From the NCBI GenBank assembly GCA_025350965.1, contig JANXWV010000072.1:1997-65996 (forward strand): DNA of 64,000 nucleotides. Reading direction: 5' to 3'. A program made the translations under genes and the position numbers. This document shows positions 1 to 64,000 of the stretch, in pieces. Positions within the stretch are counted from its first letter, which is position 1, and the number at the start of each line of letters is the position of its first letter. The notes under the pieces were generated by a model that worked only from the letters and a program-made list of their open reading frames with translations, was not told the DNA's origin and made no database searches. Source of the stretch: Rhizobacter sp. GTDB taxonomy: Bacteria > Pseudomonadota > Gammaproteobacteria > Burkholderiales > Burkholderiaceae_C.

Positions 1-2
1 TG

Positions 3-2312
3 ATGAGATTTTGGTGTGAGCTGCCGTTGCAGCAGGTGAGGCGCCGTGTCACGGCCAGCGTTGCTGCGCTGGCAGTGACGCTGTGCGGCGTGGTGCCGCT
101 GCACGCGGCATCGCCGCAGCCGGCATCCAACATTTCGGCCGACCTGGCGGCAGCTGTCAAATCGGGTGTGGTGCCGGCGGGCATGGTGTGGGGCAGCACG
201 TCCAGCGGGCTGGCGCTGGTGCAGGTGCTGATCGTGGCCACCGGGGCCGACGCCGACATGCCGGCCCTGCGCGCAGCGGTCGTGGCCAACGGCGGTTCGG
301 TGTTCATGCGCTATGCCTCGGTAAGCGCGTTGTCTGCACTGCTGCCGCTGAACCGCGTCACCACGATTGCGGCGCGCGCGGATGTGAGCAGCATCTCGCC
401 GAACCGCAGCACGGCGCGAACCGCCAGCCTGATCGAGACCACGACCGGCACCATCACCGGCACCTCGAGCGGCCCGCGCACCACCACTGGGGGCGTCAAC
501 ACCGGGCTGGACGGCAGCGGCATCGGCATCGCGGTGCTCGACTCCGGCGTCGCCACTTCGCACGCGGCCTTCCTTGGCACCGACGGGCTCAAGAGTCGCG
601 TCAGCCGCTCGGTCGACCTGCTCAAGTACAGCCAGCTTACGGGCCTGGGATCCGCCATGCTGGCCAAGAGCGCCAGCACCACCGACGCGACGGACAGCGC
701 CACCGGCACGAGCGGCTGGACACCCGGCGTCGACCTGTCGGACCCGATGGCGCCGGGCAGTCTGGCCCGCATGGCCTACGAGGGTGCGATCTCTACGAGC
801 GGCCTCAAGACGGCCCATGATCCTTACGGCCACGGTACGCATGTGGCCAGCATCGCCGCGGGGCAAGGCGGCTTTCGCACCCCCGATTCGACCGGCGTGG
901 CCCCGAACGCGACGCTGTTCGACGTGAAGGTCCTCGACGACGCGGGCGGCGGCCAGATGAGCGATGCGCTCGCTGGCATGGACTGGGTGCTGTTCCACGC
1001 CAGGGAGTACAACATCCGGGTGTTGAACGTTAGCCTTGCCGCCGATTCGACCGAGAGCTACCTGACCGACCCGTTGTGCCGCGCCGCGAGAGCGCTCAGC
1101 GCTGCCGGCATCACCGTGGTGGCGGCGGCCGGCAACTTCGGCCGCAGCAGCGCCGGGGCCGAGGTCTACGGCACCATCGGTGCGCCGGGCAACGACCCGA
1201 GCGTGATCACTGTCGGCTCCGACAATGCACGCGGCACCACGGGCCGCAACGACGACGTGGTCAACGGTTTCAGCTCGCGTGGCCCCACACGTGGCGGGTT
1301 CGTCGACAACACCGGCGCTCGCAAGGCCGACAACCTGCTCAAGCCCGACCTGATCGCGCCGGGCAACGCCGTGCTCGGCGCGGCGGCCACCGTCGGCGGC
1401 ACGCTCGACGCGCTGGCAGTCAAGTACCCGACGCTCGCCAGCGGATTCGGCGGTACGTCGCAACCCACCGATCAGGCCCTCAAGCTGCTGTCCGGCACCT
1501 CGGTGGCCGCGCCGGTGGTGGCCGGCGCGGTGGCGCTGATGCTGCAGGCCAACCCCGGCCTGACGCCGCCCCTGGTCAAAGCCATCCTCCAGTACAGCGC
1601 GCAGCCGCTGGCGACGCTCAATTTGCTGCAGCAGGGCGCAGGGCTCGTCAACGTGGCCGGCGCCGTCACGCTGGCCTCGGCGCTGCGCACCGATGTGGCG
1701 GCTGCGATCGCCGCAGGCGCGGTGGCTCCGGGCAGCTCGCTGGTCGCGGCTGGCAGGACGTTCCCGACGCGGGTCTCTTCGACCATCGGTGGTGTCAAGG
1801 CGCCATGGAGCCAACTCGTGATTGCCGGCGGCACCCACGTGCTGAGCGGTCAAGTGCTGACGCGGCACCAGCCCTTCTACGACCCGCGGCTGACCTGGGC
1901 GCGCAACAACCTGCTGCTCAACACCGTGACCTACTGGCCCGCCGCCACCAACGTCGCTGCCAACACCTTCGTCAAAGCCGTGCTCGAAACGCCGCTGGCC
2001 ACGCAGGTGCTCGTCTCGCCGGGGGTGATGCTTGGCGACCTGCTTGTCGGCATCAGCTCGTGGCGCGGCCGCACCGGGGCGTTCACGCCGACCCAGTTGC
2101 TGTCGAGCTGGCTCATCGCGGGCAGCGGGCTGACGCTGGGGCAGGGCATCACGATGTCCCAGGGCCTGACCATGGCCGAAGGCTTGACGATGGCTGAAGG
2201 TCTGACCATGGCCGAAGGCCTGACGATGGCCGAGGGGCTGACGATGGCCGAAGGGCTGACGATGGCCGAAGGCTTGACCATGGCAGAGAACGTCGCACTC
2301 GGCGAACCGTGA
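3..2312 (+). CDS. S8 (subtilisin-like) serine peptidase with signal peptide, propeptide and C-terminal hexapeptide repeats
   Basis: Catalytic triad motifs VLDSG, HGTHVA and GTSVAAP, plus AAAGN (oxyanion Asn) and KPDLIAPG. Hydrophobic N-terminus ending LHA-A. Start is at the window edge (TGATG). Confidence 0.93.
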   Translation: MRFWCELPLQQVRRRVTASVAALAVTLCGVVPLHAASPQPASNISADLAAAVKSGVVPAGMVWGSTSSGLALVQVLIVATGADADMPALRAAVVANGGSVFMRYASVSALSALLPLNRVTTIAARADVSSISPNRSTARTASLIETTTGTITGTSSGPRTTTGGVNTGLDGSGIGIAVLDSGVATSHAAFLGTDGLKSRVSRSVDLLKYSQLTGLGSAMLAKSASTTDATDSATGTSGWTPGVDLSDPMAPGSLARMAYEGAISTSGLKTAHDPYGHGTHVASIAAGQGGFRTPDSTGVAPNATLFDVKVLDDAGGGQMSDALAGMDWVLFHAREYNIRVLNVSLAADSTESYLTDPLCRAARALSAAGITVVAAAGNFGRSSAGAEVYGTIGAPGNDPSVITVGSDNARGTTGRNDDVVNGFSSRGPTRGGFVDNTGARKADNLLKPDLIAPGNAVLGAAATVGGTLDALAVKYPTLASGFGGTSQPTDQALKLLSGTSVAAPVVAGAVALMLQANPGLTPPLVKAILQYSAQPLATLNLLQQGAGLVNVAGAVTLASALRTDVAAAIAAGAVAPGSSLVAAGRTFPTRVSSTIGGVKAPWSQLVIAGGTHVLSGQVLTRHQPFYDPRLTWARNNLLLNTVTYWPAATNVAANTFVKAVLETPLATQVLVSPGVMLGDLLVGISSWRGRTGAFTPTQLLSSWLIAGSGLTLGQGITMSQGLTMAEGLTMAEGLTMAEGLTMAEGLTMAEGLTMAEGLTMAENVALGEP
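2127..2288 (+). repeat. In-frame 18-bp tandem repeat, 9 units: GLTLGQ, GITMSQ, (GLTMAE)x7
   Basis: Read directly. The seven GLTMAE units differ only at synonymous positions. Confidence 0.97.
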
Positions 2313-2394
2313 CGCGAGCTTGCCGCGCCCACCCGGTGTGACGACGCTGCCGACGACGCTTCAGTTCGGCGTAACCGCGGCCGAAACCTACCGC

Positions 2395-5070
2395 ATGCCC
2401 ACCCCGTTGCTCCCGTCACCACCGCTGATCGCAGCGTCGAGTCAGCGCCCGCCGTGGCCGCAGCGCCTGCACGCGAGGCTGATGCCCGACTACAACCGCC
2501 CCGCCACCGTGTTCTGGTGGTTGATGGTGGGCCTCGGCCTGGCGGCCTGCAGCCACTCGATTTTCACGCTGTCGGGCTTGCCAGCGCTCGCGCTGCTGCA
2601 ACTCGCCGGCGGGCTGCTGCTGGTGATGTTGATGGCACTCTTCCCGGTGAAGGTGCCGCGCACGAACCAGGTGTTCTCGATCGGCGACGTGTTCATCTTC
2701 CTGCTGCTGCTGACGCATGGCGCGGCTGCCGGCTGCCTGGCCGCTGCGCTCGAGGCGCTGGTGTCGTCATGGCGCAGCTCGGGGCGCTGGACTACGCGGC
2801 TGGGCAGCACCGGCATCGCCGCCTTCACGATGTGGGCCTGTGGCCAGTGGCTCGCGCCATGGGCCCCCCGCCCGGGCGCCGATTCGCCCTACAACGCTGC
2901 CGCACTGGTGCTTGCCACCATGGCCTTCGGCTTGCTGTACTGCGCCTGCAACGCGGTGCTGATGTCCACCGTGGGCCGCCTCAAGCGCAACGAGCCGGTC
3001 AACCTGTCGGGCTTGGTCACTGTGTTCGGCTGGGTCGGCGGGGCGAGCAGCGGCGCGGCGGCTATCGCGGCACTGCTGTTCATCACCACCCGCCTCGCCG
3101 GCGTGGCGGTGATGCTGACGATCGTGCCCACGCTCGGCCTGCTGCTGAGCACCTTGCACTTCTTCGCGCGCCAGCAAGAATCGGAGCGCGCCGTGCAACA
3201 GGCTGCGGCAGTCGCGCTGGAACGCGACGCGGCACTTGCCGCCAGTCAGGCGCGCGAGCGCGAGGCCGAGCTGGCGGCGCAGCACCTGCGTGAGCTGGAA
3301 GTCTCGGAGCGGCGCTTTCAGGGTGCGTTCACGCGCGCATCCATCGGCATGGCTCTCGTTTCGGTGGATGGGCAGATCCACTTGTGCAACCCGGCCTTGC
3401 GCAGCCTGCTCGCCGACGAGGCGGCCGAACTGGCAGGCCGCACGTTCGCGGACTTCGTCGCCCGCGACGACCGCAAGCGCCTGCATGCCACGCTGGCCGA
3501 GGTGGCACGCGGCAGCGCCGACACCTTGCCGGTTGAGCTGTGCTGCCACCGCGTCGGCGGCGGTGAGGTCTGGGCCAGCATCAGCTGCAGCCTGTTCGCA
3601 CTGCCCGACGCCGACGGGCCGAGCCTGATCCTGCAAATCCAGGACGTCACAGCCCGCCGGCAGGCCGAACTCGAACTGCAGCATCGTGCCTTCCACGACA
3701 AACTCACCGGCCTGCCCAACCGCGAGCGCTTCCATGAAGCGCTGCGGCTCGCGATCGCCCGGGCTGACAGCGGGCCGGGCCGGGCCTTCGCTGTGATGTT
3801 CCTCGACTTCGACCGCTTCAAGCTCATCAACGACAGCAAGGGCCACAGCGTGGGCGACGAGTTCCTGGTGCAGGCCTCGGCGCGCCTGGCGCTCGGCCTG
3901 CGCAGCGGCGACATGCTGGCGCGCCTGGGCGGCGACGAATTTGCGATCCTGGCCGTCGGCCTGCACCGCAACGCCGACGCGATGGACCTCGCCGAGCGCC
4001 TGCTGCTGGCGCTGCGCGAACCGCTGCAACTGGGCACGATGACGGTGACGGCCAGCGCCAGCATCGGCATCACGTTCAGCTCGACCGGGTATGCCCACCC
4101 CGAGGACATGCTGCGCGATGCCGATATCGCCATGTACCGCGCCAAGACCGAAGGGAAGGCGCGCTACGCGTTGTTCGACGCGCACCTGCACACTGAGGTG
4201 GCCGACCGCGTGCGCATGGAGGCAGAGCTGCGTCTCGCCCTGCCGCGGCAGGCGCTGAGCGTGGCCTACCAGCCGCTGGTTGATCTGCGCAGTGGCCGGA
4301 TCAAGGGCTTCGAAGCCTTGAGCCGCTGGACGCACCCCGAGCTTGGCATGGTGAGCCCGGCGGCGTTCATCCCGATCGCGGAAGAGGCGGGCCTGATCAC
4401 GCAGCTGACCGACTCGGTGGTGCGGCAGGCCTGTGCCGCGTTGCGCGGTTGGCAGCGCAGCTTCACCGGCTTCGGCGACTTGAGCGTGCATGTGAACGTG
4501 TCGGCGCGCGACGTGGCCGACCCGGAGTTCGTGTCGCGCATCCGACAGGTGCTGCAGGCCTGCGAGCTGGCGCCCCAACACTTGGTAATCGAGCTAACCG
4601 AGAACATCCTGATGGCGCAGCTCTCCGCCGCGATGGGCACCTTGCAGGCACTGCGCGAGTTGGGCGTCGGCCTGAGCGTGGACGACTTTGGCACCGGCTA
4701 TTCGTCGCTCAGCCACCTCGCGGTGCTGCCGATCGACAGCTTGAAGATCGACATGTCGTTCGTCAAGCCGCTGCGTGCCGGCTCGAAGGAGTCGTCGGTG
4801 GTTCGCGCCATCGTGCTGCTCGGCACGTCGCTCGGCAAGGAAGTGATCGCCGAAGGTGTCGAAACACTGGAGCAACTGGAGCTGCTGCGCGAGCTGGGTT
4901 GCGACTCGGGGCAGGGCTACTACATGTCGAAGCCGCTCGCGGCCGACGGGATCGAGCAGTTGCTGCGCGGACAGCAGGTGTGCCCAGGGTTGCCGGCGCG
5001 GGTGCCCGCGCAGGCTTTGGAACATTTTCAGGGCAGTGCCGCCCGCCCCATCGCCAGCGCCAGCCTGTAA
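2395..5070 (+). CDS. Membrane-anchored PAS-GGDEF-EAL diguanylate cyclase/phosphodiesterase
   Basis: Several N-terminal TM helices, PAS (F..A.IGMALV), DKLTGLPNR, RLGGDEF, FEAL, DDFGTGYSS, EGVE. ATG 2395 is preferred over TTG 2320. Confidence 0.92.
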   Translation: MPTPLLPSPPLIAASSQRPPWPQRLHARLMPDYNRPATVFWWLMVGLGLAACSHSIFTLSGLPALALLQLAGGLLLVMLMALFPVKVPRTNQVFSIGDVFIFLLLLTHGAAAGCLAAALEALVSSWRSSGRWTTRLGSTGIAAFTMWACGQWLAPWAPRPGADSPYNAAALVLATMAFGLLYCACNAVLMSTVGRLKRNEPVNLSGLVTVFGWVGGASSGAAAIAALLFITTRLAGVAVMLTIVPTLGLLLSTLHFFARQQESERAVQQAAAVALERDAALAASQAREREAELAAQHLRELEVSERRFQGAFTRASIGMALVSVDGQIHLCNPALRSLLADEAAELAGRTFADFVARDDRKRLHATLAEVARGSADTLPVELCCHRVGGGEVWASISCSLFALPDADGPSLILQIQDVTARRQAELELQHRAFHDKLTGLPNRERFHEALRLAIARADSGPGRAFAVMFLDFDRFKLINDSKGHSVGDEFLVQASARLALGLRSGDMLARLGGDEFAILAVGLHRNADAMDLAERLLLALREPLQLGTMTVTASASIGITFSSTGYAHPEDMLRDADIAMYRAKTEGKARYALFDAHLHTEVADRVRMEAELRLALPRQALSVAYQPLVDLRSGRIKGFEALSRWTHPELGMVSPAAFIPIAEEAGLITQLTDSVVRQACAALRGWQRSFTGFGDLSVHVNVSARDVADPEFVSRIRQVLQACELAPQHLVIELTENILMAQLSAAMGTLQALRELGVGLSVDDFGTGYSSLSHLAVLPIDSLKIDMSFVKPLRAGSKESSVVRAIVLLGTSLGKEVIAEGVETLEQLELLRELGCDSGQGYYMSKPLAADGIEQLLRGQQVCPGLPARVPAQALEHFQGSAARPIASASL

Positions 5071-5918
5071 GCCTGCGGCGAGTGGCCGGCCCGGCGCGCG
5101 AAGAAGCGCGCGAAGTAGGCCGGGTCGTCGAAGCCGAGGTCGCTGGCCACGTCGCTCACCGGCGCGGCGGTGTGGGCCAGCAGGCGCCGCGCCTCGACCA
5201 CCATGCGCTCGTGCAGCAGGCCCAGCGCCGACAGGCCGCTCACGCTGCGGCAGCTGCGGCTGAGGTGGTCCGGCGTGATGTGCAACTGCGCCGCGTAGAA
5301 GCCCAGCGGCCGGTGGCGCCGCAGGTGCCGCTCGATCAGCGCGCGATAGCGTGCCACCAGCGTGTCGCGCAGCGCACGCTGGTTCTCGGCGGCCGACGGC
5401 GGCGCGGCGCGGCGCAGCAGCCACGTGACGAACAGCACCAGATGCGCCTGCAGGGCTTCGCTGCGGCCGGCCGCGTTGCCCTCGAATTCGGCAGCCAGGC
5501 CGGCGCAAAGTTCGGCGAGGCGCGGCGCCTCGCCTTCGAGCACGTGGCCCTGCACGATGTGCGTGTGGCGCAGCAGCGCGGCCAGCGCGGGCGCGGCGCC
5601 GAACGCCGCTTCGAGTCGCGCCGAGGGCACGGTGACCTGCTGGCCCGCCGTGCTGCGCTGGTAGCGGAAGCCGTGCACGCAGCCCGGCGCGATCATCAGC
5701 ACGGCCGGTGCCGCCACGGTGTGCGGCACGTCGTCGAGCGTCACCACCGCCTTGCCTCGGAGCAGGCACTGCAGCTGGTGCAGCCCCTCGTGGCGATGCG
5801 CCGGAATCGTCCATCCGAACTCTTCGCCGCGCAGCGCGATGGGCTCGCAGTGGAGCCAGTCGTCCGGGCGGAAATGGCGCACCTCGCGGAAGGCGACAGC
5901 GAGCGGGGCGGTCTTCAT
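5028..5918 (-). CDS. AraC-family transcriptional regulator (PobR-like, cupin + HTH)
   Basis: LHCEPI..W.IPAHRHEGLHQ N-terminus and LGFDDPAYFARFF C-terminal HTH; divergent from the Bug gene. Confidence 0.9.
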   Translation of the reverse strand: MKTAPLAVAFREVRHFRPDDWLHCEPIALRGEEFGWTIPAHRHEGLHQLQCLLRGKAVVTLDDVPHTVAAPAVLMIAPGCVHGFRYQRSTAGQQVTVPSARLEAAFGAAPALAALLRHTHIVQGHVLEGEAPRLAELCAGLAAEFEGNAAGRSEALQAHLVLFVTWLLRRAAPPSAAENQRALRDTLVARYRALIERHLRRHRPLGFYAAQLHITPDHLSRSCRSVSGLSALGLLHERMVVEARRLLAHTAAPVSDVASDLGFDDPAYFARFFARRAGHSPQAYRLALAMGRAALP

Positions 5919-6026
5919 GGATGCCGGAAATGTACCGGAGCGGTCCGGTTCGTCCATGGTGTTGCCGGCGCGTCGGCCGCAACATCACGATCAGACGGCC
6001 ACACGAGCCGCAGCCAGGAGACAGCC

Positions 6027-7013
6027 ATGATCGTTCGTCGAAGCGTGTTTCACGCGTTGGTCTTGTCGCTCGCCCTCGCCCTCGCGCCCGCCGCGAGCGC
6101 GCTGGCGCAGCCGGCCCAGACGGTGGTGTGGTCGGGCTTCCCGCCCGGCGGCCTGGGCGACCAGGTGTCGCGGCCGCTGATGGAGCGGCTCAAGAACCGT
6201 TACGCCGGAACGCTGATCCTCGACAGCAAGCCCGGCGCCGGCGGCCGCATTGCCGCCGACTACGTGAAGCGCGCCGCACCCGATGGCGCCACGCTGCTGC
6301 AGGTGCCGTCGTCGATCGTCACCGTGTACCCGCACACCTACGGCAAGAAGCTGGGTTACGACCCGATGGTCGACTTCGTGCCTGTGGCCACGCTGGCGGC
6401 CTACACGATATCGATGACGGTGGGCCCGATGGTGCCGCCGGAGGTGAAGACCGTGCAGGACTTCGTGGCCTGGGCCAAGGCCAACCCGAACCTGGCCAAC
6501 TACGGCATCCCGGCACCGGGTTCGTCGCCGCACTTCGTCGGCATGATGTTCGAGCGCGCCTCGGGCCTACCGCTGCGCAGCATCCCGTACAAGGGCGGCG
6601 CGCCGTTGCTGCAGGATTTGATGGGCGGCCAGGTGCCGGTGGCCTTCAACGTCATCAGCGAGGTGCTGCCGCACCTCAAGAGCGGCAAGCTGCGGTCGCT
6701 GGCCGTGGCCAGCCCACAGCGCTGGGCCGCCGCGCCCGATGTGCCGACCTTCACCGAGCTGGGCTACAAGGACATCGTCGTCGTCGAGTTCCTGGGCTGG
6801 TACGCGCCGGCCAGGACACCGCCGCAACTCGTGCGCCAGCTCAACGCGGCGGTGCAAGACGCGATCGGCTCGCCCGAGATGCAGGAGGTGTTCACGCGCA
6901 ACGGGCTGCTGCCCTTGCGCGATTCGCCCGAGGCCATGGCGGCGCGCGTGAAGACCGAACTCACCCGCTGGGGCCCGATCGTCAAGGCCACCGGGTTCAA
7001 CCCGGAAGACTGA
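6027..7013 (+). CDS. Bug/TctC-family tripartite tricarboxylate transporter substrate-binding protein
   Basis: GFPPGG..D, KPGAGG.I, PDG.TLL and PYKGGAP.LQDLMGG motifs; RBS AGGAG before ATG 6027. Confidence 0.92.
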   Translation: MIVRRSVFHALVLSLALALAPAASALAQPAQTVVWSGFPPGGLGDQVSRPLMERLKNRYAGTLILDSKPGAGGRIAADYVKRAAPDGATLLQVPSSIVTVYPHTYGKKLGYDPMVDFVPVATLAAYTISMTVGPMVPPEVKTVQDFVAWAKANPNLANYGIPAPGSSPHFVGMMFERASGLPLRSIPYKGGAPLLQDLMGGQVPVAFNVISEVLPHLKSGKLRSLAVASPQRWAAAPDVPTFTELGYKDIVVVEFLGWYAPARTPPQLVRQLNAAVQDAIGSPEMQEVFTRNGLLPLRDSPEAMAARVKTELTRWGPIVKATGFNPED

Positions 7014-8767
7014 TGCCGACACCCGCCGACGCACCGCTCACCCTGACGGGCGCACAGGCCATCGTGCGCCTGCTCGAGGCCGAGCGCGTGCCGGCGGCCT
7101 TCGGCATCGTCGGCGGCAAGCTGGCGCCTCTGCTGCATGCGCTCTCGCAGTCGAGCATCCCGTTCGTCGGCGTGCGGCATGAAGCGGCCGCACCCATGAT
7201 GGCGGCCGCGGTGTTCGCGAGCACCGGCCGCGTCGCACTCGCCGTGGGCGAGATGGGGCCGGGCGGCCTGAACCTGGCTTCCGGCGCGGGCGTGGCTTTC
7301 AACAACAACCTCGCTGCCCTGCTGATCACCACCAACCAGCACCGGGCCGCGGCCTACCCGCACCGCGGCATGTTCATGGACATGGACACGCGCGCCGTGC
7401 TGGCCCCGCTGACGAAGTGGAACGCGGTGGTGCACGACGCGCGGCGCCTGCCCGAACTCGTGCGCACCGCGTTCCGCGAGGCCCACAGCGGCCGTCCCGG
7501 CCCGGTGCACCTCGACATCCCGCAGGACGTGCTGGCCGAGAAGGCCACGTGGCGTGCCGACGAGTTCGATGCAGCGCCCGAGCGCTATCGCATCACCGGC
7601 GGGCCGCGGCCCGCAGCCGATACTGTGGCCGCCGCCGCAGCGCTGTTGCAGCAGGCCCGCCGGCCGCTGGTGGTGGCCGGCGGCGGCGTGGTGCATGCGG
7701 GTGCCGGTGCCGCGCTGCGCGAGCTTGCCGCGCGCCTGGGCGCGCCGGTGGTGCCCACGCAGATGGCGCTCGGCGTCGTCGCCAGCGACCACCCGGCCTT
7801 CATCGGCCATGGCGGGCTGATCGCCGGTGACGCGGTGCGCCAGGCCTTCGAACGCGCCGACGTGATCGTGGCGATCGGCTGCCGCTTCTCGTCGTGGCTC
7901 TGGGACGAACGCGGCCCGCTCGCACGCCGCGAGCAGGCGCTCGTCAACATCAACATCGACCCCTCGGCGCTCGGCAGCCCGGCGCTGCACGCGGTGGCGA
8001 TGCAGGCCGACGCGAAGCTCGCGCTCGACGACCTGCTGGCGGCACTGCCGAACGCGCCGGGCCGCGCCGAAGCCGAGTGGCTGCCGAGCCTGCGCGCCGT
8101 GCGGGCCGCGTACGACGAACGCCTGTCGGTGATGACCCGTGAAGTGGCCGCAACCATGCACCCGGCTGCGCTCGCCCATGCCGTCGGGCAGGCACTGCCG
8201 CGCGATGCGCTGGCCGTGCTCGACGGCGGCCACACCTCGTTCTGGAGCAACGACCTCACGCCGGTCCACGGCGTGCGCACGCGCTTTCACGACCCCGGCA
8301 TGGCGCACCTTGGTTTCGGCCTGCCGTGGGCGCTGGCGCTGCAGTGGCTGCACCCGGGCCGCACGGTCGTGAACCTCACCGGCGACGGCGCCTTCGGCTT
8401 CACGCTGCAAGAGCTCGACACCGCTCGGCGCCTGCAGTTGCCGGTGCTCAACATCGTCCACAACAACGAGTCGTGGGGCGTGATCCGCCAGGGCCAGCGC
8501 GCCGCACTCGACTTCGAGTTCCACACCTCGCTCGCCGGCACCGACTACGCGGCCATTGCGCGCGGCTTCGGCTGCCACGGCGAGCGCGTGGACGATGCAC
8601 GCGAGATCCCCGCCGCGATCGAGCGCGCGCGTGCGTCGGGCTTGCCGGCGGTGCTCGACTGCCGCACGAGGTTCGTTCCGCACCCGGCAGCGCCGGCGTT
8701 CGGCAGCATGAACCGGTATGGGTTCGGTGCGCTGACGGCCGCAGCGGGCGCAGGCTCGGCCAGCTGA
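7013..8767 (+). CDS. Thiamine pyrophosphate-binding enzyme (acetolactate synthase/benzaldehyde lyase-like)
   Basis: RHE.AA..MA, GPG..N, GRPGPVHLDIP and GDGAFG...NN TPP motif; ATG overlaps the upstream TGA. Confidence 0.92.
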   Translation: MPTPADAPLTLTGAQAIVRLLEAERVPAAFGIVGGKLAPLLHALSQSSIPFVGVRHEAAAPMMAAAVFASTGRVALAVGEMGPGGLNLASGAGVAFNNNLAALLITTNQHRAAAYPHRGMFMDMDTRAVLAPLTKWNAVVHDARRLPELVRTAFREAHSGRPGPVHLDIPQDVLAEKATWRADEFDAAPERYRITGGPRPAADTVAAAAALLQQARRPLVVAGGGVVHAGAGAALRELAARLGAPVVPTQMALGVVASDHPAFIGHGGLIAGDAVRQAFERADVIVAIGCRFSSWLWDERGPLARREQALVNINIDPSALGSPALHAVAMQADAKLALDDLLAALPNAPGRAEAEWLPSLRAVRAAYDERLSVMTREVAATMHPAALAHAVGQALPRDALAVLDGGHTSFWSNDLTPVHGVRTRFHDPGMAHLGFGLPWALALQWLHPGRTVVNLTGDGAFGFTLQELDTARRLQLPVLNIVHNNESWGVIRQGQRAALDFEFHTSLAGTDYAAIARGFGCHGERVDDAREIPAAIERARASGLPAVLDCRTRFVPHPAAPAFGSMNRYGFGALTAAAGAGSAS

Positions 8768-9322
8768 TCGGCGGGAACGGGCCGGACAACGCCGGCAGCC
8801 TGCCGACAGGCGCTCGGGCGCGCGGTTCAAGCCTGCCTGGAGACGGAGTACCGCGTCAGCGCCCCAGCCGCCGCCACGCTGCGAGTCGGCGAGGTCAACA
8901 CCGCCCTCGCCGACCTTCAATTGCAATAGTTGAAAACATCTCTAAATCTCCGATTCAACAAAGCTTGAAACTTCGCACCTGTTGTCAATGAAAGAGACAG
9001 CATGGCCCGTCCAAACCTGATGGGTCTAGCAGGCCGGTTCGAAAGCCTCTGAAGTGCAATCGGCGCACAAGCCCCAGTACGAACTCTGCCGTAGCGAGAA
9101 GCCTATGAGCGCGGTGCCTCAATTGACGTTCCCTTGTCGGCTGCCGCCCGACCCGCGCGGTTTCCACATGGCAAGGACTACCCCCGCGTCCTCCGCGCGA
9201 CCTACGACAACAACCAAGGAACGGGCTGGAATATTCCGAGCCTCAAGACTGGGCCGACGCTCGATGCCCTGTCGACGATCGAGAAGCACCTGTTTGTTCG
9301 TGCCCAGGTGGACCCTCGAGTA

Positions 9323-10791
9323 GTCGGCCCTGCGAAATCCATCGTCATCCCGTCGGCAGACATGACGTAACCGGCCTGCGTCGGCACTCAGGTTGCTCAT
9401 CTGCTCGCCCGGCGGCAGGTGTTGGAATTCGCAGAACGCGGCCGATGCATGCTGCATAGAACGCCAGTTGCGAGAACACCAAAACAAGGGCTGCCAGCCC
9501 CTTGGCGGCGATCGCCCGCAGCAGCGAGCGGGTGGTGAGCCTGCTGCCACAGCACTGCATGCAACGCGTCACCACTGCTGCCGCCAAGCCAGCAGCGATC
9601 CATGCGGTTGTCGCTCTTCGTGTGGCCGATCGCCGGCGCGATCACCCGGCGCCGCTTGAGCCAGCGGCGCTGCTGCGCATCGAGTAATTTGAACTTGCCA
9701 CGGTGGATGATCTGCACCGGCGCGCAGGCTTCATCGACGCCGCGGAACCCCAGATCAACAACCGCCGTGGTGGGCTTGACGCGGATGTCTTGCAACAGCG
9801 TGTTGGTCTGCTGCAGTTGTTCTGCCAGCGTGTGGCCGTCATACGGATAGCCGGGGAAGGACCGCGCGCCCACCAGCAAGCCGTGCCGGTGCGTGACGGC
9901 CAGGCTGACCTTCACGCCGAACTCGCAGGGCTTGCGCGCCTTGCCCTTGCCGATGCATTCCACCTCGGGCGCATGCAGTGCGTAGAGCTTGTTCTTGCTG
10001 TGGCGCTGCTGGGTGCGGATGCGCTCGGCGCGCGCCAGCCACATCGTCAGCTCTGCGATCGCCAGTGTCATGGGTTCAAGCCCTGCCATCACTTGCGGGC
10101 CTGCCCGCGAAATCGATTCCAGACCGCGCTGTGCATTGCGCATGAGTGCGCCCAGGATCGTGCGCTGGCGCTTGACCGTGCGGCGCAGGCGCTTGAACTG
10201 CTTGGCGTGGGCAAATCCACCGGCCTTGCGACGCAGCTCCTAGCCCTCCTTGGCGAAGGTCTGCTTGAGCGCGATGCCGCAGCGCTCGGCGGCGCTGGCC
10301 CTTTTGTGGCGCGCGATCTCCAACAGGCGGCTGTCGGTCGGGTGCGCGATGGCCTTCTCTTGCACCGTGGTGTCCACGATGATCATCTCGAACTCGGCCT
10401 TCTTGAGCACCCCCATCGAGACCGACGCTCCGATGGTGGACTTGAGCAACTGCTCGACACCCACTTCAACCAGCACACGGAGAAAGCGGCCGATCTGGGT
10501 GACGTCGCACGGCAGGCGCGGCTCGTAGTCCGCCATGCCGCTCGAAAACTGCCAAGCCGCGTTCTCGCTCCAGCTCTCGCAGAGTTCTCAATGGCTGAGG
10601 TTGAAGGCGTGCTTGAGGTACAGCAGTGCCACCATCAAGCGGATTGGCAACCGCGGGCGGCCGGCGTTGCTCAGGCCAGCTCCAGCGAGTTGCGCAATGT
10701 CGATTGGAATCAATCCCGGGAGTTCGCGCCATTGGCGTTCACCCCGCAGAGCAAGCGTCTATGCGGGGTGACGGAGATTTGCAGGGCCGAC
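9323..10791 (-). mobile_element. IS5-family insertion sequence, inactivated
   Basis: Terminal IRs GTCGGCCCTGC (9323-9333) and GCAGGGCCGAC (10781-10791), each flanked by TA; contains transposase fragments. Confidence 0.82.
9397..10680 (-). pseudogene. IS5-family transposase pseudogene
   Basis: LLYLKHAFNLS, IVDTTVQEKAIAHPTDSRLL and KLYALHAPEVECIGKGKARKP.EFGVKVS motifs; in-frame stops near 10588 and 10240 and a degraded C-terminus. Confidence 0.88.
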
Positions 10792-11026
10792 TACGTTACG
10801 GGCAGGCTCGCGGAGCGCGAAGGTCAGTTGAAGCCACCTCGCCCCGCGCAAAAGCCGGCGCGTGACGACCATGAACACAAAGACGATGCCCTGCGACGTT
10901 GCGGAGCAGTTGCGCGCGCTGGAAGAGGCGGCCGCGTGCCTCGATGCCTGGCCCGACGAAGCGCCTGACGACGCGGCGGGCATTGCCAGAGTACCTGGCG
11001 ACATCGCGCGAGCACCCACCCGCGCC

Positions 11027-11821
11027 TTACCCCGGTAGGTCGAACACCCCATGCCGCCCGGCCCCCGCCGCGAAGCGCGCGGCACCCGGCACCGCTTCGG
11101 CGGCCACCACTGCAAACCCACCCGCGCCTTCGCGCTGCAAGGCTTCAGGCATCGGCAAGCTCCATTGCGCGAACGCCGACGCGCGGTCGGCGAGCATGCA
11201 GGCCTGCGGGAATGCGGCGATCTGCCGCGCCAGCGTCTGCGCCTCGGCCAGCGCGTCGCCGTCGGCCACCACACGGTTGGCCAGGCCCATCGCCAGGGCC
11301 TCGTCGGCGGCCACGGGGCGGCCGGTGAGGATCATGTCGAGCGCGCGGCCCATGCCCACGAGGCGGGGCAGGCGCACGGTGCCGCCGTCGATCAGCGGCA
11401 CGCCCCAGCGGCGGCAGAACACGCCGAAGGTGGCGCTGCGTGCGGCCACGCGCAGGTCGCACATCAGCGCCAGTTCCAGCCCGCCCGCGACGGCATAGCC
11501 TTCGATGGCGGCGATCACCGGCTTGGTGAAGGCCATGCGCGTCGGCCCCATCGGGCCGGGGGCGTGGCCGGTGGGCTCGATGGCGTTGCGCAGTGCAGGG
11601 TCGCCCAAGGCCCGCAGATCGGCGCCGGCGCAGAAGTGCCCACCGCTGCCGGTGAACACGGCCACGCGCAAGGTGTCGTCCGCCTCGAAGCGCTCGAACG
11701 CCGCTCGCAGCGCCAGGGCGGTGGGCCCGTCGACGGCATTGCGCCGCTCGATCCGCGCCAGCGTGATCGTCACGATGGCGCCGTCGGCATCGAAGTCAAT
11801 GCTGGGTGTCGGGTTGCTCAT
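11027..11821 (-). CDS. Crotonase/enoyl-CoA hydratase family protein
   Basis: FCAGADL, KPVIAAIEGYAVAGGLELALMCDLRVA and GVPLIDGGTVRLPRLVG. Confidence 0.93.
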   Translation of the reverse strand: MSNPTPSIDFDADGAIVTITLARIERRNAVDGPTALALRAAFERFEADDTLRVAVFTGSGGHFCAGADLRALGDPALRNAIEPTGHAPGPMGPTRMAFTKPVIAAIEGYAVAGGLELALMCDLRVAARSATFGVFCRRWGVPLIDGGTVRLPRLVGMGRALDMILTGRPVAADEALAMGLANRVVADGDALAEAQTLARQIAAFPQACMLADRASAFAQWSLPMPEALQREGAGGFAVVAAEAVPGAARFAAGAGRHGVFDLPG

Positions 11822-11909
11822 GGTGTGGCCCGTGGGTGGGTGCGCGGCTGCGCGGTGGTTGAGGTGATCCGCCTGCATGTTCGGCGACGAGGGCATGGTG
11901 CGGAATATG

Positions 11910-11972
11910 GGCCCGAGAAGTCGGCCTGAGAAGTCGGCCCGAGAAGTCGGCCCGAGAAGTCGGCTCGAGAAG
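11910..11972. repeat. 13-bp tandem repeat GGCCCGAGAAGTC, ~5 units
   Basis: Read directly; three exact and two variant units. Confidence 0.9.
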
Positions 11973-12275
11973 CGCCTGCAGCTACCAGTGCCCCACATCG
12001 TGCACAACAACGATTCGTGGGGCGTGATCCGCCAGGGCCAGCCCGCCGCACTCGACCTCGAGTTCCACACTTCGCTCGCCGGTACCGACCATGCCGCCAT
12101 CATCTGTGGCTTCGACTGCCACAACGAGCGCGTCAACGATGCACGCGAAAGCGCTGCCGCAATCGAGCGCGCGTGCGTCCGGACTGCCTGCGGTGATCGA
12201 CTGTTGCACGAGGTCCGTTTCGCACCCGGAAGCGCCGGCGTTCGGCAGCGTGAACCGCCACGGATTCGCGGCAAA
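11972..12275 (+). pseudogene. Degenerate copy of the 3' end of the TPP-enzyme gene (paralog of ~8428-8730)
   Basis: RLQLPVPHIVHNNDSWGVIRQGQ..ALDLEFHTSLAGTD aligns with the 7013-8767 C-terminus; frameshift near 12175; no 5' part. Confidence 0.88.
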
Positions 12276-12473
12276 GCCTAGCGCGTGAATTCGTTTCACC
12301 AGTCTTGGATGTCCTATGGATCACCCCTCGTTCCAGGGGGACGGGCCGCGCCCCGCTCCGCACACAATCTTCGAGTCGTGGCGGTGCTGCGTTGCCGAAT
12401 AACTACTGACAAGTTGAGTGTCCCTGCCTGCACCATTGCCTGAAGTTAACACTAACCACAAGGAAAAGTACAA

Positions 12474-13286
12474 ATGCCATTCTTCGGAAACACCAAAAGT
12501 TTTCTGGCTCTGGCCTGCCTGGTGGCCGCGCCGTCTCTGGCCTCGGCAGTCGAAATCTCCAAGACCGTCGACGTCAGCGTCTATCAGGTCTGTGCTTCTG
12601 CCGCTGAATGCGCCAGCACAGGTCCGGTGGGGAATTCCTACTACGCCGCCGAAACCAACAAGATCTGGGCTCAAGCTGGCATCAGCGTGACCTTCTCGTT
12701 TGTTTCGCAGATCGTGAATAGCTACTACTACAACCTGAGCGACAACACCGTGGGTGTCGCCACGTTCGACGATCTGTACAACTCCGTCTTCCCCGGCTTG
12801 GCTCGCGTGAACCACACGAGCGTGGCCATGTTCCTCATCAACGACTACGACGGCGCTTATGGTGTGGGCTTCAGCGGGGCCGGTGGCTTGGTCATGTCCA
12901 TGTCCGCGATCAGTAGCTTCGATTGCGGCGGCCAAGTTGGCTGCACGGGCCGGATTGACACGCTGGCGCACGAGTTGGGCCACAACTTCGGTCTCGTCCC
13001 GGAGTATTTTCCCGACTATGCGGGTGCCGCTGATCCCGGTCATTCGATCAATCCAAACGATCTGATGGCCGGTGGCGGCATCCGCAACGTTCCGACGACG
13101 CTGGCCGATGTCAATCCGGATGGTCTGGGCTTGGACCGCCTGCCGCAGAGTCACATCGACTATGCGCGCCAAAGTTCGCTTCTGCGCGATGTTGCCGTGA
13201 CCGCGGTGCCAGAACCGAGCACGTACGCGCTGCTCGGTTTGGGGCTGGCCGCGATCACGGCTGTTCGCCGCCGTCGCGCGGCTTGA
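12474..13286 (+). CDS. PEP-CTERM-anchored zinc metallopeptidase-like protein
   Basis: Signal peptide, TLAHELGHNFGL zinc motif, NDLM Met-turn-like motif, C-terminal VPEPSTYALLGLGL..RRRR. Confidence 0.85.
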   Translation: MPFFGNTKSFLALACLVAAPSLASAVEISKTVDVSVYQVCASAAECASTGPVGNSYYAAETNKIWAQAGISVTFSFVSQIVNSYYYNLSDNTVGVATFDDLYNSVFPGLARVNHTSVAMFLINDYDGAYGVGFSGAGGLVMSMSAISSFDCGGQVGCTGRIDTLAHELGHNFGLVPEYFPDYAGAADPGHSINPNDLMAGGGIRNVPTTLADVNPDGLGLDRLPQSHIDYARQSSLLRDVAVTAVPEPSTYALLGLGLAAITAVRRRRAA

Positions 13287-13885
13287 GCCTGCCCGACGCG
13301 CTCTACGAAGACGTGCGTCGACGTCGGTTTCTGTGCTCGGCGATCCTGGTGGGGGCAGGGCTCACCTCGGCTCGGGCGGTTGGCGTGAAGCTTGTGGTTG
13401 CCGACCGTATCGTGCTGCCCCCGGACAGCCGAGAGTTCCGTTCCGCATCGGGCAACTATGTTTTCACGCTGGTCACGGTGGACCATTGGAAGTCGCGTCT
13501 TGCGTTGGCGGAACTGTCTGTGCAAAGCGGTGCGAAGTCGACCAGCCTGTGGCAAAAAATGCTGCCGCAGGAGCAGGGCCCCCGACACGTATTGGTCGCC
13601 GACAGCGGTGCGGTGCTGCTGACGGACGAGTGGATCAATGTGCCGTCGCGCCATGCACTACTGCTTTTCGCGCCAGACGGCCGCGAACTTGCCCGGTACG
13701 GGATCGATGACATCGTGCGGCTGCTCGGCGTTTCACGTAGAACGGTCGCGGATCACGGCAGGCTCGGGCTGTGGATGAGTGCGGCGCCGGTGGTGTCGAG
13801 CAATGCAAGTGTGGTGACCATTCCCAGTGGTGGCCGCAAATTGACACTGCATCTTGTGGATGGCCAGCTTACCGTCAGCGATTGA
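13283..13885 (+). CDS. Hypothetical exported protein (RRRFL twin-arginine-like N-terminus)
   Basis: 200-aa ORF whose TTG overlaps the upstream TGA; RRRRFLC followed by a hydrophobic stretch. Confidence 0.6.
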   Translation: MSLPDALYEDVRRRRFLCSAILVGAGLTSARAVGVKLVVADRIVLPPDSREFRSASGNYVFTLVTVDHWKSRLALAELSVQSGAKSTSLWQKMLPQEQGPRHVLVADSGAVLLTDEWINVPSRHALLLFAPDGRELARYGIDDIVRLLGVSRRTVADHGRLGLWMSAAPVVSSNASVVTIPSGGRKLTLHLVDGQLTVSD

Positions 13886-14090
13886 GGTTGCTCTTCAGTC
13901 ACCGTCTGCCCGATCCTGAAGTTCAGGGACTGCGGGCTCAACGAAAACCGCGAACCCGCCTGGACACTCGCCCGCTCTCTTTCGACAGAGACCGCTTCCT
14001 GGCGATCCAGTTCGTAGACCAAACATTTGCAGCTGTGGGTCGAACCCATTTTCGGGAGCGCCCATATTTCCAACATGTCGCAGACGTTAG

Positions 14091-14480
14091 TTGATCGCCC
14101 CTGCGTCGGCCGCCTGCGATGAGCCAGGCGCGTCGATCTCCGGGGTAGCCCTCGAGCACGGCCTGAACGCCAACCTCGTTCACAAGTGGCGCTCCGGTCG
14201 CGGCGTCAAGCTCGCCACCCGCGTGGCGGTTGAGCCATCCCCGAAGAGTGAGGTGCCCAGGCTACCCATGCCGGAAACATCGCTGCTTCTCGCCGCCGGC
14301 GCCGAGTTCATTGCGATCAAGATGCCCGCACCTGCCAAGATGGCGCCGCGAGTTGCGGCCAATCCGTCCGACGCGGCGCCGATTGCCGAGCCGCTGATCC
14401 AGGTCGAACTTCGCCGCGGTCCGCTGCACCGCACCGGGCGCTGGCCTGCGTCGGCTGCCGATGACTGTACGGTCTGGTGA
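14091..14480 (+). pseudogene. IS66-family TnpA (HTH) remnant
   Basis: EPGASISGVALEHGLNANLVHKWR and IQVELRRG motifs; 5' end truncated. Confidence 0.78.
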
Positions 14481-14506
14481 CGCGAACTGCCCTCGGGCCT
14501 GCTCAA

Positions 14507-14695
14507 GTGATCCGCATCGAGCAACGATGGCTGTGCACCGCGCCGAAGGACATGCGCGCCGGCGCCGAGCGGCTCATGAGCTGCGTCGCGCTGCCTTTTC
14601 GCCAACGCGCGGGCCACGCGCATCAAGCTGCTGGTCCACGACGGATTCGGCGGGTGGTGCGCCGCGCAGCGTCTGAGCGCTGGCCACTTCGCATT
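14507..14695 (+). pseudogene. IS66-family TnpB accessory protein remnant
   Basis: VIRIEQ.WL...P.DMRAG, then RIKLLVHDGFG.WCAA.RL in a shifted frame; truncated, no TnpC. Confidence 0.75.
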
Positions 14696-14768
14696 TACCA
14701 GGCTTCAGATTGATGACTTCAAACACCACCAATCTTGGCGCATCGTCGCCGTCGCCCGGAGGTGGGTA

Positions 14769-14840
14769 GTCTCTTCGCACTCCCATCGAGCGGACTCGCT
14801 CCGGCCTGCGGCCTCCGCGAGCCGTTCATGTCAAACGTTA
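14769..14840 (+). other. Integron attC site (left part), interrupted by IS1595 at its R' core
   Basis: ATCGAGCGGAC, central hairpin, then GCCGTTCATGTCAAAC-GTTA; removing the IS restores GTTAGAC (GTTRRRY). The R'' core is degenerate (GTCTCTT). Confidence 0.75.
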
Positions 14841-14905
14841 CGGAAGTATGTACTTGACAAACGCAGATTGAAAGCCGATCATTGCTCTATTCCCGGAGCA
14901 ATGAC

Positions 14906-15829
14906 ATGGCCGAAGCAATCCACACCGCAGCACGATTCAACGATGAAGACGCGGCGCGCGAGCATCTTGAATCGATCCGCTGGCCCAATGGCCCGGTATG
15001 CCCGCACTGCGGCGGCACAGACCGCAATAGCCGCCTGAACGGCACGTCGCATCGTCCCGGCCTGCTGTTCTGCGGCGACTGCCGTATGCAGTTCAGCGTG
15101 ACCGTTGGCACTGTATTCGAGCGTTCCAAGGTCGCGCTTCACAAGTGGGTCTATGCCTCGCACCTGATGTGCGCAAGCAAGAAGGGGATCAGCGCCAAGC
15201 AGTTGGAACGCATGCTTGGCGTGACCTACAAAACCGCATGGTTCATGGCACACCGCATTCGTGAAGCCATGAACATCGAGCCGACAGGCCAACTCGGCGG
15301 GAGCGGCGCACCGGTCGAAGTCGATGAAACCTATTGGGGCAACGTCGGCAAGCACACGCCGGGCGCTCGCAGTTTCCATCACAAGATGAAGATCGTCACG
15401 CTGGTCGAGCGTGATGGTGAGAAGCGCTCGTATCACTTGCCTTCGGTCAACCACAAAACCCTGTTCCCGATCATGCAAGCGCAGATCGCAGAGAAGGCTC
15501 GCTTGATGACCGATCAGGCCGGCGTGTACGAGAAGATCGGCCCGAGCTTTGGCTCGCATGAAGTGGTGAACCACTCGAAGAAAGAATATGCGCGCGGTGA
15601 CGTAACGACGAACACGGTCGAGTCGAGTTTCGCGATCCTCAAGCGCGGCCTCTACGGCACGTTCCACAGCGTTAGCGAGCAGCATCTGCAACGCTACGCG
15701 ACTGAGTTCGACTTCCGTTGGAACACGCGCCAAGCGCTGGGCTTCAATGACGCCGATCGCGCAGCCGTGACGTTGAAGAACATCGGCGGCAAGCGACTGA
15801 CATATCGGCGATCTGGTCAAGCCTCCTAA
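14906..15829 (+). CDS. IS1595-family transposase
   Basis: RWPNGPVCPHCG zinc ribbon, FSVTVGTVFE, GVTYKTAWFM.HRIRE, VEVDETY, LMTD, VNHS, TNTVES and EFDFRWN; RBS GGAG. Confidence 0.95.
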   Translation: MAEAIHTAARFNDEDAAREHLESIRWPNGPVCPHCGGTDRNSRLNGTSHRPGLLFCGDCRMQFSVTVGTVFERSKVALHKWVYASHLMCASKKGISAKQLERMLGVTYKTAWFMAHRIREAMNIEPTGQLGGSGAPVEVDETYWGNVGKHTPGARSFHHKMKIVTLVERDGEKRSYHLPSVNHKTLFPIMQAQIAEKARLMTDQAGVYEKIGPSFGSHEVVNHSKKEYARGDVTTNTVESSFAILKRGLYGTFHSVSEQHLQRYATEFDFRWNTRQALGFNDADRAAVTLKNIGGKRLTYRRSGQAS

Positions 15830-16329
15830 GCCTGATCCCCCGTAGAGTCTCGAGGGTCTCCAAACAACGGGATCGTCCCCTTCGGGAGAGGAAGAGTGTC
15901 AACGTGAACGGCGGCAATGCCAGCCGTCGTTGCGTATCTTCCGATGTCGCCATCGAGGTGGTAGAGGCAAGTAGCGCCGTGCGCTTTTGCGGCAGCAACG
16001 ATCATCCAGTCAAACTTAAATTTCGTCTTGGTGACATTGCGGCGGTCCTTGAGAGCGAAGGCCCGTTCTAGCAACTCTGCGCACTCAATGGCGGCTCGCT
16101 GGGAGAACGGCTCAATCCGAAAGAACTTTGATGATTCGATCTTCTTGTAATAGGAGCTCTTCGCGCTGTCAGCCTTTACAAGGAACTCGGCATACGCTGG
16201 GGTTGGGACCATCACCCTGTCGCCCTTTTGCTCAAGGGTCTTAACGAGAAGGTCGAGGCGTTCGCGGCGCTCACCAAACAAGTTGGGATTGAATAGGTCA
16301 ACGAGGACAGAGGTATCGAAGACAACCAT
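15826..16329 (-). CDS. PIN-domain (VapC-like) nuclease, IS1595 passenger
   Basis: MVVFDTSVL N-terminus, P.PAYAEFLV, KFDWMIVAAA and YHLDGD acidic PIN motifs; starts directly after the upstream TAG. Confidence 0.82.
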   Translation of the reverse strand: MVVFDTSVLVDLFNPNLFGERRERLDLLVKTLEQKGDRVMVPTPAYAEFLVKADSAKSSYYKKIESSKFFRIEPFSQRAAIECAELLERAFALKDRRNVTKTKFKFDWMIVAAAKAHGATCLYHLDGDIGRYATTAGIAAVHVDTLPLPKGTIPLFGDPRDSTGDQA

Positions 16330-17079
16330 CTAGTCGTCACGCAGCTTGCGCAGTTCTGCCTGAGCATCATCGGCGCTGTTCCAGCCACTGCCTTCGACCT
16401 TGCGCATGTCATCGACAAACGCTGAAAGCGATGAGCCTGCCTCTATCTCCGCGAAGTCCTTAATGTCGAACTGTTGAAGTTCCCACACCCCATCTCCGCC
16501 TCTTGTCCACTTACCCTTGCCGCTGACTTTGATCTCGCCCTCGAAGAGAAATCCGGCGAGCCGCTTGGCAACGTCCTTGCTGGCCCGACACGGGTAATAC
16601 TCGCCGTCGCCGAGCATGGTTATGGGCACCGCCTTCTCGTTCCTACTACGGCCTCCGACCCTAACAACCGAACCCGTGAGTTCGCCCGACTCGTGAATGG
16701 TGACTTCTTCCGAAATTGGGGTCTTGCGGCCGGGGAAGTTGATGATGCGCGGACCCGGATCAGCCTTAACGTATCCGACTCCTCCGTCTTCCATCAACAT
16801 TCGATTTATGTCGTTGCGAACTGATGCTGTCTCCGGGTCTGGCGCTACGCTAGTGCCGCCGACCAATCGAAGATAGACAGCCTTAGCGGCTTGCTCCTCA
16901 ACCATCAAGAACTGTCGATGGCTACCTGGCCTCACCTTGAGAAAATGAACGAAGTCTGTCTCACCAAAGAGCGTCGCCAACTTATCGAGGTATTGCGCCA
17001 TCCGCTTTGCGGGCAGCGTCTCAGGCTCCCAGCAATCCATGCGGAAGAGGTACTTTGTGGGCGGCGCGATCATGTCCAT
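16330..17079 (-). CDS. Hypothetical protein coupled to the PIN gene, IS1595 passenger
   Basis: ~249-aa ORF of lower GC whose stop abuts the PIN ATG; C-terminal G.VVRVGGR..G.GKW.R segment looks OB-fold-like. Confidence 0.75.
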   Translation of the reverse strand: MDMIAPPTKYLFRMDCWEPETLPAKRMAQYLDKLATLFGETDFVHFLKVRPGSHRQFLMVEEQAAKAVYLRLVGGTSVAPDPETASVRNDINRMLMEDGGVGYVKADPGPRIINFPGRKTPISEEVTIHESGELTGSVVRVGGRSRNEKAVPITMLGDGEYYPCRASKDVAKRLAGFLFEGEIKVSGKGKWTRGGDGVWELQQFDIKDFAEIEAGSSLSAFVDDMRKVEGSGWNSADDAQAELRKLRDD

Positions 17080-17197
17080 GGTGGGGCCTATGATGCCATC
17101 CGTAGGGGGCAGCGTGAAGAGGTAAAACACGTTGCCCACAACGCCGCAGGGCACAGATCACGTTGCCCTATTGGCATGCTAGTCGCGAGGTTCAACC

Positions 17198-17326
17198 GTG
17201 AAGCCAAAACAACCTACACCCGCACCGTCTAGCGATGAAGTGCTTCGGCGAATGCTGGCAACACCGCCAGCTCCGCACAAGCCCGCAACAGCGCCAGCAA
17301 AGAAGCAGCCAAAGCGCGCGAAGTAG
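17198..17326 (+). CDS. Small basic 42-aa protein at the IS1595 right end (DEVLRRMLATPP..HK)
   Basis: GTG start after GAGG. The motif resembles small ORFs I recall from IS1595 elements. Below the ORF-track length cutoff. Confidence 0.6.
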   Translation: MKPKQPTPAPSSDEVLRRMLATPPAPHKPATAPAKKQPKRAK

Positions 17327-17449
17327 CCGCGCTTGGCTGTTCTTTCCGGCCTGTCAGGGCTGGACTTTGACGTTACGATTTGCATGTGTCAAGTACATAC
17401 TTCCGAAACGTTAGACGGCTCAAAACACTCAGTCTGGTACGACGCGCGG

Positions 17450-17689
17450 GTAGCGCGCACAGTTGTACGCGATGGAAAGTTCCGTTTGTTCTTCTTTTTC
17501 CGGGAAGAAACTCGAATTCACGTCCACGTTGAGCACCCCGACGGTGAAGCGAAATTCTGGTTTACGCCGCAGATTGCACTCTCAACACACACTGGCTTTT
17601 CAAAGCGTCAACTGCAGGAAGCACAGTCCGTAGTCGAGGCTCACCTTACGGAGATCCAAAAAGCCTGGAACCATCACTTCGGCGGCTGA
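17450..17689 (+). pseudogene. DUF4160-like cassette gene (start codon apparently lost)
   Basis: FRLFFF.REE.R.HVHV....GEAKFW..P and AWN.HFG; the expected start position reads GTA. Confidence 0.75.
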
Positions 17690-17918
17690 AGTCACGCACG
17701 TTTCAAAGCACGGCTTTTGGTTGCTGCTCGACGCGGAAGAACTACTTGTCCCCTTCGAGCTTTTCCCGTGGTTCAAGAAAGCAACCATTGAGCAGCTCTC
17801 GGATGTTCAGTGGCCAACGCCAAATCATCTGCATTGGCCGCAACTGGACGCTGATTTTTCAGTCGAGTCAATTCGTGATCCCGCTGCCTTTCCGCTCGTT
17901 TCAATGGCAGCCGCTTAA
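17661..17918 (+). pseudogene. DUF2442-like cassette gene (ATG appears mutated to AAG)
   Basis: PG..TSAAEVTHVSKHGFWLLL..EEL..PF..FPWF..AT...HLHWP.LD.D.S.ESI..P..FPL; overlaps the DUF4160 gene. Confidence 0.78.
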
Positions 17919-17919
17919 C
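17913..17919 (+). other. Remnant attC R'' core (GCTTAAC) containing the DUF2442 stop; rest replaced by the IS110 end
   Basis: RYYYAAC overlapping the TAA stop, typical cassette architecture. Confidence 0.55.
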
Positions 17920-18409
17920 CCATTGCAGGGATTTCCGAAGCAGTCAATGGATTTATTTTTCATTGCCAAGCCGAATTGAGTTTTGATTCGATGCGTGATG
18001 CGTGATGCGTGATGCGTGATTCGTGACGCGTGCTCGAAGGCGATGTCGAGACAGAGAACAGACTGCCACTCTACAGACGGCCTTGTTGCACCGAGCGCGT
18101 ATTGGTGGGTACTCAGGTCCCGGTGGGCTTGACGCTCAGATGGTTCGCATCGAACGCCTCGCCTCGTGTCATCACCGCCCACAGGATGCGGGGGTTCTTG
18201 TTGGCCAGCGCCACCACCGCCTTCTGCCAGCCCGAGGCCTCGCGCAGCGAGACCACCCCCGTCGAGATCTTGTCCTGTCTTCGGTGCGCCGTCATGACGG
18301 CCGACTTCGCCCCCTGGATCAGCAACGTGCGCAGGTAGGTGTCGCCTCGCTTGGTGATGCCGCTCAGGTTGTTCTTGCCACCACTGGAGCGCTGGCGTGG
18401 CGTCAGCCC
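17920..18409 (-). mobile_element. IS110-family (IS1111-like) remnant: transposase C-terminus (18113-18409) plus 3' non-coding end
   Basis: GLTPRQ.SSGGK..L.GITKRGD.YLRTLLIQGA and AVVALANKN.RILWA; followed by ~190 bp of non-coding sequence. Confidence 0.85.
17990..18031. repeat. 7-bp tandem repeat GATGCGT x4 plus 2 degenerate units
   Basis: Read directly. Confidence 0.9.
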
Positions 18410-18535
18410 TGTTGGCGCCGACCGTAAATTGACCGTGGGTCAAATTGAGATCGGCGCGGACAGATCGATGCGGGTTGGGCGCTGATCCAACCAAACTTGT
18501 CAACGCTGCAGCCAGCGGGTATTCTTCACTCCGCA

Positions 18536-18549
18536 TGAAAGCGATTTCA
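18536..18549. promoter_or_regulatory. LacI-type operator TGAAAGCGATTTCA (upstream of glk)
   Basis: Near-palindrome with central CG; one of 9 copies. Confidence 0.85.
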
Positions 18550-18572
18550 TAACAGACCAACGGAGCTGGCGC

Positions 18573-19586
18573 ATGACCCCCCAGGCAGAACCAACGAGTG
18601 CGGGGCATTTCCCCCGGCTCCTGGGCGACATCGGCGGCACGAATGCCCGCTTCGCCTGGCAGGCGAGCACGGGCGCGCCGCTCTCCGACGTGGCCGTGTA
18701 TATCTGCGACGCGCATCACGGCCTTCAGGATGCGATCCAAACCTACCTCGGCGCGCATGGCAAGGGCGTGCCGCGCGGCTGCGCGATCGCGATCGCCAAC
18801 CCGATCACCGGCGACCTCGTGCAGATGACCAACCGCGACTGGTCGTTCTCGATCACGGCGCTGCAGCGTGAACTCGGCATCGAGCGGCTGGAGGTCATCA
18901 ACGACTTCACTGCCGTGGCGCTGTCGCTGCCGGCGCTGGCAGCGCACGAACTTCGCCAGGTCGGTAGCGGCGCGGCCGTGCTGGGTGCGCCGATGGCCGT
19001 GCTCGGGCCGGGCACGGGCCTGGGCGTGTCCGGCCTCGTGCCGGTAGGCCCTGGGCAGGGCACGGTGATCTACGCGCCGCTGTCGGGCGAGGGCGGCCAC
19101 GTGACACTGTCGGCCAGCACCGAGCGCGAAGCGGCGGTCCTGCAGTGGCTGCACCAGCGCTTCGGCCACGCGTCGGCAGAGCGCGCGTTGTCGGGCCCCG
19201 GGCTGGTGAACCTGTACGAAACCGCTTGCGCCTTGTCGAGGCAAGCGGCCGGGCCGCTCGCGCCCGCCGAGGTGATCGAACTCGCGCGGCGCGGCACCGA
19301 CCCGGCCTGCGTGGCCGCACTCGACCTGTTCTGCAGCTTCCTCGGCAGCGTGGCCGGGAACCTGGCGCTGACGCTCGGTGCGCGAGGGGGCGTCTATGTG
19401 GGCGGCGGCATCGCGCCCAGGCTCGTCGCCGAGATCGAGCGCTCGTCGTTTCGTGAGCGCTTCGAGAGCAAGGGCCGCTTTCGCGGCTACTTGGCGAGCA
19501 TTCCGACCTTCATCATCGACGGCGGCGTGATCCCCGCGCTGGTCGGTGCGATGCGAGCGCTCGACGAGCCTGCGGGCCAGCAATGA
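18573..19586 (+). CDS. glk: Glucokinase
   Basis: LLGDIGGTNARFA, MTNRDW, INDFTA, GPGTGLG, GEGGH, AERALSGPGL and F..KGRF. Confidence 0.95.
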   Translation: MTPQAEPTSAGHFPRLLGDIGGTNARFAWQASTGAPLSDVAVYICDAHHGLQDAIQTYLGAHGKGVPRGCAIAIANPITGDLVQMTNRDWSFSITALQRELGIERLEVINDFTAVALSLPALAAHELRQVGSGAAVLGAPMAVLGPGTGLGVSGLVPVGPGQGTVIYAPLSGEGGHVTLSASTEREAAVLQWLHQRFGHASAERALSGPGLVNLYETACALSRQAAGPLAPAEVIELARRGTDPACVAALDLFCSFLGSVAGNLALTLGARGGVYVGGGIAPRLVAEIERSSFRERFESKGRFRGYLASIPTFIIDGGVIPALVGAMRALDEPAGQQ

Positions 19587-19679
19587 AGCGTTCGCCAGCG
19601 CGGGCGGGCTGCATTCTTTGCCGGGCTCTCGACACTGAGCACTTACACTCGCGCGCATTGCCATGCTGCAGTAACTGCC

Positions 19680-20735
19680 ATGAAACCAAACAACAAGAAC
19701 GGCGCGGGAACGCGGGCGGCGAGGCGCGCTGAAAGCGCTCCCGTTACGATCGGCATGGTGGCGCGGGCGGCGGGTGTGTCGGCAAGCACGATCTCGCGCA
19801 TCCTCAACGGGACCGCAGTGGTCAGCCAGCTGAAGACACTGGCGGTCGAAAAGGCGGTGGCCGAGCTGGGCTTCGTGCCCAACCCGGTCGCGCGGGGCCT
19901 GGCCGGTGGGCGCACCTTGAGCGTGGGCGTCGTGGCGCAGGTCATGGACAGCCCGTTCTACGGCGCGGCACTGCGCGGCATCGAAGACGTGCTTGACCCC
20001 GCCGGCTACAGCCCGCTGTTCGTCAGCGGGCACTGGGATGCCGGCAACGAAGCGCGGTGCATCGACGTTCTTCGCAGCCGGCGGGTCGACGGCATCATCG
20101 TCTTGACCGGCCGGCTCACCGACCAGGCCTTGAAGGCCTGCGCCAAGAACGTGCCGGTCGTCGTCACCGGTCGGGCATTGAAGGGGCCGGGCCTGTTTTC
20201 GCTCGACTTTGACAACTTCACCGGCGGGCAGATCGCGACCGAGCACCTGATCTTGCTCGGCCACCGGCGCATCGCGTTCGTCAACGGCGACCCGAAGCAC
20301 CCGGACGCGAGCGAGCGGCTGCGCGGCTACCGGGCCGCGCTCGATGCCGCCGGCATCGCCTACGACCCCGGCCTGGTGGTTCCGGGTGAATACAACGAAG
20401 TCAGCGGCCTGCTCGCAGTGAACCGCCTGCTCGAAGGGCAGCAGCAGTTCACTGCGATCTTCGCGGCCAACGACCAGATGGCGCTGGGCGCGGCCTTGGC
20501 GCTGCACCGCCGCTCGCTGCGCGTGCCGGAAGACATTTCGCTGGTCGGTTTCGACGACCTGCCGACGTCGCAGTACGCCATTCCGCCATTGAGCACGGTT
20601 CGCCACCCGGCGTACGAGATCGGGCGGCTCGCCGCCGCGTCGATGCTGCAGCTGCTGGCCGGCGACAAGCCGACCGAAAAGGCGCCCGCGCCGAGTTTCA
20701 TCCCGCGCGAATCGACGCGCCGCCTGCGCAGCTGA
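19680..20735 (+). CDS. LacI-family transcriptional regulator
   Basis: VTI..VARAAGVSASTISRILNG HTH; FAANDQMALGA, VPEDISLVGFDD, PPLSTV. Confidence 0.95.
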   Translation: MKPNNKNGAGTRAARRAESAPVTIGMVARAAGVSASTISRILNGTAVVSQLKTLAVEKAVAELGFVPNPVARGLAGGRTLSVGVVAQVMDSPFYGAALRGIEDVLDPAGYSPLFVSGHWDAGNEARCIDVLRSRRVDGIIVLTGRLTDQALKACAKNVPVVVTGRALKGPGLFSLDFDNFTGGQIATEHLILLGHRRIAFVNGDPKHPDASERLRGYRAALDAAGIAYDPGLVVPGEYNEVSGLLAVNRLLEGQQQFTAIFAANDQMALGAALALHRRSLRVPEDISLVGFDDLPTSQYAIPPLSTVRHPAYEIGRLAAASMLQLLAGDKPTEKAPAPSFIPRESTRRLRS

Positions 20736-20831
20736 GAGCGGGTTCGTCCGCAAGGCGGTGCACGGCTGGCGTGGCCGCACCCCCGTTGCATCGCGGGACC
20801 CTGTCAACTCTATCTGCGTGCTTTCCCTCGA

Positions 20832-20875
20832 TTGACACCCCCCACGACGCTTCATATACTTTGAAAGCGATTTCA
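20832..20875 (+). promoter_or_regulatory. Sigma70 promoter (TTGACA-17-TATACT) followed by LacI operator at 20862-20875
   Basis: -35 at 20832-20837, -10 at 20855-20860; the operator TGAAAGCGATTTCA covers the expected +1. Confidence 0.88.
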
Positions 20876-20956
20876 AATTGGCCTGGCCGGGCCCATGGCG
20901 CCAGTCTCCCCGGTCGATGACGGCAGGGCGTTGCACTGCCAACACTGGAGACCAGG

Positions 20957-22240
20957 ATGCGGGAAAGAATTCAGCGGGGCAGGCTACGCTGGCGCAGTTC
21001 CTGGCTGTGCCTGAGCCCGTGTTTGTTGGTGCTGTCGGCGGCCAACGTGCAGGCGCAGCAGTCGTTGATCGTCGCGGCCTATCCAGCGGTCGACGAAATC
21101 GTCAAGTCGGCGCTTCCGGCATGGAAGCGCTTGCACCCGAACGTGGAAGTCAAGGTCGTGAGCCGGCAGTTCACCGACCATCACACCGCCATGACAACGG
21201 CGCTGTCGACCTCTTTCTACCTGCCCGACGTGATGGCGCTCGAGGTCGGCTACGTGGGCCGCTTTGCGCAAGGCGGCGGGCTCGACGACCTGTCGAAGCC
21301 GCCCTACGACATCAAGCGTTTCGAGTCGCGTTGGGTTGCGTACGCGTTGCAGCAGGCGACCAACCGGAAGGGCGCCATCGTGGCGGCCCCGACCGACATC
21401 GGCCCCGGCACCTTGCTGTACCGCGCCGACCTGCTGGCCAAGGCCGGTGTCGGCGAGGCCGAGCTGACGCAGTCCTGGGAAAGCTACGTGGCCACGGGCG
21501 CCAAGATCAAGGCGGCCACCGGCGCTTACCTGATGGCCCATGCGCGCGACATGAAAGACATCATCATCCGCACCGGCATTCAGCCCGGCGAGGGCCTGTA
21601 CTTCGACAGCCAGTCGAACGTGCTGGTCACTTCGCCGCGCTTCGTGCGGGCCTTCGAGCTGGCGCGCAAAGTCCGCCAGGGCAAGCTCGACGCCCGCGTC
21701 GGCGCCTGGTCGAACGAGTGGTCCGAAGGCTTTAAGCGCGGCACCATCGCGACCCAGCTGACCGGCGCATGGCTGGCCGGCCACATGAACAACTGGCTCG
21801 CTCCGAACACCGCCGGCCTGTGGCGCGCGGCGCAGTTGCCTGGAGGCGCTTTTGCGGCCTACGGCGGCACGTTCTTCGCGATCCCGCGGGCCACGCCGGC
21901 GGCGAACAAGCCGCTGGCATGGGAGTTCGTCCAGTTGATGACGCTCGACCGCAACGTGCAGCTCAGCGCGTTCAAGTCGCAGGATGCGTTTCCCGCCCTG
22001 CTCGAAACCTACGACGACCCGTTCTTCGACCAGCCGATCAAGTTCCTCGGCGGTGAAGTTGCGCGCGTCGGCTGGCGCGCTGCCGCGAAGCGCATCACCG
22101 CCGTCACCGTGCACAAGCAGGACGCCTTCGCCGATGAAGTCATCAACACCGAACTCGACAAGGTGCTCGACCGCAACAAGGACATCGCGACCGCGCTGGC
22201 CGATGCGCAGCGCCTGTTGCAGCAGCGTGCGCACCGCTGA
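20957..22240 (+). CDS. Carbohydrate ABC transporter substrate-binding protein
   Basis: Signal peptide, PDVMALE, P.DIGP..L.YR.D and GGTFFAIP. Confidence 0.92.
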   Translation: MRERIQRGRLRWRSSWLCLSPCLLVLSAANVQAQQSLIVAAYPAVDEIVKSALPAWKRLHPNVEVKVVSRQFTDHHTAMTTALSTSFYLPDVMALEVGYVGRFAQGGGLDDLSKPPYDIKRFESRWVAYALQQATNRKGAIVAAPTDIGPGTLLYRADLLAKAGVGEAELTQSWESYVATGAKIKAATGAYLMAHARDMKDIIIRTGIQPGEGLYFDSQSNVLVTSPRFVRAFELARKVRQGKLDARVGAWSNEWSEGFKRGTIATQLTGAWLAGHMNNWLAPNTAGLWRAAQLPGGAFAAYGGTFFAIPRATPAANKPLAWEFVQLMTLDRNVQLSAFKSQDAFPALLETYDDPFFDQPIKFLGGEVARVGWRAAAKRITAVTVHKQDAFADEVINTELDKVLDRNKDIATALADAQRLLQQRAHR

Positions 22241-22293
22241 GCCGGGCGCCGCCGCGCCCGCCTGCCCGCACTGAACCACCCTACCGGCCCGCC

Positions 22294-23229
22294 ATGAAGC
22301 TGCCTGCTGCCTTGCGCCTGTCGCCCGAATGGGCGCCCTACGTGTTCCTGAGCCCGTTCGTGGTTCTGTTTGCGGTGTTCGGCGTGTTCCCGCTCGGGTT
22401 CTCTCTCTACCTGGCCTTCCAGTCGTGGGAGCCGACCAGCGGCCTGGGCGCCATGGAATTCGTCGGGTTCGACAACTACGTCTTCGCCCTGAAAGACGAG
22501 TGGTTCTGGAAGTCGCTCAAGAACACGGCCTGGCTCGCGATTGCCTCGGGCGTGCCGCAACACGTGGTGGCCATTCCGCTGGCGTATTTCATTCACTCGT
22601 CGTTCAAGACCTTGCGCAACGGTGTCGTGGGGGCGTACTTCATGCCCTACATCACCTCGACCGTGGCGATCGCGATCCTCTTCAGCTCGCTGTTCTCCAC
22701 CGACTACGGCTTGATCAACGTCGGCATCAACATGCTGGCCCAGGTGCCGGTGTTGTCGTGGTTCATGCCCGCCAACCCGGTCGATTGGCTGAACGACCCG
22801 ACCAGCATCAAGCCGGCCATCGCAATGATCGTGTTCTGGCGCTATGTCGGCTTCAACGTGGTGCTCTACCTGGCTGCGCTGCAGACCATTCCAGCCGACA
22901 TCTACGAGGCCGCCACGATGGACGGCGCCGGCCGGCTGCAGCAGTTCTTCCACATCACGCTGCCGAGCCTGAAGCCGATGATCTTCTTCGGCGTCACCTT
23001 GTCCGTCATCGGCGGCCTGCAGCTGTTCGAAGAGCCGTTCATCCTGACCGGTGGGCGCGGCGGCTCCGACCAGTCGGGCATGACGACCGCGATCTACCTC
23101 TACCGCATGGCCTTCGACTTCAACGACTTCGGCGCTGCAAGCGCCATGTCGTGGTTGCTGTTCGTCGTGGTCGTCGTGCTGACCTGGCTGACCAACCGCG
23201 CCTTCCGGCCGCGCGGCCCGTCGGCCTGA
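22294..23229 (+). CDS. Carbohydrate ABC transporter permease
   Basis: FVGFDNY, YEAATMDGA (EAA loop), ITLP.LKP. Confidence 0.93.
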   Translation: MKLPAALRLSPEWAPYVFLSPFVVLFAVFGVFPLGFSLYLAFQSWEPTSGLGAMEFVGFDNYVFALKDEWFWKSLKNTAWLAIASGVPQHVVAIPLAYFIHSSFKTLRNGVVGAYFMPYITSTVAIAILFSSLFSTDYGLINVGINMLAQVPVLSWFMPANPVDWLNDPTSIKPAIAMIVFWRYVGFNVVLYLAALQTIPADIYEAATMDGAGRLQQFFHITLPSLKPMIFFGVTLSVIGGLQLFEEPFILTGGRGGSDQSGMTTAIYLYRMAFDFNDFGAASAMSWLLFVVVVVLTWLTNRAFRPRGPSA

Positions 23230-23252
23230 CACCCTGACTCGCGAACCGAACC

Positions 23253-24083
23253 ATGAAGATCACTTCAGATCGCCTGGCCCCCTGGGCGGCCTATGTTGTT
23301 GTCGGTGTGGGTGCACTTATCATGCTGGCGCCGTTCTATTTCATGTTCGTGTTCGCGACCCATTCGCGCACCGAGATCTTCAGCCTGCCGCCACCGCTGT
23401 TCTTCGGCGACGATTTCCTGAGCAACCTGAAGATCCTGACCGACCGCATGCCGTTCTGGCGCAACCTGGGCTGGAGCCTGTACGTGGCGCTGGCGTCCAC
23501 GCTGCTCACGCTGCTGTTCTGCTCGCTCGGCGGCTACGCCTTCGCGATGTTCGAATTCAAGTTCAAGAACGCGCTGTTCGGCCTGGTGATGGGCACGATG
23601 CTGTTGCCCTCGTTCATGAACATGATCCCGACCTTCATGATCATGGACGCGCTGGGCTGGATCGACCAGCCCAAGGCGCTGTACATCCCCGGCGCGGCCA
23701 GCGCCTTCGGCATCTTCCTGATGCGCCAGTTCGTGTCATCGTCGATCCCCAAAGAACTGATCGAGGCAGCGCGCATGGACGGCTGCGGCGAGCTGAGCAT
23801 CTACGCCCGCATCGTGCTCCCCTTGCTCAAGCCGGCACTCGGCACGCTCGGGCTGATCACATTCATCGCGTCGTGGAACAACTTCATCGGGCCGCTGATC
23901 GTGATGCGCAGCCCCGAGATGTACACCTTGCCACTGGCCCTGCGCAGCCTGCAAAGCCCGGTCAACACCGAGTGGGGTGCGCTCATGACCGGCTCGGCCA
24001 TCGCCACCTTGCCGCTGGTGGTCTTGTTCGTGCTTTCGTCGCGCCAATTGATCTCCGGCCTGACCGCCGGTGCCGTGAAGTGA
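23253..24083 (+). CDS. Carbohydrate ABC transporter permease
   Basis: ELIEAARMDGC, WNNF..PL and YTLPLAL. Confidence 0.93.
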   Translation: MKITSDRLAPWAAYVVVGVGALIMLAPFYFMFVFATHSRTEIFSLPPPLFFGDDFLSNLKILTDRMPFWRNLGWSLYVALASTLLTLLFCSLGGYAFAMFEFKFKNALFGLVMGTMLLPSFMNMIPTFMIMDALGWIDQPKALYIPGAASAFGIFLMRQFVSSSIPKELIEAARMDGCGELSIYARIVLPLLKPALGTLGLITFIASWNNFIGPLIVMRSPEMYTLPLALRSLQSPVNTEWGALMTGSAIATLPLVVLFVLSSRQLISGLTAGAVK

Positions 24084-24096
24084 TCCCAAGGAACAC

Positions 24097-25470
24097 ATGA
24101 GCCTGCCCACCGTGTTTGACTCGAAGTCACCGTTCCCCGCTGACTTCGTCTGGGGCGTGGCCACCAGTGCCTACCAGATCGAGGGTGCAGCCGCCGAAGA
24201 CGGCAAGGGCCCGTCGATCTGGGACGAGTTCTGCCGCCGCCCGGGCGTGATCGCCGACGACAGCAATGGCGATATGGCCTGCGACCACTATCACCGCTGG
24301 GAGTCCGACCTCGAGCTGATCAAAGGCCTGGGCGTCGATGCCTACCGCTTCTCGGTGTCGTGGCCGCGCGTGCGCCCGGGGGGGGCGGGCGCGTGGAACG
24401 AGAAGGGCCTCGACTTCTACGAACGCCTGGTCGACGGCCTGCTGGCGCGCGGCATCCAGCCCTACCTGACGCTCAACCACTGGGACCTGCCGGCCGAGTT
24501 GCAGGCGAACGGCGGCTGGGCCAACCGCGACACGGTGCACCGCTTCGTCGAATACGCGAGCGGCGTGGCGCGCCGAATGGGAAACAGGGTCAGCGCCTTC
24601 ACCACGCACAACGAGCCGTGGGTGATTGCCACGCTGGGCTATGACAAGGGCATCTTCGCCCCGGGCGTCAAGAGCCACGCGCAGGCGGCGCAGGCAGCGC
24701 ACCACCTGTTGCTCAGCCACGGCCTGGCCTTGCAGGCGCTGCGCGCGCAGGGCTGCAAGAGCCGGCTGGGCATCGTGCTCAACCTGTCGCCGCTGCTGCC
24801 CGCCACCGCCAGCGAGGCCGACCACCTCAAGACGCGCCTCGAAGACGGCCGCTCGGTGCGCTGGTACATGGACCCGCTCTTCAAGGGCAGCTACCCGGCC
24901 GACGTGCTCGAGTTCATGGGGGCCGACGCGCCGAAAGTCGTGCCCGGCGACATGGCCACCATCGCCACAAAGATGGACTTCCTTGGCGTCAACTACTACA
25001 CGCGGCACATCGTCAGCGCCAACGAAACCTGGGACGCCCACGACAGCGGCTACGACGTGACCGACATGGGCTGGGAGGTCTACCCCGAAGGCCTGACCGA
25101 CCTGCTGCTGCGCCTGCACCACGACTACCCGGTGCCGCCGATGTACGTGAAGGAGAACGGCGCCGCCTTCAAGGACGAACTGGACGGCGGGCGCATTCGC
25201 GACGTGCAGCGCACCGACTACATCGCCCGTCACATCGAGGCGGTGGCCGAGGCCATTCGGCGCGGCGTGCGCATGCACGGCTACATGGTGTGGAGCCTGC
25301 TCGACAACTTCGAGTGGGCCTCGGGCTATGAAAAGCGCTTCGGCATCGTGCATGTCGACTACGAGACGCAGCGCCGAACCCTCAAGGACAGTGCGCTGTG
25401 GTACCGGGATTTCCTGCAGCGACAGAACGCCGCGCGCACGCAGCGCAGCGCGCAAGCAATCGGAGTTTGA
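24097..25470 (+). CDS. GH1 beta-glucosidase
   Basis: WGVATSAYQIEG, YRFSVSWPR, THNEP, KENG and WSLLDNFEWA.GY..RFG. Confidence 0.95.
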   Translation: MSLPTVFDSKSPFPADFVWGVATSAYQIEGAAAEDGKGPSIWDEFCRRPGVIADDSNGDMACDHYHRWESDLELIKGLGVDAYRFSVSWPRVRPGGAGAWNEKGLDFYERLVDGLLARGIQPYLTLNHWDLPAELQANGGWANRDTVHRFVEYASGVARRMGNRVSAFTTHNEPWVIATLGYDKGIFAPGVKSHAQAAQAAHHLLLSHGLALQALRAQGCKSRLGIVLNLSPLLPATASEADHLKTRLEDGRSVRWYMDPLFKGSYPADVLEFMGADAPKVVPGDMATIATKMDFLGVNYYTRHIVSANETWDAHDSGYDVTDMGWEVYPEGLTDLLLRLHHDYPVPPMYVKENGAAFKDELDGGRIRDVQRTDYIARHIEAVAEAIRRGVRMHGYMVWSLLDNFEWASGYEKRFGIVHVDYETQRRTLKDSALWYRDFLQRQNAARTQRSAQAIGV

Positions 25471-25471
25471 G

Positions 25472-26523
<1,052 letters not shown>

Positions 26524-26527
<4 letters not shown>

Positions 26528-27426
26528 ACCGGGGTTCAGCCGTGAGCCCGTGGGTGATGGTCTGGCACGACGAGTTCGAAGGCGACCGTGTCGACCCCGC
26601 CAAATGGGACTTCGACATCGGCAACGGTTTCTACGACTACCGCAGCAACCTCTGGATTGCCGGCTGGGGCAACGAGGAGCTGCAGTACTACACGGCCGAG
26701 CCCGCCAACGTGACGGTCAAGGACAGCCTGCTCACGATCCGCGCGGTGAAGGAATCGCTGCACGGTTGTGGCTACACCTCGGCGCGGCTGAAGACGAAGA
26801 AGCGCGACGGCACGCTGCTCTTCAGCACGCTCTATGGGCGCGTCGAGTTCCGCGCCAAGGTGCCGTGGGGCAAGGGCTTGTGGCCAGCGCTGTGGATGCT
26901 GCCGGCGTCTGACGCCTACGGCGGCTGGGCCGCGTCGGGTGAGATCGACCTGATGGAGATCGTGGGCGACAAACCGCATGAGGTGCTGTCCAGCCTGCAC
27001 TACGGCTCGGGCTACCCGAAGCGCACGCTGCACACCAACGTGCACCCGTTGCCGGGCAACAGCAGCGTGTCGGACTGGCATGTCTACGCGGCCGAGTGGG
27101 AGCCCGGCGAAATTCGCTTCTACGTGGACGATGTGCTCGCGGCAACCGAACGCTTCTGGTGGAGTTGCAGCAAGACGCGGGACGGCGCCGGGCTCGAAGC
27201 GCGGCGCGCATCCGACCTCAACCCGTGGCCAGCGCCGTACGACCAGCCCTTCTACCTGCTGATGAACGTGGCGGTGGGTGGCGACTTCCCCGGTGTTCCG
27301 ACCCCCGAGACGCAGTTCCCGGCCGAACTGGTGGTCGACTACGTGCGGGTGTACGACAAGGTCGGTGGCTACGGCGAGGCCAAGCCGATCGGGGCGGGCC
27401 GCTTCCCCTGGCAGAAACAACGATGA
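26524..27426 (+). CDS. GH16 laminarinase-like endo-beta-1,3-glucanase (no signal peptide)
   Basis: WHDEF, GWGNEELQYY, WPALWM, GEIDLME catalytic motif and VDYVRVY. Confidence 0.92.
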
Positions 27427-28334
27427 GCCGCGAACTCGACAGACGCACGCCATGGTTGTCAGCGCCGCCCGCGCCGCCGCCGCTGCCCCTTGATGCTGCA
27501 GCGCGCACTGCGCTCGACCACGCGTTCGCCGCGCTGCTGCACGCCGGTGTCAACGGCCTGTGCTTCAGCCCCTACCTCGAAGGCCAGGCACCGGGCGCGC
27601 AGATCAGCGAAGCGCAGATCCGCGAAAGGCTGGCGGTGATCCGGCCGCACACGCGCTGGGTTCGCAGCTTCTCGTGCACCGACGGCCACGAACACACGCC
27701 GCGCATCGCCCACGAGCTCGGCATGAAGACGCTCGTCGGCGCGTGGCTCGGGACCGACCTGGCCATCAACGAGCGCGAGATCGAAGGCGTGATCGCTGTC
27801 GCGCGTGCCGGCCATGCCGACATCGTGGCCGTGGGCAACGAGGTGATGCTGCGCGAAGACATGACCGAAGACGCGCTGCTGGCCTACCTTGCGCGCGTGA
27901 AGCAGGCGCTGCCGGGTGTCGAGGTGGGCTATGTCGACGCCTACTTCCTGTTCGAGAAACACCCGCGCATCACTGCAGCCTGCGACGTGGTGCTGACCAA
28001 CTGCTACCCGTTCTGGGAAGGCTGCCCGCGCGAGCAGGCACTGGCCTACATGCAGACCATGCTGCAGCGCACGCGGGCGGCGGCGCCGGGCAAACGCATC
28101 GTCATCAGTGAGACCGGCTGGCCCGACCAGGGCAGTGCGTTCCATGGCGCGCACCCCTCGGTGGAAGGCGCGATGAAATACTTCGTCGACACCATGACCT
28201 GGGCGCAGCAAGACGGCGTCGAGGTGTTCTGGTTCGCCGCCTTCGACGAGGCCTGGAAGGTTGGCGCCGAAGGTGATGTCGGCGCGTTCTGGGGCCTGTG
28301 GGACAAGGACGCCCGCCCGAAGTTCACGGCATGA
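27423..28334 (+). CDS. GH17-family glycoside hydrolase (no signal peptide)
   Basis: CFSPY..GQ, VAVGNE, VISETGWP and FDEAWK....G.VG..WG.W. Confidence 0.88.
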   Translation: MSRELDRRTPWLSAPPAPPPLPLDAAARTALDHAFAALLHAGVNGLCFSPYLEGQAPGAQISEAQIRERLAVIRPHTRWVRSFSCTDGHEHTPRIAHELGMKTLVGAWLGTDLAINEREIEGVIAVARAGHADIVAVGNEVMLREDMTEDALLAYLARVKQALPGVEVGYVDAYFLFEKHPRITAACDVVLTNCYPFWEGCPREQALAYMQTMLQRTRAAAPGKRIVISETGWPDQGSAFHGAHPSVEGAMKYFVDTMTWAQQDGVEVFWFAAFDEAWKVGAEGDVGAFWGLWDKDARPKFTA

Positions 28335-29296
28335 CGCCAACACGGCATGACGGCGACACGACGGCGACGTTGAAGCCACCGAACCTGCTGAACCTTCCGA
28401 CAGGCCGCGCCATCTGCTACTCCGGCTACCGCCACGGCCAAAGCCCCGACAGCAAGGTCTACCCGTCGCACGAAGAGATCCGCGAAGACCTGCTCATCCT
28501 GGCGCCGCAGTGGCCGGTGCTGCGCCTGTACGACTGCAGCGTGCATGCCGAGCGCGTGCTCGACGTCATTCGCACGGACCGGCTGCCTTTCAAGGTGATG
28601 CTCGGCGCCTGCATCGGGCCGGAGGTCAACAACCCCGGCTGCCCCTGGGGCGCGACGTATACCGACGAGCAACTGCGCGCGAGCGTGGCCGAGAACGAAG
28701 CCGAGGTCGGGCGCTTGATCGCGCTGGCCAACGCCCACCCGGACACCGTGTTCTCGGTGGCGGTCGGCAACGAGGCCACGGTCGACTGGACCGACCACCT
28801 CGTGCCGGTGCACCGCATGGTCGAGCATGTGCGGCGCGTCAAGCAGCATGTTCAACAGCCGGTCACGTTCTGCGAGAACTATGTGCCGTGGCAAGCCAAG
28901 CTCAGTGAGCTCGCGGTCGAAGTCGATTTCATTTCGCTGCACACCTACCCGCTGTGGGAATACAAGTCGGCGGTCGAGGCCATTGCCTACACGCGTGCCA
29001 ACTACGACAGCGTGGCGCGGCTGTACGCGGGCAAGCCGGTGGTGATTACCGAAGCCGGCTGGTGCACCCAGAGCAACGGCCGCGGCATGAATGCCGCGCA
29101 CGCCAACCCGCAGTCGCAAGCCGCGTACTTGCGCGACCTGATGCACTGGACCGACGAGGCCGGCATTCTGTGCTTCGTGTTCGAGGCCTTCGACGAGCCC
29201 TGGAAGGGCTCGGCCGACCCGCTGGAGCCGGAAAAGCACTGGGGCCTGTACACAGTGGACCGGACGCCCAAATTGGCGATGACCGCCTGGCCATGA
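28331..29296 (+). CDS. GH17-family glycoside hydrolase (no signal peptide)
   Basis: AICYSGYR.GQ.P, VAVGNEA, HTYP, ITEAGW and FEAFDEPWK..EKHWG. Confidence 0.88.
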   Translation: MTPTRHDGDTTATLKPPNLLNLPTGRAICYSGYRHGQSPDSKVYPSHEEIREDLLILAPQWPVLRLYDCSVHAERVLDVIRTDRLPFKVMLGACIGPEVNNPGCPWGATYTDEQLRASVAENEAEVGRLIALANAHPDTVFSVAVGNEATVDWTDHLVPVHRMVEHVRRVKQHVQQPVTFCENYVPWQAKLSELAVEVDFISLHTYPLWEYKSAVEAIAYTRANYDSVARLYAGKPVVITEAGWCTQSNGRGMNAAHANPQSQAAYLRDLMHWTDEAGILCFVFEAFDEPWKGSADPLEPEKHWGLYTVDRTPKLAMTAWP

Positions 29297-29355
29297 AGCG
29301 CGGGCAATTCGTCCATTCCCGGCCCGATTCATTCCCATCAACCCAGGAGAACCGC

Positions 29356-30078
29356 ATGTCGTCGATCCGCACGCTCATCACGTCTTCACTCTGCGCTTCG
29401 GCGCTTGCAGCCGCCAGCTTGCCGGCGTTATCGGCCGGCGTGTCCGGCCAGGGCACCTGGGAGACGACGCTGCAGGCACGCGACATCAACGGCGACGGCG
29501 TGGCCGATGCCTACTACGACACCGCGCTCAACATCACCTGGATGGCGAACTGGAACGACATGGGGTTCCAACAGTGGGACGCCGCAGTGGCCTGGGCGGC
29601 AGGGTTGAACATCCACGGCGTCACCGGCTGGCGGCTGCCTGCCGTGACCGACTCCGGCCCCGTGGGCTGCGACTTCACCGTCGCTGGCAGCACGGACTGC
29701 GGCTACAACCTCGACACCTCCACCGGCGAGATGGCGCACATGTTCTACGTGACGCTCGGCAACAAGTCCTTGTGCACGCCGGGCGACGACGTTTGCAGCG
29801 TCCCACAGGCCGGTTATGGGCTGAGCAACACCGCGAATTTCATCAACATGGAGTCGTACGTCTACTGGTCCGGCACGCCCTACGCGCTGGATTCGGGCCA
29901 GGCTTGGGTGTTCACCAACTCGGTCGGCGCCCAGAGCCCGACCCCGAAGAACACGGATTGGTACACCGTGGCCGTGCATGACGGCGATGTGACCGCCGTC
30001 CCCGAGCCGCAGGCGCTGGCGATGCTGCTGGCTGGCCTCGGCGGTGTCGGCTTTCTCGTGCGTCGGCGCGGGCGTTGA
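29356..30078 (+). CDS. PEP-CTERM surface protein (DUF1566/Lcl-like domain)
   Basis: Signal peptide, YYD..LNITW, GWRLP, YWSGT, C-terminal VPEPQALAMLLAGLG..RRRGR; RBS AGGAG. Confidence 0.88.
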   Translation: MSSIRTLITSSLCASALAAASLPALSAGVSGQGTWETTLQARDINGDGVADAYYDTALNITWMANWNDMGFQQWDAAVAWAAGLNIHGVTGWRLPAVTDSGPVGCDFTVAGSTDCGYNLDTSTGEMAHMFYVTLGNKSLCTPGDDVCSVPQAGYGLSNTANFINMESYVYWSGTPYALDSGQAWVFTNSVGAQSPTPKNTDWYTVAVHDGDVTAVPEPQALAMLLAGLGGVGFLVRRRGR

Positions 30079-30169
30079 TCGCGCCAGGGTGGGCCGGCCG
30101 TTCCAGCCGTTGAACGGGCGCAGAGAAAATTAGGGTTAACGCTTGACATTGCAGGCGATTCATGAAAAA

Positions 30170-30183
30170 TGAAAGCGCTTTCA
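30170..30183. promoter_or_regulatory. Perfect palindromic LacI operator TGAAAGCGCTTTCA
   Basis: TTGACA lies upstream at 30143-30148. Confidence 0.85.
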
Positions 30184-30222
30184 AATGTGTCGCGGCTGCG
30201 CAAGCCGACCGAGTCGAACCCT

Positions 30223-30684
30223 ATGCATTCACCCCGTGCGTTCATGAACACAGTGCTCTGTGCTGCCGTCGTCACGGCGTTCAGCGCAACGGTGCATGCG
30301 GCCGGCGAGCGCACGCAGGGGGCCTGGGAAGCAACGCTGCTGGCGCGCACCGCCCGCAATGAACGGCCGCTGGCGGCCACCCGCGATGCGACCCGGAACA
30401 TCGCGTGGGTCCGGGGCTGGCGCCTGACCGACCTTGATGAGCTCGGCACCACACTGACCGATCCAGGCGGCTTTGCCGCGCGCAGCAGCGTCGATGCCGA
30501 CGCCACCTGGCCGTTGGGCGTGATTCGAAGCCCGTACAACGACGGCACGCCCGCCGGTGACACGTACGCCGCGGCCCTGGCACAGAAGCGCGAAGTCTCT
30601 GGCGTCTCGGAACCGCAAACGTTCGCGCTGATGCTGGCCGGCCTCGGCAGCATCGGCCTGCTCGTGCGCCACCGCTCACGCTAG
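30223..30684 (+). CDS. Diverged, shortened PEP-CTERM paralog (VSEP tail)
   Basis: QG.WE.TL.AR, NI.W and GWRL shared with the upstream gene; tail VSEPQTFALMLAGLG..VRHRSR. Confidence 0.65.
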   Translation: MHSPRAFMNTVLCAAVVTAFSATVHAAGERTQGAWEATLLARTARNERPLAATRDATRNIAWVRGWRLTDLDELGTTLTDPGGFAARSSVDADATWPLGVIRSPYNDGTPAGDTYAAALAQKREVSGVSEPQTFALMLAGLGSIGLLVRHRSR

Positions 30685-30764
30685 GCGGCGGTTGAGCCCG
30701 GCCAGCGGGCCGGAGACATCAAACCGCCAGGCAGGGCTGAGGCGAACCGCAGCCCGCCCCAAGA

Positions 30765-33725
30765 TCACGGCACGAGCAAGATGTCGTCGATCAGGAAGCC
30801 GCCACCGGTGAAGAGTTGGCCGTTCTGAATGCCCACCGGGCCGATCGCGAAGGTCGTTTCGAAGAACACGCCCACCGTACCGTTCGGAATCAGAAGCGTC
30901 GTGCCGAACTTCGTCCAGGTGTTCGGGTTGACGCTGTTCAGCGTCTGGCCCAGGGTCTGCGCCAGGATGTTGCCGGTGCCGTCGAGGTAGCGCAGTGCCC
31001 AGGTCAGGTTGCCGGTCGTGCCGGTCGTGCCCTTGGCCCAGAAGCTGAACGTCGCCGTCTTGCCCCAGTTCGCAGGGCTCAAGGTCAGCCCACCGTTGTC
31101 GGCCGAGTTGCCGAACAGTGTGGAGCCACACAGCTGCGGGCAGGTGACCGACGCCGAGAAACCGCCGCTGTGCGAGTCGGTCGACAGCGTCGCCGCGCCC
31201 GACCCACCCGGCGTGAGCCAGTAGCCCGCGCCCTGGTTGCCGGCCGAGGGCTGCGTGCCGGTCAAGTAGATCGCCGTGGCACTCTCGAAGCCGCCGTTGG
31301 CGATCAGCTGCTTTGCGACGGCAAACGTCACCGATACCGGCGTGGCCGCGGCGTAGGTGCCGTTGCCGGCCTGGCTGGCAGTGATGGTGCAGCTGCCCAC
31401 GGCCTGCAGCAGCAGCGCGGTGCCGTTGACGCTACAGACGCTGGGCGTCGTGGAGGCGAGGCTCACCGCCAAGCCGGACGTGGCGCTCGCCGACAGTGCC
31501 GCCGGCGCGGTTTCCGGCAAGGTGGTGAAACCGGTGATCGTCTGGGCGCCGGGCAGCGTGAACGAGATCGTCTGCGGGGTCGGCTGAGGTGCCGCGACGG
31601 TGAACGAATTCGACACCGGTGTGGCTGCTGCAAACACCCCGTTGCCGGCCTGGCTGGCGGTGATGTTGCAGGTGCCGACAGCCACCAACGTCAGCGTCGT
31701 GCCGCTGGCAGTGCAGACACCGGGCGTCGTGGTTGCGAAGCTCACCGCCAAGCCCGACGTGGCACTGGCCGACAGCGCCGCCGGCGCAATGCCCAGGGTC
31801 TGATTGCCTGGTGACGGGAAGCTGATGGATTGCGCGATCAACGGCGCTGCCGCGACCGTGAACGAGCGCGCGATCGGCGTGGCTGCCGAATAGGTGCTGT
31901 TGCCGGCCTGGCTGGCCGTGATGCCGCACGTGCCGACCGCCACCAACGACAGCGTGGTCCCGCTGGCAGTACAGACGCTCGGTGTGGTGGACGCGAAGCT
32001 CACCACCAGCCCCGAACTGGCGCTGGCCGACAGCGGCGCCGGCGCGGTGCCCAGGGTCTGGTTGCTTGGCGACGCGAACGTGATCGTTTGTGCGATCAAC
32101 GGGGCGGCTGCAACCGCGAACGAGTTCGCGACCGGCGTGGCGGCCGAATAGGTGCTGTTGCCGGCCTGGCTGGCCGTGATGCTGCAGGTGCCGACCGCCA
32201 CCAACGACAGCGTGTTCCCGCTGACGGTGCAGACGCCGCTCGTGGTGGAAGCAAAGCTCACCGCCAGCCCCGAGCTGGCGCTGGCTGAAAGCGGTGCCGG
32301 CGCCGTGCCGAGAGTCTGGCTGCCGGGCGACGTGAACGTGATGCTCTGCGCAATCAAGGGCGCTGCAGCGACCGTGAACGAGTTCGTCACCGGCGTGGCG
32401 GCGGTGAAGCTGGCGTTGCCGGCCTGGCTGGCCGTGATGCTGCAGGTGCCCACCGCCACGAGCGTGACGGTGTTGCCGCTGACCGTGCAGACGCTGGCCG
32501 TGTTCGATGCGAAGGTCACCGCGAGGCCCGAGCTGGCGCTGGCCACCAGTGCCGGCGGCGCGGTGCCCAGCGTCTGGTTGCCCGGCGCCGTGAAGCTGAT
32601 GGCCTGTGCGACAGGCAGTGGTGCGGCGACCGCGAAGGTGCGCGTGACGGTCGTTGCCGGCGCGTACGCGGCATTGCCGGCCTGGCTCGCATCGAGGCTG
32701 CAGGTGCCGACCGACACCAGGGTCAACGTGCTGCCGTTGACAGTGCACACGCCGGCCGTGGTGGACGCCAGCGACACCGGCAGGCCCGACGACGAGGTGG
32801 CCACCAGCGCCGCAGGGGCCGTGCCGAGGGTCTGGTTGCCGGGCGAGGTGAAGCTGATGACCTGCGGCGCAGTGGCGACCGTGAACGAGATCATCACCGA
32901 GGTGGCGGCGGCGTACACCGTGTTGCCGCCCTGGCTGGCGCTGGCTGTGCAGGTGCCGGCGCTGACCAAGATGAGCGTGCTGCCGCTCACGGTGCAAACC
33001 GCTGGCGTGGTCGATGCGAAGCTCACCGCGAGACCGGAGGTGGCATTCGCCGCCAGCAGCGGCGCGGCCGTGCCCAGGGTCTGGTTGCCGAGTGCGGCGA
33101 AGTTGATGGTCTGCGAAAGCAGGCCCGTCGCGACGTCGAAGCTGTGCGAGACGGCCGTGGCGGCAAGGTAGTTGGAGTTACCGGCCTGGCTTGCAGTGAG
33201 TGTGCAGGTGCCAACGCTGACCAGCGTGAGAGTGGTGCCGTTGACCGTGCAGACCGCCGGCGTGGCCGACACGAATGTGACCGCCAGACCCGACGATGCC
33301 GTGCCCATCAGTGCCGCAGGCACCGCGTTGAGGGCCTGGTTGCCGGGCGAGAGGAAGGTGATGGCCTGCGCGCCGGCAGCCACGGCGAAGCTGGTCGTGA
33401 CCGGCGTGGCGGCGGCGTAGGTCGCGTCGCCCGCCTGGCTTGCAGTGACGCTGCAGTTGCCTGCGCCGACCTGGCTCGCGACGGTACCGCTGACCGTGCA
33501 CACCGCCGGGGTGGTGGACGCGAACGACACCGCCAGGCCGGAACTCGATGTGGCGCTGAGGTTGAGCGGCGCCGCCCCGACCGACTGGCCGGCGGGCGCG
33601 GCGAAGCTGATCGTCTGCGCCACCGGCTGGGCGCTGGGGCTGTCGCTGCCGCCGCAGGAGCCGAGCGCAAGCATCGCCCCGAGGGCCAAGGCCCAGGTCA
33701 GGCTTTTCGGGATGGGGTGGCTCAT
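30765..33725 (-). CDS. Lipoprotein with 9 Ig-like repeats and a C-terminal CBM-like domain
   Basis: Lipobox LGSC; nine ~85-aa repeats (Q.I.F..PG.QTLG..SSGL.V.F.S.T..VC...GTC.ITASQ.GN); terminal domain LIANGGFES..FSFWAKG..FLIDDI. Confidence 0.88.
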   Translation of the reverse strand: MSHPIPKSLTWALALGAMLALGSCGGSDSPSAQPVAQTISFAAPAGQSVGAAPLNLSATSSSGLAVSFASTTPAVCTVSGTVASQVGAGNCSVTASQAGDATYAAATPVTTSFAVAAGAQAITFLSPGNQALNAVPAALMGTASSGLAVTFVSATPAVCTVNGTTLTLVSVGTCTLTASQAGNSNYLAATAVSHSFDVATGLLSQTINFAALGNQTLGTAAPLLAANATSGLAVSFASTTPAVCTVSGSTLILVSAGTCTASASQGGNTVYAAATSVMISFTVATAPQVISFTSPGNQTLGTAPAALVATSSSGLPVSLASTTAGVCTVNGSTLTLVSVGTCSLDASQAGNAAYAPATTVTRTFAVAAPLPVAQAISFTAPGNQTLGTAPPALVASASSGLAVTFASNTASVCTVSGNTVTLVAVGTCSITASQAGNASFTAATPVTNSFTVAAAPLIAQSITFTSPGSQTLGTAPAPLSASASSGLAVSFASTTSGVCTVSGNTLSLVAVGTCSITASQAGNSTYSAATPVANSFAVAAAPLIAQTITFASPSNQTLGTAPAPLSASASSGLVVSFASTTPSVCTASGTTLSLVAVGTCGITASQAGNSTYSAATPIARSFTVAAAPLIAQSISFPSPGNQTLGIAPAALSASATSGLAVSFATTTPGVCTASGTTLTLVAVGTCNITASQAGNGVFAAATPVSNSFTVAAPQPTPQTISFTLPGAQTITGFTTLPETAPAALSASATSGLAVSLASTTPSVCSVNGTALLLQAVGSCTITASQAGNGTYAAATPVSVTFAVAKQLIANGGFESATAIYLTGTQPSAGNQGAGYWLTPGGSGAATLSTDSHSGGFSASVTCPQLCGSTLFGNSADNGGLTLSPANWGKTATFSFWAKGTTGTTGNLTWALRYLDGTGNILAQTLGQTLNSVNPNTWTKFGTTLLIPNGTVGVFFETTFAIGPVGIQNGQLFTGGGFLIDDILLVP

Positions 33726-33769
33726 GACGTGGCTCCGCAAGGCTGACCCGTGGCGGGCCGATGGAAAAT

Positions 33770-33783
33770 TGAAAGCGCTTTCA
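33770..33783. promoter_or_regulatory. Perfect palindromic LacI operator TGAAAGCGCTTTCA
   Basis: Upstream of the Ig-repeat lipoprotein gene. Confidence 0.85.
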
Positions 33784-33826
33784 TTTTGCGGTAGTCCGAC
33801 GGCATGTCTACCGGGTTAACCCCGCA

Positions 33827-36800
33827 CTACGGTGCAGATGGGGGGTCGGGGGCGAACCGCACTTCGGCTTCGACCGCCGTCACGCCATCGGGGTTGAAAC
33901 TTCGGTCAGGGCAGTCATGCCAGCCCGATGCGGTGTGAACCCGGATGCGCGTGACCGGGCCACGGCGGTAGCTGAACGGAACGCGAGCCCGGGTGAAGGT
34001 CAATGCGCCGCCTTCGGGGATCTCGGTCGCGTCGAGCAGCACCGGGTCGAAGCGGATGCGCCCCGCCTGAACCCGCAGGCCGAGCTCGCCCCAGCGTGTG
34101 AGCACCTCTTCCTTGACCTGCCCGGTCATGCCGGGTTGCTGGGCACCGCCCTCGGCGGGCGTGTGGCTGTAGGGGTCGGCAGGGAAGGCCCCGTAGGCGG
34201 CGGCGCTCTTGCGGTAGCCCAGGCCATCGCGCACCCGGCGGTAGTGCGCGGCGAGCGCAGTGAACTCGGGCGCAGCGCGATCCGCCGCCTCGAACACGCG
34301 TTCCTGGATGGCCAGCAGCAACTTGGCCACCATGTGCCAGTAGATGCAGCCCAAGCCCTCGAAGGCGAACATGGTGCCCGAGCGGCCGGTGAATTCGCGG
34401 TGCCGGAGCAGCCGGTCGTAGGCCTCGGCCAGCGCCGTCAGCGGCTCACCGATGTCGGCACCGGCGGCTTCCAGATCGCTGCGGTTCGACAGGCTCGGCG
34501 CGAAGCGCACCGTGCCGTCGCTCTGCTGCTGCAGCAGGTCGGTTCGCCCGCTTTGCAAAATGCCCTGCGTGACGGGCAGGGCCAGCGCCGAAGCGTCGAG
34601 CTGGTTGCGTTCCAGAAAGCCCGGCAGGCGCCGGTCGGGGTAGAGCAGGAAGCTGCGGCGCCCCGGCTCGAACAAGCGGCTCGCAAACAGCGTGTCGAGC
34701 AGTGCCACCGAGTCGGGCAACGACAGCCAGCCACTGGCGAGCAGCGCCGCCTGGCCTTCGAGCATCGGGTAGAGGTGGTGCACCTCGGCATCGCCTTGCG
34801 CCAGGTCAACCAGGTTGTAGCTGTGGAACAGGCCGTCGTCGCGCCGGCACCGTTGCAGCGTGGCATCGACGAGCGGCAACAACGCGGCGGTCAGGTCGGT
34901 CAGCACGCCGGGCGGTGACATGGCCGGCGTGCGGCCCGCCGCGCCGCGGTACGCGTCGGCACGCCACACATCCAGCAGCGCGCCGCTCGCGTCGAGAAAC
35001 GCGCGGCGCGCGGCGGCGTCGTCGACCACCGAGGTCGGCGTTGCGCGCACCAGATCGCCGAAGCCTTGCAGCGCCAGCAAGGTGGACGCCGCCAGCGCGA
35101 ACGGCCGCTCGGCGCCGGGCAGGGCCGTGATGAAGACGAGCAAGCGCCGCAGGTGGGCCAGCGTCACGACCGACAGGCCGTTGCCCACCAGCGCGTTGTT
35201 CGCGTCGTTCCACTCCGGGCGCTGCGTGTGCAGCCACAAGCCGCCGCCGGGCACCAGGCTGCCGGCCTTCGCCAGCACGATGATCGCGAGCTTCTCGCCC
35301 AGCGTGGCCAGCACCGGCGCGCCGGCGTCGTCGCAGACCATCAGGCCGTCGGTGCCGATGCGTTGTGCGCGGTCACGCGCACGGGCATGGGCGGCGTCGT
35401 CGAAGTCGATGGTCGCCTTCGGGTTCGCCGTCTGTTCGCCGTGCGGTTTCAGGCGGTAGGGCACGTCGGCGAAGCTGTACAGCCCGTGGTTCCACTGCGA
35501 CTGCAGCAGGCCGGGGTCGTGGGCCTGCGCGGCTTCCAGAAACCGCAGCAGGTACACGACCTGGTGGTCGCCCCAGTAGCCGATGTTGCTCCAGGGGTTG
35601 TCGTGCTCGACGACTTCCCAGTCGATGCCGCTGCGACTGACGCGGTAGGGGTTGTAGCCGTCGGGCGTCATCGCGCCGAGAAACGCTTCGATCATCGAAC
35701 TCACGTAGGCCGGGTCGCTCGGGATCAGCGCTTCCCAGTTCTGGAAGATGTCGCGCCAGTTGCCTTCGTAGTTGATGACGCGCCGCCCCGCAGCGTCGCG
35801 AACGCGGATCGAGAACTTGTTCCAGGGCCGGCTCGGGTCGCCGTGGCGCCGGCTGAAGGTCAGCGGCAGGTAGCCGAGGATCAGCCGCTCGGCCTGCGGC
35901 CCGCCGGCTTGCCGCGCGGCGTCGAGGGCGAACGCGCGTTCAACGCGGGCCGGCCAGGCTTCGATCATCGACGCGAGCGACTCTGCCAGCGGCCGGTTGC
36001 GCTGGCGCAGGAACGCGAGCAGGTCGACGCGGTCGAGCGACGTGCCGTCGGCGAACACACCGCCGCGCATGCTGTTGAACAGCACGTTGGCGCGGTGGTG
36101 CGCTGCGGCCATCGGGTCGCCGGACTGCTGGAACGCATTGGCGCGCGCCAGCAACTCGTCGAGGCCAGCGGTGTTGCGCGCCACGGCCGCGCGGATTTCG
36201 GCGGGTGTGCCGCCGCCGGCCTGCAAGCGGCGGCCCAGCTCGAACGCCTGCACCTGCGAGCGCGGCGAGTCGACCACCTGGTGCCACTCCAACCCATTGG
36301 CGTCGATGGTGGCGTCGAAGTTCACCAGGAAGGCGCCGCGCCGGCCCCGTGTCAGTGTTTCGGCCTCGACCTGCCCACTGCGGCAGAACTCGGCCATCTG
36401 ATGCGCCGAGAGCAGCGTCTTGGTGCCTTCCGGCAGGCCCGCGTGCCACGCCACCAGGGCCTCGAACGACTCCTTCGGCTCGGCGCGATCCCAAATCTTG
36501 GCGTACAGCGCGAACAGGCCCAGGCGCCCGTCGGCGGCCGCCTCATTCCACTTGTAGGCGTCGGTGAGCACGCTCATGGTCGTCGCGTGGGTCACGCTCA
36601 CGCCGGGCGGAATGAGGTTGAGCAGGCCGTCCAGCACCTGCACCTGCACGCTGCCCTGCGTTGCGCTAAGCCGGGCCGTGCGCACCAGGCCCAGGTCGGG
36701 CGCAGTCGACCATTCGCATTGAAACGCGAGGCGGCCCGACGGGTGCTGCTCGCCAAAGCGCAGCTGCGTGCCCGACAGGTTTTTCGCCACCCACCGCGCA

Positions 36801-37123
36801 CCCGCGCCACCGTCGAGCCGGGGCGCGAACGGTTGCCACAATTCGGTGTGGTCGCCGTGGTTGATGCGGATCCAGGTGCGCGGCCCGGTGTGTTCCCAGC
36901 GCTGGTGAATGCGGTCGACCGTCTCGTACGGGAAGAAGGCGCCTTCGGCGTCACGACGGCCGGCGGCCAGCGAGCCCGCCGTGGACACGAAAGCCCAGAC
37001 ATCGCTGTCGCTCGCCAGAGCCACGAAAAACGGAGGCTGCCGGTCGAAGCCGTCGATACGGTACCAGGTCTCGCCGTCGTCTTCGGTGAAGCTGCCGTGC
37101 ATGGGGTGGGTGAGGGAGTTCAT
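33827..37123 (-). CDS. GH149-like beta-1,3-glucan phosphorylase
   Basis: LPLTFSRRHGDPSRPWN.F.I, YEGNWRDIFQNWEAL, IGYWGDHQ, RPEWNDANNALVG, FTGRSG, YWHMV.KL and DPYSHTP..GAQQPGMTGQVKE; family recalled from motifs. Confidence 0.85.
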   Translation of the reverse strand: MNSLTHPMHGSFTEDDGETWYRIDGFDRQPPFFVALASDSDVWAFVSTAGSLAAGRRDAEGAFFPYETVDRIHQRWEHTGPRTWIRINHGDHTELWQPFAPRLDGGAGARWVAKNLSGTQLRFGEQHPSGRLAFQCEWSTAPDLGLVRTARLSATQGSVQVQVLDGLLNLIPPGVSVTHATTMSVLTDAYKWNEAAADGRLGLFALYAKIWDRAEPKESFEALVAWHAGLPEGTKTLLSAHQMAEFCRSGQVEAETLTRGRRGAFLVNFDATIDANGLEWHQVVDSPRSQVQAFELGRRLQAGGGTPAEIRAAVARNTAGLDELLARANAFQQSGDPMAAAHHRANVLFNSMRGGVFADGTSLDRVDLLAFLRQRNRPLAESLASMIEAWPARVERAFALDAARQAGGPQAERLILGYLPLTFSRRHGDPSRPWNKFSIRVRDAAGRRVINYEGNWRDIFQNWEALIPSDPAYVSSMIEAFLGAMTPDGYNPYRVSRSGIDWEVVEHDNPWSNIGYWGDHQVVYLLRFLEAAQAHDPGLLQSQWNHGLYSFADVPYRLKPHGEQTANPKATIDFDDAAHARARDRAQRIGTDGLMVCDDAGAPVLATLGEKLAIIVLAKAGSLVPGGGLWLHTQRPEWNDANNALVGNGLSVVTLAHLRRLLVFITALPGAERPFALAASTLLALQGFGDLVRATPTSVVDDAAARRAFLDASGALLDVWRADAYRGAAGRTPAMSPPGVLTDLTAALLPLVDATLQRCRRDDGLFHSYNLVDLAQGDAEVHHLYPMLEGQAALLASGWLSLPDSVALLDTLFASRLFEPGRRSFLLYPDRRLPGFLERNQLDASALALPVTQGILQSGRTDLLQQQSDGTVRFAPSLSNRSDLEAAGADIGEPLTALAEAYDRLLRHREFTGRSGTMFAFEGLGCIYWHMVAKLLLAIQERVFEAADRAAPEFTALAAHYRRVRDGLGYRKSAAAYGAFPADPYSHTPAEGGAQQPGMTGQVKEEVLTRWGELGLRVQAGRIRFDPVLLDATEIPEGGALTFTRARVPFSYRRGPVTRIRVHTASGWHDCPDRSFNPDGVTAVEAEVRFAPDPPSAP

Positions 37124-38475
37124 AGAGGGCCACGCACGAACGTTGCAATCGAACGCGCCGGCAGCTCGATGCGCCACACGTCGTCGTCGATGCGCAGCGC
37201 AAGCTGCCAGGCATGGTCTTGCCGGTTGCTCGCGACGACCACGGTCGATGCGTCCGGGTTGACGAAGGCGGTGGCGTCGATCTGCTCGCTCGCCGAAGCG
37301 CACAGCACACGCTGCGCACCGGGCTCGATGAAGCGCGCGAAGTGGCCGAGCACCCAGTACGCGCTCTGGTGCATCAAGGTTCCGCTCGCGGTGTCGGCCA
37401 TGACCGGCGCACTGCAAAGGTTGCCCACATGGTTGGGCCCGCCGCGCTCGTCGAGCAGCAGGTTCCAGTCGAGCCAACCCACGGTCCAGCGGTTCAGGTC
37501 GTTGATGATCGAGCGGGCATAGCGCTCACCGACCTCCCACGAGCCCAGGTGCGGGCCGCCTTCCTGGCAGCCTTCGGTGAAGAGCAGCTGCTTGTCCGGC
37601 CAGGCTTCGTGCACCAGTTGCAGGTGGTCGAAGTGGTCTTCGCCGTACCAGTGGAAGCCGGTGCCCCACACGTACTTGGCCGCTTCGGCGTCGCTGTAGA
37701 TCACGCTGGCGCGCTCGACCATCACGTCGCGGTTGTGGTCCCACACCACGATCTTCACGTGGCCGAGGCCGGCGCCGTGCAGGGCCGGGCCGAGGTGGTC
37801 GCGAACGAAGTCGCGCTCTTCCTCGGCGCTGTAGATGCACGAGTCCCAGCGCTGCACTGCGGCCGGCTCGTTCTGCACCGACACGCCCCACACCGGCACG
37901 CCTTCGGCCGCATAGGCCTGGATGAAACGCACAAAGCACTGTGCCCAGGCGGCGCGGCACTCGGGGCGCAGGCGCCCGCCCTGGTTCATCTCGCCGTTGG
38001 TCTTCATCCAGGCCGGCGGGCTCCACGGCGACACCAGCAACTGGACCGGCCGCGCCGCGACAAGCAGCGCGGCCTGGATGAACGGCAGCAGCGCACGCCT
38101 GTCGCGTTCGATGCTGAAGCTCGCCAGCGCGAAGTCGTCGGCTTGCTCGACATGCGCGTAGTTGCCCAGAGAGAAGTCGCACGAGTTCATGTGCACGCGC
38201 GCCAGCGTGTAGCCATGGCCCGAGCGCGGGTCGAAGTAGTCGTGCAGCAGTTGCGTGCGCGCAGCTGCGGGCAGGCCTTGCCATACCGTGGCGGCAGCTT
38301 CGGTGAAGGCGCCGCCGAAGCCCAGGTGCGTCTGGAAGCGCCGGTCGGTGTTCACGAACAGGCGCGGCAGCGCCGCATCGTCCGGGCCGGCGTGGGCCGG
38401 CGCAGGCTGCTCTGCCAGCGACGATGTGCTGGCCCGATGGGTGAGGAAGTGGCGCAGCATCGAGATCGAAGTCAT
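37120..38475 (-). CDS. GH30 glycoside hydrolase (glucosylceramidase-like, probable beta-glucosidase or beta-1,6-debranching enzyme)
   Basis: GFGGAFTE, SCDFS, SPWSPPAWMK, VQNEP, FTEGC and DWNLLLD..GGPNH. Confidence 0.92.
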   Translation of the reverse strand: MTSISMLRHFLTHRASTSSLAEQPAPAHAGPDDAALPRLFVNTDRRFQTHLGFGGAFTEAAATVWQGLPAAARTQLLHDYFDPRSGHGYTLARVHMNSCDFSLGNYAHVEQADDFALASFSIERDRRALLPFIQAALLVAARPVQLLVSPWSPPAWMKTNGEMNQGGRLRPECRAAWAQCFVRFIQAYAAEGVPVWGVSVQNEPAAVQRWDSCIYSAEEERDFVRDHLGPALHGAGLGHVKIVVWDHNRDVMVERASVIYSDAEAAKYVWGTGFHWYGEDHFDHLQLVHEAWPDKQLLFTEGCQEGGPHLGSWEVGERYARSIINDLNRWTVGWLDWNLLLDERGGPNHVGNLCSAPVMADTASGTLMHQSAYWVLGHFARFIEPGAQRVLCASASEQIDATAFVNPDASTVVVASNRQDHAWQLALRIDDDVWRIELPARSIATFVRGPL

Positions 38476-38479
38476 TGGC

Positions 38480-38551
38480 CTTGCGGGAGCCCTTGTGGGT
38501 GTACTTGTGGACGTGCTTATGGACGTGCTTGCGGACGTTCTTGCGGATAGC
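38480..38551. repeat. Degenerate 12-bp tandem repeat CTTGYGGACGTG-like x6 spanning the GH16 stop and GH30 upstream region
   Basis: Read directly. Confidence 0.75.
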
Positions 38552-39398
38552 CGGCCTGATAGACCCGAACGTGGTCGACTTCCATGCGCGCCGGAAGCGC
38601 GGCGTCGTCGACCCGCCCGCCGAGGTCACCGCCGATGGCGATGTTGAGGATCAGGAACTGCGGCGCATCGAAGGGCCAGCGGGCGGGGCCGGTGCCGGGG
38701 TTCGTGTATTCGAAGTGCGCAACGCCGTCGACGCCGAAGCGAATGCTTTGCCGCGTCCAGAGCATCTGGTAGTCGTGAAACGATCCGCACACGTCGGCGA
38801 GTTGCGTGGCTGCGCCGGTGCCCGATGCACCGCTGCCCGCGGCCGTGTGCACCGTGCTGAACACCCGCCCGGGCTGGTGGCCGATGTGCTCGAGGATGTC
38901 GAGCTCGCCACCCGCCGGCCAGCCGCCCTGGCTGCCCAGCATCCAGATCGCCGGCCAGGTGCCCTTGCCGCAGGCGAGCTTGGCGCGGATCTCGAAGAAG
39001 CCGTACGTCCACTCGGCCTTGCCACGCGTCAACAGGCGCGCCGACGTGTAGCGCTGGCGGCCCCAATCGGCGGCCGATGACAAGGTTTCCTTGCGCGCCG
39101 TGATCACCAGCTTGCCGTCGCGCACCTCGGCGTTCTCGGCCCGGCCCTGGCTGTAGTACTGCAGCTCGTGGTTGTGCCAACCTGCCTTGTTGCGCTCGGT
39201 GTCGTACGACCACTTGGCCGCATCGGGCGCGCCGGGTTCGTTGAATTCGTCGGCCCACACCAGCGTGTAGTCGCCAGGAACCGACAACGCGGCGGGCGCT
39301 GCTGCCTGCGCGTGGGCACCACGGCCTGCGAAGAGTACGGCCAGCGCGGCCAGCGCAGCCAGGCTGGCATGTCGAACAACGGGTGTCATGGTGTTCAC
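38517..39398 (-). CDS. Secreted GH16 laminarinase-like glucanase
   Basis: Signal peptide (AHA-Q), LVWADEF, WPAIWM, GELDILE and VDHVRVY. Confidence 0.92.
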   Translation of the reverse strand: MNTMTPVVRHASLAALAALAVLFAGRGAHAQAAAPAALSVPGDYTLVWADEFNEPGAPDAAKWSYDTERNKAGWHNHELQYYSQGRAENAEVRDGKLVITARKETLSSAADWGRQRYTSARLLTRGKAEWTYGFFEIRAKLACGKGTWPAIWMLGSQGGWPAGGELDILEHIGHQPGRVFSTVHTAAGSGASGTGAATQLADVCGSFHDYQMLWTRQSIRFGVDGVAHFEYTNPGTGPARWPFDAPQFLILNIAIGGDLGGRVDDAALPARMEVDHVRVYQAGYPQERPQARP

Positions 39399-39436
39399 CC
39401 GCCGCCTGCGGCTTGCACAGACGGCGGGCGCAACCC

Positions 39437-41239
39437 TTACTTGGACCAGTAGACCGCGTCGACGAACACCTTGGCCGTGCTGCCACGGCTGCTTGCATTG
39501 CCGGTCTGGGTGTAGATGTCGGCGATCACCAGGCTGTTCGTGACCTTGGTGAGGTCGAACTTCACACCGGCGGCCGTGAAGGCCGAGATCGGAATCGACA
39601 CCTGGTGCCAGGTACCGTCATTGACGTACCCATAGCCATCGGCATTGGTGTTGCTGGCGGTCACGAACACGGCGCCCGCGAGCTTGGTGCCGAAGCCGAA
39701 CAGCAGCTTGCCGGGGTAGCTGGTCTTGATGCTGAAGTTGATCCGGCCGGTGGCCAGGAACTGGCTCAGGTCGACGCGCGTGTTGGTGGTGGTGAGCATG
39801 CCCCAGCCGTAGTCCTTGCCGACGCTGGTGCTGGGCGCGGGCCCGATCTCCATGAAGTGCGTTCCTTCGGCCGCCAGGGTGTTGTCGGTGCCCTCGCCGG
39901 CGAAGGCGTTCGGTGGGCTGTCGAAACCGAACCACTGGGTCGCTGGCGCAACCACTTCGCCAGCAGTCACTGCGTCGGCGTAGATGGTGTAGCGGCTGGC
40001 CGTGATCACCGGCGACGCCACGGTGGGCGCGAAGACGGCATCCGCCAGGGTGTAGGTGCCGGGCTCCCACTGGCTGGTCGGGTACAGGCTCTGCACCACG
40101 TAGCGCGCTTGGCGGTTGACGTTGAAGAGGCCCCAGTTGTCGTCGTCGTACGCCCCCGCCACCGCCGCCTTCTTGAACGGCTCGTCGAAGGCTTCGAAGT
40201 AGAAGATCGCTGCCGGGCTGTCAGCGTTCTTGGTCTTGTCGCCCCAGGCAGCGAGGCGGTCGAAGAACATCTTCTGGTTGACCGGGTGGGCCAGGTGGGT
40301 CATGTCGCCGGACGGGTAGCTCGCCTTCCAGCCGACCTCGCCGACCACGATCGGCATGCGCTCGTGACCCTGGCTGTTGAGGTATTTGCGAACGGCGGCG
40401 TAATTCGCCTTGGCCACGTCGATGGCGGCGTCCATCATTGCCGCCGCGCGGCCGGCTTCGGGCACCGCCTGCTGCTCCCAGTCCCACGGGTCGTAGTAGC
40501 TGAAGGCCGTGCCGGAGTACAGGATGGGGTAGGTGTGTATCGCCGCGAAGTCGATCAGGTTCGTCACATAAGCGGGCATGCCGGCGCCACCATTGCCCGG
40601 CAGGCCGGCGTAGGCGTCCCACACGTCGTCGGTGGTCAAGGGTTGCGTGATGTTGCCGCGCACGGTCGTCAGGTAGGCGGCGATCTCTTTGGGCGTGTTG
40701 TTGCCGAAGGCGACCGACTCGTTGCCGACGCTGACGGCGATCACGATGTCGCGGAAGTCGGCGGCGAGCCGGATGCCCCGCGCGACCTCGGCGTCGTTGG
40801 TGCGCAGCGCATTGGCAAGGTCGGCCCCGGTGCCGTTGGTCGGCGCAATGTAGATGCCGAGTTGCACCTTGATGTTGAGCTGGTTGTCCTTGATGATCTG
40901 CAGCAGCAGGCGCGCCACTTCGTCACTGCTGTCGAACGTGCGCAGCAGTGTGAAACCGCCCTGTGCGAGCAGCCCCAGGTCTTGCAGCACGTTGGCGCGG
41001 GTCACGACCTCGGTATCGCGGTTCGCAGTCCGGTACGGCGAGTAGTTGACCGCCTTTCGGGTGCCGAGCTCGGCGCTCAGCGGGCGCAGGCCGCCGGGCT
41101 GCGTGGCGGGCACGGTGCCGCCGCCGCCGCATGCTGCCATCAGGGCTGCTGCGGTCAGCGCGAGCGCGCCGAACCAAGTGAACGAGCGAACGCGGGCGGG
41201 GCGGGCGCGTGGGCTCGAAGTTGTTTGAGATGTCATCAT
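39437..41239 (-). CDS. Lipoprotein: GH17 domain plus C-terminal carbohydrate-binding-like domain
   Basis: Lipobox MAAC, AVNYSPYR, VSVGNE, HTYP, VGEVGW, FEAFDEPFK; C-terminal W..VSIPIS.F and VDAVYW. Confidence 0.85.
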   Translation of the reverse strand: MMTSQTTSSPRARPARVRSFTWFGALALTAAALMAACGGGGTVPATQPGGLRPLSAELGTRKAVNYSPYRTANRDTEVVTRANVLQDLGLLAQGGFTLLRTFDSSDEVARLLLQIIKDNQLNIKVQLGIYIAPTNGTGADLANALRTNDAEVARGIRLAADFRDIVIAVSVGNESVAFGNNTPKEIAAYLTTVRGNITQPLTTDDVWDAYAGLPGNGGAGMPAYVTNLIDFAAIHTYPILYSGTAFSYYDPWDWEQQAVPEAGRAAAMMDAAIDVAKANYAAVRKYLNSQGHERMPIVVGEVGWKASYPSGDMTHLAHPVNQKMFFDRLAAWGDKTKNADSPAAIFYFEAFDEPFKKAAVAGAYDDDNWGLFNVNRQARYVVQSLYPTSQWEPGTYTLADAVFAPTVASPVITASRYTIYADAVTAGEVVAPATQWFGFDSPPNAFAGEGTDNTLAAEGTHFMEIGPAPSTSVGKDYGWGMLTTTNTRVDLSQFLATGRINFSIKTSYPGKLLFGFGTKLAGAVFVTASNTNADGYGYVNDGTWHQVSIPISAFTAAGVKFDLTKVTNSLVIADIYTQTGNASSRGSTAKVFVDAVYWSK

Positions 41240-41249
41240 GCTGTGTGCC

Positions 41250-42701
41250 TCAGAACGAGTAGGTCAGGCCGGCAGAGAAGCCGTTGCTGTACCTGCTCAC
41301 GCGCGAATCGCCGCCTCCGGCGTTGTTGTCGGGCACCGACCGCGGTGCCAGCGTGCAACTGTCGGCCGGGCGGTCTTTCTGGATGTTGCAGCCCCAGGTC
41401 TGGGGTTGCAGGCCGTAGGCAAAGGCGCTGACCGAGGCGTACGCCACCAGCCCGTTGCGGAAGTCGTAGCCACCACCGAGCGACGCCTTGAGCAGCGAGT
41501 TGCTCTGCCCGCGTTCGCTCGGGTTGTTGGTGCTGGCCTTGCTCAGGTAGACCATGCCGGTGCTGACGCTCCAGGGGCCGTTCACGTAGCGCACGCCGAG
41601 GGTCAGGTCGTTCGTGGTCTGCGGGTAGCCCGGGCCGCCCACGCCGTTGGCGTCCTTGCCGAAGAAGTCGACGTTGAAGAAGTTGTTGTAGCGGCATTGG
41701 CCATCGATGAAGTCGATGCAGACCGCATACGCGCCGCTCCAGCGGTTGTGGCGCAGGCCCGCCCCGACTTCGAAGTTGGAGTTGATCTGGTAGCGCCCCA
41801 TGACCATGGCCATGCTCTGGCCCGAGCTGCCGATCTTGCTGTCGTATTTGGCGTCGTAGAACACACCCGTGAAAGGCGCGTGGCCCCATGAGCTGGGCCC
41901 GCCGTTGCGGGTGTCTTGAACCATCACATCGAGCTTCAGGTCGCCCCGGTAGTACCGGGCCCACACCTCGAGGAAGCGCGGCTTGTTGCGCTTGAACTCG
42001 GTGCTGCCGAAGTCCCAGGTGGCTTCGAGAACGAGGTCGCCGTCCATCACGTCGAGCGTGCGCGCGGTGTAACGGATGGCCTGGGTGTTCAAGCCGTAGC
42101 CGGCGCCGGTGGAAGCCCAGGTGTCGCCGCCGCTGAAGTCACTGGCGAACGGGTAGTCGGCGAACGCCCAGGCGCGCGTCGGAAAGGCGCCGACGCGCAG
42201 ACTGCCGTAGTCGTCGTGGCTGATGGCCACGTTCTTCTCGTACCAGATGCCCGGGATGTCGATCTTGCCGTCGCGCCAGCGCTGGCTGATCAGGCCCTGC
42301 AGCTTGAAGCCGCGGGGCAGGTCGAACTTGGCGCCGAGGTAGGGCTGGGCCAGGGTGATGTGGCTGTTCGAGCTTGCGAACTCGCGCCCGGGCACCAGTG
42401 CGTCGGCCCACGGCCGCTCGCGGTTTTCGGCGGGGAACAGCTGGCATGCGGACGAGTTGGTGTCGCTGACCGTGCTCAGGGAATTGCCCGGTCCGCCGCC
42501 GCAGACCTTGCTGGTGCGGCTGACCTCCACTTTCGCGAAGCCGGTCAGGCTGAACGGGCCGAAGTCGACCGCGCTGCTTGCGCCGCTGAGGGCCAGCCCG
42601 GATGCCAGAAGGCCGAGGCGCCCGATCGCACCCCAGCCCCCGGCGGATGCGCCCGGCGTGCGACGCTCGGTGGGTTGGATGCGACGATGGTGTTTCTGCA
42701 T
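41250..42701 (-). CDS. Outer-membrane porin-like beta-barrel
   Basis: Signal peptide, FSLTGFAKVE first strand, YGSLRVG, alternating aromatic strands, terminal GLTYSF. Confidence 0.75.
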   Translation of the reverse strand: MQKHHRRIQPTERRTPGASAGGWGAIGRLGLLASGLALSGASSAVDFGPFSLTGFAKVEVSRTSKVCGGGPGNSLSTVSDTNSSACQLFPAENRERPWADALVPGREFASSNSHITLAQPYLGAKFDLPRGFKLQGLISQRWRDGKIDIPGIWYEKNVAISHDDYGSLRVGAFPTRAWAFADYPFASDFSGGDTWASTGAGYGLNTQAIRYTARTLDVMDGDLVLEATWDFGSTEFKRNKPRFLEVWARYYRGDLKLDVMVQDTRNGGPSSWGHAPFTGVFYDAKYDSKIGSSGQSMAMVMGRYQINSNFEVGAGLRHNRWSGAYAVCIDFIDGQCRYNNFFNVDFFGKDANGVGGPGYPQTTNDLTLGVRYVNGPWSVSTGMVYLSKASTNNPSERGQSNSLLKASLGGGYDFRNGLVAYASVSAFAYGLQPQTWGCNIQKDRPADSCTLAPRSVPDNNAGGGDSRVSRYSNGFSAGLTYSF

Positions 42702-42723
42702 GATGATGACCCGGCCGACAGCG

Positions 42724-42737
42724 TGAAAGCGATTTCA
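42724..42737. promoter_or_regulatory. LacI operator TGAAAGCGATTTCA (porin operon)
   Basis: Exact motif copy. Confidence 0.85.
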
Positions 42738-42891
42738 AAGAATAGTCGGCAACGACCCTCGGCGTCAATCCGGGCAGACCGGGTGTTTTCCCGAGACCGC
42801 CGGGGAATTCGCAACGGTGCCAGTCGCGCGGCTGTCGGGCCGGTCAATGCTCGCGCAGGCGGGGCGGCCGTGGCTTGCAGACGTCGATGTT

Positions 42892-43020
42892 GACCTTGGC
42901 GTAGACCTTGGCGTAGACCTTGGCGTAGACCTTGCCGTTGCCGTTGCCATTTGCCGTTGCCGTTGCAGTTGCAGTTGCAGTTGCAGTTGCAGTTGCAGTT
43001 GCAGTTGCAGTTGCAGTTGC
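42892..43020. repeat. Compound microsatellite: (GACCTTGGCGTA)x3, GTTGCC units, (GTTGCA)x~10
   Basis: Read directly; lies in the divergent intergenic region. Confidence 0.95.
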
Positions 43021-43040
43021 GGGTAAACCGCAGGTCGGCC

Positions 43041-43054
43041 TGAAAGCGATTTCA
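43041..43054. promoter_or_regulatory. LacI operator TGAAAGCGATTTCA (GH81)
   Basis: Exact motif copy. Confidence 0.85.
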
Positions 43055-43095
43055 TGAACAATGGGTCGCCCTGGCTTTGCATGAGGAAACCGAAC

Positions 43096-45414
43096 ATGAA
43101 GTTGCTCTCTGGTCGCGGGCTCGCGCTCTTCCAAGTTCTCTTGCTCGCTCCATTGCTCGGCGTGGCGACCTCGGGCTCCGCCGGCGCCCAGCCGGTCAAG
43201 GCGGGTGCCGGCACTTACTTCTTGTCGCCCAAGGGAAGCGACCGCCCCGCGCCGGCCGCGCCGTTGCGCACCCCGGCGTTGCTGGCTACGGCTGCACAGA
43301 CCAACCAGTGGTATTCAACGTTGATTTTCAACGCAAAGCCCGAAGCCCTGTTCGCCCACCCGCTGACCTTCAAGACGACGCCAGCCGGGTTCGAGATGGC
43401 GCTGGCCACCAAGGAAGTCGTGCCGACCGTGCGGCGTGATACGGAAATCCACTACCCGCACCGCGACGCGCTGGTGTTCTCACCGCTGGCCTTCGAGCCG
43501 GGGCCCGCCAAGCTCGCCCGAGCCAGCGACTGGGCCATCGACATCGCGATGGCACGCGGCGACGACCAGATGCTCGTGACGGTGGCCCACGCGAGCCCGT
43601 TCGCCTACTTCCGGCTCTCGCGCGGCGACGTTCGGCTGCGCCTGCCTGCCCCGGCCGAGCGCCTGGACACAGCCGCCGACGCGCGCGTGCTGGCGCTGAA
43701 GATCGCCGGCAAGGTGTACGCCGCCTTCGGCCCGACCGGTGGCCGCTGGGAGCAGGTTTCGCCGACCGAATGGGTCGGCAGGCTGCCTGCGGGTGCCGGT
43801 TACTTCTCGGCGGCGGCCTTGCCGGACGACAAGCCGGAGACCGTTCAGCTCTTCAGCCGCCACGCTTATGCGTTCGTGCAGGACACGCGTGCCGACTGGC
43901 GCTACGAACCCGCGACGAGCCTGGTCGAGACAACGTTCAAGGTCACGACCCGCGTGATGGAAGGCGCCGACAACGGGCCGCTGATCGGGCTGTACCCGCA
44001 CCAGTGGTTCAACAACGCCTCGGTCGCCGGCAAACTGGGCCCGTCGTACGACAGCATCCGCGGCAAGATCAAGCTGCTGGCGGCATCGCAGTTCAAAACC
44101 GAATACCGCTACCAGGGCTTTGTTCCGTACTGGCCCGGGGTCAAGACCGGCCCGCGCGTCGACGAACTCGCCGACCTGCTCAAGACCGACATTCGCAAGC
44201 GCCGCGAGCTGATCCCGGGCCGAGAGAACAACGACAACTGGCGCACCAGCGCGTACTGGCAGGGCAAGGGCCTGACGCGCCTGACGCAACTGGCGAGCGT
44301 GGCCGAACAGCAGGGCGACGTGGACGGCCGCGACCAGCTGCTCACGATGGTCAAGGAACGCATGGAATTCTGGTTCGGTGGCCAGAGCAACAAGAGCTAC
44401 TTCCACTACGACAAAGGCATCGGCACGGTGGTGAGCTACCCGGATGAGTTCTTCGCGGTCGAGCAAATGAACGACCACCACTTCCACTACGGCTACTTCA
44501 TTCGCGCGGCGGCCGAGGTTGCCATGCGCGACCCGGCCTGGGCCGCGAAGGACAAGTGGGGCGCGATGGTGGAGCTGCTGATTGCCGACATCGCCACCAT
44601 GCAGCGCGGCCGCGCCGACTTCCCGTTCTTGCGCAACTTCGATGCCTACGAGGGGCATTCGTGGGCCTCGGGCGTGGGCCTGGGCGAATGGGGCAACAAC
44701 CAGGAATCGTCGTCGGAGGCCATCAACGCCTGGGCCGGCCTGATCATGTGGGGCGAGCTGACCGGCAACCGCGAGTTGCGCGACCTCGGCGTGTACCTTT
44801 ACACCACCGAAGTCGAGGCCATCAACCACTACTGGTTCGACATTCACGGCCAGGTGCTGCCGCCCGAATACAAGAGCGCCGAGGTCAGCATGCTGTTCGG
44901 CGGCAAGATCGCGCACAACACCTGGTGGACCGATGAGCCGCGGCAGATCCACGGCATCAACCTGCTGCCTGTTGCCGGCTTCTCGACCTACCTAGGCCGT
45001 GACCCGGCGTTCGTCAAGCGCAACATGGCGGCACTGAAGTTGGACAGCGATGCCTACGCCGCACGCGGCCAGCTGCCCCCGAACCCACCGCCGAAAGACA
45101 TCTGGCAGGACATCTTTGCCAAGTACCTGGCACTGGCCGACCCGATGGCCGCGCTGGCGCAGTGGGACAAGTACGGCAGCGTCGAACTCGGCGACACCCG
45201 CGCCCACACGCTGCACTGGATGCTCAGCCTGAACGAGATGGGCACGCCCGACTTCAGCATCAGCGCCGACACGCCGCTGTACCAGGTGTTCAAACGCGCC
45301 GACGGGCGCATGACCTACCTCGCCTTCAACGCGACCAAGGCACCGATCGCGGTGCGCTTCAGTGACGGCAAGACCTTGAACGTGGCGGCTGGCACGTTGG
45401 CCCGCTTGCCGTAA
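43096..45414 (+). CDS. Secreted GH81 endo-beta-1,3-glucanase
   Basis: Signal peptide, TNQWYS, MNDHHFHYGY, R.FD.Y.GHSWASG, NQESSSEA.N and GINLLP; RBS GAGG. Confidence 0.92.
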   Translation: MKLLSGRGLALFQVLLLAPLLGVATSGSAGAQPVKAGAGTYFLSPKGSDRPAPAAPLRTPALLATAAQTNQWYSTLIFNAKPEALFAHPLTFKTTPAGFEMALATKEVVPTVRRDTEIHYPHRDALVFSPLAFEPGPAKLARASDWAIDIAMARGDDQMLVTVAHASPFAYFRLSRGDVRLRLPAPAERLDTAADARVLALKIAGKVYAAFGPTGGRWEQVSPTEWVGRLPAGAGYFSAAALPDDKPETVQLFSRHAYAFVQDTRADWRYEPATSLVETTFKVTTRVMEGADNGPLIGLYPHQWFNNASVAGKLGPSYDSIRGKIKLLAASQFKTEYRYQGFVPYWPGVKTGPRVDELADLLKTDIRKRRELIPGRENNDNWRTSAYWQGKGLTRLTQLASVAEQQGDVDGRDQLLTMVKERMEFWFGGQSNKSYFHYDKGIGTVVSYPDEFFAVEQMNDHHFHYGYFIRAAAEVAMRDPAWAAKDKWGAMVELLIADIATMQRGRADFPFLRNFDAYEGHSWASGVGLGEWGNNQESSSEAINAWAGLIMWGELTGNRELRDLGVYLYTTEVEAINHYWFDIHGQVLPPEYKSAEVSMLFGGKIAHNTWWTDEPRQIHGINLLPVAGFSTYLGRDPAFVKRNMAALKLDSDAYAARGQLPPNPPPKDIWQDIFAKYLALADPMAALAQWDKYGSVELGDTRAHTLHWMLSLNEMGTPDFSISADTPLYQVFKRADGRMTYLAFNATKAPIAVRFSDGKTLNVAAGTLARLP

Positions 45415-45602
45415 AACCGCCCAGCATTCGCGGCGCTGAGCCCTTCGCGCAAACACCCCTGACGCCTGCCCGGGCGCGCCTTTGCCGCACCAGTTCGGGC
45501 ATGAAACCAGCTCGTGCATGAAACGCAAATGGCGGGCAAAACGCCCGCCACCAAAGCTTCAACCCGAGTTCGGCCGGCCGAGGCGGGCCGGCCCGCTCGA
45601 CC

Positions 45603-47897
45603 TTACTGGCCGACGAACTTCACGTCGTCGAAGTAGTAGGTCCGCGTTCCCGGCATCGCGTCGTAGCCGGCATCGCCCAGACCGTAGTCGAAGAAGATGT
45701 TGACCTTGTTGAAGGTCTTGGTCACGTCGAGTTGCGAGGTCGGGCGGTAGGCGGGGCTCGTCGAGTCGGTGACGTAGCCGTTCGGGCCGGGGCCGCTGGG
45801 TACGAAGTGCTTGCCGGCGGGGCCGAAGTCGAACGTCAGCGTCTCCCAGGTGTTGGCCAGCGAGGTGAATGCGTCGACTTCACTGTTGAAGTCCGGGCGG
45901 CCCGATTGCTCGACCTTCAGGTGCACGCGCATGCCGGGGTAGGCGCTGTAGACGCGCACGCTCATCTTCGTGGCACCGGTGGCAAACGGGATTGTCGGCA
46001 CGGCGTCGTTCGGCTTGCGCTGCATCGAGGTGCCCGCGTAGGTGGCGCCCGCGTTTTTCACGACCTTGGCCCACTTGCCGGTGCGGGTGCCGTCGGCCGG
46101 CACGCCCACATCGCTGGGGCCGACCAGCGTGGAGTTCTCGGCGCCAGCGAAGCCGTTCAGGACCGAGGGCTGTGACTGGCTGCCGTCGAAGCTGCGCTCG
46201 TCGAAGGTGACGAGCGGCGTGTTGGTGCCCGTGCCGGTGATGAACGTGACGTCGTCGAAGTAGTACGTCTTGCCGGTGCCCATGGTGCCGAAGTCGAAGA
46301 AGATCGTTGCCTTGGTGTACGACGTGCTCAGGTTCAGCACCGGGGTGCCACTGGCGGCGTTGGCAAAGTTGAAGGTCAGCGTCTGCCAGCCGGCGACCGT
46401 GGTGACCGCCTCGGTCTCCACTGACTTCGTGCCGTCGGTGATGTCTTCGACCTTCAGGCGCACCGGGATGCCCACATCGGGCGAGTACACGCGCACGGTG
46501 AGCGAGGTTGCCGTGCTGCTGAACGGGATCGCCGGGAAGCCGCCGTTGGCTACCGTGACGACGGTGCTGCCACAGTAGAACGGCACGCCGCTGCCCGGCT
46601 TGACCACCTTGCCGACCTTGTTGGTGCCGCCGGCCGGGTCTGCGACCACCGAGGAGTCGTAGCAGCCTTCGAAGCCGGTGAGCACGGCGCCGGGTTCGTC
46701 GAGCGTTGCGATGGTGACCGGCACGGGTGCCGCAGGGGCCGGGGCCGGCGCTGCGGTCGCAGACGCCACGACCTTGATGTCGTCGAACCAGTAGACCTGA
46801 CCGGTCGTGACGAGGTCGACGTCGGGCGTGATCGCGATGATCTTGTAGGCATTCGCCAGGTTCACCGCGCTCAGGTCCCAGGTCACTGTGCTCCAGGTGT
46901 TGGCTGCGCCGGTGGGCGCGCCCGCCACCTCGACACTGGTGCCGCCCGGCACCTCGACCTTGAGCTTGACGACGGCACCGGCGCGGCTCGAATAGACGCG
47001 CGCCGAGATGCTCTTGGAGCCGGCCGCGAACGGAATGGTCGCGGTGGTGAAGAACGCGCCGCCCCAGGTGTCGGGTGACACCGGCTTGAGGATCTTGAGG
47101 GCGTTGCCGCTGCCACCGACGGGGCCGGCTTCGACGCTGGGCAACGCGCCACCGTAGGCGCCCATCTGAGAGAACGCTGCGACCGTTTCATCAAAGGAAA
47201 GGAACGTGGCGCTGGGTGCGGGCGCCGGGGCGGCCGCCACCGCAGGGGCCAGCGTGATGTCGTCGATGTAGTACGACTGGCCAGTGGTGACGAGGTCGAC
47301 ATCCGGCGTGATCGCAACGACGGTGTAGGCCTTGGTGGTGTCCACCGCGCCGAAGTCCCAGGTCACGGTGCCCCAGGTGTTCGCCGCACCCGTTGCGGTG
47401 CCGGCAACCTCGACACTGGCGCCGCCGGCGATCTCGACCTTGAACTTGATCACTGCCCCGGCGCGGGTTGAGTACACGCGGGCCGTGATGGCCTTGCGGT
47501 CGGCCGTGAACGGAATCGCCGCGACGGTGAAGAACGTGCCGCCCCAGGTGTCCGGCGAGACCGGCTTGAGGATCTTCAGCGCATTGCCGCTACCGCCCGT
47601 CGGGCCGGCCTCGACGGAAGGCAAGGCGCCCCCATAAGCGCCCACACCCGCGACTGCAGGGTTGGCTTCATCGAAGCTGATCAAAACGGTGCCGGACGGA
47701 GACGGCGCCGGTGCCGGCGTGGGAGCCGCCGGGGCGGGCGCAGGCGCCGTTACAGGGGCGGGTGCCGGTGCCACCGCGACAACGGCAAGCGGCGGCGCCT
47801 CGGCGTCACCGCCACCGCAGGCAGCGAGCAGCGCGCTGATGGCCAGGTACATGGCTGAGCGGGCAGACGACATGAGGCGGGGAGTGGGGTGGTTCAT
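45603..47897 (-). CDS. Lipoprotein with four tandem CBM-like domains (surface glycan-binding protein)
   Basis: Lipobox LAAC, Pro/Ala linkers, four domains with RVYS....KVE...W.T.T.DF...YY.DD motifs; no catalytic motif seen. Confidence 0.82.
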   Translation of the reverse strand: MNHPTPRLMSSARSAMYLAISALLAACGGGDAEAPPLAVVAVAPAPAPVTAPAPAPAAPTPAPAPSPSGTVLISFDEANPAVAGVGAYGGALPSVEAGPTGGSGNALKILKPVSPDTWGGTFFTVAAIPFTADRKAITARVYSTRAGAVIKFKVEIAGGASVEVAGTATGAANTWGTVTWDFGAVDTTKAYTVVAITPDVDLVTTGQSYYIDDITLAPAVAAAPAPAPSATFLSFDETVAAFSQMGAYGGALPSVEAGPVGGSGNALKILKPVSPDTWGGAFFTTATIPFAAGSKSISARVYSSRAGAVVKLKVEVPGGTSVEVAGAPTGAANTWSTVTWDLSAVNLANAYKIIAITPDVDLVTTGQVYWFDDIKVVASATAAPAPAPAAPVPVTIATLDEPGAVLTGFEGCYDSSVVADPAGGTNKVGKVVKPGSGVPFYCGSTVVTVANGGFPAIPFSSTATSLTVRVYSPDVGIPVRLKVEDITDGTKSVETEAVTTVAGWQTLTFNFANAASGTPVLNLSTSYTKATIFFDFGTMGTGKTYYFDDVTFITGTGTNTPLVTFDERSFDGSQSQPSVLNGFAGAENSTLVGPSDVGVPADGTRTGKWAKVVKNAGATYAGTSMQRKPNDAVPTIPFATGATKMSVRVYSAYPGMRVHLKVEQSGRPDFNSEVDAFTSLANTWETLTFDFGPAGKHFVPSGPGPNGYVTDSTSPAYRPTSQLDVTKTFNKVNIFFDYGLGDAGYDAMPGTRTYYFDDVKFVGQ

Positions 47898-47918
47898 TGA
47901 ACTGTACCGAAGTAGTTA

Positions 47919-47932
47919 TGAAAGCGATTTCA
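47919..47932. promoter_or_regulatory. LacI operator TGAAAGCGATTTCA
   Basis: Exact copy upstream of the CBM-array lipoprotein gene. Confidence 0.85.
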
Positions 47933-48230
47933 AAATCCTAAAGCTGCTGTAACCCGCTGACAAGAGGAAAACCCCGTGAGGAATACCCTGATGTGACACC
48001 GCGCCAGCGCCACCGGCGACCCATGAAGCACCCCCCGATCCGGGGGTGCGCCGGTGTGCCCCGGCGGCGAGAGGTCGACACAGGGCAAAGGGCTTCCATA
48101 CAGGTGCCGCGCATCGAACAAATCGTCACGATTTGCGCGGTGGGCGCGGGCCCACCACCTTCGGCAGATCAATTGTCGGGAAAACCCGCTTTGGTGTGGA
48201 GAAGACGCGAATCTAGAATCGGTGCAGGCG

Positions 48231-48244
48231 TGAAAGCGATTTCA
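48231..48244. promoter_or_regulatory. LacI operator TGAAAGCGATTTCA
   Basis: Exact copy upstream of the PEP-CTERM gene; TAGAAT -10-like element at 48214-48219. Confidence 0.85.
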
Positions 48245-48356
48245 GAAACCGAACTCAGAAATCGTGTTCACATGCCAACGGTCGTACGCGCAGCGCTGCT
48301 CGTACGTGGAGAGCAAAGCGGGGCTGATCGCCTCACCATTGACCAAAGGGACAAGC

Positions 48357-49073
48357 ATGTTGAACCTCAAGAAAACCATCGCCGGCCTGACCGCCCTGGC
48401 TGCAGGCGGCTTTGCCGTCAACGCACAGGCGGTCAACCTCATCGCCAACGGCGGCTTCGAATCGTCGCAGGCCATCTTCGCAACCGGCACGCAGCCCGCC
48501 GCCGGGATGCAAGGCGCCGGCTACTGGCTCACGCCGGGCGGCGCCAGCGCAGCCACGCTGTCGACCGACGCTCATTCGGGCCTGTACTCGGCCTCGGTCA
48601 CCTGCGCCCAGCTGTGCGGCTCCACGCTGTTCGGCAACTCGGCTGACAACGGCGGCCTGACCTTGAGCCCCGCGAACTGGGGCACCTCGCCCACGTTCAG
48701 CTTCTGGGCCAAGGGCCAGACCGGCACGACCGGCAACCTGACCTGGGCACTGCGCTATCTCGACGGCACCGGCAACATCCTGGCCGGCACCACGGGCCAG
48801 AACCTGAACAGCGTCAACCCGAACTCGTGGACGCAATTCAGCACCACGCTTGCCATCCCTACCAACACCGTGGGCGTGTTCTTCGAGACGACGTTCGCGA
48901 TCGGCCCGGTGGGCGTTGTGAACGGCACGGTCTTCACGGGTGGCGGCTTCGTGATCGATGACATCAGCCTGCAGAGCACCGTGACCGCAGTTCCTGAGCC
49001 CGAGAGCTACGCGCTGATGCTGGCCGGCCTCGGCGTGATCGGGTACTCGATTCGCCGTCGTCGTTCGGAGTAA
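48357..49073 (+). CDS. PEP-CTERM protein with CBM-like domain
   Basis: Signal peptide AQA-V, domain LIANGGFES..IDDI, tail VPEPESYALMLAGLG..RRRR. Confidence 0.92.
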   Translation: MLNLKKTIAGLTALAAGGFAVNAQAVNLIANGGFESSQAIFATGTQPAAGMQGAGYWLTPGGASAATLSTDAHSGLYSASVTCAQLCGSTLFGNSADNGGLTLSPANWGTSPTFSFWAKGQTGTTGNLTWALRYLDGTGNILAGTTGQNLNSVNPNSWTQFSTTLAIPTNTVGVFFETTFAIGPVGVVNGTVFTGGGFVIDDISLQSTVTAVPEPESYALMLAGLGVIGYSIRRRRSE

Positions 49074-49101
49074 TCTGCAAGCGCCTTCTGGCGCTTACAC
49101 C

Positions 49102-49131
49102 GCACTACGGGGGCTTCGGCCCCCGTAGTGC
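49102..49131. terminator. GC-rich stem-loop (13-bp stem, TTCG loop)
   Basis: GCACTACGGGGGC-TTCG-GCCCCCGTAGTGC; weak U-tract. Confidence 0.65.
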
Positions 49132-49213
49132 ATTGCGGGCCGGCATGTTGCCCCAATCAAGCCTTTGCCGGCCCCGCCCGATGGCCGATGCCCACCGACC
49201 AAGAAACCAGACC

Positions 49214-50800
49214 ATGACCCAGAGCAGTTCGCGATTCGTGGCAAGCCGGTGGAGCCTGGGCGTTTTTCTGTTGCTGAACGCCGGCGTGATGCTGATCGCC
49301 GTCGGCAACGACAGCTTCTGGATCGACGAGTTCTGGAACGCCTACTTCGCATCGCTGGACTCGCTCGGCAATTTGTACAAGGCATTGCGCGAACCTTACG
49401 GGTCACAGACGCCATTGCACTTCGTCTATGGGTATGCGTGGGCTCAGGTGTCAACTGCGAGTGAATTCGGCTTGAGATTGTCGAATTTGCCCCTGTTCAT
49501 GCTGGGCCAGGCGTCATTGTTCTGGGCCCTGCGCGATTCTCCGAAACCGATGGCCTGCGCCATGCTGCTCGTGAGTGCATTGCACCCGATGGTCTGGCAA
49601 TACTCGAACGAATTCAGGCCGTACATCATGATGTACGCCGGTGCAGAAATGCTTCTGGCCTACGTTCTTCACATCGAGGCTGCACGTCAGAACGATCGGG
49701 CGCCGGATGATCTGGGTTTGTTGATTTTCGTGGTGGGCGGAATATTGCTCTTCGGCGCGAGCTTGCTCGGCGTCTTTTGGGTGGCGTCGGCTTGTGCCTA
49801 TGTTTTGTACTTCCGCCATCGATATGCACCGAAAGGTCATTCCAACGCTCGTTTTGCATTCCTGTGCATCGGTGTTTTCGTCGCGACCACCGGTTTGCTG
49901 GCCGCGTACTACATCAACAGTTTGATGAGCGGTGCGGGGGGCTCCAGGTTGTCCGGCCCAACGTTCAGCAGCATGGCCTTCGCGGTCTATGAAATGCTCG
50001 GTTTATCGGGCATCGGGCCGGGCCGGCTTGTCGTGCGCGACGGTGGCGCTGAGTCGCTGCGCCCGTATGCGGTCGGGTTGGTGGCCGCTTCCGTGCTCGT
50101 GCTCGTCACCCTGGCGGCAGGGCTGCGGGAAGCCAGGATCGTGCTGGGCAACCGGGCCCTCGGGTTGATGCTCGCGCTCGGCTCTTTTCCGATCATCGTG
50201 GTGGTCGCTGCCGGTTTCATCATGCATTGGCGGTTTCTCGGGCGGCACATGATCGCCAGCTTGCCGCTGCTGAACTTGCTGTTGGCCCTGGGCCTCGCGA
50301 GGTTCTGGCGTGAAAGACCCGAAGGGTTTTTGTTCGGTAAGGCATTGATAACCACGCTGGTACCCGCGCTGTTCATGATCGTGTTCGTTGCGTCGTCGCT
50401 GTGCTTTCGGTTTGCCGACCGGCACCGCAAAGAGGACTACCAGTCCGCTTCGGCTATCGCGTTGCAGGAATTGGCCGCTGGGAAGCGTGTGTGGTGGGTG
50501 GCCGATGTGCTGGGGGCACGCTACTACGGCCTGCCCGGTGAGTTCGACTACATGGGCGAACTCACCAACAAACACGAACCCTATGACTGCGTGGACCGGC
50601 CCGGTGTGCAAGCGGTCGGGGATGCGCCGGCAGGGTGCCTGGGCAGGCTCGCCGCGCCGGACATCGTGATTCTCTCCAGGCCGGAAACGTTTGACCGTCT
50701 CGGTGTGATCACTGCCTATCTGCAGGCGCGCAGTTTCGTCAAGGTCAGAGACTTGGCTGCATTCACGGTCTGGCGGCCGGCCACGGAAACCGGCCGCTGA
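49214..50800 (+). CDS. Polytopic membrane protein, GT-C fold glycosyltransferase-like (GT39/ArnT/PMT)
   Basis: DSFWIDE loop motif, TPLHF, SEFGLRL and E.RPY; many TM helices. Confidence 0.72.
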   Translation: MTQSSSRFVASRWSLGVFLLLNAGVMLIAVGNDSFWIDEFWNAYFASLDSLGNLYKALREPYGSQTPLHFVYGYAWAQVSTASEFGLRLSNLPLFMLGQASLFWALRDSPKPMACAMLLVSALHPMVWQYSNEFRPYIMMYAGAEMLLAYVLHIEAARQNDRAPDDLGLLIFVVGGILLFGASLLGVFWVASACAYVLYFRHRYAPKGHSNARFAFLCIGVFVATTGLLAAYYINSLMSGAGGSRLSGPTFSSMAFAVYEMLGLSGIGPGRLVVRDGGAESLRPYAVGLVAASVLVLVTLAAGLREARIVLGNRALGLMLALGSFPIIVVVAAGFIMHWRFLGRHMIASLPLLNLLLALGLARFWRERPEGFLFGKALITTLVPALFMIVFVASSLCFRFADRHRKEDYQSASAIALQELAAGKRVWWVADVLGARYYGLPGEFDYMGELTNKHEPYDCVDRPGVQAVGDAPAGCLGRLAAPDIVILSRPETFDRLGVITAYLQARSFVKVRDLAAFTVWRPATETGR

Positions 50801-51827
50801 CAGCCCGCCGATTCTTGCTGAACCCACGCTCCACCAGCAGCCGGATCGCGGGCGCATTGACTGACCGCGTTCCCGTTGCGCCGCGGGGCAGCGACCGGTC
50901 GAGTTCTGCGTCCCACCCTTCGTACTCGCGAAACGAGTGGTAGGCCCAGCCCCAGCCTTCTGTCTCGAAGAGCTCGATGGCATCGCTAAGAAAGCGTGCC
51001 GCCGAATCGCCAGGGGCCCAGCGAACCACGCTGAATTCGCCCACGAATATCGGCACGGAATACTTGCGCGCGAAAGCGCGAACCGGCTCGACTGCGTTCG
51101 ACAGAACGGCCTTCGACGCCGCCTCCGACGGGTAGCTGACTGCAGCCCGATGCTCATACAGGCCCTGGTGCGTGAGTGCGTGGGGCTCGTAGAAGTGAAA
51201 GCTGTACACGACACCGGGAAAGGGCAAGGGTGTGAGCCCCGCAAAGCCCTTCGGCAAGGCCCACGGCGAGGGCTCGAAGATGATGGTGCTGTCGGCGTCT
51301 TCCGCGCGAATGGCCTGGATGATCTTCAAGGCCAGATCACGCCACGGGTCGCCGTTCCGATCTTCCGTGACAACAGGTTCGTTGACCAGGTCGTACCCGG
51401 CGATGACGGCGTTCCCCTTGAACCGTTCGGCCACGCGGGCCCAGGTGTCGACCAGGCTCGCCTTGAGCTCCGGGCTGTTCCAGTGAACCGCGGCATCGCC
51501 CAACGGCAGGGGCACCAGCGCAACGATGACCTTGAAGCCGTGCTGGCGGCCCATCTCCACGGTTCGTTCGAGGTACTCCCATTCACTGGCGGCCATGTCG
51601 AAGCTCCGGCCGCTGGCGCTGACCGGCACGTTGATGCCGATGCGGACCACGTTGGCGCCATAGGCGGCGAGGTCGGCATAGTCCTTCGCCGCGAACGGGG
51701 CATGGCCTCTAGCGCCGAGATTGAAGCCCCGCAATACGGGTGTGTTGTCCGGGCTGCCCGCCGCACCGCCATGGCTTGCGGCGCAGACGAGGCCGAGCAC
51801 GAGCGCGGCGATCACGGACCTCGCCAT
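50763..51827 (-). CDS. Secreted GH5 (cellulase family) glycoside hydrolase
   Basis: LRGFN, GANVVR, YDLVNEP, YSFHFY, IFVGEFS and GWAYH. Confidence 0.88.
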   Translation of the reverse strand: MARSVIAALVLGLVCAASHGGAAGSPDNTPVLRGFNLGARGHAPFAAKDYADLAAYGANVVRIGINVPVSASGRSFDMAASEWEYLERTVEMGRQHGFKVIVALVPLPLGDAAVHWNSPELKASLVDTWARVAERFKGNAVIAGYDLVNEPVVTEDRNGDPWRDLALKIIQAIRAEDADSTIIFEPSPWALPKGFAGLTPLPFPGVVYSFHFYEPHALTHQGLYEHRAAVSYPSEAASKAVLSNAVEPVRAFARKYSVPIFVGEFSVVRWAPGDSAARFLSDAIELFETEGWGWAYHSFREYEGWDAELDRSLPRGATGTRSVNAPAIRLLVERGFSKNRRAVSGRFPWPAARP

Positions 51828-51840
51828 GCCGTTCCCAACC

Positions 51841-53457
51841 CTAGCCGCGCTCAGCGAGCATCAGCTCGGCCGCCTTCGCGCCGATCACGTACGCGGCCGC
51901 CTGGGTGTTGCCACTCACGGGGGTGGGCATGATCGAGTTGTCGGCCACGTGCAGGCCATCGATGCCCCGCACGCGCAACGACGCATCGACCACGGAATCG
52001 CGGCCGCCGCCCATGCGGCAGGTGCCCGCCGGGTGGTAGGCCAGCGCCGCCTCGGTATCGAGGTAGCGGCCCCAGTCGGCGTCGCTGGCGTTGCCGGGGT
52101 CGATCTCGATCCACGACTTGATCTCCGGCGCGAGCGGTGCGCACGACGCGATGCGGTGCACCAACCGGCAGCCCGCGATGAGCGTCTGCCGATCAGCGTT
52201 GTCACACAGCAGCGAATGGCGAATGACGGGTGGCTCCAGCGGGTCGGCACTGGCCAGCATGACCTCGCCCTGCCCGCGCCCCTGCGAGGCCATGACCGTG
52301 AACATCACGGCCGGCGTGCGGGCGCGCTTGACGCCGCCCGGCGTGCGCTCGAATGCGTAAGGATAGAAGGCGATCTGCACATCGGGCCGGCTCGATTCCG
52401 GTGTGCTGCGCAGGTGCGCCAACAACTGGGCGTGCGGCGACGCGAAGGGCCCTTCGCGGTGGCGGATGTAGCGCCACAGGTGGCGCAGGCCCGCCACCGG
52501 CCCGGCCTCGACGTTGTAGGTGCTGCTGCGCACGCGTGCCGACAGCTTCACCACCGGGTGGTCCATCAGGCCTTGCCCGACCCCCGGCAGATCGGCGCGG
52601 ACCGCGATGCCCAGCGCGCGCATCGCCGCAGCCGCACCGATGCCCGACAACATCAGCAATTGCGGTGTCTTGATGGCCCCGGCGCACAGCACCACGCCAT
52701 GCCGTGCCGTCACCTCGCGCAGCTGGCCCTGGTGCAGGAAGCGAGCGCCGGTGCACCGGCCGCCTTCGATCAACAGGCCCACGCACTGGGCACCCGTGAG
52801 CAGGCTCACCGCGTGCTCGCCGCCGCGCAGCGCAGGGCGCAGGAAGGCGCGCGCGGCGTTCACCCGCAGGCCGGCTTGCTGCGTGACCTGGGCCCAGCCC
52901 GCGCCTTCGAAGTGCGCGCCGTTGGTGTCGTCGGTCCAGGGCAGGCCGGCTGCCCCCATGGCGGCCGCAGTGGCCTGCGCCAGTGGGTGCCGGGTGCGCG
53001 TGAATGCCACCGGCAACGCGCCGCTGCGGCCGCGCCATTCATCGCCTTCGATCGACGTGCGCTCCAGCTGCCGGAACAGCGGCAGGAGATCGGCATGGCC
53101 CCAGCCGGGGTTGCCCGCGTCGCGCCATGCGTCGTAGTCCTGCACCGAACCGCGCACGTAGATCGTGCCGTTGATCGTGCTGGTGCCGCCCACCACGCGC
53201 CCGCCCGCCCAGCGTTCGGCCCGGCCCTGCAGGCTCGGGTCGGGCAGGCTCGTGTGCTGCCAGTCGTAGGCCGGGCGCGCGTACATCCATTTGGTGGCGA
53301 CGGGCACGCGGGTGCGCAAGCCGGCATCATCGCCGCCCGCCTCCAGCACCAGTACGGACCGGTCGGCAGCCGAAGCCAGGCCACCCGCGACCACGCAGCC
53401 CGACGTTCCCGCGCCGATCACCAGGTGGTCGACGATCAGCGGCTGCATGCTGTTCAT
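51841..53457 (-). CDS. GMC oxidoreductase
   Basis: IGAGTSG, VLEAG, GGTSTING, PQLLMLSGIG, H.AGTCRMG and SGNTQA. Confidence 0.92.
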   Translation of the reverse strand: MNSMQPLIVDHLVIGAGTSGCVVAGGLASAADRSVLVLEAGGDDAGLRTRVPVATKWMYARPAYDWQHTSLPDPSLQGRAERWAGGRVVGGTSTINGTIYVRGSVQDYDAWRDAGNPGWGHADLLPLFRQLERTSIEGDEWRGRSGALPVAFTRTRHPLAQATAAAMGAAGLPWTDDTNGAHFEGAGWAQVTQQAGLRVNAARAFLRPALRGGEHAVSLLTGAQCVGLLIEGGRCTGARFLHQGQLREVTARHGVVLCAGAIKTPQLLMLSGIGAAAAMRALGIAVRADLPGVGQGLMDHPVVKLSARVRSSTYNVEAGPVAGLRHLWRYIRHREGPFASPHAQLLAHLRSTPESSRPDVQIAFYPYAFERTPGGVKRARTPAVMFTVMASQGRGQGEVMLASADPLEPPVIRHSLLCDNADRQTLIAGCRLVHRIASCAPLAPEIKSWIEIDPGNASDADWGRYLDTEAALAYHPAGTCRMGGGRDSVVDASLRVRGIDGLHVADNSIMPTPVSGNTQAAAYVIGAKAAELMLAERG

Positions 53458-54512
53458 GCCAGAGCCTGCGGCACGGGCTTCACGATGCCTCGTTTGATCA
53501 GCGTGGCGGCGTCGGATGCGGGGGCCCAACCGAGGCGCTGCTTGGCCAGGTCGGGCCGGTAGAACGCGCGACAGCTCAACCCGTCGATGTACCGGTAGCT
53601 CGGCATGCGGCGTTCCGGCGAACCGGCCAGCGTTTGCAGCGCCCACTTCGCGGCGCTCCGGGCAAACAGCCACCACGTCGGCAACCTTACCCGCCTGATC
53701 CGCGTGCCGGCGACACGCTCGAGAGCGTCGAGATACTCGTTGCCCGACAGGCAGGGCTCGCCCACCAAATTGAACGATTGCCCGTTGATTCCGGGGGCGC
53801 TCAGGGCGCGAGCCATTGCATCTGCGCAGTCGTCGACCAGAACGAACGGCAGGCGGTTTCGGCCGTTGCCCCAAGGGTGGCAAAGGGCCGACGACGGCCA
53901 GGCGCCCAGGCCCGGGTGGAACGGGCTGCCGCCGGCGCCGATCACGATGCCGGGGCGGAACACCACCACGGCCAAGCCGCGCTCACGGTGCATCTGCGCG
54001 AGCAGTTGTTCGCTCGCCACCTTGGCACGTGCGTAGAGGCTAATGCGCATGGCAGCGCCGCTTGGTAGCGTGGTTTCGGTGATGACGCCTGCAGCGCGCC
54101 CGCCGTCGTAGATGGCGATCGACGACGTGTAGTACAGGGCGATGCGGCGCGCGCAGCACAGCTCGGCAAGGCTTCGGGTCGGCTCCACGTCGAGCCGCAG
54201 GCAATCGGCCCAGGTGCTGCCCGAACCCCGCGCAAGGTGGTAGACGTGATCGATGCCCTCGAGCGCGGCCTCCACCGAGCGGGTGTCGGTGATGTCGCCC
54301 TGGACCAGCTCGGCGCCTTGGCTTGCCAGCGCCCGCGCCGGCCCCGATGTTCTGCGGACCAGCGCGCGAACACCGAGCCCGCCCTGGCGAAGTCGCCTGA
54401 CCAAGGCCTGGCCCATGAACCCGGTGCCACCCAACACGAGCACCCTCGGGCGCGAGGGTGTGGGGTTGATCGGGGCGGTCGGGTCGGGTCGGGGCGCGGC
54501 GTGGCCCGGCAT
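53454..54512 (-). CDS. NAD-dependent epimerase/dehydratase family protein
   Basis: VLVLGGTGFMG, TSS, YARAK and RPGIVIG. Confidence 0.88.
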   Translation of the reverse strand: MPGHAAPRPDPTAPINPTPSRPRVLVLGGTGFMGQALVRRLRQGGLGVRALVRRTSGPARALASQGAELVQGDITDTRSVEAALEGIDHVYHLARGSGSTWADCLRLDVEPTRSLAELCCARRIALYYTSSIAIYDGGRAAGVITETTLPSGAAMRISLYARAKVASEQLLAQMHRERGLAVVVFRPGIVIGAGGSPFHPGLGAWPSSALCHPWGNGRNRLPFVLVDDCADAMARALSAPGINGQSFNLVGEPCLSGNEYLDALERVAGTRIRRVRLPTWWLFARSAAKWALQTLAGSPERRMPSYRYIDGLSCRAFYRPDLAKQRLGWAPASDAATLIKRGIVKPVPQALA

Positions 54513-54594
54513 GTCGGCTTCCTACTCGGCGGGTTGTGCGCGTGCCAAGGCAGTGGGGATCATCGTGGCTTTTGCAACTCGCGCGTGTGAACCA

Positions 54595-55923
54595 TCAGGG
54601 CGGCAGCGCTGCGCCGCTTGCAGTCGTTGCCGCGACTGCACTCGCGTCGGGTGCGTCGATCCAACCCGCGAGCAGGGTCTCGTATTCCTTGAGCACGTTG
54701 TCCCAGGTGAAGCGGTCCCGGTGCCGCAAACGGCTGGCCGCTTTGAGGCAGTCGATCAGCGGGGCATCTTCGAGCAGCAGACTCATCTTGTCCGCGCAGT
54801 CGCTTTCGCCTGCGAAATACACCCCACCATCACCCGCAACGCCGCGATTGAACCGGTTGTCGTGGGCCAGGATGGCGTTGCCGCTCCCGAGCGATTCCAC
54901 GAGCGACGGGTTGGTGCCGCCCACCTGGTGACCATGGATGTAGAAGCGCGCGAAGAAGCGCAACGCCTGGACCACCGGCTTGTCGTACACGGCGCCAACG
55001 AACAGCACTTCGCCCGAAGCCGCCGCGATCACCGAGTCTTGGTAGGTGTGCCCTTCTTCGTACTTCCCCAACACGATGAGCGGCATGCCACGGGGTTCGC
55101 GGGACCATGCCGCCACCACCTCGAGAATCGAGTTCTCGGGCTCCGGCCGCGCAATCAGAATCGCGTAGTTGCCCGGGGTGAGACCGTAGCTGTCCAGCAC
55201 GGCTGCATCGGCCGAGGTGATGGCATCGGCCCCATAGGCGATGGTCGTGATCTTGCCGCCGCCGACCCGGGTTTCGAGGTGGCGCTTGATCTCCGGATGG
55301 TCCGCGATGAGGTGGTTGCCGAGCCAGCAGCCGAGCCAGTCGTTCATCCAGAACCAGGCTTTGGCGAGCTTGCCCCACTTCTGGCGCCGCCATTCGATGC
55401 CGTCCATGCTGATCACGTTCGGCAAGCCTTTCAGGCGATAGAGCGCGCAGAAAACGGCTGTGTTGTAACCCAGCGTCAATGCCACGCCCGTTTCCTTGAT
55501 GGCATGCAACGTGGACCGCCAGTCGAACACGATCGTGCCGGCCACCCCGGGCGTCGACACCGGGATGCGGACGCGTCGAATGCCCTGCCACATGTCTTCG
55601 CAAACCGCACCGTCGCCGTCTTCCTGGCAGTACACGGTGACGTCCCAACCGTGCTTGACCAGGTACAAGGCCAGGTACTCGGTGAACGTTTCGAACCCGC
55701 CGTGAGCGGCCGGGATGCCGCGAATGCCGAGGATCCGCAGCTTCTTGGCCCCCAGCGGCTGCACCGCGTTCGCGGCTTCGAACAGGTGCGGCTTGAACGG
55801 CAGCACCGTGCCGGTCGACACCGGCTCCGGCGGGGTGTCGGCAGGGCCTGCAGCCAGCGCCAGCTGCACCCCGGCGGCAGCCAGCATCGGGTTCGGTCTC
55901 GACCGCAGTCGGGTTGGGCTCAT
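54595..55923 (-). CDS. GT4 glycosyltransferase (DUF1972, rhamnosyltransferase-like)
   Basis: ILG.RGIPA.HGGFETF, DGIEW.R.KW, ARPEPEN and HGHQVGGTNPSLVE; start uncertain. Confidence 0.9.
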   Translation of the reverse strand: MSPTRLRSRPNPMLAAAGVQLALAAGPADTPPEPVSTGTVLPFKPHLFEAANAVQPLGAKKLRILGIRGIPAAHGGFETFTEYLALYLVKHGWDVTVYCQEDGDGAVCEDMWQGIRRVRIPVSTPGVAGTIVFDWRSTLHAIKETGVALTLGYNTAVFCALYRLKGLPNVISMDGIEWRRQKWGKLAKAWFWMNDWLGCWLGNHLIADHPEIKRHLETRVGGGKITTIAYGADAITSADAAVLDSYGLTPGNYAILIARPEPENSILEVVAAWSREPRGMPLIVLGKYEEGHTYQDSVIAAASGEVLFVGAVYDKPVVQALRFFARFYIHGHQVGGTNPSLVESLGSGNAILAHDNRFNRGVAGDGGVYFAGESDCADKMSLLLEDAPLIDCLKAASRLRHRDRFTWDNVLKEYETLLAGWIDAPDASAVAATTASGAALPP

Positions 55924-56055
55924 CGGTCACCTCGTCGTGGATGTTCAAACGAATGCTTGCCTGACGGCGATGCAAAGTGCCCTGCGCCCCGTTTGTCCGT
56001 TGGGAGCCTGGCGTTCGCCGCGAGTGGACCGAACGAGTGTTTTGCAACCGGTGTC

Positions 56056-56069
56056 TGAAATCGCTTTCA
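56056..56069. promoter_or_regulatory. LacI operator TGAAATCGCTTTCA inside the EPS cluster
   Basis: Exact reverse complement of TGAAAGCGATTTCA in the 55924-56156 intergenic gap. Confidence 0.8.
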
Positions 56070-56156
56070 AACACGCTCCGACTTTATCTGCATCACACCT
56101 TGGTGGTGCTGCTGACCCTGATTTGAGTGGGGGCTTTGTCGTGCAGCGGGCGGGGC

Positions 56157-58484
56157 TCAAACGCCCCTGGCCAACGCCGCGAGGTAGCAAGCGCCGGTGA
56201 GTTGCCCGATGCGCTCCCAGCTGTAGCCGGTGCGCATCAGTTCCAGCCCGTTCGCCGCCACGCGTTGCAGGGCAGCCGGGTCGGCCAGCACGGCCCGAAG
56301 CTGCTGCGCCAGGTGGGCCGAATCGCCGGTGCGGAAAACATGGCCGGTCACGCCGTCTTCGATCACTTCTGTCATACCGTCCAGGTCGGCGGCGAGAACG
56401 GGTTTGCCGTAGCTCATGGCCATCAGGATCACGCCGCTTTGGTAGATCCTTCGGTAGGGCAGCACGACCAGGTTTGCGGCGGCGTAATAGGCGGCGACTT
56501 CGTCGTCGGCGATGTAGCGAACGTGGGCAACGCAATGGTCGCGCAAGCCGAGCCGGTCGATCTGGCCCTGGTACTGCGCGAAGTCCTGCCCCCACATCTT
56601 GCCGGCGATCAGCACCACCAGTTCGGGCAGGTCGGCCTTGATCGACGCCGCAGCGTCGAGCAGCAGGTCGAGCCCCTTGACCTCTTTGATCTGCCCGAAG
56701 AACAGCAGCACGGTGGCGTTGCGGGGAAGGCCCAGCTTCGCCCTGGCCGCCTCGGCCGGCGGCATTGCTCCGACGTGACCCAGGTAGTTGCCGTGCGGGA
56801 TCACATGGATCTTCCGCTCGGGCATGCCCAACACGCGCACCAGCTCGCGCTGGCTCACCCGGTTGTGCGCGATGACGCCATCGGCCAGGCCGTAGACCAT
56901 CGATTTGATGCCTGACCACTCGCTGCGGAACGACTCGACGTCGTGCGCGGTGATGACCACCCGCAGCAACAGCAGCCGGGCGAGAAGCACGTTGAACAGC
57001 TCGAGCACACCGACCTGAAAGACGTGGAAGTGAGCGAGCCTGTTGCCGCCACGCCGCGCACCCATCAGCGCGCGCACGCTCCCGGCCAGGTAGCGAAGCC
57101 CGCGCCGCCACGCCGGGTCGGCACCGAAGATGCGGCGGTAGACCCGGTTCACCTTGAACGGCAGCCCGGGGGTCGCATGCGTCTCGTCGCAGGTGTAGAG
57201 CGTGGGCGTGACGTTCGCGCCCACCAGCCCTTCGCACAGGCCGAAGTCGTAATAGTTCATGCCGCCGTGGCCACCGACCGGCTCGATGATCGCCACGCGA
57301 CTGTTGCGGGCGCGCCCGTGGCTGCGCTCCACGGCCGACACGATGGCCGCCATGAAGGCACGCTCGAACGCCGGCAAGGAAAAGGTGTCGAGCACGCGCT
57401 GGTGGTGAGCTTCGAGCAGCGCCGGCTCGTGGTTGCCAGCCACTTCAACGAGCCGCGCTGCCAGCGCGGGCGCATCACCGCTGGGGAACAGCCAGTGCGG
57501 CGGCAGCGTGTCGGCCATGCCGTCGACGGCCGAAGCAAGCACCGGACGCCGGAAATACATGGCTCCCAGCATGACCAGCGGAACACCTTCGTAGCGCGAC
57601 GGGAGCATCAGCGCGTCGATGGCCGAATAGACCACCGACAAGTCATCGGCCCAGCCCGCGAACACCACGGCGTCCTCAACGCCCTCGGCGCGCACAAGCG
57701 CCTTCAACGCAGCGAGGTCCGGCCCGTCACCCACCACCAGCAGCTTCAGGTTCGCGACGCTCTGGCGCGCCAGCGCCAGGCCCTTGACGGCGAGGTCGGG
57801 TCGTTTCTGCCAGAACTGGACGCGGCCGACCAGCGCGAACACCCAGTCATCGGCGCCCAGGCCCAGCGCGGCGCGGGCCGTGTTCTTGTCGACCGATTGA
57901 TAGCCGGCAACATCCATCGAGGCGGCCACCACGGTCACCGGCTGGCGCAGCCCCTTGCGCCTGAGGTAGTCCTCCATGCGTGGACTCACGGTGAAGTACT
58001 CGTCGGGCAGCCGGTAGTAGATGCGGTTGACCGGTTCGCGCAGCGCCGCCTTGACGCGTGAAGCTGAAAAGAATCGCTCCGGGTGGGTCATGGGGATGGT
58101 GCTGATGGTGTACAGCCCCATTCTTTTCGCGGCAATCAACCCGACGCTGCCAAAAGCGATGGCCCCTTGTGCGACCACGACCACGTCGGGCGCATAGGCC
58201 GCCATCGAGGCCGCGATTCTGCGGATCGCGCGGCCCGAGATCAGCGTTCGGAGAAACTGGAACTGCCCGGAGGCGTAGTCCTGGGGCATCGGCTTGAAGG
58301 CCGGGCATTGCGCGGCCAACTCGGCGATCTGCCGGGACAGCCTGACATTGCCGTGGAAGTACATGAAAGCCGCTTCGACGTTCGGCTGCGCCACCACATG
58401 CCGCACCCCCGCCATGGTCTGTACTTCATGGCCGCCGAATTCGACTGCATCGTCGTAGAACAGGATCTTCAACGGGCGCGTCAT
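56157..58484 (-). CDS. Tandem double GT4 glycosyltransferase
   Basis: Two GT-B modules: FGGHE..PSRYEG.P and GHGGM..FFGQI..VKG.D..PYRRIYQSGV. Confidence 0.88.
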   Translation of the reverse strand: MTRPLKILFYDDAVEFGGHEVQTMAGVRHVVAQPNVEAAFMYFHGNVRLSRQIAELAAQCPAFKPMPQDYASGQFQFLRTLISGRAIRRIAASMAAYAPDVVVVAQGAIAFGSVGLIAAKRMGLYTISTIPMTHPERFFSASRVKAALREPVNRIYYRLPDEYFTVSPRMEDYLRRKGLRQPVTVVAASMDVAGYQSVDKNTARAALGLGADDWVFALVGRVQFWQKRPDLAVKGLALARQSVANLKLLVVGDGPDLAALKALVRAEGVEDAVVFAGWADDLSVVYSAIDALMLPSRYEGVPLVMLGAMYFRRPVLASAVDGMADTLPPHWLFPSGDAPALAARLVEVAGNHEPALLEAHHQRVLDTFSLPAFERAFMAAIVSAVERSHGRARNSRVAIIEPVGGHGGMNYYDFGLCEGLVGANVTPTLYTCDETHATPGLPFKVNRVYRRIFGADPAWRRGLRYLAGSVRALMGARRGGNRLAHFHVFQVGVLELFNVLLARLLLLRVVITAHDVESFRSEWSGIKSMVYGLADGVIAHNRVSQRELVRVLGMPERKIHVIPHGNYLGHVGAMPPAEAARAKLGLPRNATVLLFFGQIKEVKGLDLLLDAAASIKADLPELVVLIAGKMWGQDFAQYQGQIDRLGLRDHCVAHVRYIADDEVAAYYAAANLVVLPYRRIYQSGVILMAMSYGKPVLAADLDGMTEVIEDGVTGHVFRTGDSAHLAQQLRAVLADPAALQRVAANGLELMRTGYSWERIGQLTGACYLAALARGV

Positions 58485-59893
58485 GGCTTGGGAAGTTCCT
58501 GGGCAGGCACGTGTGTGCCGCGCCGAGCGCGCAGGGGTATCGGCAGCATCAGGATGCCCAGGCGGGTCTTGGCCACATACACCTGCCACAGGTTGCACAC
58601 TGCCGTGGCAATGGCGTTGGCCGCTGCAGCCCCGACAGGGCCCCAGAGAGGGATCAACGCGAAGCACAACCCGACGGTGACGACCGCACCCGCGACCCCG
58701 ATGTGCCCCTGGATGCGGTGCAACCCGCTCATGTTCAGCAGGTAGCCGACCGGCCCGGTGGCGGCGTTGACGAACTGCCCGAGCGTCAGCACCAGAAGCA
58801 CGGGTGCGCCGGCCACGAACTGTGGCCCGAAGACCGACAGCACGCGCTCCGGGAACAGCACGTAAATCAGCAGCAACGGCAGCGTCGACAAGGTGCTCAG
58901 GATCGTCGAGCGAACTGCCAGCCGGGCCACGCCGTCGGCGTCGTTCGCCGCGTGCAGGGCGGCGAAGCGGGGGGCTGCCACCGCGCTCGTTGCGAGCAGC
59001 ACGAACCGCGTCAGCAGGGCCGTGCGTGCGGCGGCGGTGTAGATGCCGACCTCGGCGCTGGTGGCGAAAATGCCGAGTATCAACACGTCCGAGAACGTCA
59101 TCACCACGTCGGCCAGCGCGGAGGCATACATCGGCATGGCCGTGCCCAGCAGCGCGCGCAGCCTGAACGGTTGCGCAGCGTCGGGCCCGGCGCGCGGCAC
59201 ACTGCGCCGCCACAACACGTGAGCAGCCATGCACACCAGCAGACAACTGGCCAGGTAGAGGCCGCATGCGGCCGTGGGGCCGGTCACGCTGCTCGCGAAC
59301 AAAGCCAGCAGCGCCAGGTTGATGAGCGGCAACGCCGCGCCCTGGATGAGCGAGGACAGCGCCTGGTGATGCCCGGCCTTCAGCAACTCACCGTAGAGGT
59401 TGAACAGGCTGAACGGCAGCAGCGCCACGCTCATGAGCCGCAAGGGGCTGGCAATGGCGGCGTCGCCGTAGACGTGGGTGGCCACCCAGTCGGCCGCGAG
59501 GAAGCTGCTGGCCGCAACCACGCAGCAACCCAGCGATGCCACGCCCATGCCCATGCGGTGCAGGGCCGCGAGTCGGCTCCAGTCGCGTTGCGAATGGCTG
59601 GTCGCGCCGAACTTGAGCATCGCGGCGTCCAGGCCCAGGCGCCCGACCACACTCGCGATCAACGCGAACGTGAGCGACAGGTGGTAGATGCCCAACCCGT
59701 GCGCCCCCAGCACGCGCGCCAGTGCCACGCTGAAGCCGAACCCGAGGCCGGCGCCCACCACCCGGACGCCGAGCACCGTGCCGCTTCGAACCACCAACTC
59801 ACGCCATGGCGCGGCCGGCTCAGGCGCGCTCATTGAAGTACCTTCGTGCCGCGCACTCCGGTATTCGCTCTTGGGGCGGCCCGGCGCGCTCAT
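58481..59893 (-). CDS. Wzx-like flippase (polysaccharide transporter)
   Basis: Many TM helices, LARVLG..G.G.Y, D...LG......VGIY; probable ancestral start at 59833. Confidence 0.88.
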   Translation of the reverse strand: MSAPGRPKSEYRSARHEGTSMSAPEPAAPWRELVVRSGTVLGVRVVGAGLGFGFSVALARVLGAHGLGIYHLSLTFALIASVVGRLGLDAAMLKFGATSHSQRDWSRLAALHRMGMGVASLGCCVVAASSFLAADWVATHVYGDAAIASPLRLMSVALLPFSLFNLYGELLKAGHHQALSSLIQGAALPLINLALLALFASSVTGPTAACGLYLASCLLVCMAAHVLWRRSVPRAGPDAAQPFRLRALLGTAMPMYASALADVVMTFSDVLILGIFATSAEVGIYTAAARTALLTRFVLLATSAVAAPRFAALHAANDADGVARLAVRSTILSTLSTLPLLLIYVLFPERVLSVFGPQFVAGAPVLLVLTLGQFVNAATGPVGYLLNMSGLHRIQGHIGVAGAVVTVGLCFALIPLWGPVGAAAANAIATAVCNLWQVYVAKTRLGILMLPIPLRARRGTHVPAQELPKP

Positions 59894-61280
59894 ACCGCCT
59901 CATCGCCACCACGATGCCCGCCGCGATGCCGATGAACGCAAGGCTCGAATCCCGCATCAGGTGGGGCTCGGTGATGGATGCCAGCAGGATGCCGATCACG
60001 CTGGCGCAGACGGCCGCATTCACGCCGCGGAACCGGGTGTCGTGCCCGGTGCGGGCCCCTTGCCAGGAGAGCGCCATCACCACCCCCAGGCACCACAGCA
60101 ACAAGGCCAGCGCCGGCAGGCCCAGCTTGCTCGCGAGGTAGAGGTAGCCGTCGTGGATGTAGCGAACCTGCTCGGGCAGCGCATCGGAACGGGCGGGCGC
60201 CCGGTACGCCGCGCCCAGCCCCAGCCCCAGCAGCGGGTTCGCGGCGATCTGCGGCATGACTTGCGCAGCCTCGTAGTAACGCCAGGCTGCCGACGAGCCG
60301 TATTCGATCTCCTTGCCGACGCTGGTGGCCCGGGCGACGAAGGCATCGAGCATGGCCGGCTTGACCGCAATGAGCGCCGCGAACGCGACCGTGGCACCCA
60401 CCGCTGACCACATCAGCATCTTGCCGCTGTTGCGAACACCGAGCAGGGCCACGACCACGGCCATGCCGAGCAACACCGACCCCCATGTCGTGCGGCCGAA
60501 GGTCAGCAGAATGCCGACGGCACACAGCGACGCCAACGCCAGGAACTTGAACGTCTTGATCGACTTGAGCGCGTACCAGCCTGCGGCGATGAAGATCACG
60601 AGGATGATGATGTTGAGGCCACCGGTGTTGGAGACCGTGGCCTCGTACGACTTGACGTCCAGTGTCTCTGCGACGACCAGCCGGCCCGAGTCACCGAACA
60701 CGCGGATGTGAAAGATGCCCTGGAGTATCTGGCCCACGGAGAACAGCAGGCCGAGCACCACCAGGCCGTTGACGAAGCGCCGCAGCCGCTCGGGAGTGTC
60801 CAGCACCATCAACGCCAACGGGAAGAGCAGCAGGAACATCAGGTGCCGGCCCTCGCCCAGCACGTCTTTGGGGGGCACGCCACGAAAGAAGTAGGCATGG
60901 ACCACCGAGACCGGCACCAGCGACAGGAACAGCACGAACGGAACCCACAGCTTGAGCTCGCCCTTCTCGAACCCCTTCGAGGGCTTGCGGCCACTGGCGA
61001 CCGTGATGGCGAGCACGGCGAAGAACGAAAGATCACCGGCCCTCAGGAACCCGAAGCTGGGCAGGAATGCCTCGTGGGCAATGCCCGACACGAGGGCCAG
61101 CACCGCGAGCAAGCCATATTCCAGGCGCCACGCGAGCAGCACAAAGAAGATCGGCACCAGCGCGGTGGCGATGATGAACCAGTACGGCAGCACCGCCACC
61201 ATCAAGCCCACGATCACGCAGCCCAGCGCCAGGCCGAAGCTGAACACGACGCTTGTGACCGTCAAGGACCTCGGCAACAT
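59820..61280 (-). CDS. O-antigen ligase/Wzy-like polymerase
   Basis: Multi-TM protein with LLTFGR..W, S..WR, P.LGLGLG and IHDGYL. Confidence 0.85.
   Translation of the reverse strand: MLPRSLTVTSVVFSFGLALGCVIVGLMVAVLPYWFIIATALVPIFFVLLAWRLEYGLLAVLALVSGIAHEAFLPSFGFLRAGDLSFFAVLAITVASGRKPSKGFEKGELKLWVPFVLFLSLVPVSVVHAYFFRGVPPKDVLGEGRHLMFLLLFPLALMVLDTPERLRRFVNGLVVLGLLFSVGQILQGIFHIRVFGDSGRLVVAETLDVKSYEATVSNTGGLNIIILVIFIAAGWYALKSIKTFKFLALASLCAVGILLTFGRTTWGSVLLGMAVVVALLGVRNSGKMLMWSAVGATVAFAALIAVKPAMLDAFVARATSVGKEIEYGSSAAWRYYEAAQVMPQIAANPLLGLGLGAAYRAPARSDALPEQVRYIHDGYLYLASKLGLPALALLLWCLGVVMALSWQGARTGHDTRFRGVNAAVCASVIGILLASITEPHLMRDSSLAFIGIAAGIVVAMRRYERAGPPQERIPECAARRYFNERA
59823..59893 (-). repeat. 60-bp in-frame element bounded by an 11-bp direct repeat (ATGAGCGCGCC)
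   Basis: GGCGCGCTCAT at 59823-59833 and 59883-59893; encodes MSAPGRPKSEYRSARHEGTS. Confidence 0.78.
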
Positions 61281-61973
61281 TCAGGCTCCGGCCGCGGCGC
61301 CGAACACGCGGTCCAGCGATTTCGCGTCGAGGGCTCGCGCCAGTTCTTCGAGAAACGCCGCCTGCAACGCATGGGCGTGCGCGCCATCGGCGTCGATGCT
61401 TGACACGCGCACCAGCATGCCGTCGGCGATGACGCCGCGCAGGCCGTAGCGCATTTGCGCCAGCTTCTGGCCCACGCCGGTGGTCACCACTTCGTGGCCG
61501 ACTGCGATCCAGTAGGTGACCGGCTCGTAGCGCCAGTCGCGCTGCGTCAACAGCCGGCGAACGGGGACGTTGCGAGGCCCGATCCGCAAGCTGCCGACCT
61601 GGTTCGCAGTGACGCTGAAGCCCTGGGCGGGGTAGCACGCCTCGGGCCGGTGCGCGCCGGTGCCGTCGGACTGGTCACCGCCATACGCGACGGTCAGCAT
61701 GATCGCGTCGCCGGCGGCATTGACGTAGGTTCGCGCGAGCACCTGGTTGTAGATCGCGTCGAGCACGGCCTGCACGTCAGGTGCGGGCAGGATGGGGGTC
61801 TGCCCGGCAGCAACATGCCACTGGCCGAACGCGCTGGGGAACAGTGTTTGCAGGTTCGGCTGCCCGATCTGGTCGGCCAGGTACACGGTGGGCCGCCGCC
61901 AGGTGGCTACAGTCGAGCCCGCCACCATCAGCAGCGCCACCATCAAGGCTTGCCAACGCCGGCTGCGAATCAT
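61281..61973 (-). CDS. epsI: Exosortase-associated protein EpsI, B-type
   Basis: P..FG.W, IYNQVL.RTY, ML.VAYG.DQ, HRPE.CY..QGF, EPVTYW and DGMLVRVS. Confidence 0.9.
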   Translation of the reverse strand: MIRSRRWQALMVALLMVAGSTVATWRRPTVYLADQIGQPNLQTLFPSAFGQWHVAAGQTPILPAPDVQAVLDAIYNQVLARTYVNAAGDAIMLTVAYGGDQSDGTGAHRPEACYPAQGFSVTANQVGSLRIGPRNVPVRRLLTQRDWRYEPVTYWIAVGHEVVTTGVGQKLAQMRYGLRGVIADGMLVRVSSIDADGAHAHALQAAFLEELARALDAKSLDRVFGAAAGA

Positions 61974-62866
61974 GCCCGCTGGTTCTTTCCGACGAACGCC
62001 ACGCGCAGCACGCGGTCGAGCAGCACCATCAAGGCGAGGCCGGTCATGAAGAGAACCATGCCTGCGAAGCTGTGGATGAAGCCCTTGCCCGCAGCATCAC
62101 CGAAGTGGTAGGTCACCAGCACGAGGATCAACACGCGCAGGATGTTGGCGCAAAACGAGATCGGGATGATCAGCAACGCCAGCACCGCATTGCGGCCTGC
62201 GTTGGTGTAGTTCATCAGGTTCATGTAGAGCAGGCCCAGCGCTTCGAGCGTGAACATGCTGGTCAGGCCAGAGCAGGCGTCGGCCACCATCAGCTGGTAC
62301 GGGCCCACGCTCAGCGTCACACCGGAACGCGCCACCGGGTAGCCCACGTCGTACAGCAGATCGGCCGCCACGGCGGACACCGCCGCCTTGAGCGGTGCGG
62401 TGATCGACGCCACCACCGATGCCGGAAGCGGCACCATGAAGAACATGAACAGCAGCGGGAACCAGACCAGGCGAAGGCCCGGCCGCCCCAGGAACAGCAG
62501 CACGATGGCGAGCAGCACCACGATCTGCGAGAAGACCTCGAAGAACAGGATGTACTGCGAGCGGCCCAGTGCGTACATCAGCACACCGAGCAGCAGCAGC
62601 GGCGGGCCGATCCACGGGGCAGGGCGGGCTTGTACGGCGGCCAGTTCATGCCGCTTGGCATAGAGCAGGTACGCGCAGATCGCCAGGATGATCGGGCCGT
62701 GGCCTTGCTCGTCGCTCGTCCACACGCGCTGGGCCAGCGACACGTAGGTCGGCAGGTACATCGAGGCGAAGCCGAGCGCCAGCAAAACGAGGATCACGAG
62801 GTCGGTGCCGGGTGCAAGGAACGCCCGGCGATCAGCCGCTGCCGTGGAGGGGTCGACAGGCGGCAT
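61970..62866 (-). CDS. xrtB: Exosortase B
   Basis: W..DEQGHG, VADACSG (catalytic Cys), AN.LR and GFIH.FAG; located between epsG and epsI. Confidence 0.9.
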   Translation of the reverse strand: MPPVDPSTAAADRRAFLAPGTDLVILVLLALGFASMYLPTYVSLAQRVWTSDEQGHGPIILAICAYLLYAKRHELAAVQARPAPWIGPPLLLLGVLMYALGRSQYILFFEVFSQIVVLLAIVLLFLGRPGLRLVWFPLLFMFFMVPLPASVVASITAPLKAAVSAVAADLLYDVGYPVARSGVTLSVGPYQLMVADACSGLTSMFTLEALGLLYMNLMNYTNAGRNAVLALLIIPISFCANILRVLILVLVTYHFGDAAGKGFIHSFAGMVLFMTGLALMVLLDRVLRVAFVGKNQRA

Positions 62867-62876
62867 GGCGGGCAGC

Positions 62877-63998
62877 TCAGTTCTCGTTGACGATCACACC
62901 GGCGATCCGGGCCCGGTTCTCCGACAAGCGGGCCACCAGGTCCTGCAGCGCCACGGTGCGGGCCTTGTGCTGGCGCGCCACGAGCAATGCCGCACCGCAG
63001 CGCGCAGCGATCACCGCACCGTCGCGCCCGTAGACCGCCGCCGGCGTGTCCACGACGATGTGGTCGTACTCCGCCGCGAGTTCGCGCAGCAGCGCGCCGA
63101 AGGCGGGGCACTCCAGCAGTTCGAGCGGGTTCGGCGGTGCAATGCCCACCGGCAGCACGTACAGGCTGGGAACGCCGGCCACCTGCTGGATCGCGCGCGG
63201 GTCGGGGCGGCCCGAGAGCAAGCCCGACAACCCGGCGCGGTTCTCGAGCATGAAGACTTCATGCAGGCGCGGGCCGCGCAGGTCGGCGTCGATCAGCAGC
63301 GTGCGGCTGCCTGGCAGTTGAGCGAGCGCCACCGCCAGGTTGGCGGCCACGTAGGTCTTGCCGTCGCCGGAATCGGGGCTGATGATGGCCAGCGGGCGGC
63401 GCGCGTCGCCATCGGTCCAGAGCCGCGTCATCACCTCGCTGCGCAGCGAACGAAACGCTTCTGCCTGCGTGGAGAACGGCTGGTGCAGCACCACCAGTTC
63501 GGCACTGAGCTTGCGCTCGCCCTCGGGAATGTAGGGGTAGCGGAACTGCTGCGACAACGCGTTCAGCACGTCGTCCTGGCTCACGAACCTGAGTGCCACG
63601 GCCGCCTCGCCGAAGCGAACGGCGTGTGCCTTCTGGTACTCGACGACGCGCTTGACCTGGTCAGCGGAAAGCCGGTGCTGCGCGGCGATGATGGCGCCGA
63701 TGGAGCGGTCGTCCAGCGCATCGGCGCCCGCAGTGAGGCTCGTGCCGGCAGGCGCCCCCAGCGGCGCGGGTGCGGCGTCGCCAGCTGTCGGCTTGGCGTG
63801 CGCGCGCGGTGCCATCAAGCGCTGCTGCATTGCCGACGGGCGGCGGGCCACCCGCCCCGTCGTCGGGCGCGGCATCACGCTGATCACCGGCAGGCCGAGG
63901 AAGGCCGCCACATCACCGGCACTGCGTGCCCGGCGGTCGCGAAGTTCCAGCAGCAAGGGCACGGCGGCTGCGAGCAGCGCGCCGATCAGGACCGCGAG
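62877..63998 (-). CDS. epsG: EpsG chain-length tyrosine kinase, in frame with an EpsF-like C-terminus (5'-truncated by the window)
   Basis: DRSIG..RFGEAAV, EAFRSLR, GDGKT, IDADLR, PPNP.ELL and VDTP; frame open upstream through a TM helix and LELRDRR. Confidence 0.88.
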   Translation of the reverse strand, partial: LAVLIGALLAAAVPLLLELRDRRARSAGDVAAFLGLPVISVMPRPTTGRVARRPSAMQQRLMAPRAHAKPTAGDAAPAPLGAPAGTSLTAGADALDDRSIGAIIAAQHRLSADQVKRVVEYQKAHAVRFGEAAVALRFVSQDDVLNALSQQFRYPYIPEGERKLSAELVVLHQPFSTQAEAFRSLRSEVMTRLWTDGDARRPLAIISPDSGDGKTYVAANLAVALAQLPGSRTLLIDADLRGPRLHEVFMLENRAGLSGLLSGRPDPRAIQQVAGVPSLYVLPVGIAPPNPLELLECPAFGALLRELAAEYDHIVVDTPAAVYGRDGAVIAARCGAALLVARQHKARTVALQDLVARLSENRARIAGVIVNEN

Positions 63999-64000
63999 CG

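Follow-up and report, generated by a model that had tools for sequence, protein, structure and literature searches.

Described relatives and layout of the locus

In the RRNPP systems (Rap-Phr, Rgg-SHP, NprR-NprX), as described in the accessible parts of the sources, adjacent genes encode precursor and receptor, the precursor is exported, and a short peptide from its C-terminal region, with cases of intragenic duplication, is imported by Opp and read inside the cell (PMC10075063, PMC13220807). MASE9 (PF20972) is a membrane domain with eight membrane segments, two of them short and forming a hairpin, that occurs in fusions with HD-GYP and GGDEF-EAL; the accessible text mentions neither a ligand nor a partner gene and contains no occurrence of 'peptidase' (10.1101/2021.11.05.467447). 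ECF S-components and the 5TMR-LYT receptors (BtsS/YpdA) have a six-helix core with a ligand cavity, and 5TMR illustrates that this fold, with an extra N-terminal helix, can act as a receptor; 'MASE', 'inverted' and 'protease' have no occurrences in the accessible part of that source (PMC11109136).

The locus analyzed here lies in a stretch of 64,000 nucleotides from Rhizobacter sp. (the window) and resembles the RRNPP systems in its proposed working mode and in the adjacency of the two genes, as only 82 nt separate the protease stop codon from the ATG of the directly adjacent sensor gene. It differs from them, as far as the accessible text goes, in having a 769-aa protease as candidate precursor instead of a propeptide of 10–100 aa (PMC10075063), and a membrane protein of about 890 aa without a TPR family instead of a soluble TPR receptor of 250–500 aa. 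The output of the module family is c-di-GMP or a kinase, and its hosts are Betaproteobacteria and Acidobacteriota. With MASE9, the modelled sensor shares the eight segments including the hairpin, and its family the same two kinds of fusion, but the sensor protein itself gave no match to PF20972 at E 0.1. The six-helix core with a cavity is likewise predicted for the sensor, which, in contrast to S-components, is not a stand-alone protein but fused to signalling domains and has an extra helix on each side of the core, predicted to invert it and to place the odd-numbered loops inside; its proposed ligand is a peptide, and the outputs include c-di-GMP enzymes. We found no published description of such a protease-sensor module in the open-access literature, which was searched mostly with narrow combined-term queries. 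The features of the locus are the following:

3..2312, + strand: S8 (subtilase) protease gene with repeat tail, 769-aa ORF
3..107, + strand: signal-peptide-like N-terminus (basic, hydrophobic, LHA-A), called by eye and from homologue N-termini
138..410, + strand: putative prodomain, from an alpha/beta model and a match to the N-terminal part of Tk-SP
513..1616, + strand: S8 catalytic domain (Pfam; D180, H277, S500, oxyanion N378)
1680..2126, + strand: beta-rich C-terminal domain outside any Pfam family, confident structure model
2127..2288, + strand: nine hexapeptide units, GLTLGQ, GITMSQ and (GLTMAE)x7, candidate signal peptide copies
2163..2288, + strand: the seven perfect GLTMAE units
2289..2312, + strand: terminal NVALGEP and stop codon
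2395..5070, + strand: sensor-PAS-GGDEF-EAL gene (open frame from 2320, first ATG at 2395)
2467..3189, + strand: eight-helix membrane sensor domain, divergent MASE9 relative with a predicted inverted ECF S-component fold
2671..2673, + strand: V118 in the L1 beta-hairpin, co-varying with repeat position 5 (Ala here)
3310..3663, + strand: PAS domain (Pfam)
3676..4173, + strand: GGDEF domain with GGDEF and RxxD motifs (Pfam, motif check)
4222..4935, + strand: EAL domain with catalytic motifs (Pfam, motif check)

In the contig sequence, in-frame ATG codons are present 4 and 10 codons 5' of position 3, so that the start of the protease may lie just outside the window. The Peptidase_S8 family (Pfam PF00082) matched aa 171–538 with E 4.9e-40 (138 bits, cut-off 21.8), and the triad D180, H277 and S500 as well as the oxyanion residue N378 are unchanged across 28 homologues. 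Judged by its N-terminal sequence, the protease is likely exported. The closest solved relative of the protease profile is Tk-SP from Thermococcus kodakarensis (PDB 3AFG, E 5.3e-61), with a match limited to the prodomain and the catalytic domain; the repeat tail, like the beta domain before it, belongs to no Pfam family. Databases label the homologues as 'AprX' or 'S8 family' (AprX-like subtilases). Pfam and a motif check bore out the reading of the next gene, given in an earlier note on this DNA, as a membrane domain joined to PAS, GGDEF and EAL with intact motifs: RxxD lies five residues ahead of GGDEF, and the EAL-domain motifs are present. The N-terminal membrane domain had no Pfam match. 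Contigs from three of four sediment runs (all from one study, which may be the source) cover positions ~510–3822 gap-free, indicating that neither the tail nor the protease-sensor junction is an assembly artefact. A search of positions 1–6200 for sigma-70-like promoters found none.

Selection on the repeat and co-variation with the sensor

The nine hexapeptide units at 2127–2288, seven of them GLTMAE with synonymous-only DNA differences, were recovered as the earlier note had described them. Six of the seven GLTMAE units are distinct at the DNA level (units 5 and 6 share one sequence), and every difference is synonymous (pS 0.61, pN 0); at least seven substitutions, 7/7 silent against 26% of sites that are silent, would have P ~8e-5 under neutrality. 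The GLTMAE repeat is under purifying selection, in line with the earlier suggestion that the uniformity of the units points to selection on the peptide rather than to fresh slippage. A wider selection survey retained 143 arrays after arrays with fewer than five units or with N were left out; its units were chosen by motif pattern, which biases pN downwards. The C-terminus G[ED]x is common to 78 of 81 repeat-bearing homologues.

A sensor gene is located at most 1.5 kb downstream of 94 of the 116 evaluable repeat-tailed S8 genes (151 loci), while 22 have no downstream sensor. It is directly next in 76 cases, otherwise placed in 2, and follows a GNAT gene in 16. One GNAT-sensor fusion had contaminated the GNAT profile of this survey (104 matches); assignments were verified by sequence for 13 loci, and the profile was rebuilt for the surveys of Trp-type tails and tiny ORFs. 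In a reverse search with the sensor only, 32 sensor genes were found in 21 of 251 family genomes, and 29 of these have an S8 gene beside them (27 directly upstream, 1 ~0.9 kb upstream, 1 convergent; 3 have none). Adjacency, which had been proposed as a check on S8 homologues, proved to be conserved in two phyla and with GGDEF-EAL, HD-GYP and kinase outputs. The same input domain is fused to GGDEF-EAL, HD-GYP or histidine kinases in different loci, so that what stays constant beside the tail is the membrane domain. Among relatives, tandem arrays of 3–4 protease genes and protease genes without a sensor also occur. The genome of the window contains a second S8-sensor pair with the repeat GLVLSE and Ser at sensor residue 118, which would constitute a separate signalling channel. 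Upstream of the two module copies of this genome no good sigma-54 sites were found (scores 7 and 5 of 11), and across loci such sites were present in 8/58 versus 2/58 control stretches. The distant-type sensor profile had no matches in a sample of 300 other Pseudomonadota genomes. Among named cultured records, Rubrivivax albus ICH-3 (L091) is a carrier and Piscinibacter caeni MQ-18 (L080) has the protease. None of the conclusions depends on the unpublished genome G034.

Of the 94 pairs, 79 passed length and motif filters (77 once near-identical sensors were removed). Repeat distance was correlated with distance in the sensor tree (partial r 0.50, 79 pairs), and among 39 Glu-type GGDEF-EAL pairs the partial r was 0.56 for the sensor, -0.06 for the protease body and -0.24 for the output domains; the Mantel p values of these comparisons take no account of kinship. 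The repeat tracks the L1-H4 segment of the sensor, comprising hairpin and pocket, most closely (r 0.72, partial 0.69; 0.58 for the 32 pairs outside the Phe-type clade). For Glu-type pairs, residue 118 is hydrophobic in 8/8 cases with Ala and polar in 47/47 cases with Ser at repeat position 5. In this pairing, which was chosen post hoc, residue 118 ranks first among 234 sensor columns (Fisher 6.9e-9, against 7e-3 for the runner-up), and the top one of 374 protease columns reaches 2.7e-4. In 35 loci outside the discovery set, Ser occupied residue 118 in 28/28 Ser-type and 0/4 Ala-type loci (V, F, F, R). Independent pairs changed in the same direction in five cases, in the opposite direction in none and without difference in one (p 0.0625). 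Three Asp-type Ala tails are exceptions and carry Ser at residue 118. The co-variation of repeat and sensor that the earlier note had asked to be checked thus exceeds what common ancestry of the remaining parts of the two proteins would explain. On these comparisons, joint transfer of tail and sensor would be a less probable explanation, although it retains some probability because the two are neighbours on the DNA.

Predicted fold and orientation of the sensor domain

The sensor domain was modelled with pLDDT 92.6 and helices at residues 11–35, 40–57, 73–84, 86–104, 108–132, 142–173, 180–211 and 214–240. In a structure search against 48,161 chains, ranks 1–14 were all ECF S-components or relatives (best match 4hzu_S, Z 13.7, rmsd 3.3, 163 aligned residues), although a Z near 13 in helical bundles may reflect a common arrangement. 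Foldseek gave a best E of 0.018, and weak Pfam ECF matches were obtained for 6 and 4 of 83 sensor-family members. We therefore predict a six-helix ECF S-component fold. PF20972 was weakly matched by 5 of the 83 close members and by 15 of 22 distant members (best 1.1e-12), which are tied to the subfamily of the window's sensor by a profile E of 2e-49, and the top Atlas clusters for a stored sensor homologue were MASE9 (0.94). By these profile links, the sensor domain is a divergent MASE9 relative.

The mean number of Lys and Arg is 2.2, 3.7 and 3.4 in loops L1, L3 and L5, as opposed to 0.9, 0, 1.1 and 0.6 in the alternate loops, and an additional hydrophobic helix, the eighth, precedes the cytoplasmic PAS domain. 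These roughly nine basic residues and the helix leading to PAS place L1, L3 and L5 inside, so that the modelled core is likely inverted with its pocket facing the cytoplasm. A pocket in this predicted orientation would require either an import step or an intracellular peptide source. The cytoplasm-facing pocket was not part of the proposal in the earlier note.

A candidate private peptide signal and competing readings

Across related bacteria, part of the sensor varies together with the repeat, which makes a private peptide signal the likely role of the repeat. We lean slightly towards the gene pair encoding such a signal and its receptor, with the tail being cut out, imported and read from inside. 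From the tail of the probably exported subtilase, GLTMAE hexapeptides with a free terminal acid would be released, the cut after Glu being made by the window's protease or by another enzyme. Free-standing tiny genes of Acidobacteriota relatives, which encode the same kind of motif and stop at the acid (see below), speak for such a free peptide. The hexapeptides could re-enter the cell via Opp/Dpp-type permeases and bind the predicted cytoplasm-facing, S-component-like pocket, and the occupied pocket would likely switch the PAS-GGDEF-EAL output, presumably changing c-di-GMP in one direction. In this way, the hexapeptide might signal kin or density. The genome encodes 11 family-5 peptide-binding proteins (SBP_bac_5); a search of it for PTR2 peptide transporters gave nothing over the cut-off, and no peptide transporter recurred in the module neighbourhoods.

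Position 393 of the protease (G393 here), which by subtilisin numbering we take to be the floor of the S1 pocket, is His in 18/21 enzymes with Asp-type tails and in 0/56 with Glu-type tails, which have Gly, Ser or Thr. The His of the Asp-type relatives is presumably equivalent, by the same numbering, to His331 of phytaspases. In these Asp-specific enzymes, His331 in the S1 pocket has been suggested to bind Asp at P1, and the prodomain junction carries an Asp (accessible part of PMC6043521), which is missing from the window's protease family. The likely prodomain cut of Glu-type proteases, including the one in the window, contains no acidic residue, and together with the residues at 393 this leaves self-cleavage after Glu without sequence support. 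The window's enzyme, with G393 and no acid at the junction, was accordingly rejected as a phytaspase-type acid-specific subtilase. His-393 is confined to one starred clade and is absent from three Asp-type enzymes, so that its link to Asp-type tails counts as a single event.

A rather unlikely alternative, in our estimate, is that the signal never leaves the cell: an un-exported or degraded precursor, or the product of a tiny gene, would bind the inward pocket, and the pair would monitor export or expression of the protease. The predicted orientation of the pocket, the lack of a conserved importer nearby and the lack of any sign of Glu specificity in the protease agree with this, and all co-variation data are compatible with it. 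Among 101 distinct sensor loci of Acidobacteriota, nine contain a tiny ORF with an ATG start, a Shine-Dalgarno sequence and no signal peptide that carries the same kind of motif and has its stop codon at the acid (for example MSKLIIWGE, MKIWHWGD, MNVIYWTD, MARLIIWGD), and the GNAT protein of Asp-type loci, judged by eye, likewise has no signal peptide. Eight tiny ORFs belong to 45 loci with S8 upstream and one to 50 loci with nothing recognised upstream; 50 of the 101 loci have neither S8 nor GNAT within 1.5–1.8 kb upstream. As background, three Trp-type matches occur in 8.6 Mb of the window's genome, and no tiny ORFs were found after Glu-type tails, the type present in the window. In this genome, which is 88% complete, the Asp-type GNAT query matched weakly and over a short part only (57/318 positions, E 5.6e-5), so that the family was not recovered with it, and two free-standing repeat ORFs (G017:C129 and G029:C3) were rejected because one abuts a contig edge and the other an N gap. 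However, many identical copies under selection, and two paralogues with different peptides in one genome, better fit an amplified, diffusible and specific signal, and the protease arrays and sensor-less proteases are hard to reconcile with an export monitor.

Alternatively, the peptide might be bound without any importer, by a sensor in canonical S-component orientation or by entering the pocket from the membrane or through partial toppling, a reading that we consider improbable. S-components and 5TMR receptors bind their ligands from outside, and a toppling-like motion was proposed (accessible part of PMC11109136). The apparent export of the protease and the hydrophobic core of the peptide would also suit such binding, but the Lys and Arg residues of L1, L3 and L5 and the helix ahead of PAS argue for an inside location of these loops, where the products of leaderless tiny ORFs would also stay.

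The earlier note had left the choice between a peptide source and a beta-solenoid or amyloid tail, and of these the former is now favoured and the latter disfavoured. We see a small chance that the tail is a beta-helix, amyloid, anchor or auto-inhibitor and that the sensor is co-inherited but has another ligand, with co-variation reflecting DNA linkage. A Pfam search for Hexapep (left-handed beta-helix) gave no match for the window's tail, and one Asp-type relative had weak matches to Hexapep (E 0.0019) and LbH (E 0.0043), both below the cut-off. Protease genes without a sensor still have homogeneous tails (median share 0.88), and the first two degenerate units of the window's tail were modelled as strands. 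In contrast, the perfect GLTMAE units were modelled with low confidence (pLDDT 26–33). Multiples of three were not preferred among unit counts (54/36/53 of 143 arrays), the spacers of Trp-type tails in relatives are irregular, and the tiny genes are free-standing with a single unit, which together favour a peptide over a solenoid or amyloid. In addition, the repeat is followed far less closely by the neighbouring protease segment (r 0.30, partial 0.14) than by the sensor pocket, and the coupling to residue 118 recurs in several lineages. Signalling through regulated proteolysis of the sensor or of a partner by the protease, with the tail as docking tag, would suit the operon-like coupling of a membrane sensor to a protease with an intact active site, but is very improbable given the short, poorly conserved predicted periplasmic loops of the sensor and the tiny genes that lack a protease domain.

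Returning to the private peptide signal, we see an even chance that the module represents a form of Gram-negative cell-to-cell signalling based on a secreted protease with many built-in pheromone copies. These would be re-imported and read by an inverted vitamin-transporter fold, a code would link residue 118 to repeat position 5, and one genome would hold several orthogonal channels. If this is true, imported-peptide signalling would reach into Gram-negative bacteria of sediment and soil, and an upside-down S-component fold would act as a receptor for peptides. A ligand class would thereby be named for orphan MASE9 sensors, the first for this family, which comprises 2,105 clusters at 50% identity (E up to 1e-10). 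An orthogonal tool that converts peptides into c-di-GMP signals may also be derived from the fusions with cyclases, phosphodiesterases and kinases that occur in nature.

Conservation of the protease and sensor genes

The protease, a subtilase with an intact catalytic triad, is followed 82 bases past its stop codon by a gene encoding a membrane domain, PAS, GGDEF and EAL with catalytic motifs present. The following features were found in the window:

3-2312, S8 subtilase gene, 769 aa (Peptidase_S8, E 4.9e-40)
5028-5957 (-), AraC-family regulator carrying a cupin domain, which runs towards the sensor gene and shares that gene's final 43 bases; beyond it, a tripartite-type binding protein in divergent orientation and an ORF resembling a thiamine-diphosphate enzyme
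9397-10536, 14091-14480 and 14882-15829, stretches that resemble transposases (by eye, from translations): several fragments and one longer ORF
11910-11972, 13-base repeat x5
12474-13286 (+), secreted-looking protein with what we take to be an HELGH motif of metalloprotease type and, at the C-terminus, a segment resembling a VPEP sorting signal
31639-33372, 258-base repeat, about 7 copies
42932-43020, TTGCAG x15 repeat

The protease ends in GLTLGQ GITMSQ (GLTMAE)x7 NVALGEP, and the seven perfect units are separated by at least 7 substitutions, every one of them silent (pS 0.61, pN 0, P about 8e-5). Both the tandem hexapeptide tail with purely synonymous differences and the adjoining membrane-domain PAS-GGDEF-EAL gene with intact motifs, as described in the earlier note, were thereby confirmed. 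Gap-free contigs spanned the tail and the gene junction in three of four runs, all from one sediment study. In the AlphaFold model the C-terminal beta domain was well modelled, and the perfect repeats had a pLDDT of 26-33.

A homologue search with residues 380-769 yielded 1,070 matches among 7,993 scored candidates. Among the query and the best 120 of these 1,070, a repeat tail was present in 81 of 121 proteins and terminated in G[ED]x in 78 of the 81; many tail-less proteins looked truncated or frameshifted. The 143 arrays of at least five units, drawn from 151 loci, contained 5 to 21 units of the consensus G-hydrophobic x3-small-acid, without preference for multiples of three. Every one of the 143 had a smaller pN than pS (the median ratio, 0.12, is pulled down by the motif filter), and unit identity was 0.91 within versus 0.52 between arrays. 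At loci L052, L079, L130, L083, L059 and L110, S8 genes with repeat tails stood in tandem in sets of two to four or more; their units sometimes differed, and some arrays had no sensor after them. In some proteases with Asp-ending units (L117:7074-9500, L165, L233) the repeats are internal because a fibronectin III domain follows.

The loci comprised 73 genome and 78 metagenome records (from the best 80 of 530 and the best 80 of 510 confirmed) from Rubrivivax, Piscinibacter, Ideonella, Usitatibacter, other Betaproteobacteria and Blastocatellia; three lacked a recognised tail. A sensor gene lay within 1.5 kb downstream of 94 of 116 evaluable tail-bearing genes and was absent there for 22, counts in which related loci and a small number of duplicate records are included. 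Another 56 genes were excluded: 22 had another S8 gene next, 21 lacked sufficient room and 13 were cut. Conversely, a sensor-only search matched 21 of 251 family genomes, with a protease beside 29 of their 32 sensor genes. The outputs joined to the input domain were GGDEF-EAL, HD-GYP-GAF and several kinases, and in some sensors it was followed by PAS alone. Conserved adjacency to sensors with such varied outputs, which the earlier note put forward as a test, holds in other genomes. A second complete pair occurs in the same genome (contig C142:22024-27001; L026, L197), with the tail GIVLSE + GLVLSE x7 followed by sensor-PAS-GGDEF-EAL. A profile of the distant-type sensors had matches in 79 of the 301 Acidobacteriota genomes sampled, against none in 300 from other Pseudomonadota; about half of the Acidobacteriota sensor loci (50/101) had no protease or GNAT gene close upstream.

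Gene arrangement varied: two sensor genes in tandem behind one protease gene or array (L046, L076, L086, L093, L120, L287), sensors ending after a partial or whole PAS without enzyme output (L062, L065, L054, L095), convergent protease and sensor genes on opposite strands (L045, L054, L229) and, for several Acidobacteriota sensors, open frames below 320 aa. The recurrence of an upstream membrane protein without Pfam family in nine Asp-type loci (L171:1525-2445 and eight others) is probably shared synteny of kin.

Predicted fold and orientation of the sensor

The membrane domain of the window sensor had no Pfam match. Among related sensors, however, MASE9 was matched by 5 of the 83 close members and by 15 of the 22 distant ones; the profiles of these two groups agreed with each other (E 2e-49), and the nearest Atlas clusters of one homologue were MASE9. 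The domain is assigned as a divergent relative of MASE9 that falls short of the Pfam cut-off. In bioRxiv 10.1101/2021.11.05.467447, MASE9 is described as having eight segments including a short hairpin, and no known ligand. The model of the domain (pLDDT 92.6) was compared with 48,161 chains, and ranks 1-14 were ECF S-components or relatives (best Z 13.7, rmsd 3.3, 163 aligned), with weak agreement from Foldseek. The match spans residues 34-215 and leaves one extra helix on each side. Mean Lys/Arg counts were 2.2, 3.7 and 3.4 in the inter-helix loops L1, L3 and L5 versus 0-1.1 in the other loops, and the eighth helix, which is hydrophobic, precedes PAS. Since positively charged loops tend to stay inside (the positive-inside rule), the S-component-like core is predicted to be inverted, with its cavity facing the cytoplasm. 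According to PMC11109136, the first helix of S-components and 5TMR receptors is followed by an extracellular loop, whereas L1 is predicted to be cytoplasmic here.

Co-variation of repeat and sensor

The co-variation of repeat and sensor that had also been proposed was detected. In 39 pairs with Glu-ending units, repeat distance correlated with sensor distance after control for protease body and sensor output domains (partial r 0.56), while the values for protease body and output domains were -0.06 and -0.24. Because tail and sensor adjoin on DNA, a linkage control was run: the signal was strongest in the hairpin-to-helix 4 segment (partial 0.69), compared with 0.14 in the protease segment adjoining the tail. 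A single column was conspicuous: residue 118 in the L1 hairpin was hydrophobic with Ala at repeat position 5 (8/8 Glu-type pairs, 9/12 overall) and polar with Ser there (47/47 and 53/53). This trait changed nine times on the protease tree, and independent pairs gave 5 same, 0 opposite and 1 without difference (p 0.0625). Another 35 loci were then examined: residue 118 was Ser beside 28 of 28 Ser-type tails and beside none of four Ala-type tails (V, F, F and R, with one of the four closely related to the window); three other tail types also had Ser. The window pair combines Ala with Val, its C142 paralogue Ser with Ser. At L066 the protease body belongs to one clade and the Phe-type tail and sensor to another, so this locus is likely recombinant, its tail and sensor having been transferred jointly.

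Proposed form of the ligand and route of signalling

Trp-containing tails (IIWG, VIWTD, VLWSD types) are paired with more distant sensors, and irregular spacers in some suit a series of linear motifs better than a coil. Nine of the 101 Acidobacteriota sensor loci contain a tiny ORF with ATG and Shine-Dalgarno-like sequence, without signal peptide, each encoding one Trp-type motif (in one case three) and stopping exactly at the acid; four had already been noticed when the pattern was defined, and the other five came to light afterwards. The background was one other, non-Trp match in 4.26 Mb of loci and three Trp-type matches in 8.6 Mb of the window's genome; in a scan of 211 tails, none was found behind those of Glu type. 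These leaderless ORFs point to a ligand with a free C-terminal Asp/Glu that works in the cytoplasm. A GNAT gene followed the protease at 23 Asp-type loci and one Glu-type locus; a conserved 300-aa form lies between Asp-type protease and sensor (L164:6842-7741 and similar), and at L156:6852-10016 GNAT shares one frame with sensor and GGDEF-EAL. The GNAT protein could modify or inactivate the peptide.

Position 393, presumably the S1 floor (subtilisin numbering), is His in 18 of 21 Asp-type and 0 of 56 Glu-type enzymes. In phytaspases, His in S1 was proposed to bind P1 Asp (PMC6043521). As the His-393 enzymes form a single clade, and the window enzyme has Gly and a likely prodomain cut without acid, self-cleavage after Glu is at most a possibility here, and another peptidase may do the trimming.

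On balance we favour a route in which the protease would be exported, GLTMAE released from its tail and imported via Opp/Dpp-type permeases (the genome encodes 11 binding proteins, of which none is linked to the locus), and the peptide would bind the predicted inward pocket and alter the cyclase/phosphodiesterase balance. That un-exported precursor feeds the sensor of its own cell, likewise a cytoplasmic ligand, is an unlikely alternative. Reading of the peptide from outside, set beside a cavity predicted to face inward, is less likely still, and we doubt slightly more a structural tail with a merely linked sensor, the reading to which the linkage control speaks. Cleavage of the sensor by the protease is highly improbable.

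No account of the module was found in the literature searched, which was mostly open-access papers. The module would work like RRNPP signalling, but two features that define the latter, the short propeptide and the TPR receptor (PMC10075063, PMC13220807), are absent here. The module itself is real and conserved; its mechanism is inferred, and taken together the readings in which the repeat peptide would be the ligand of the sensor, from whichever side it is reached, are very probable.
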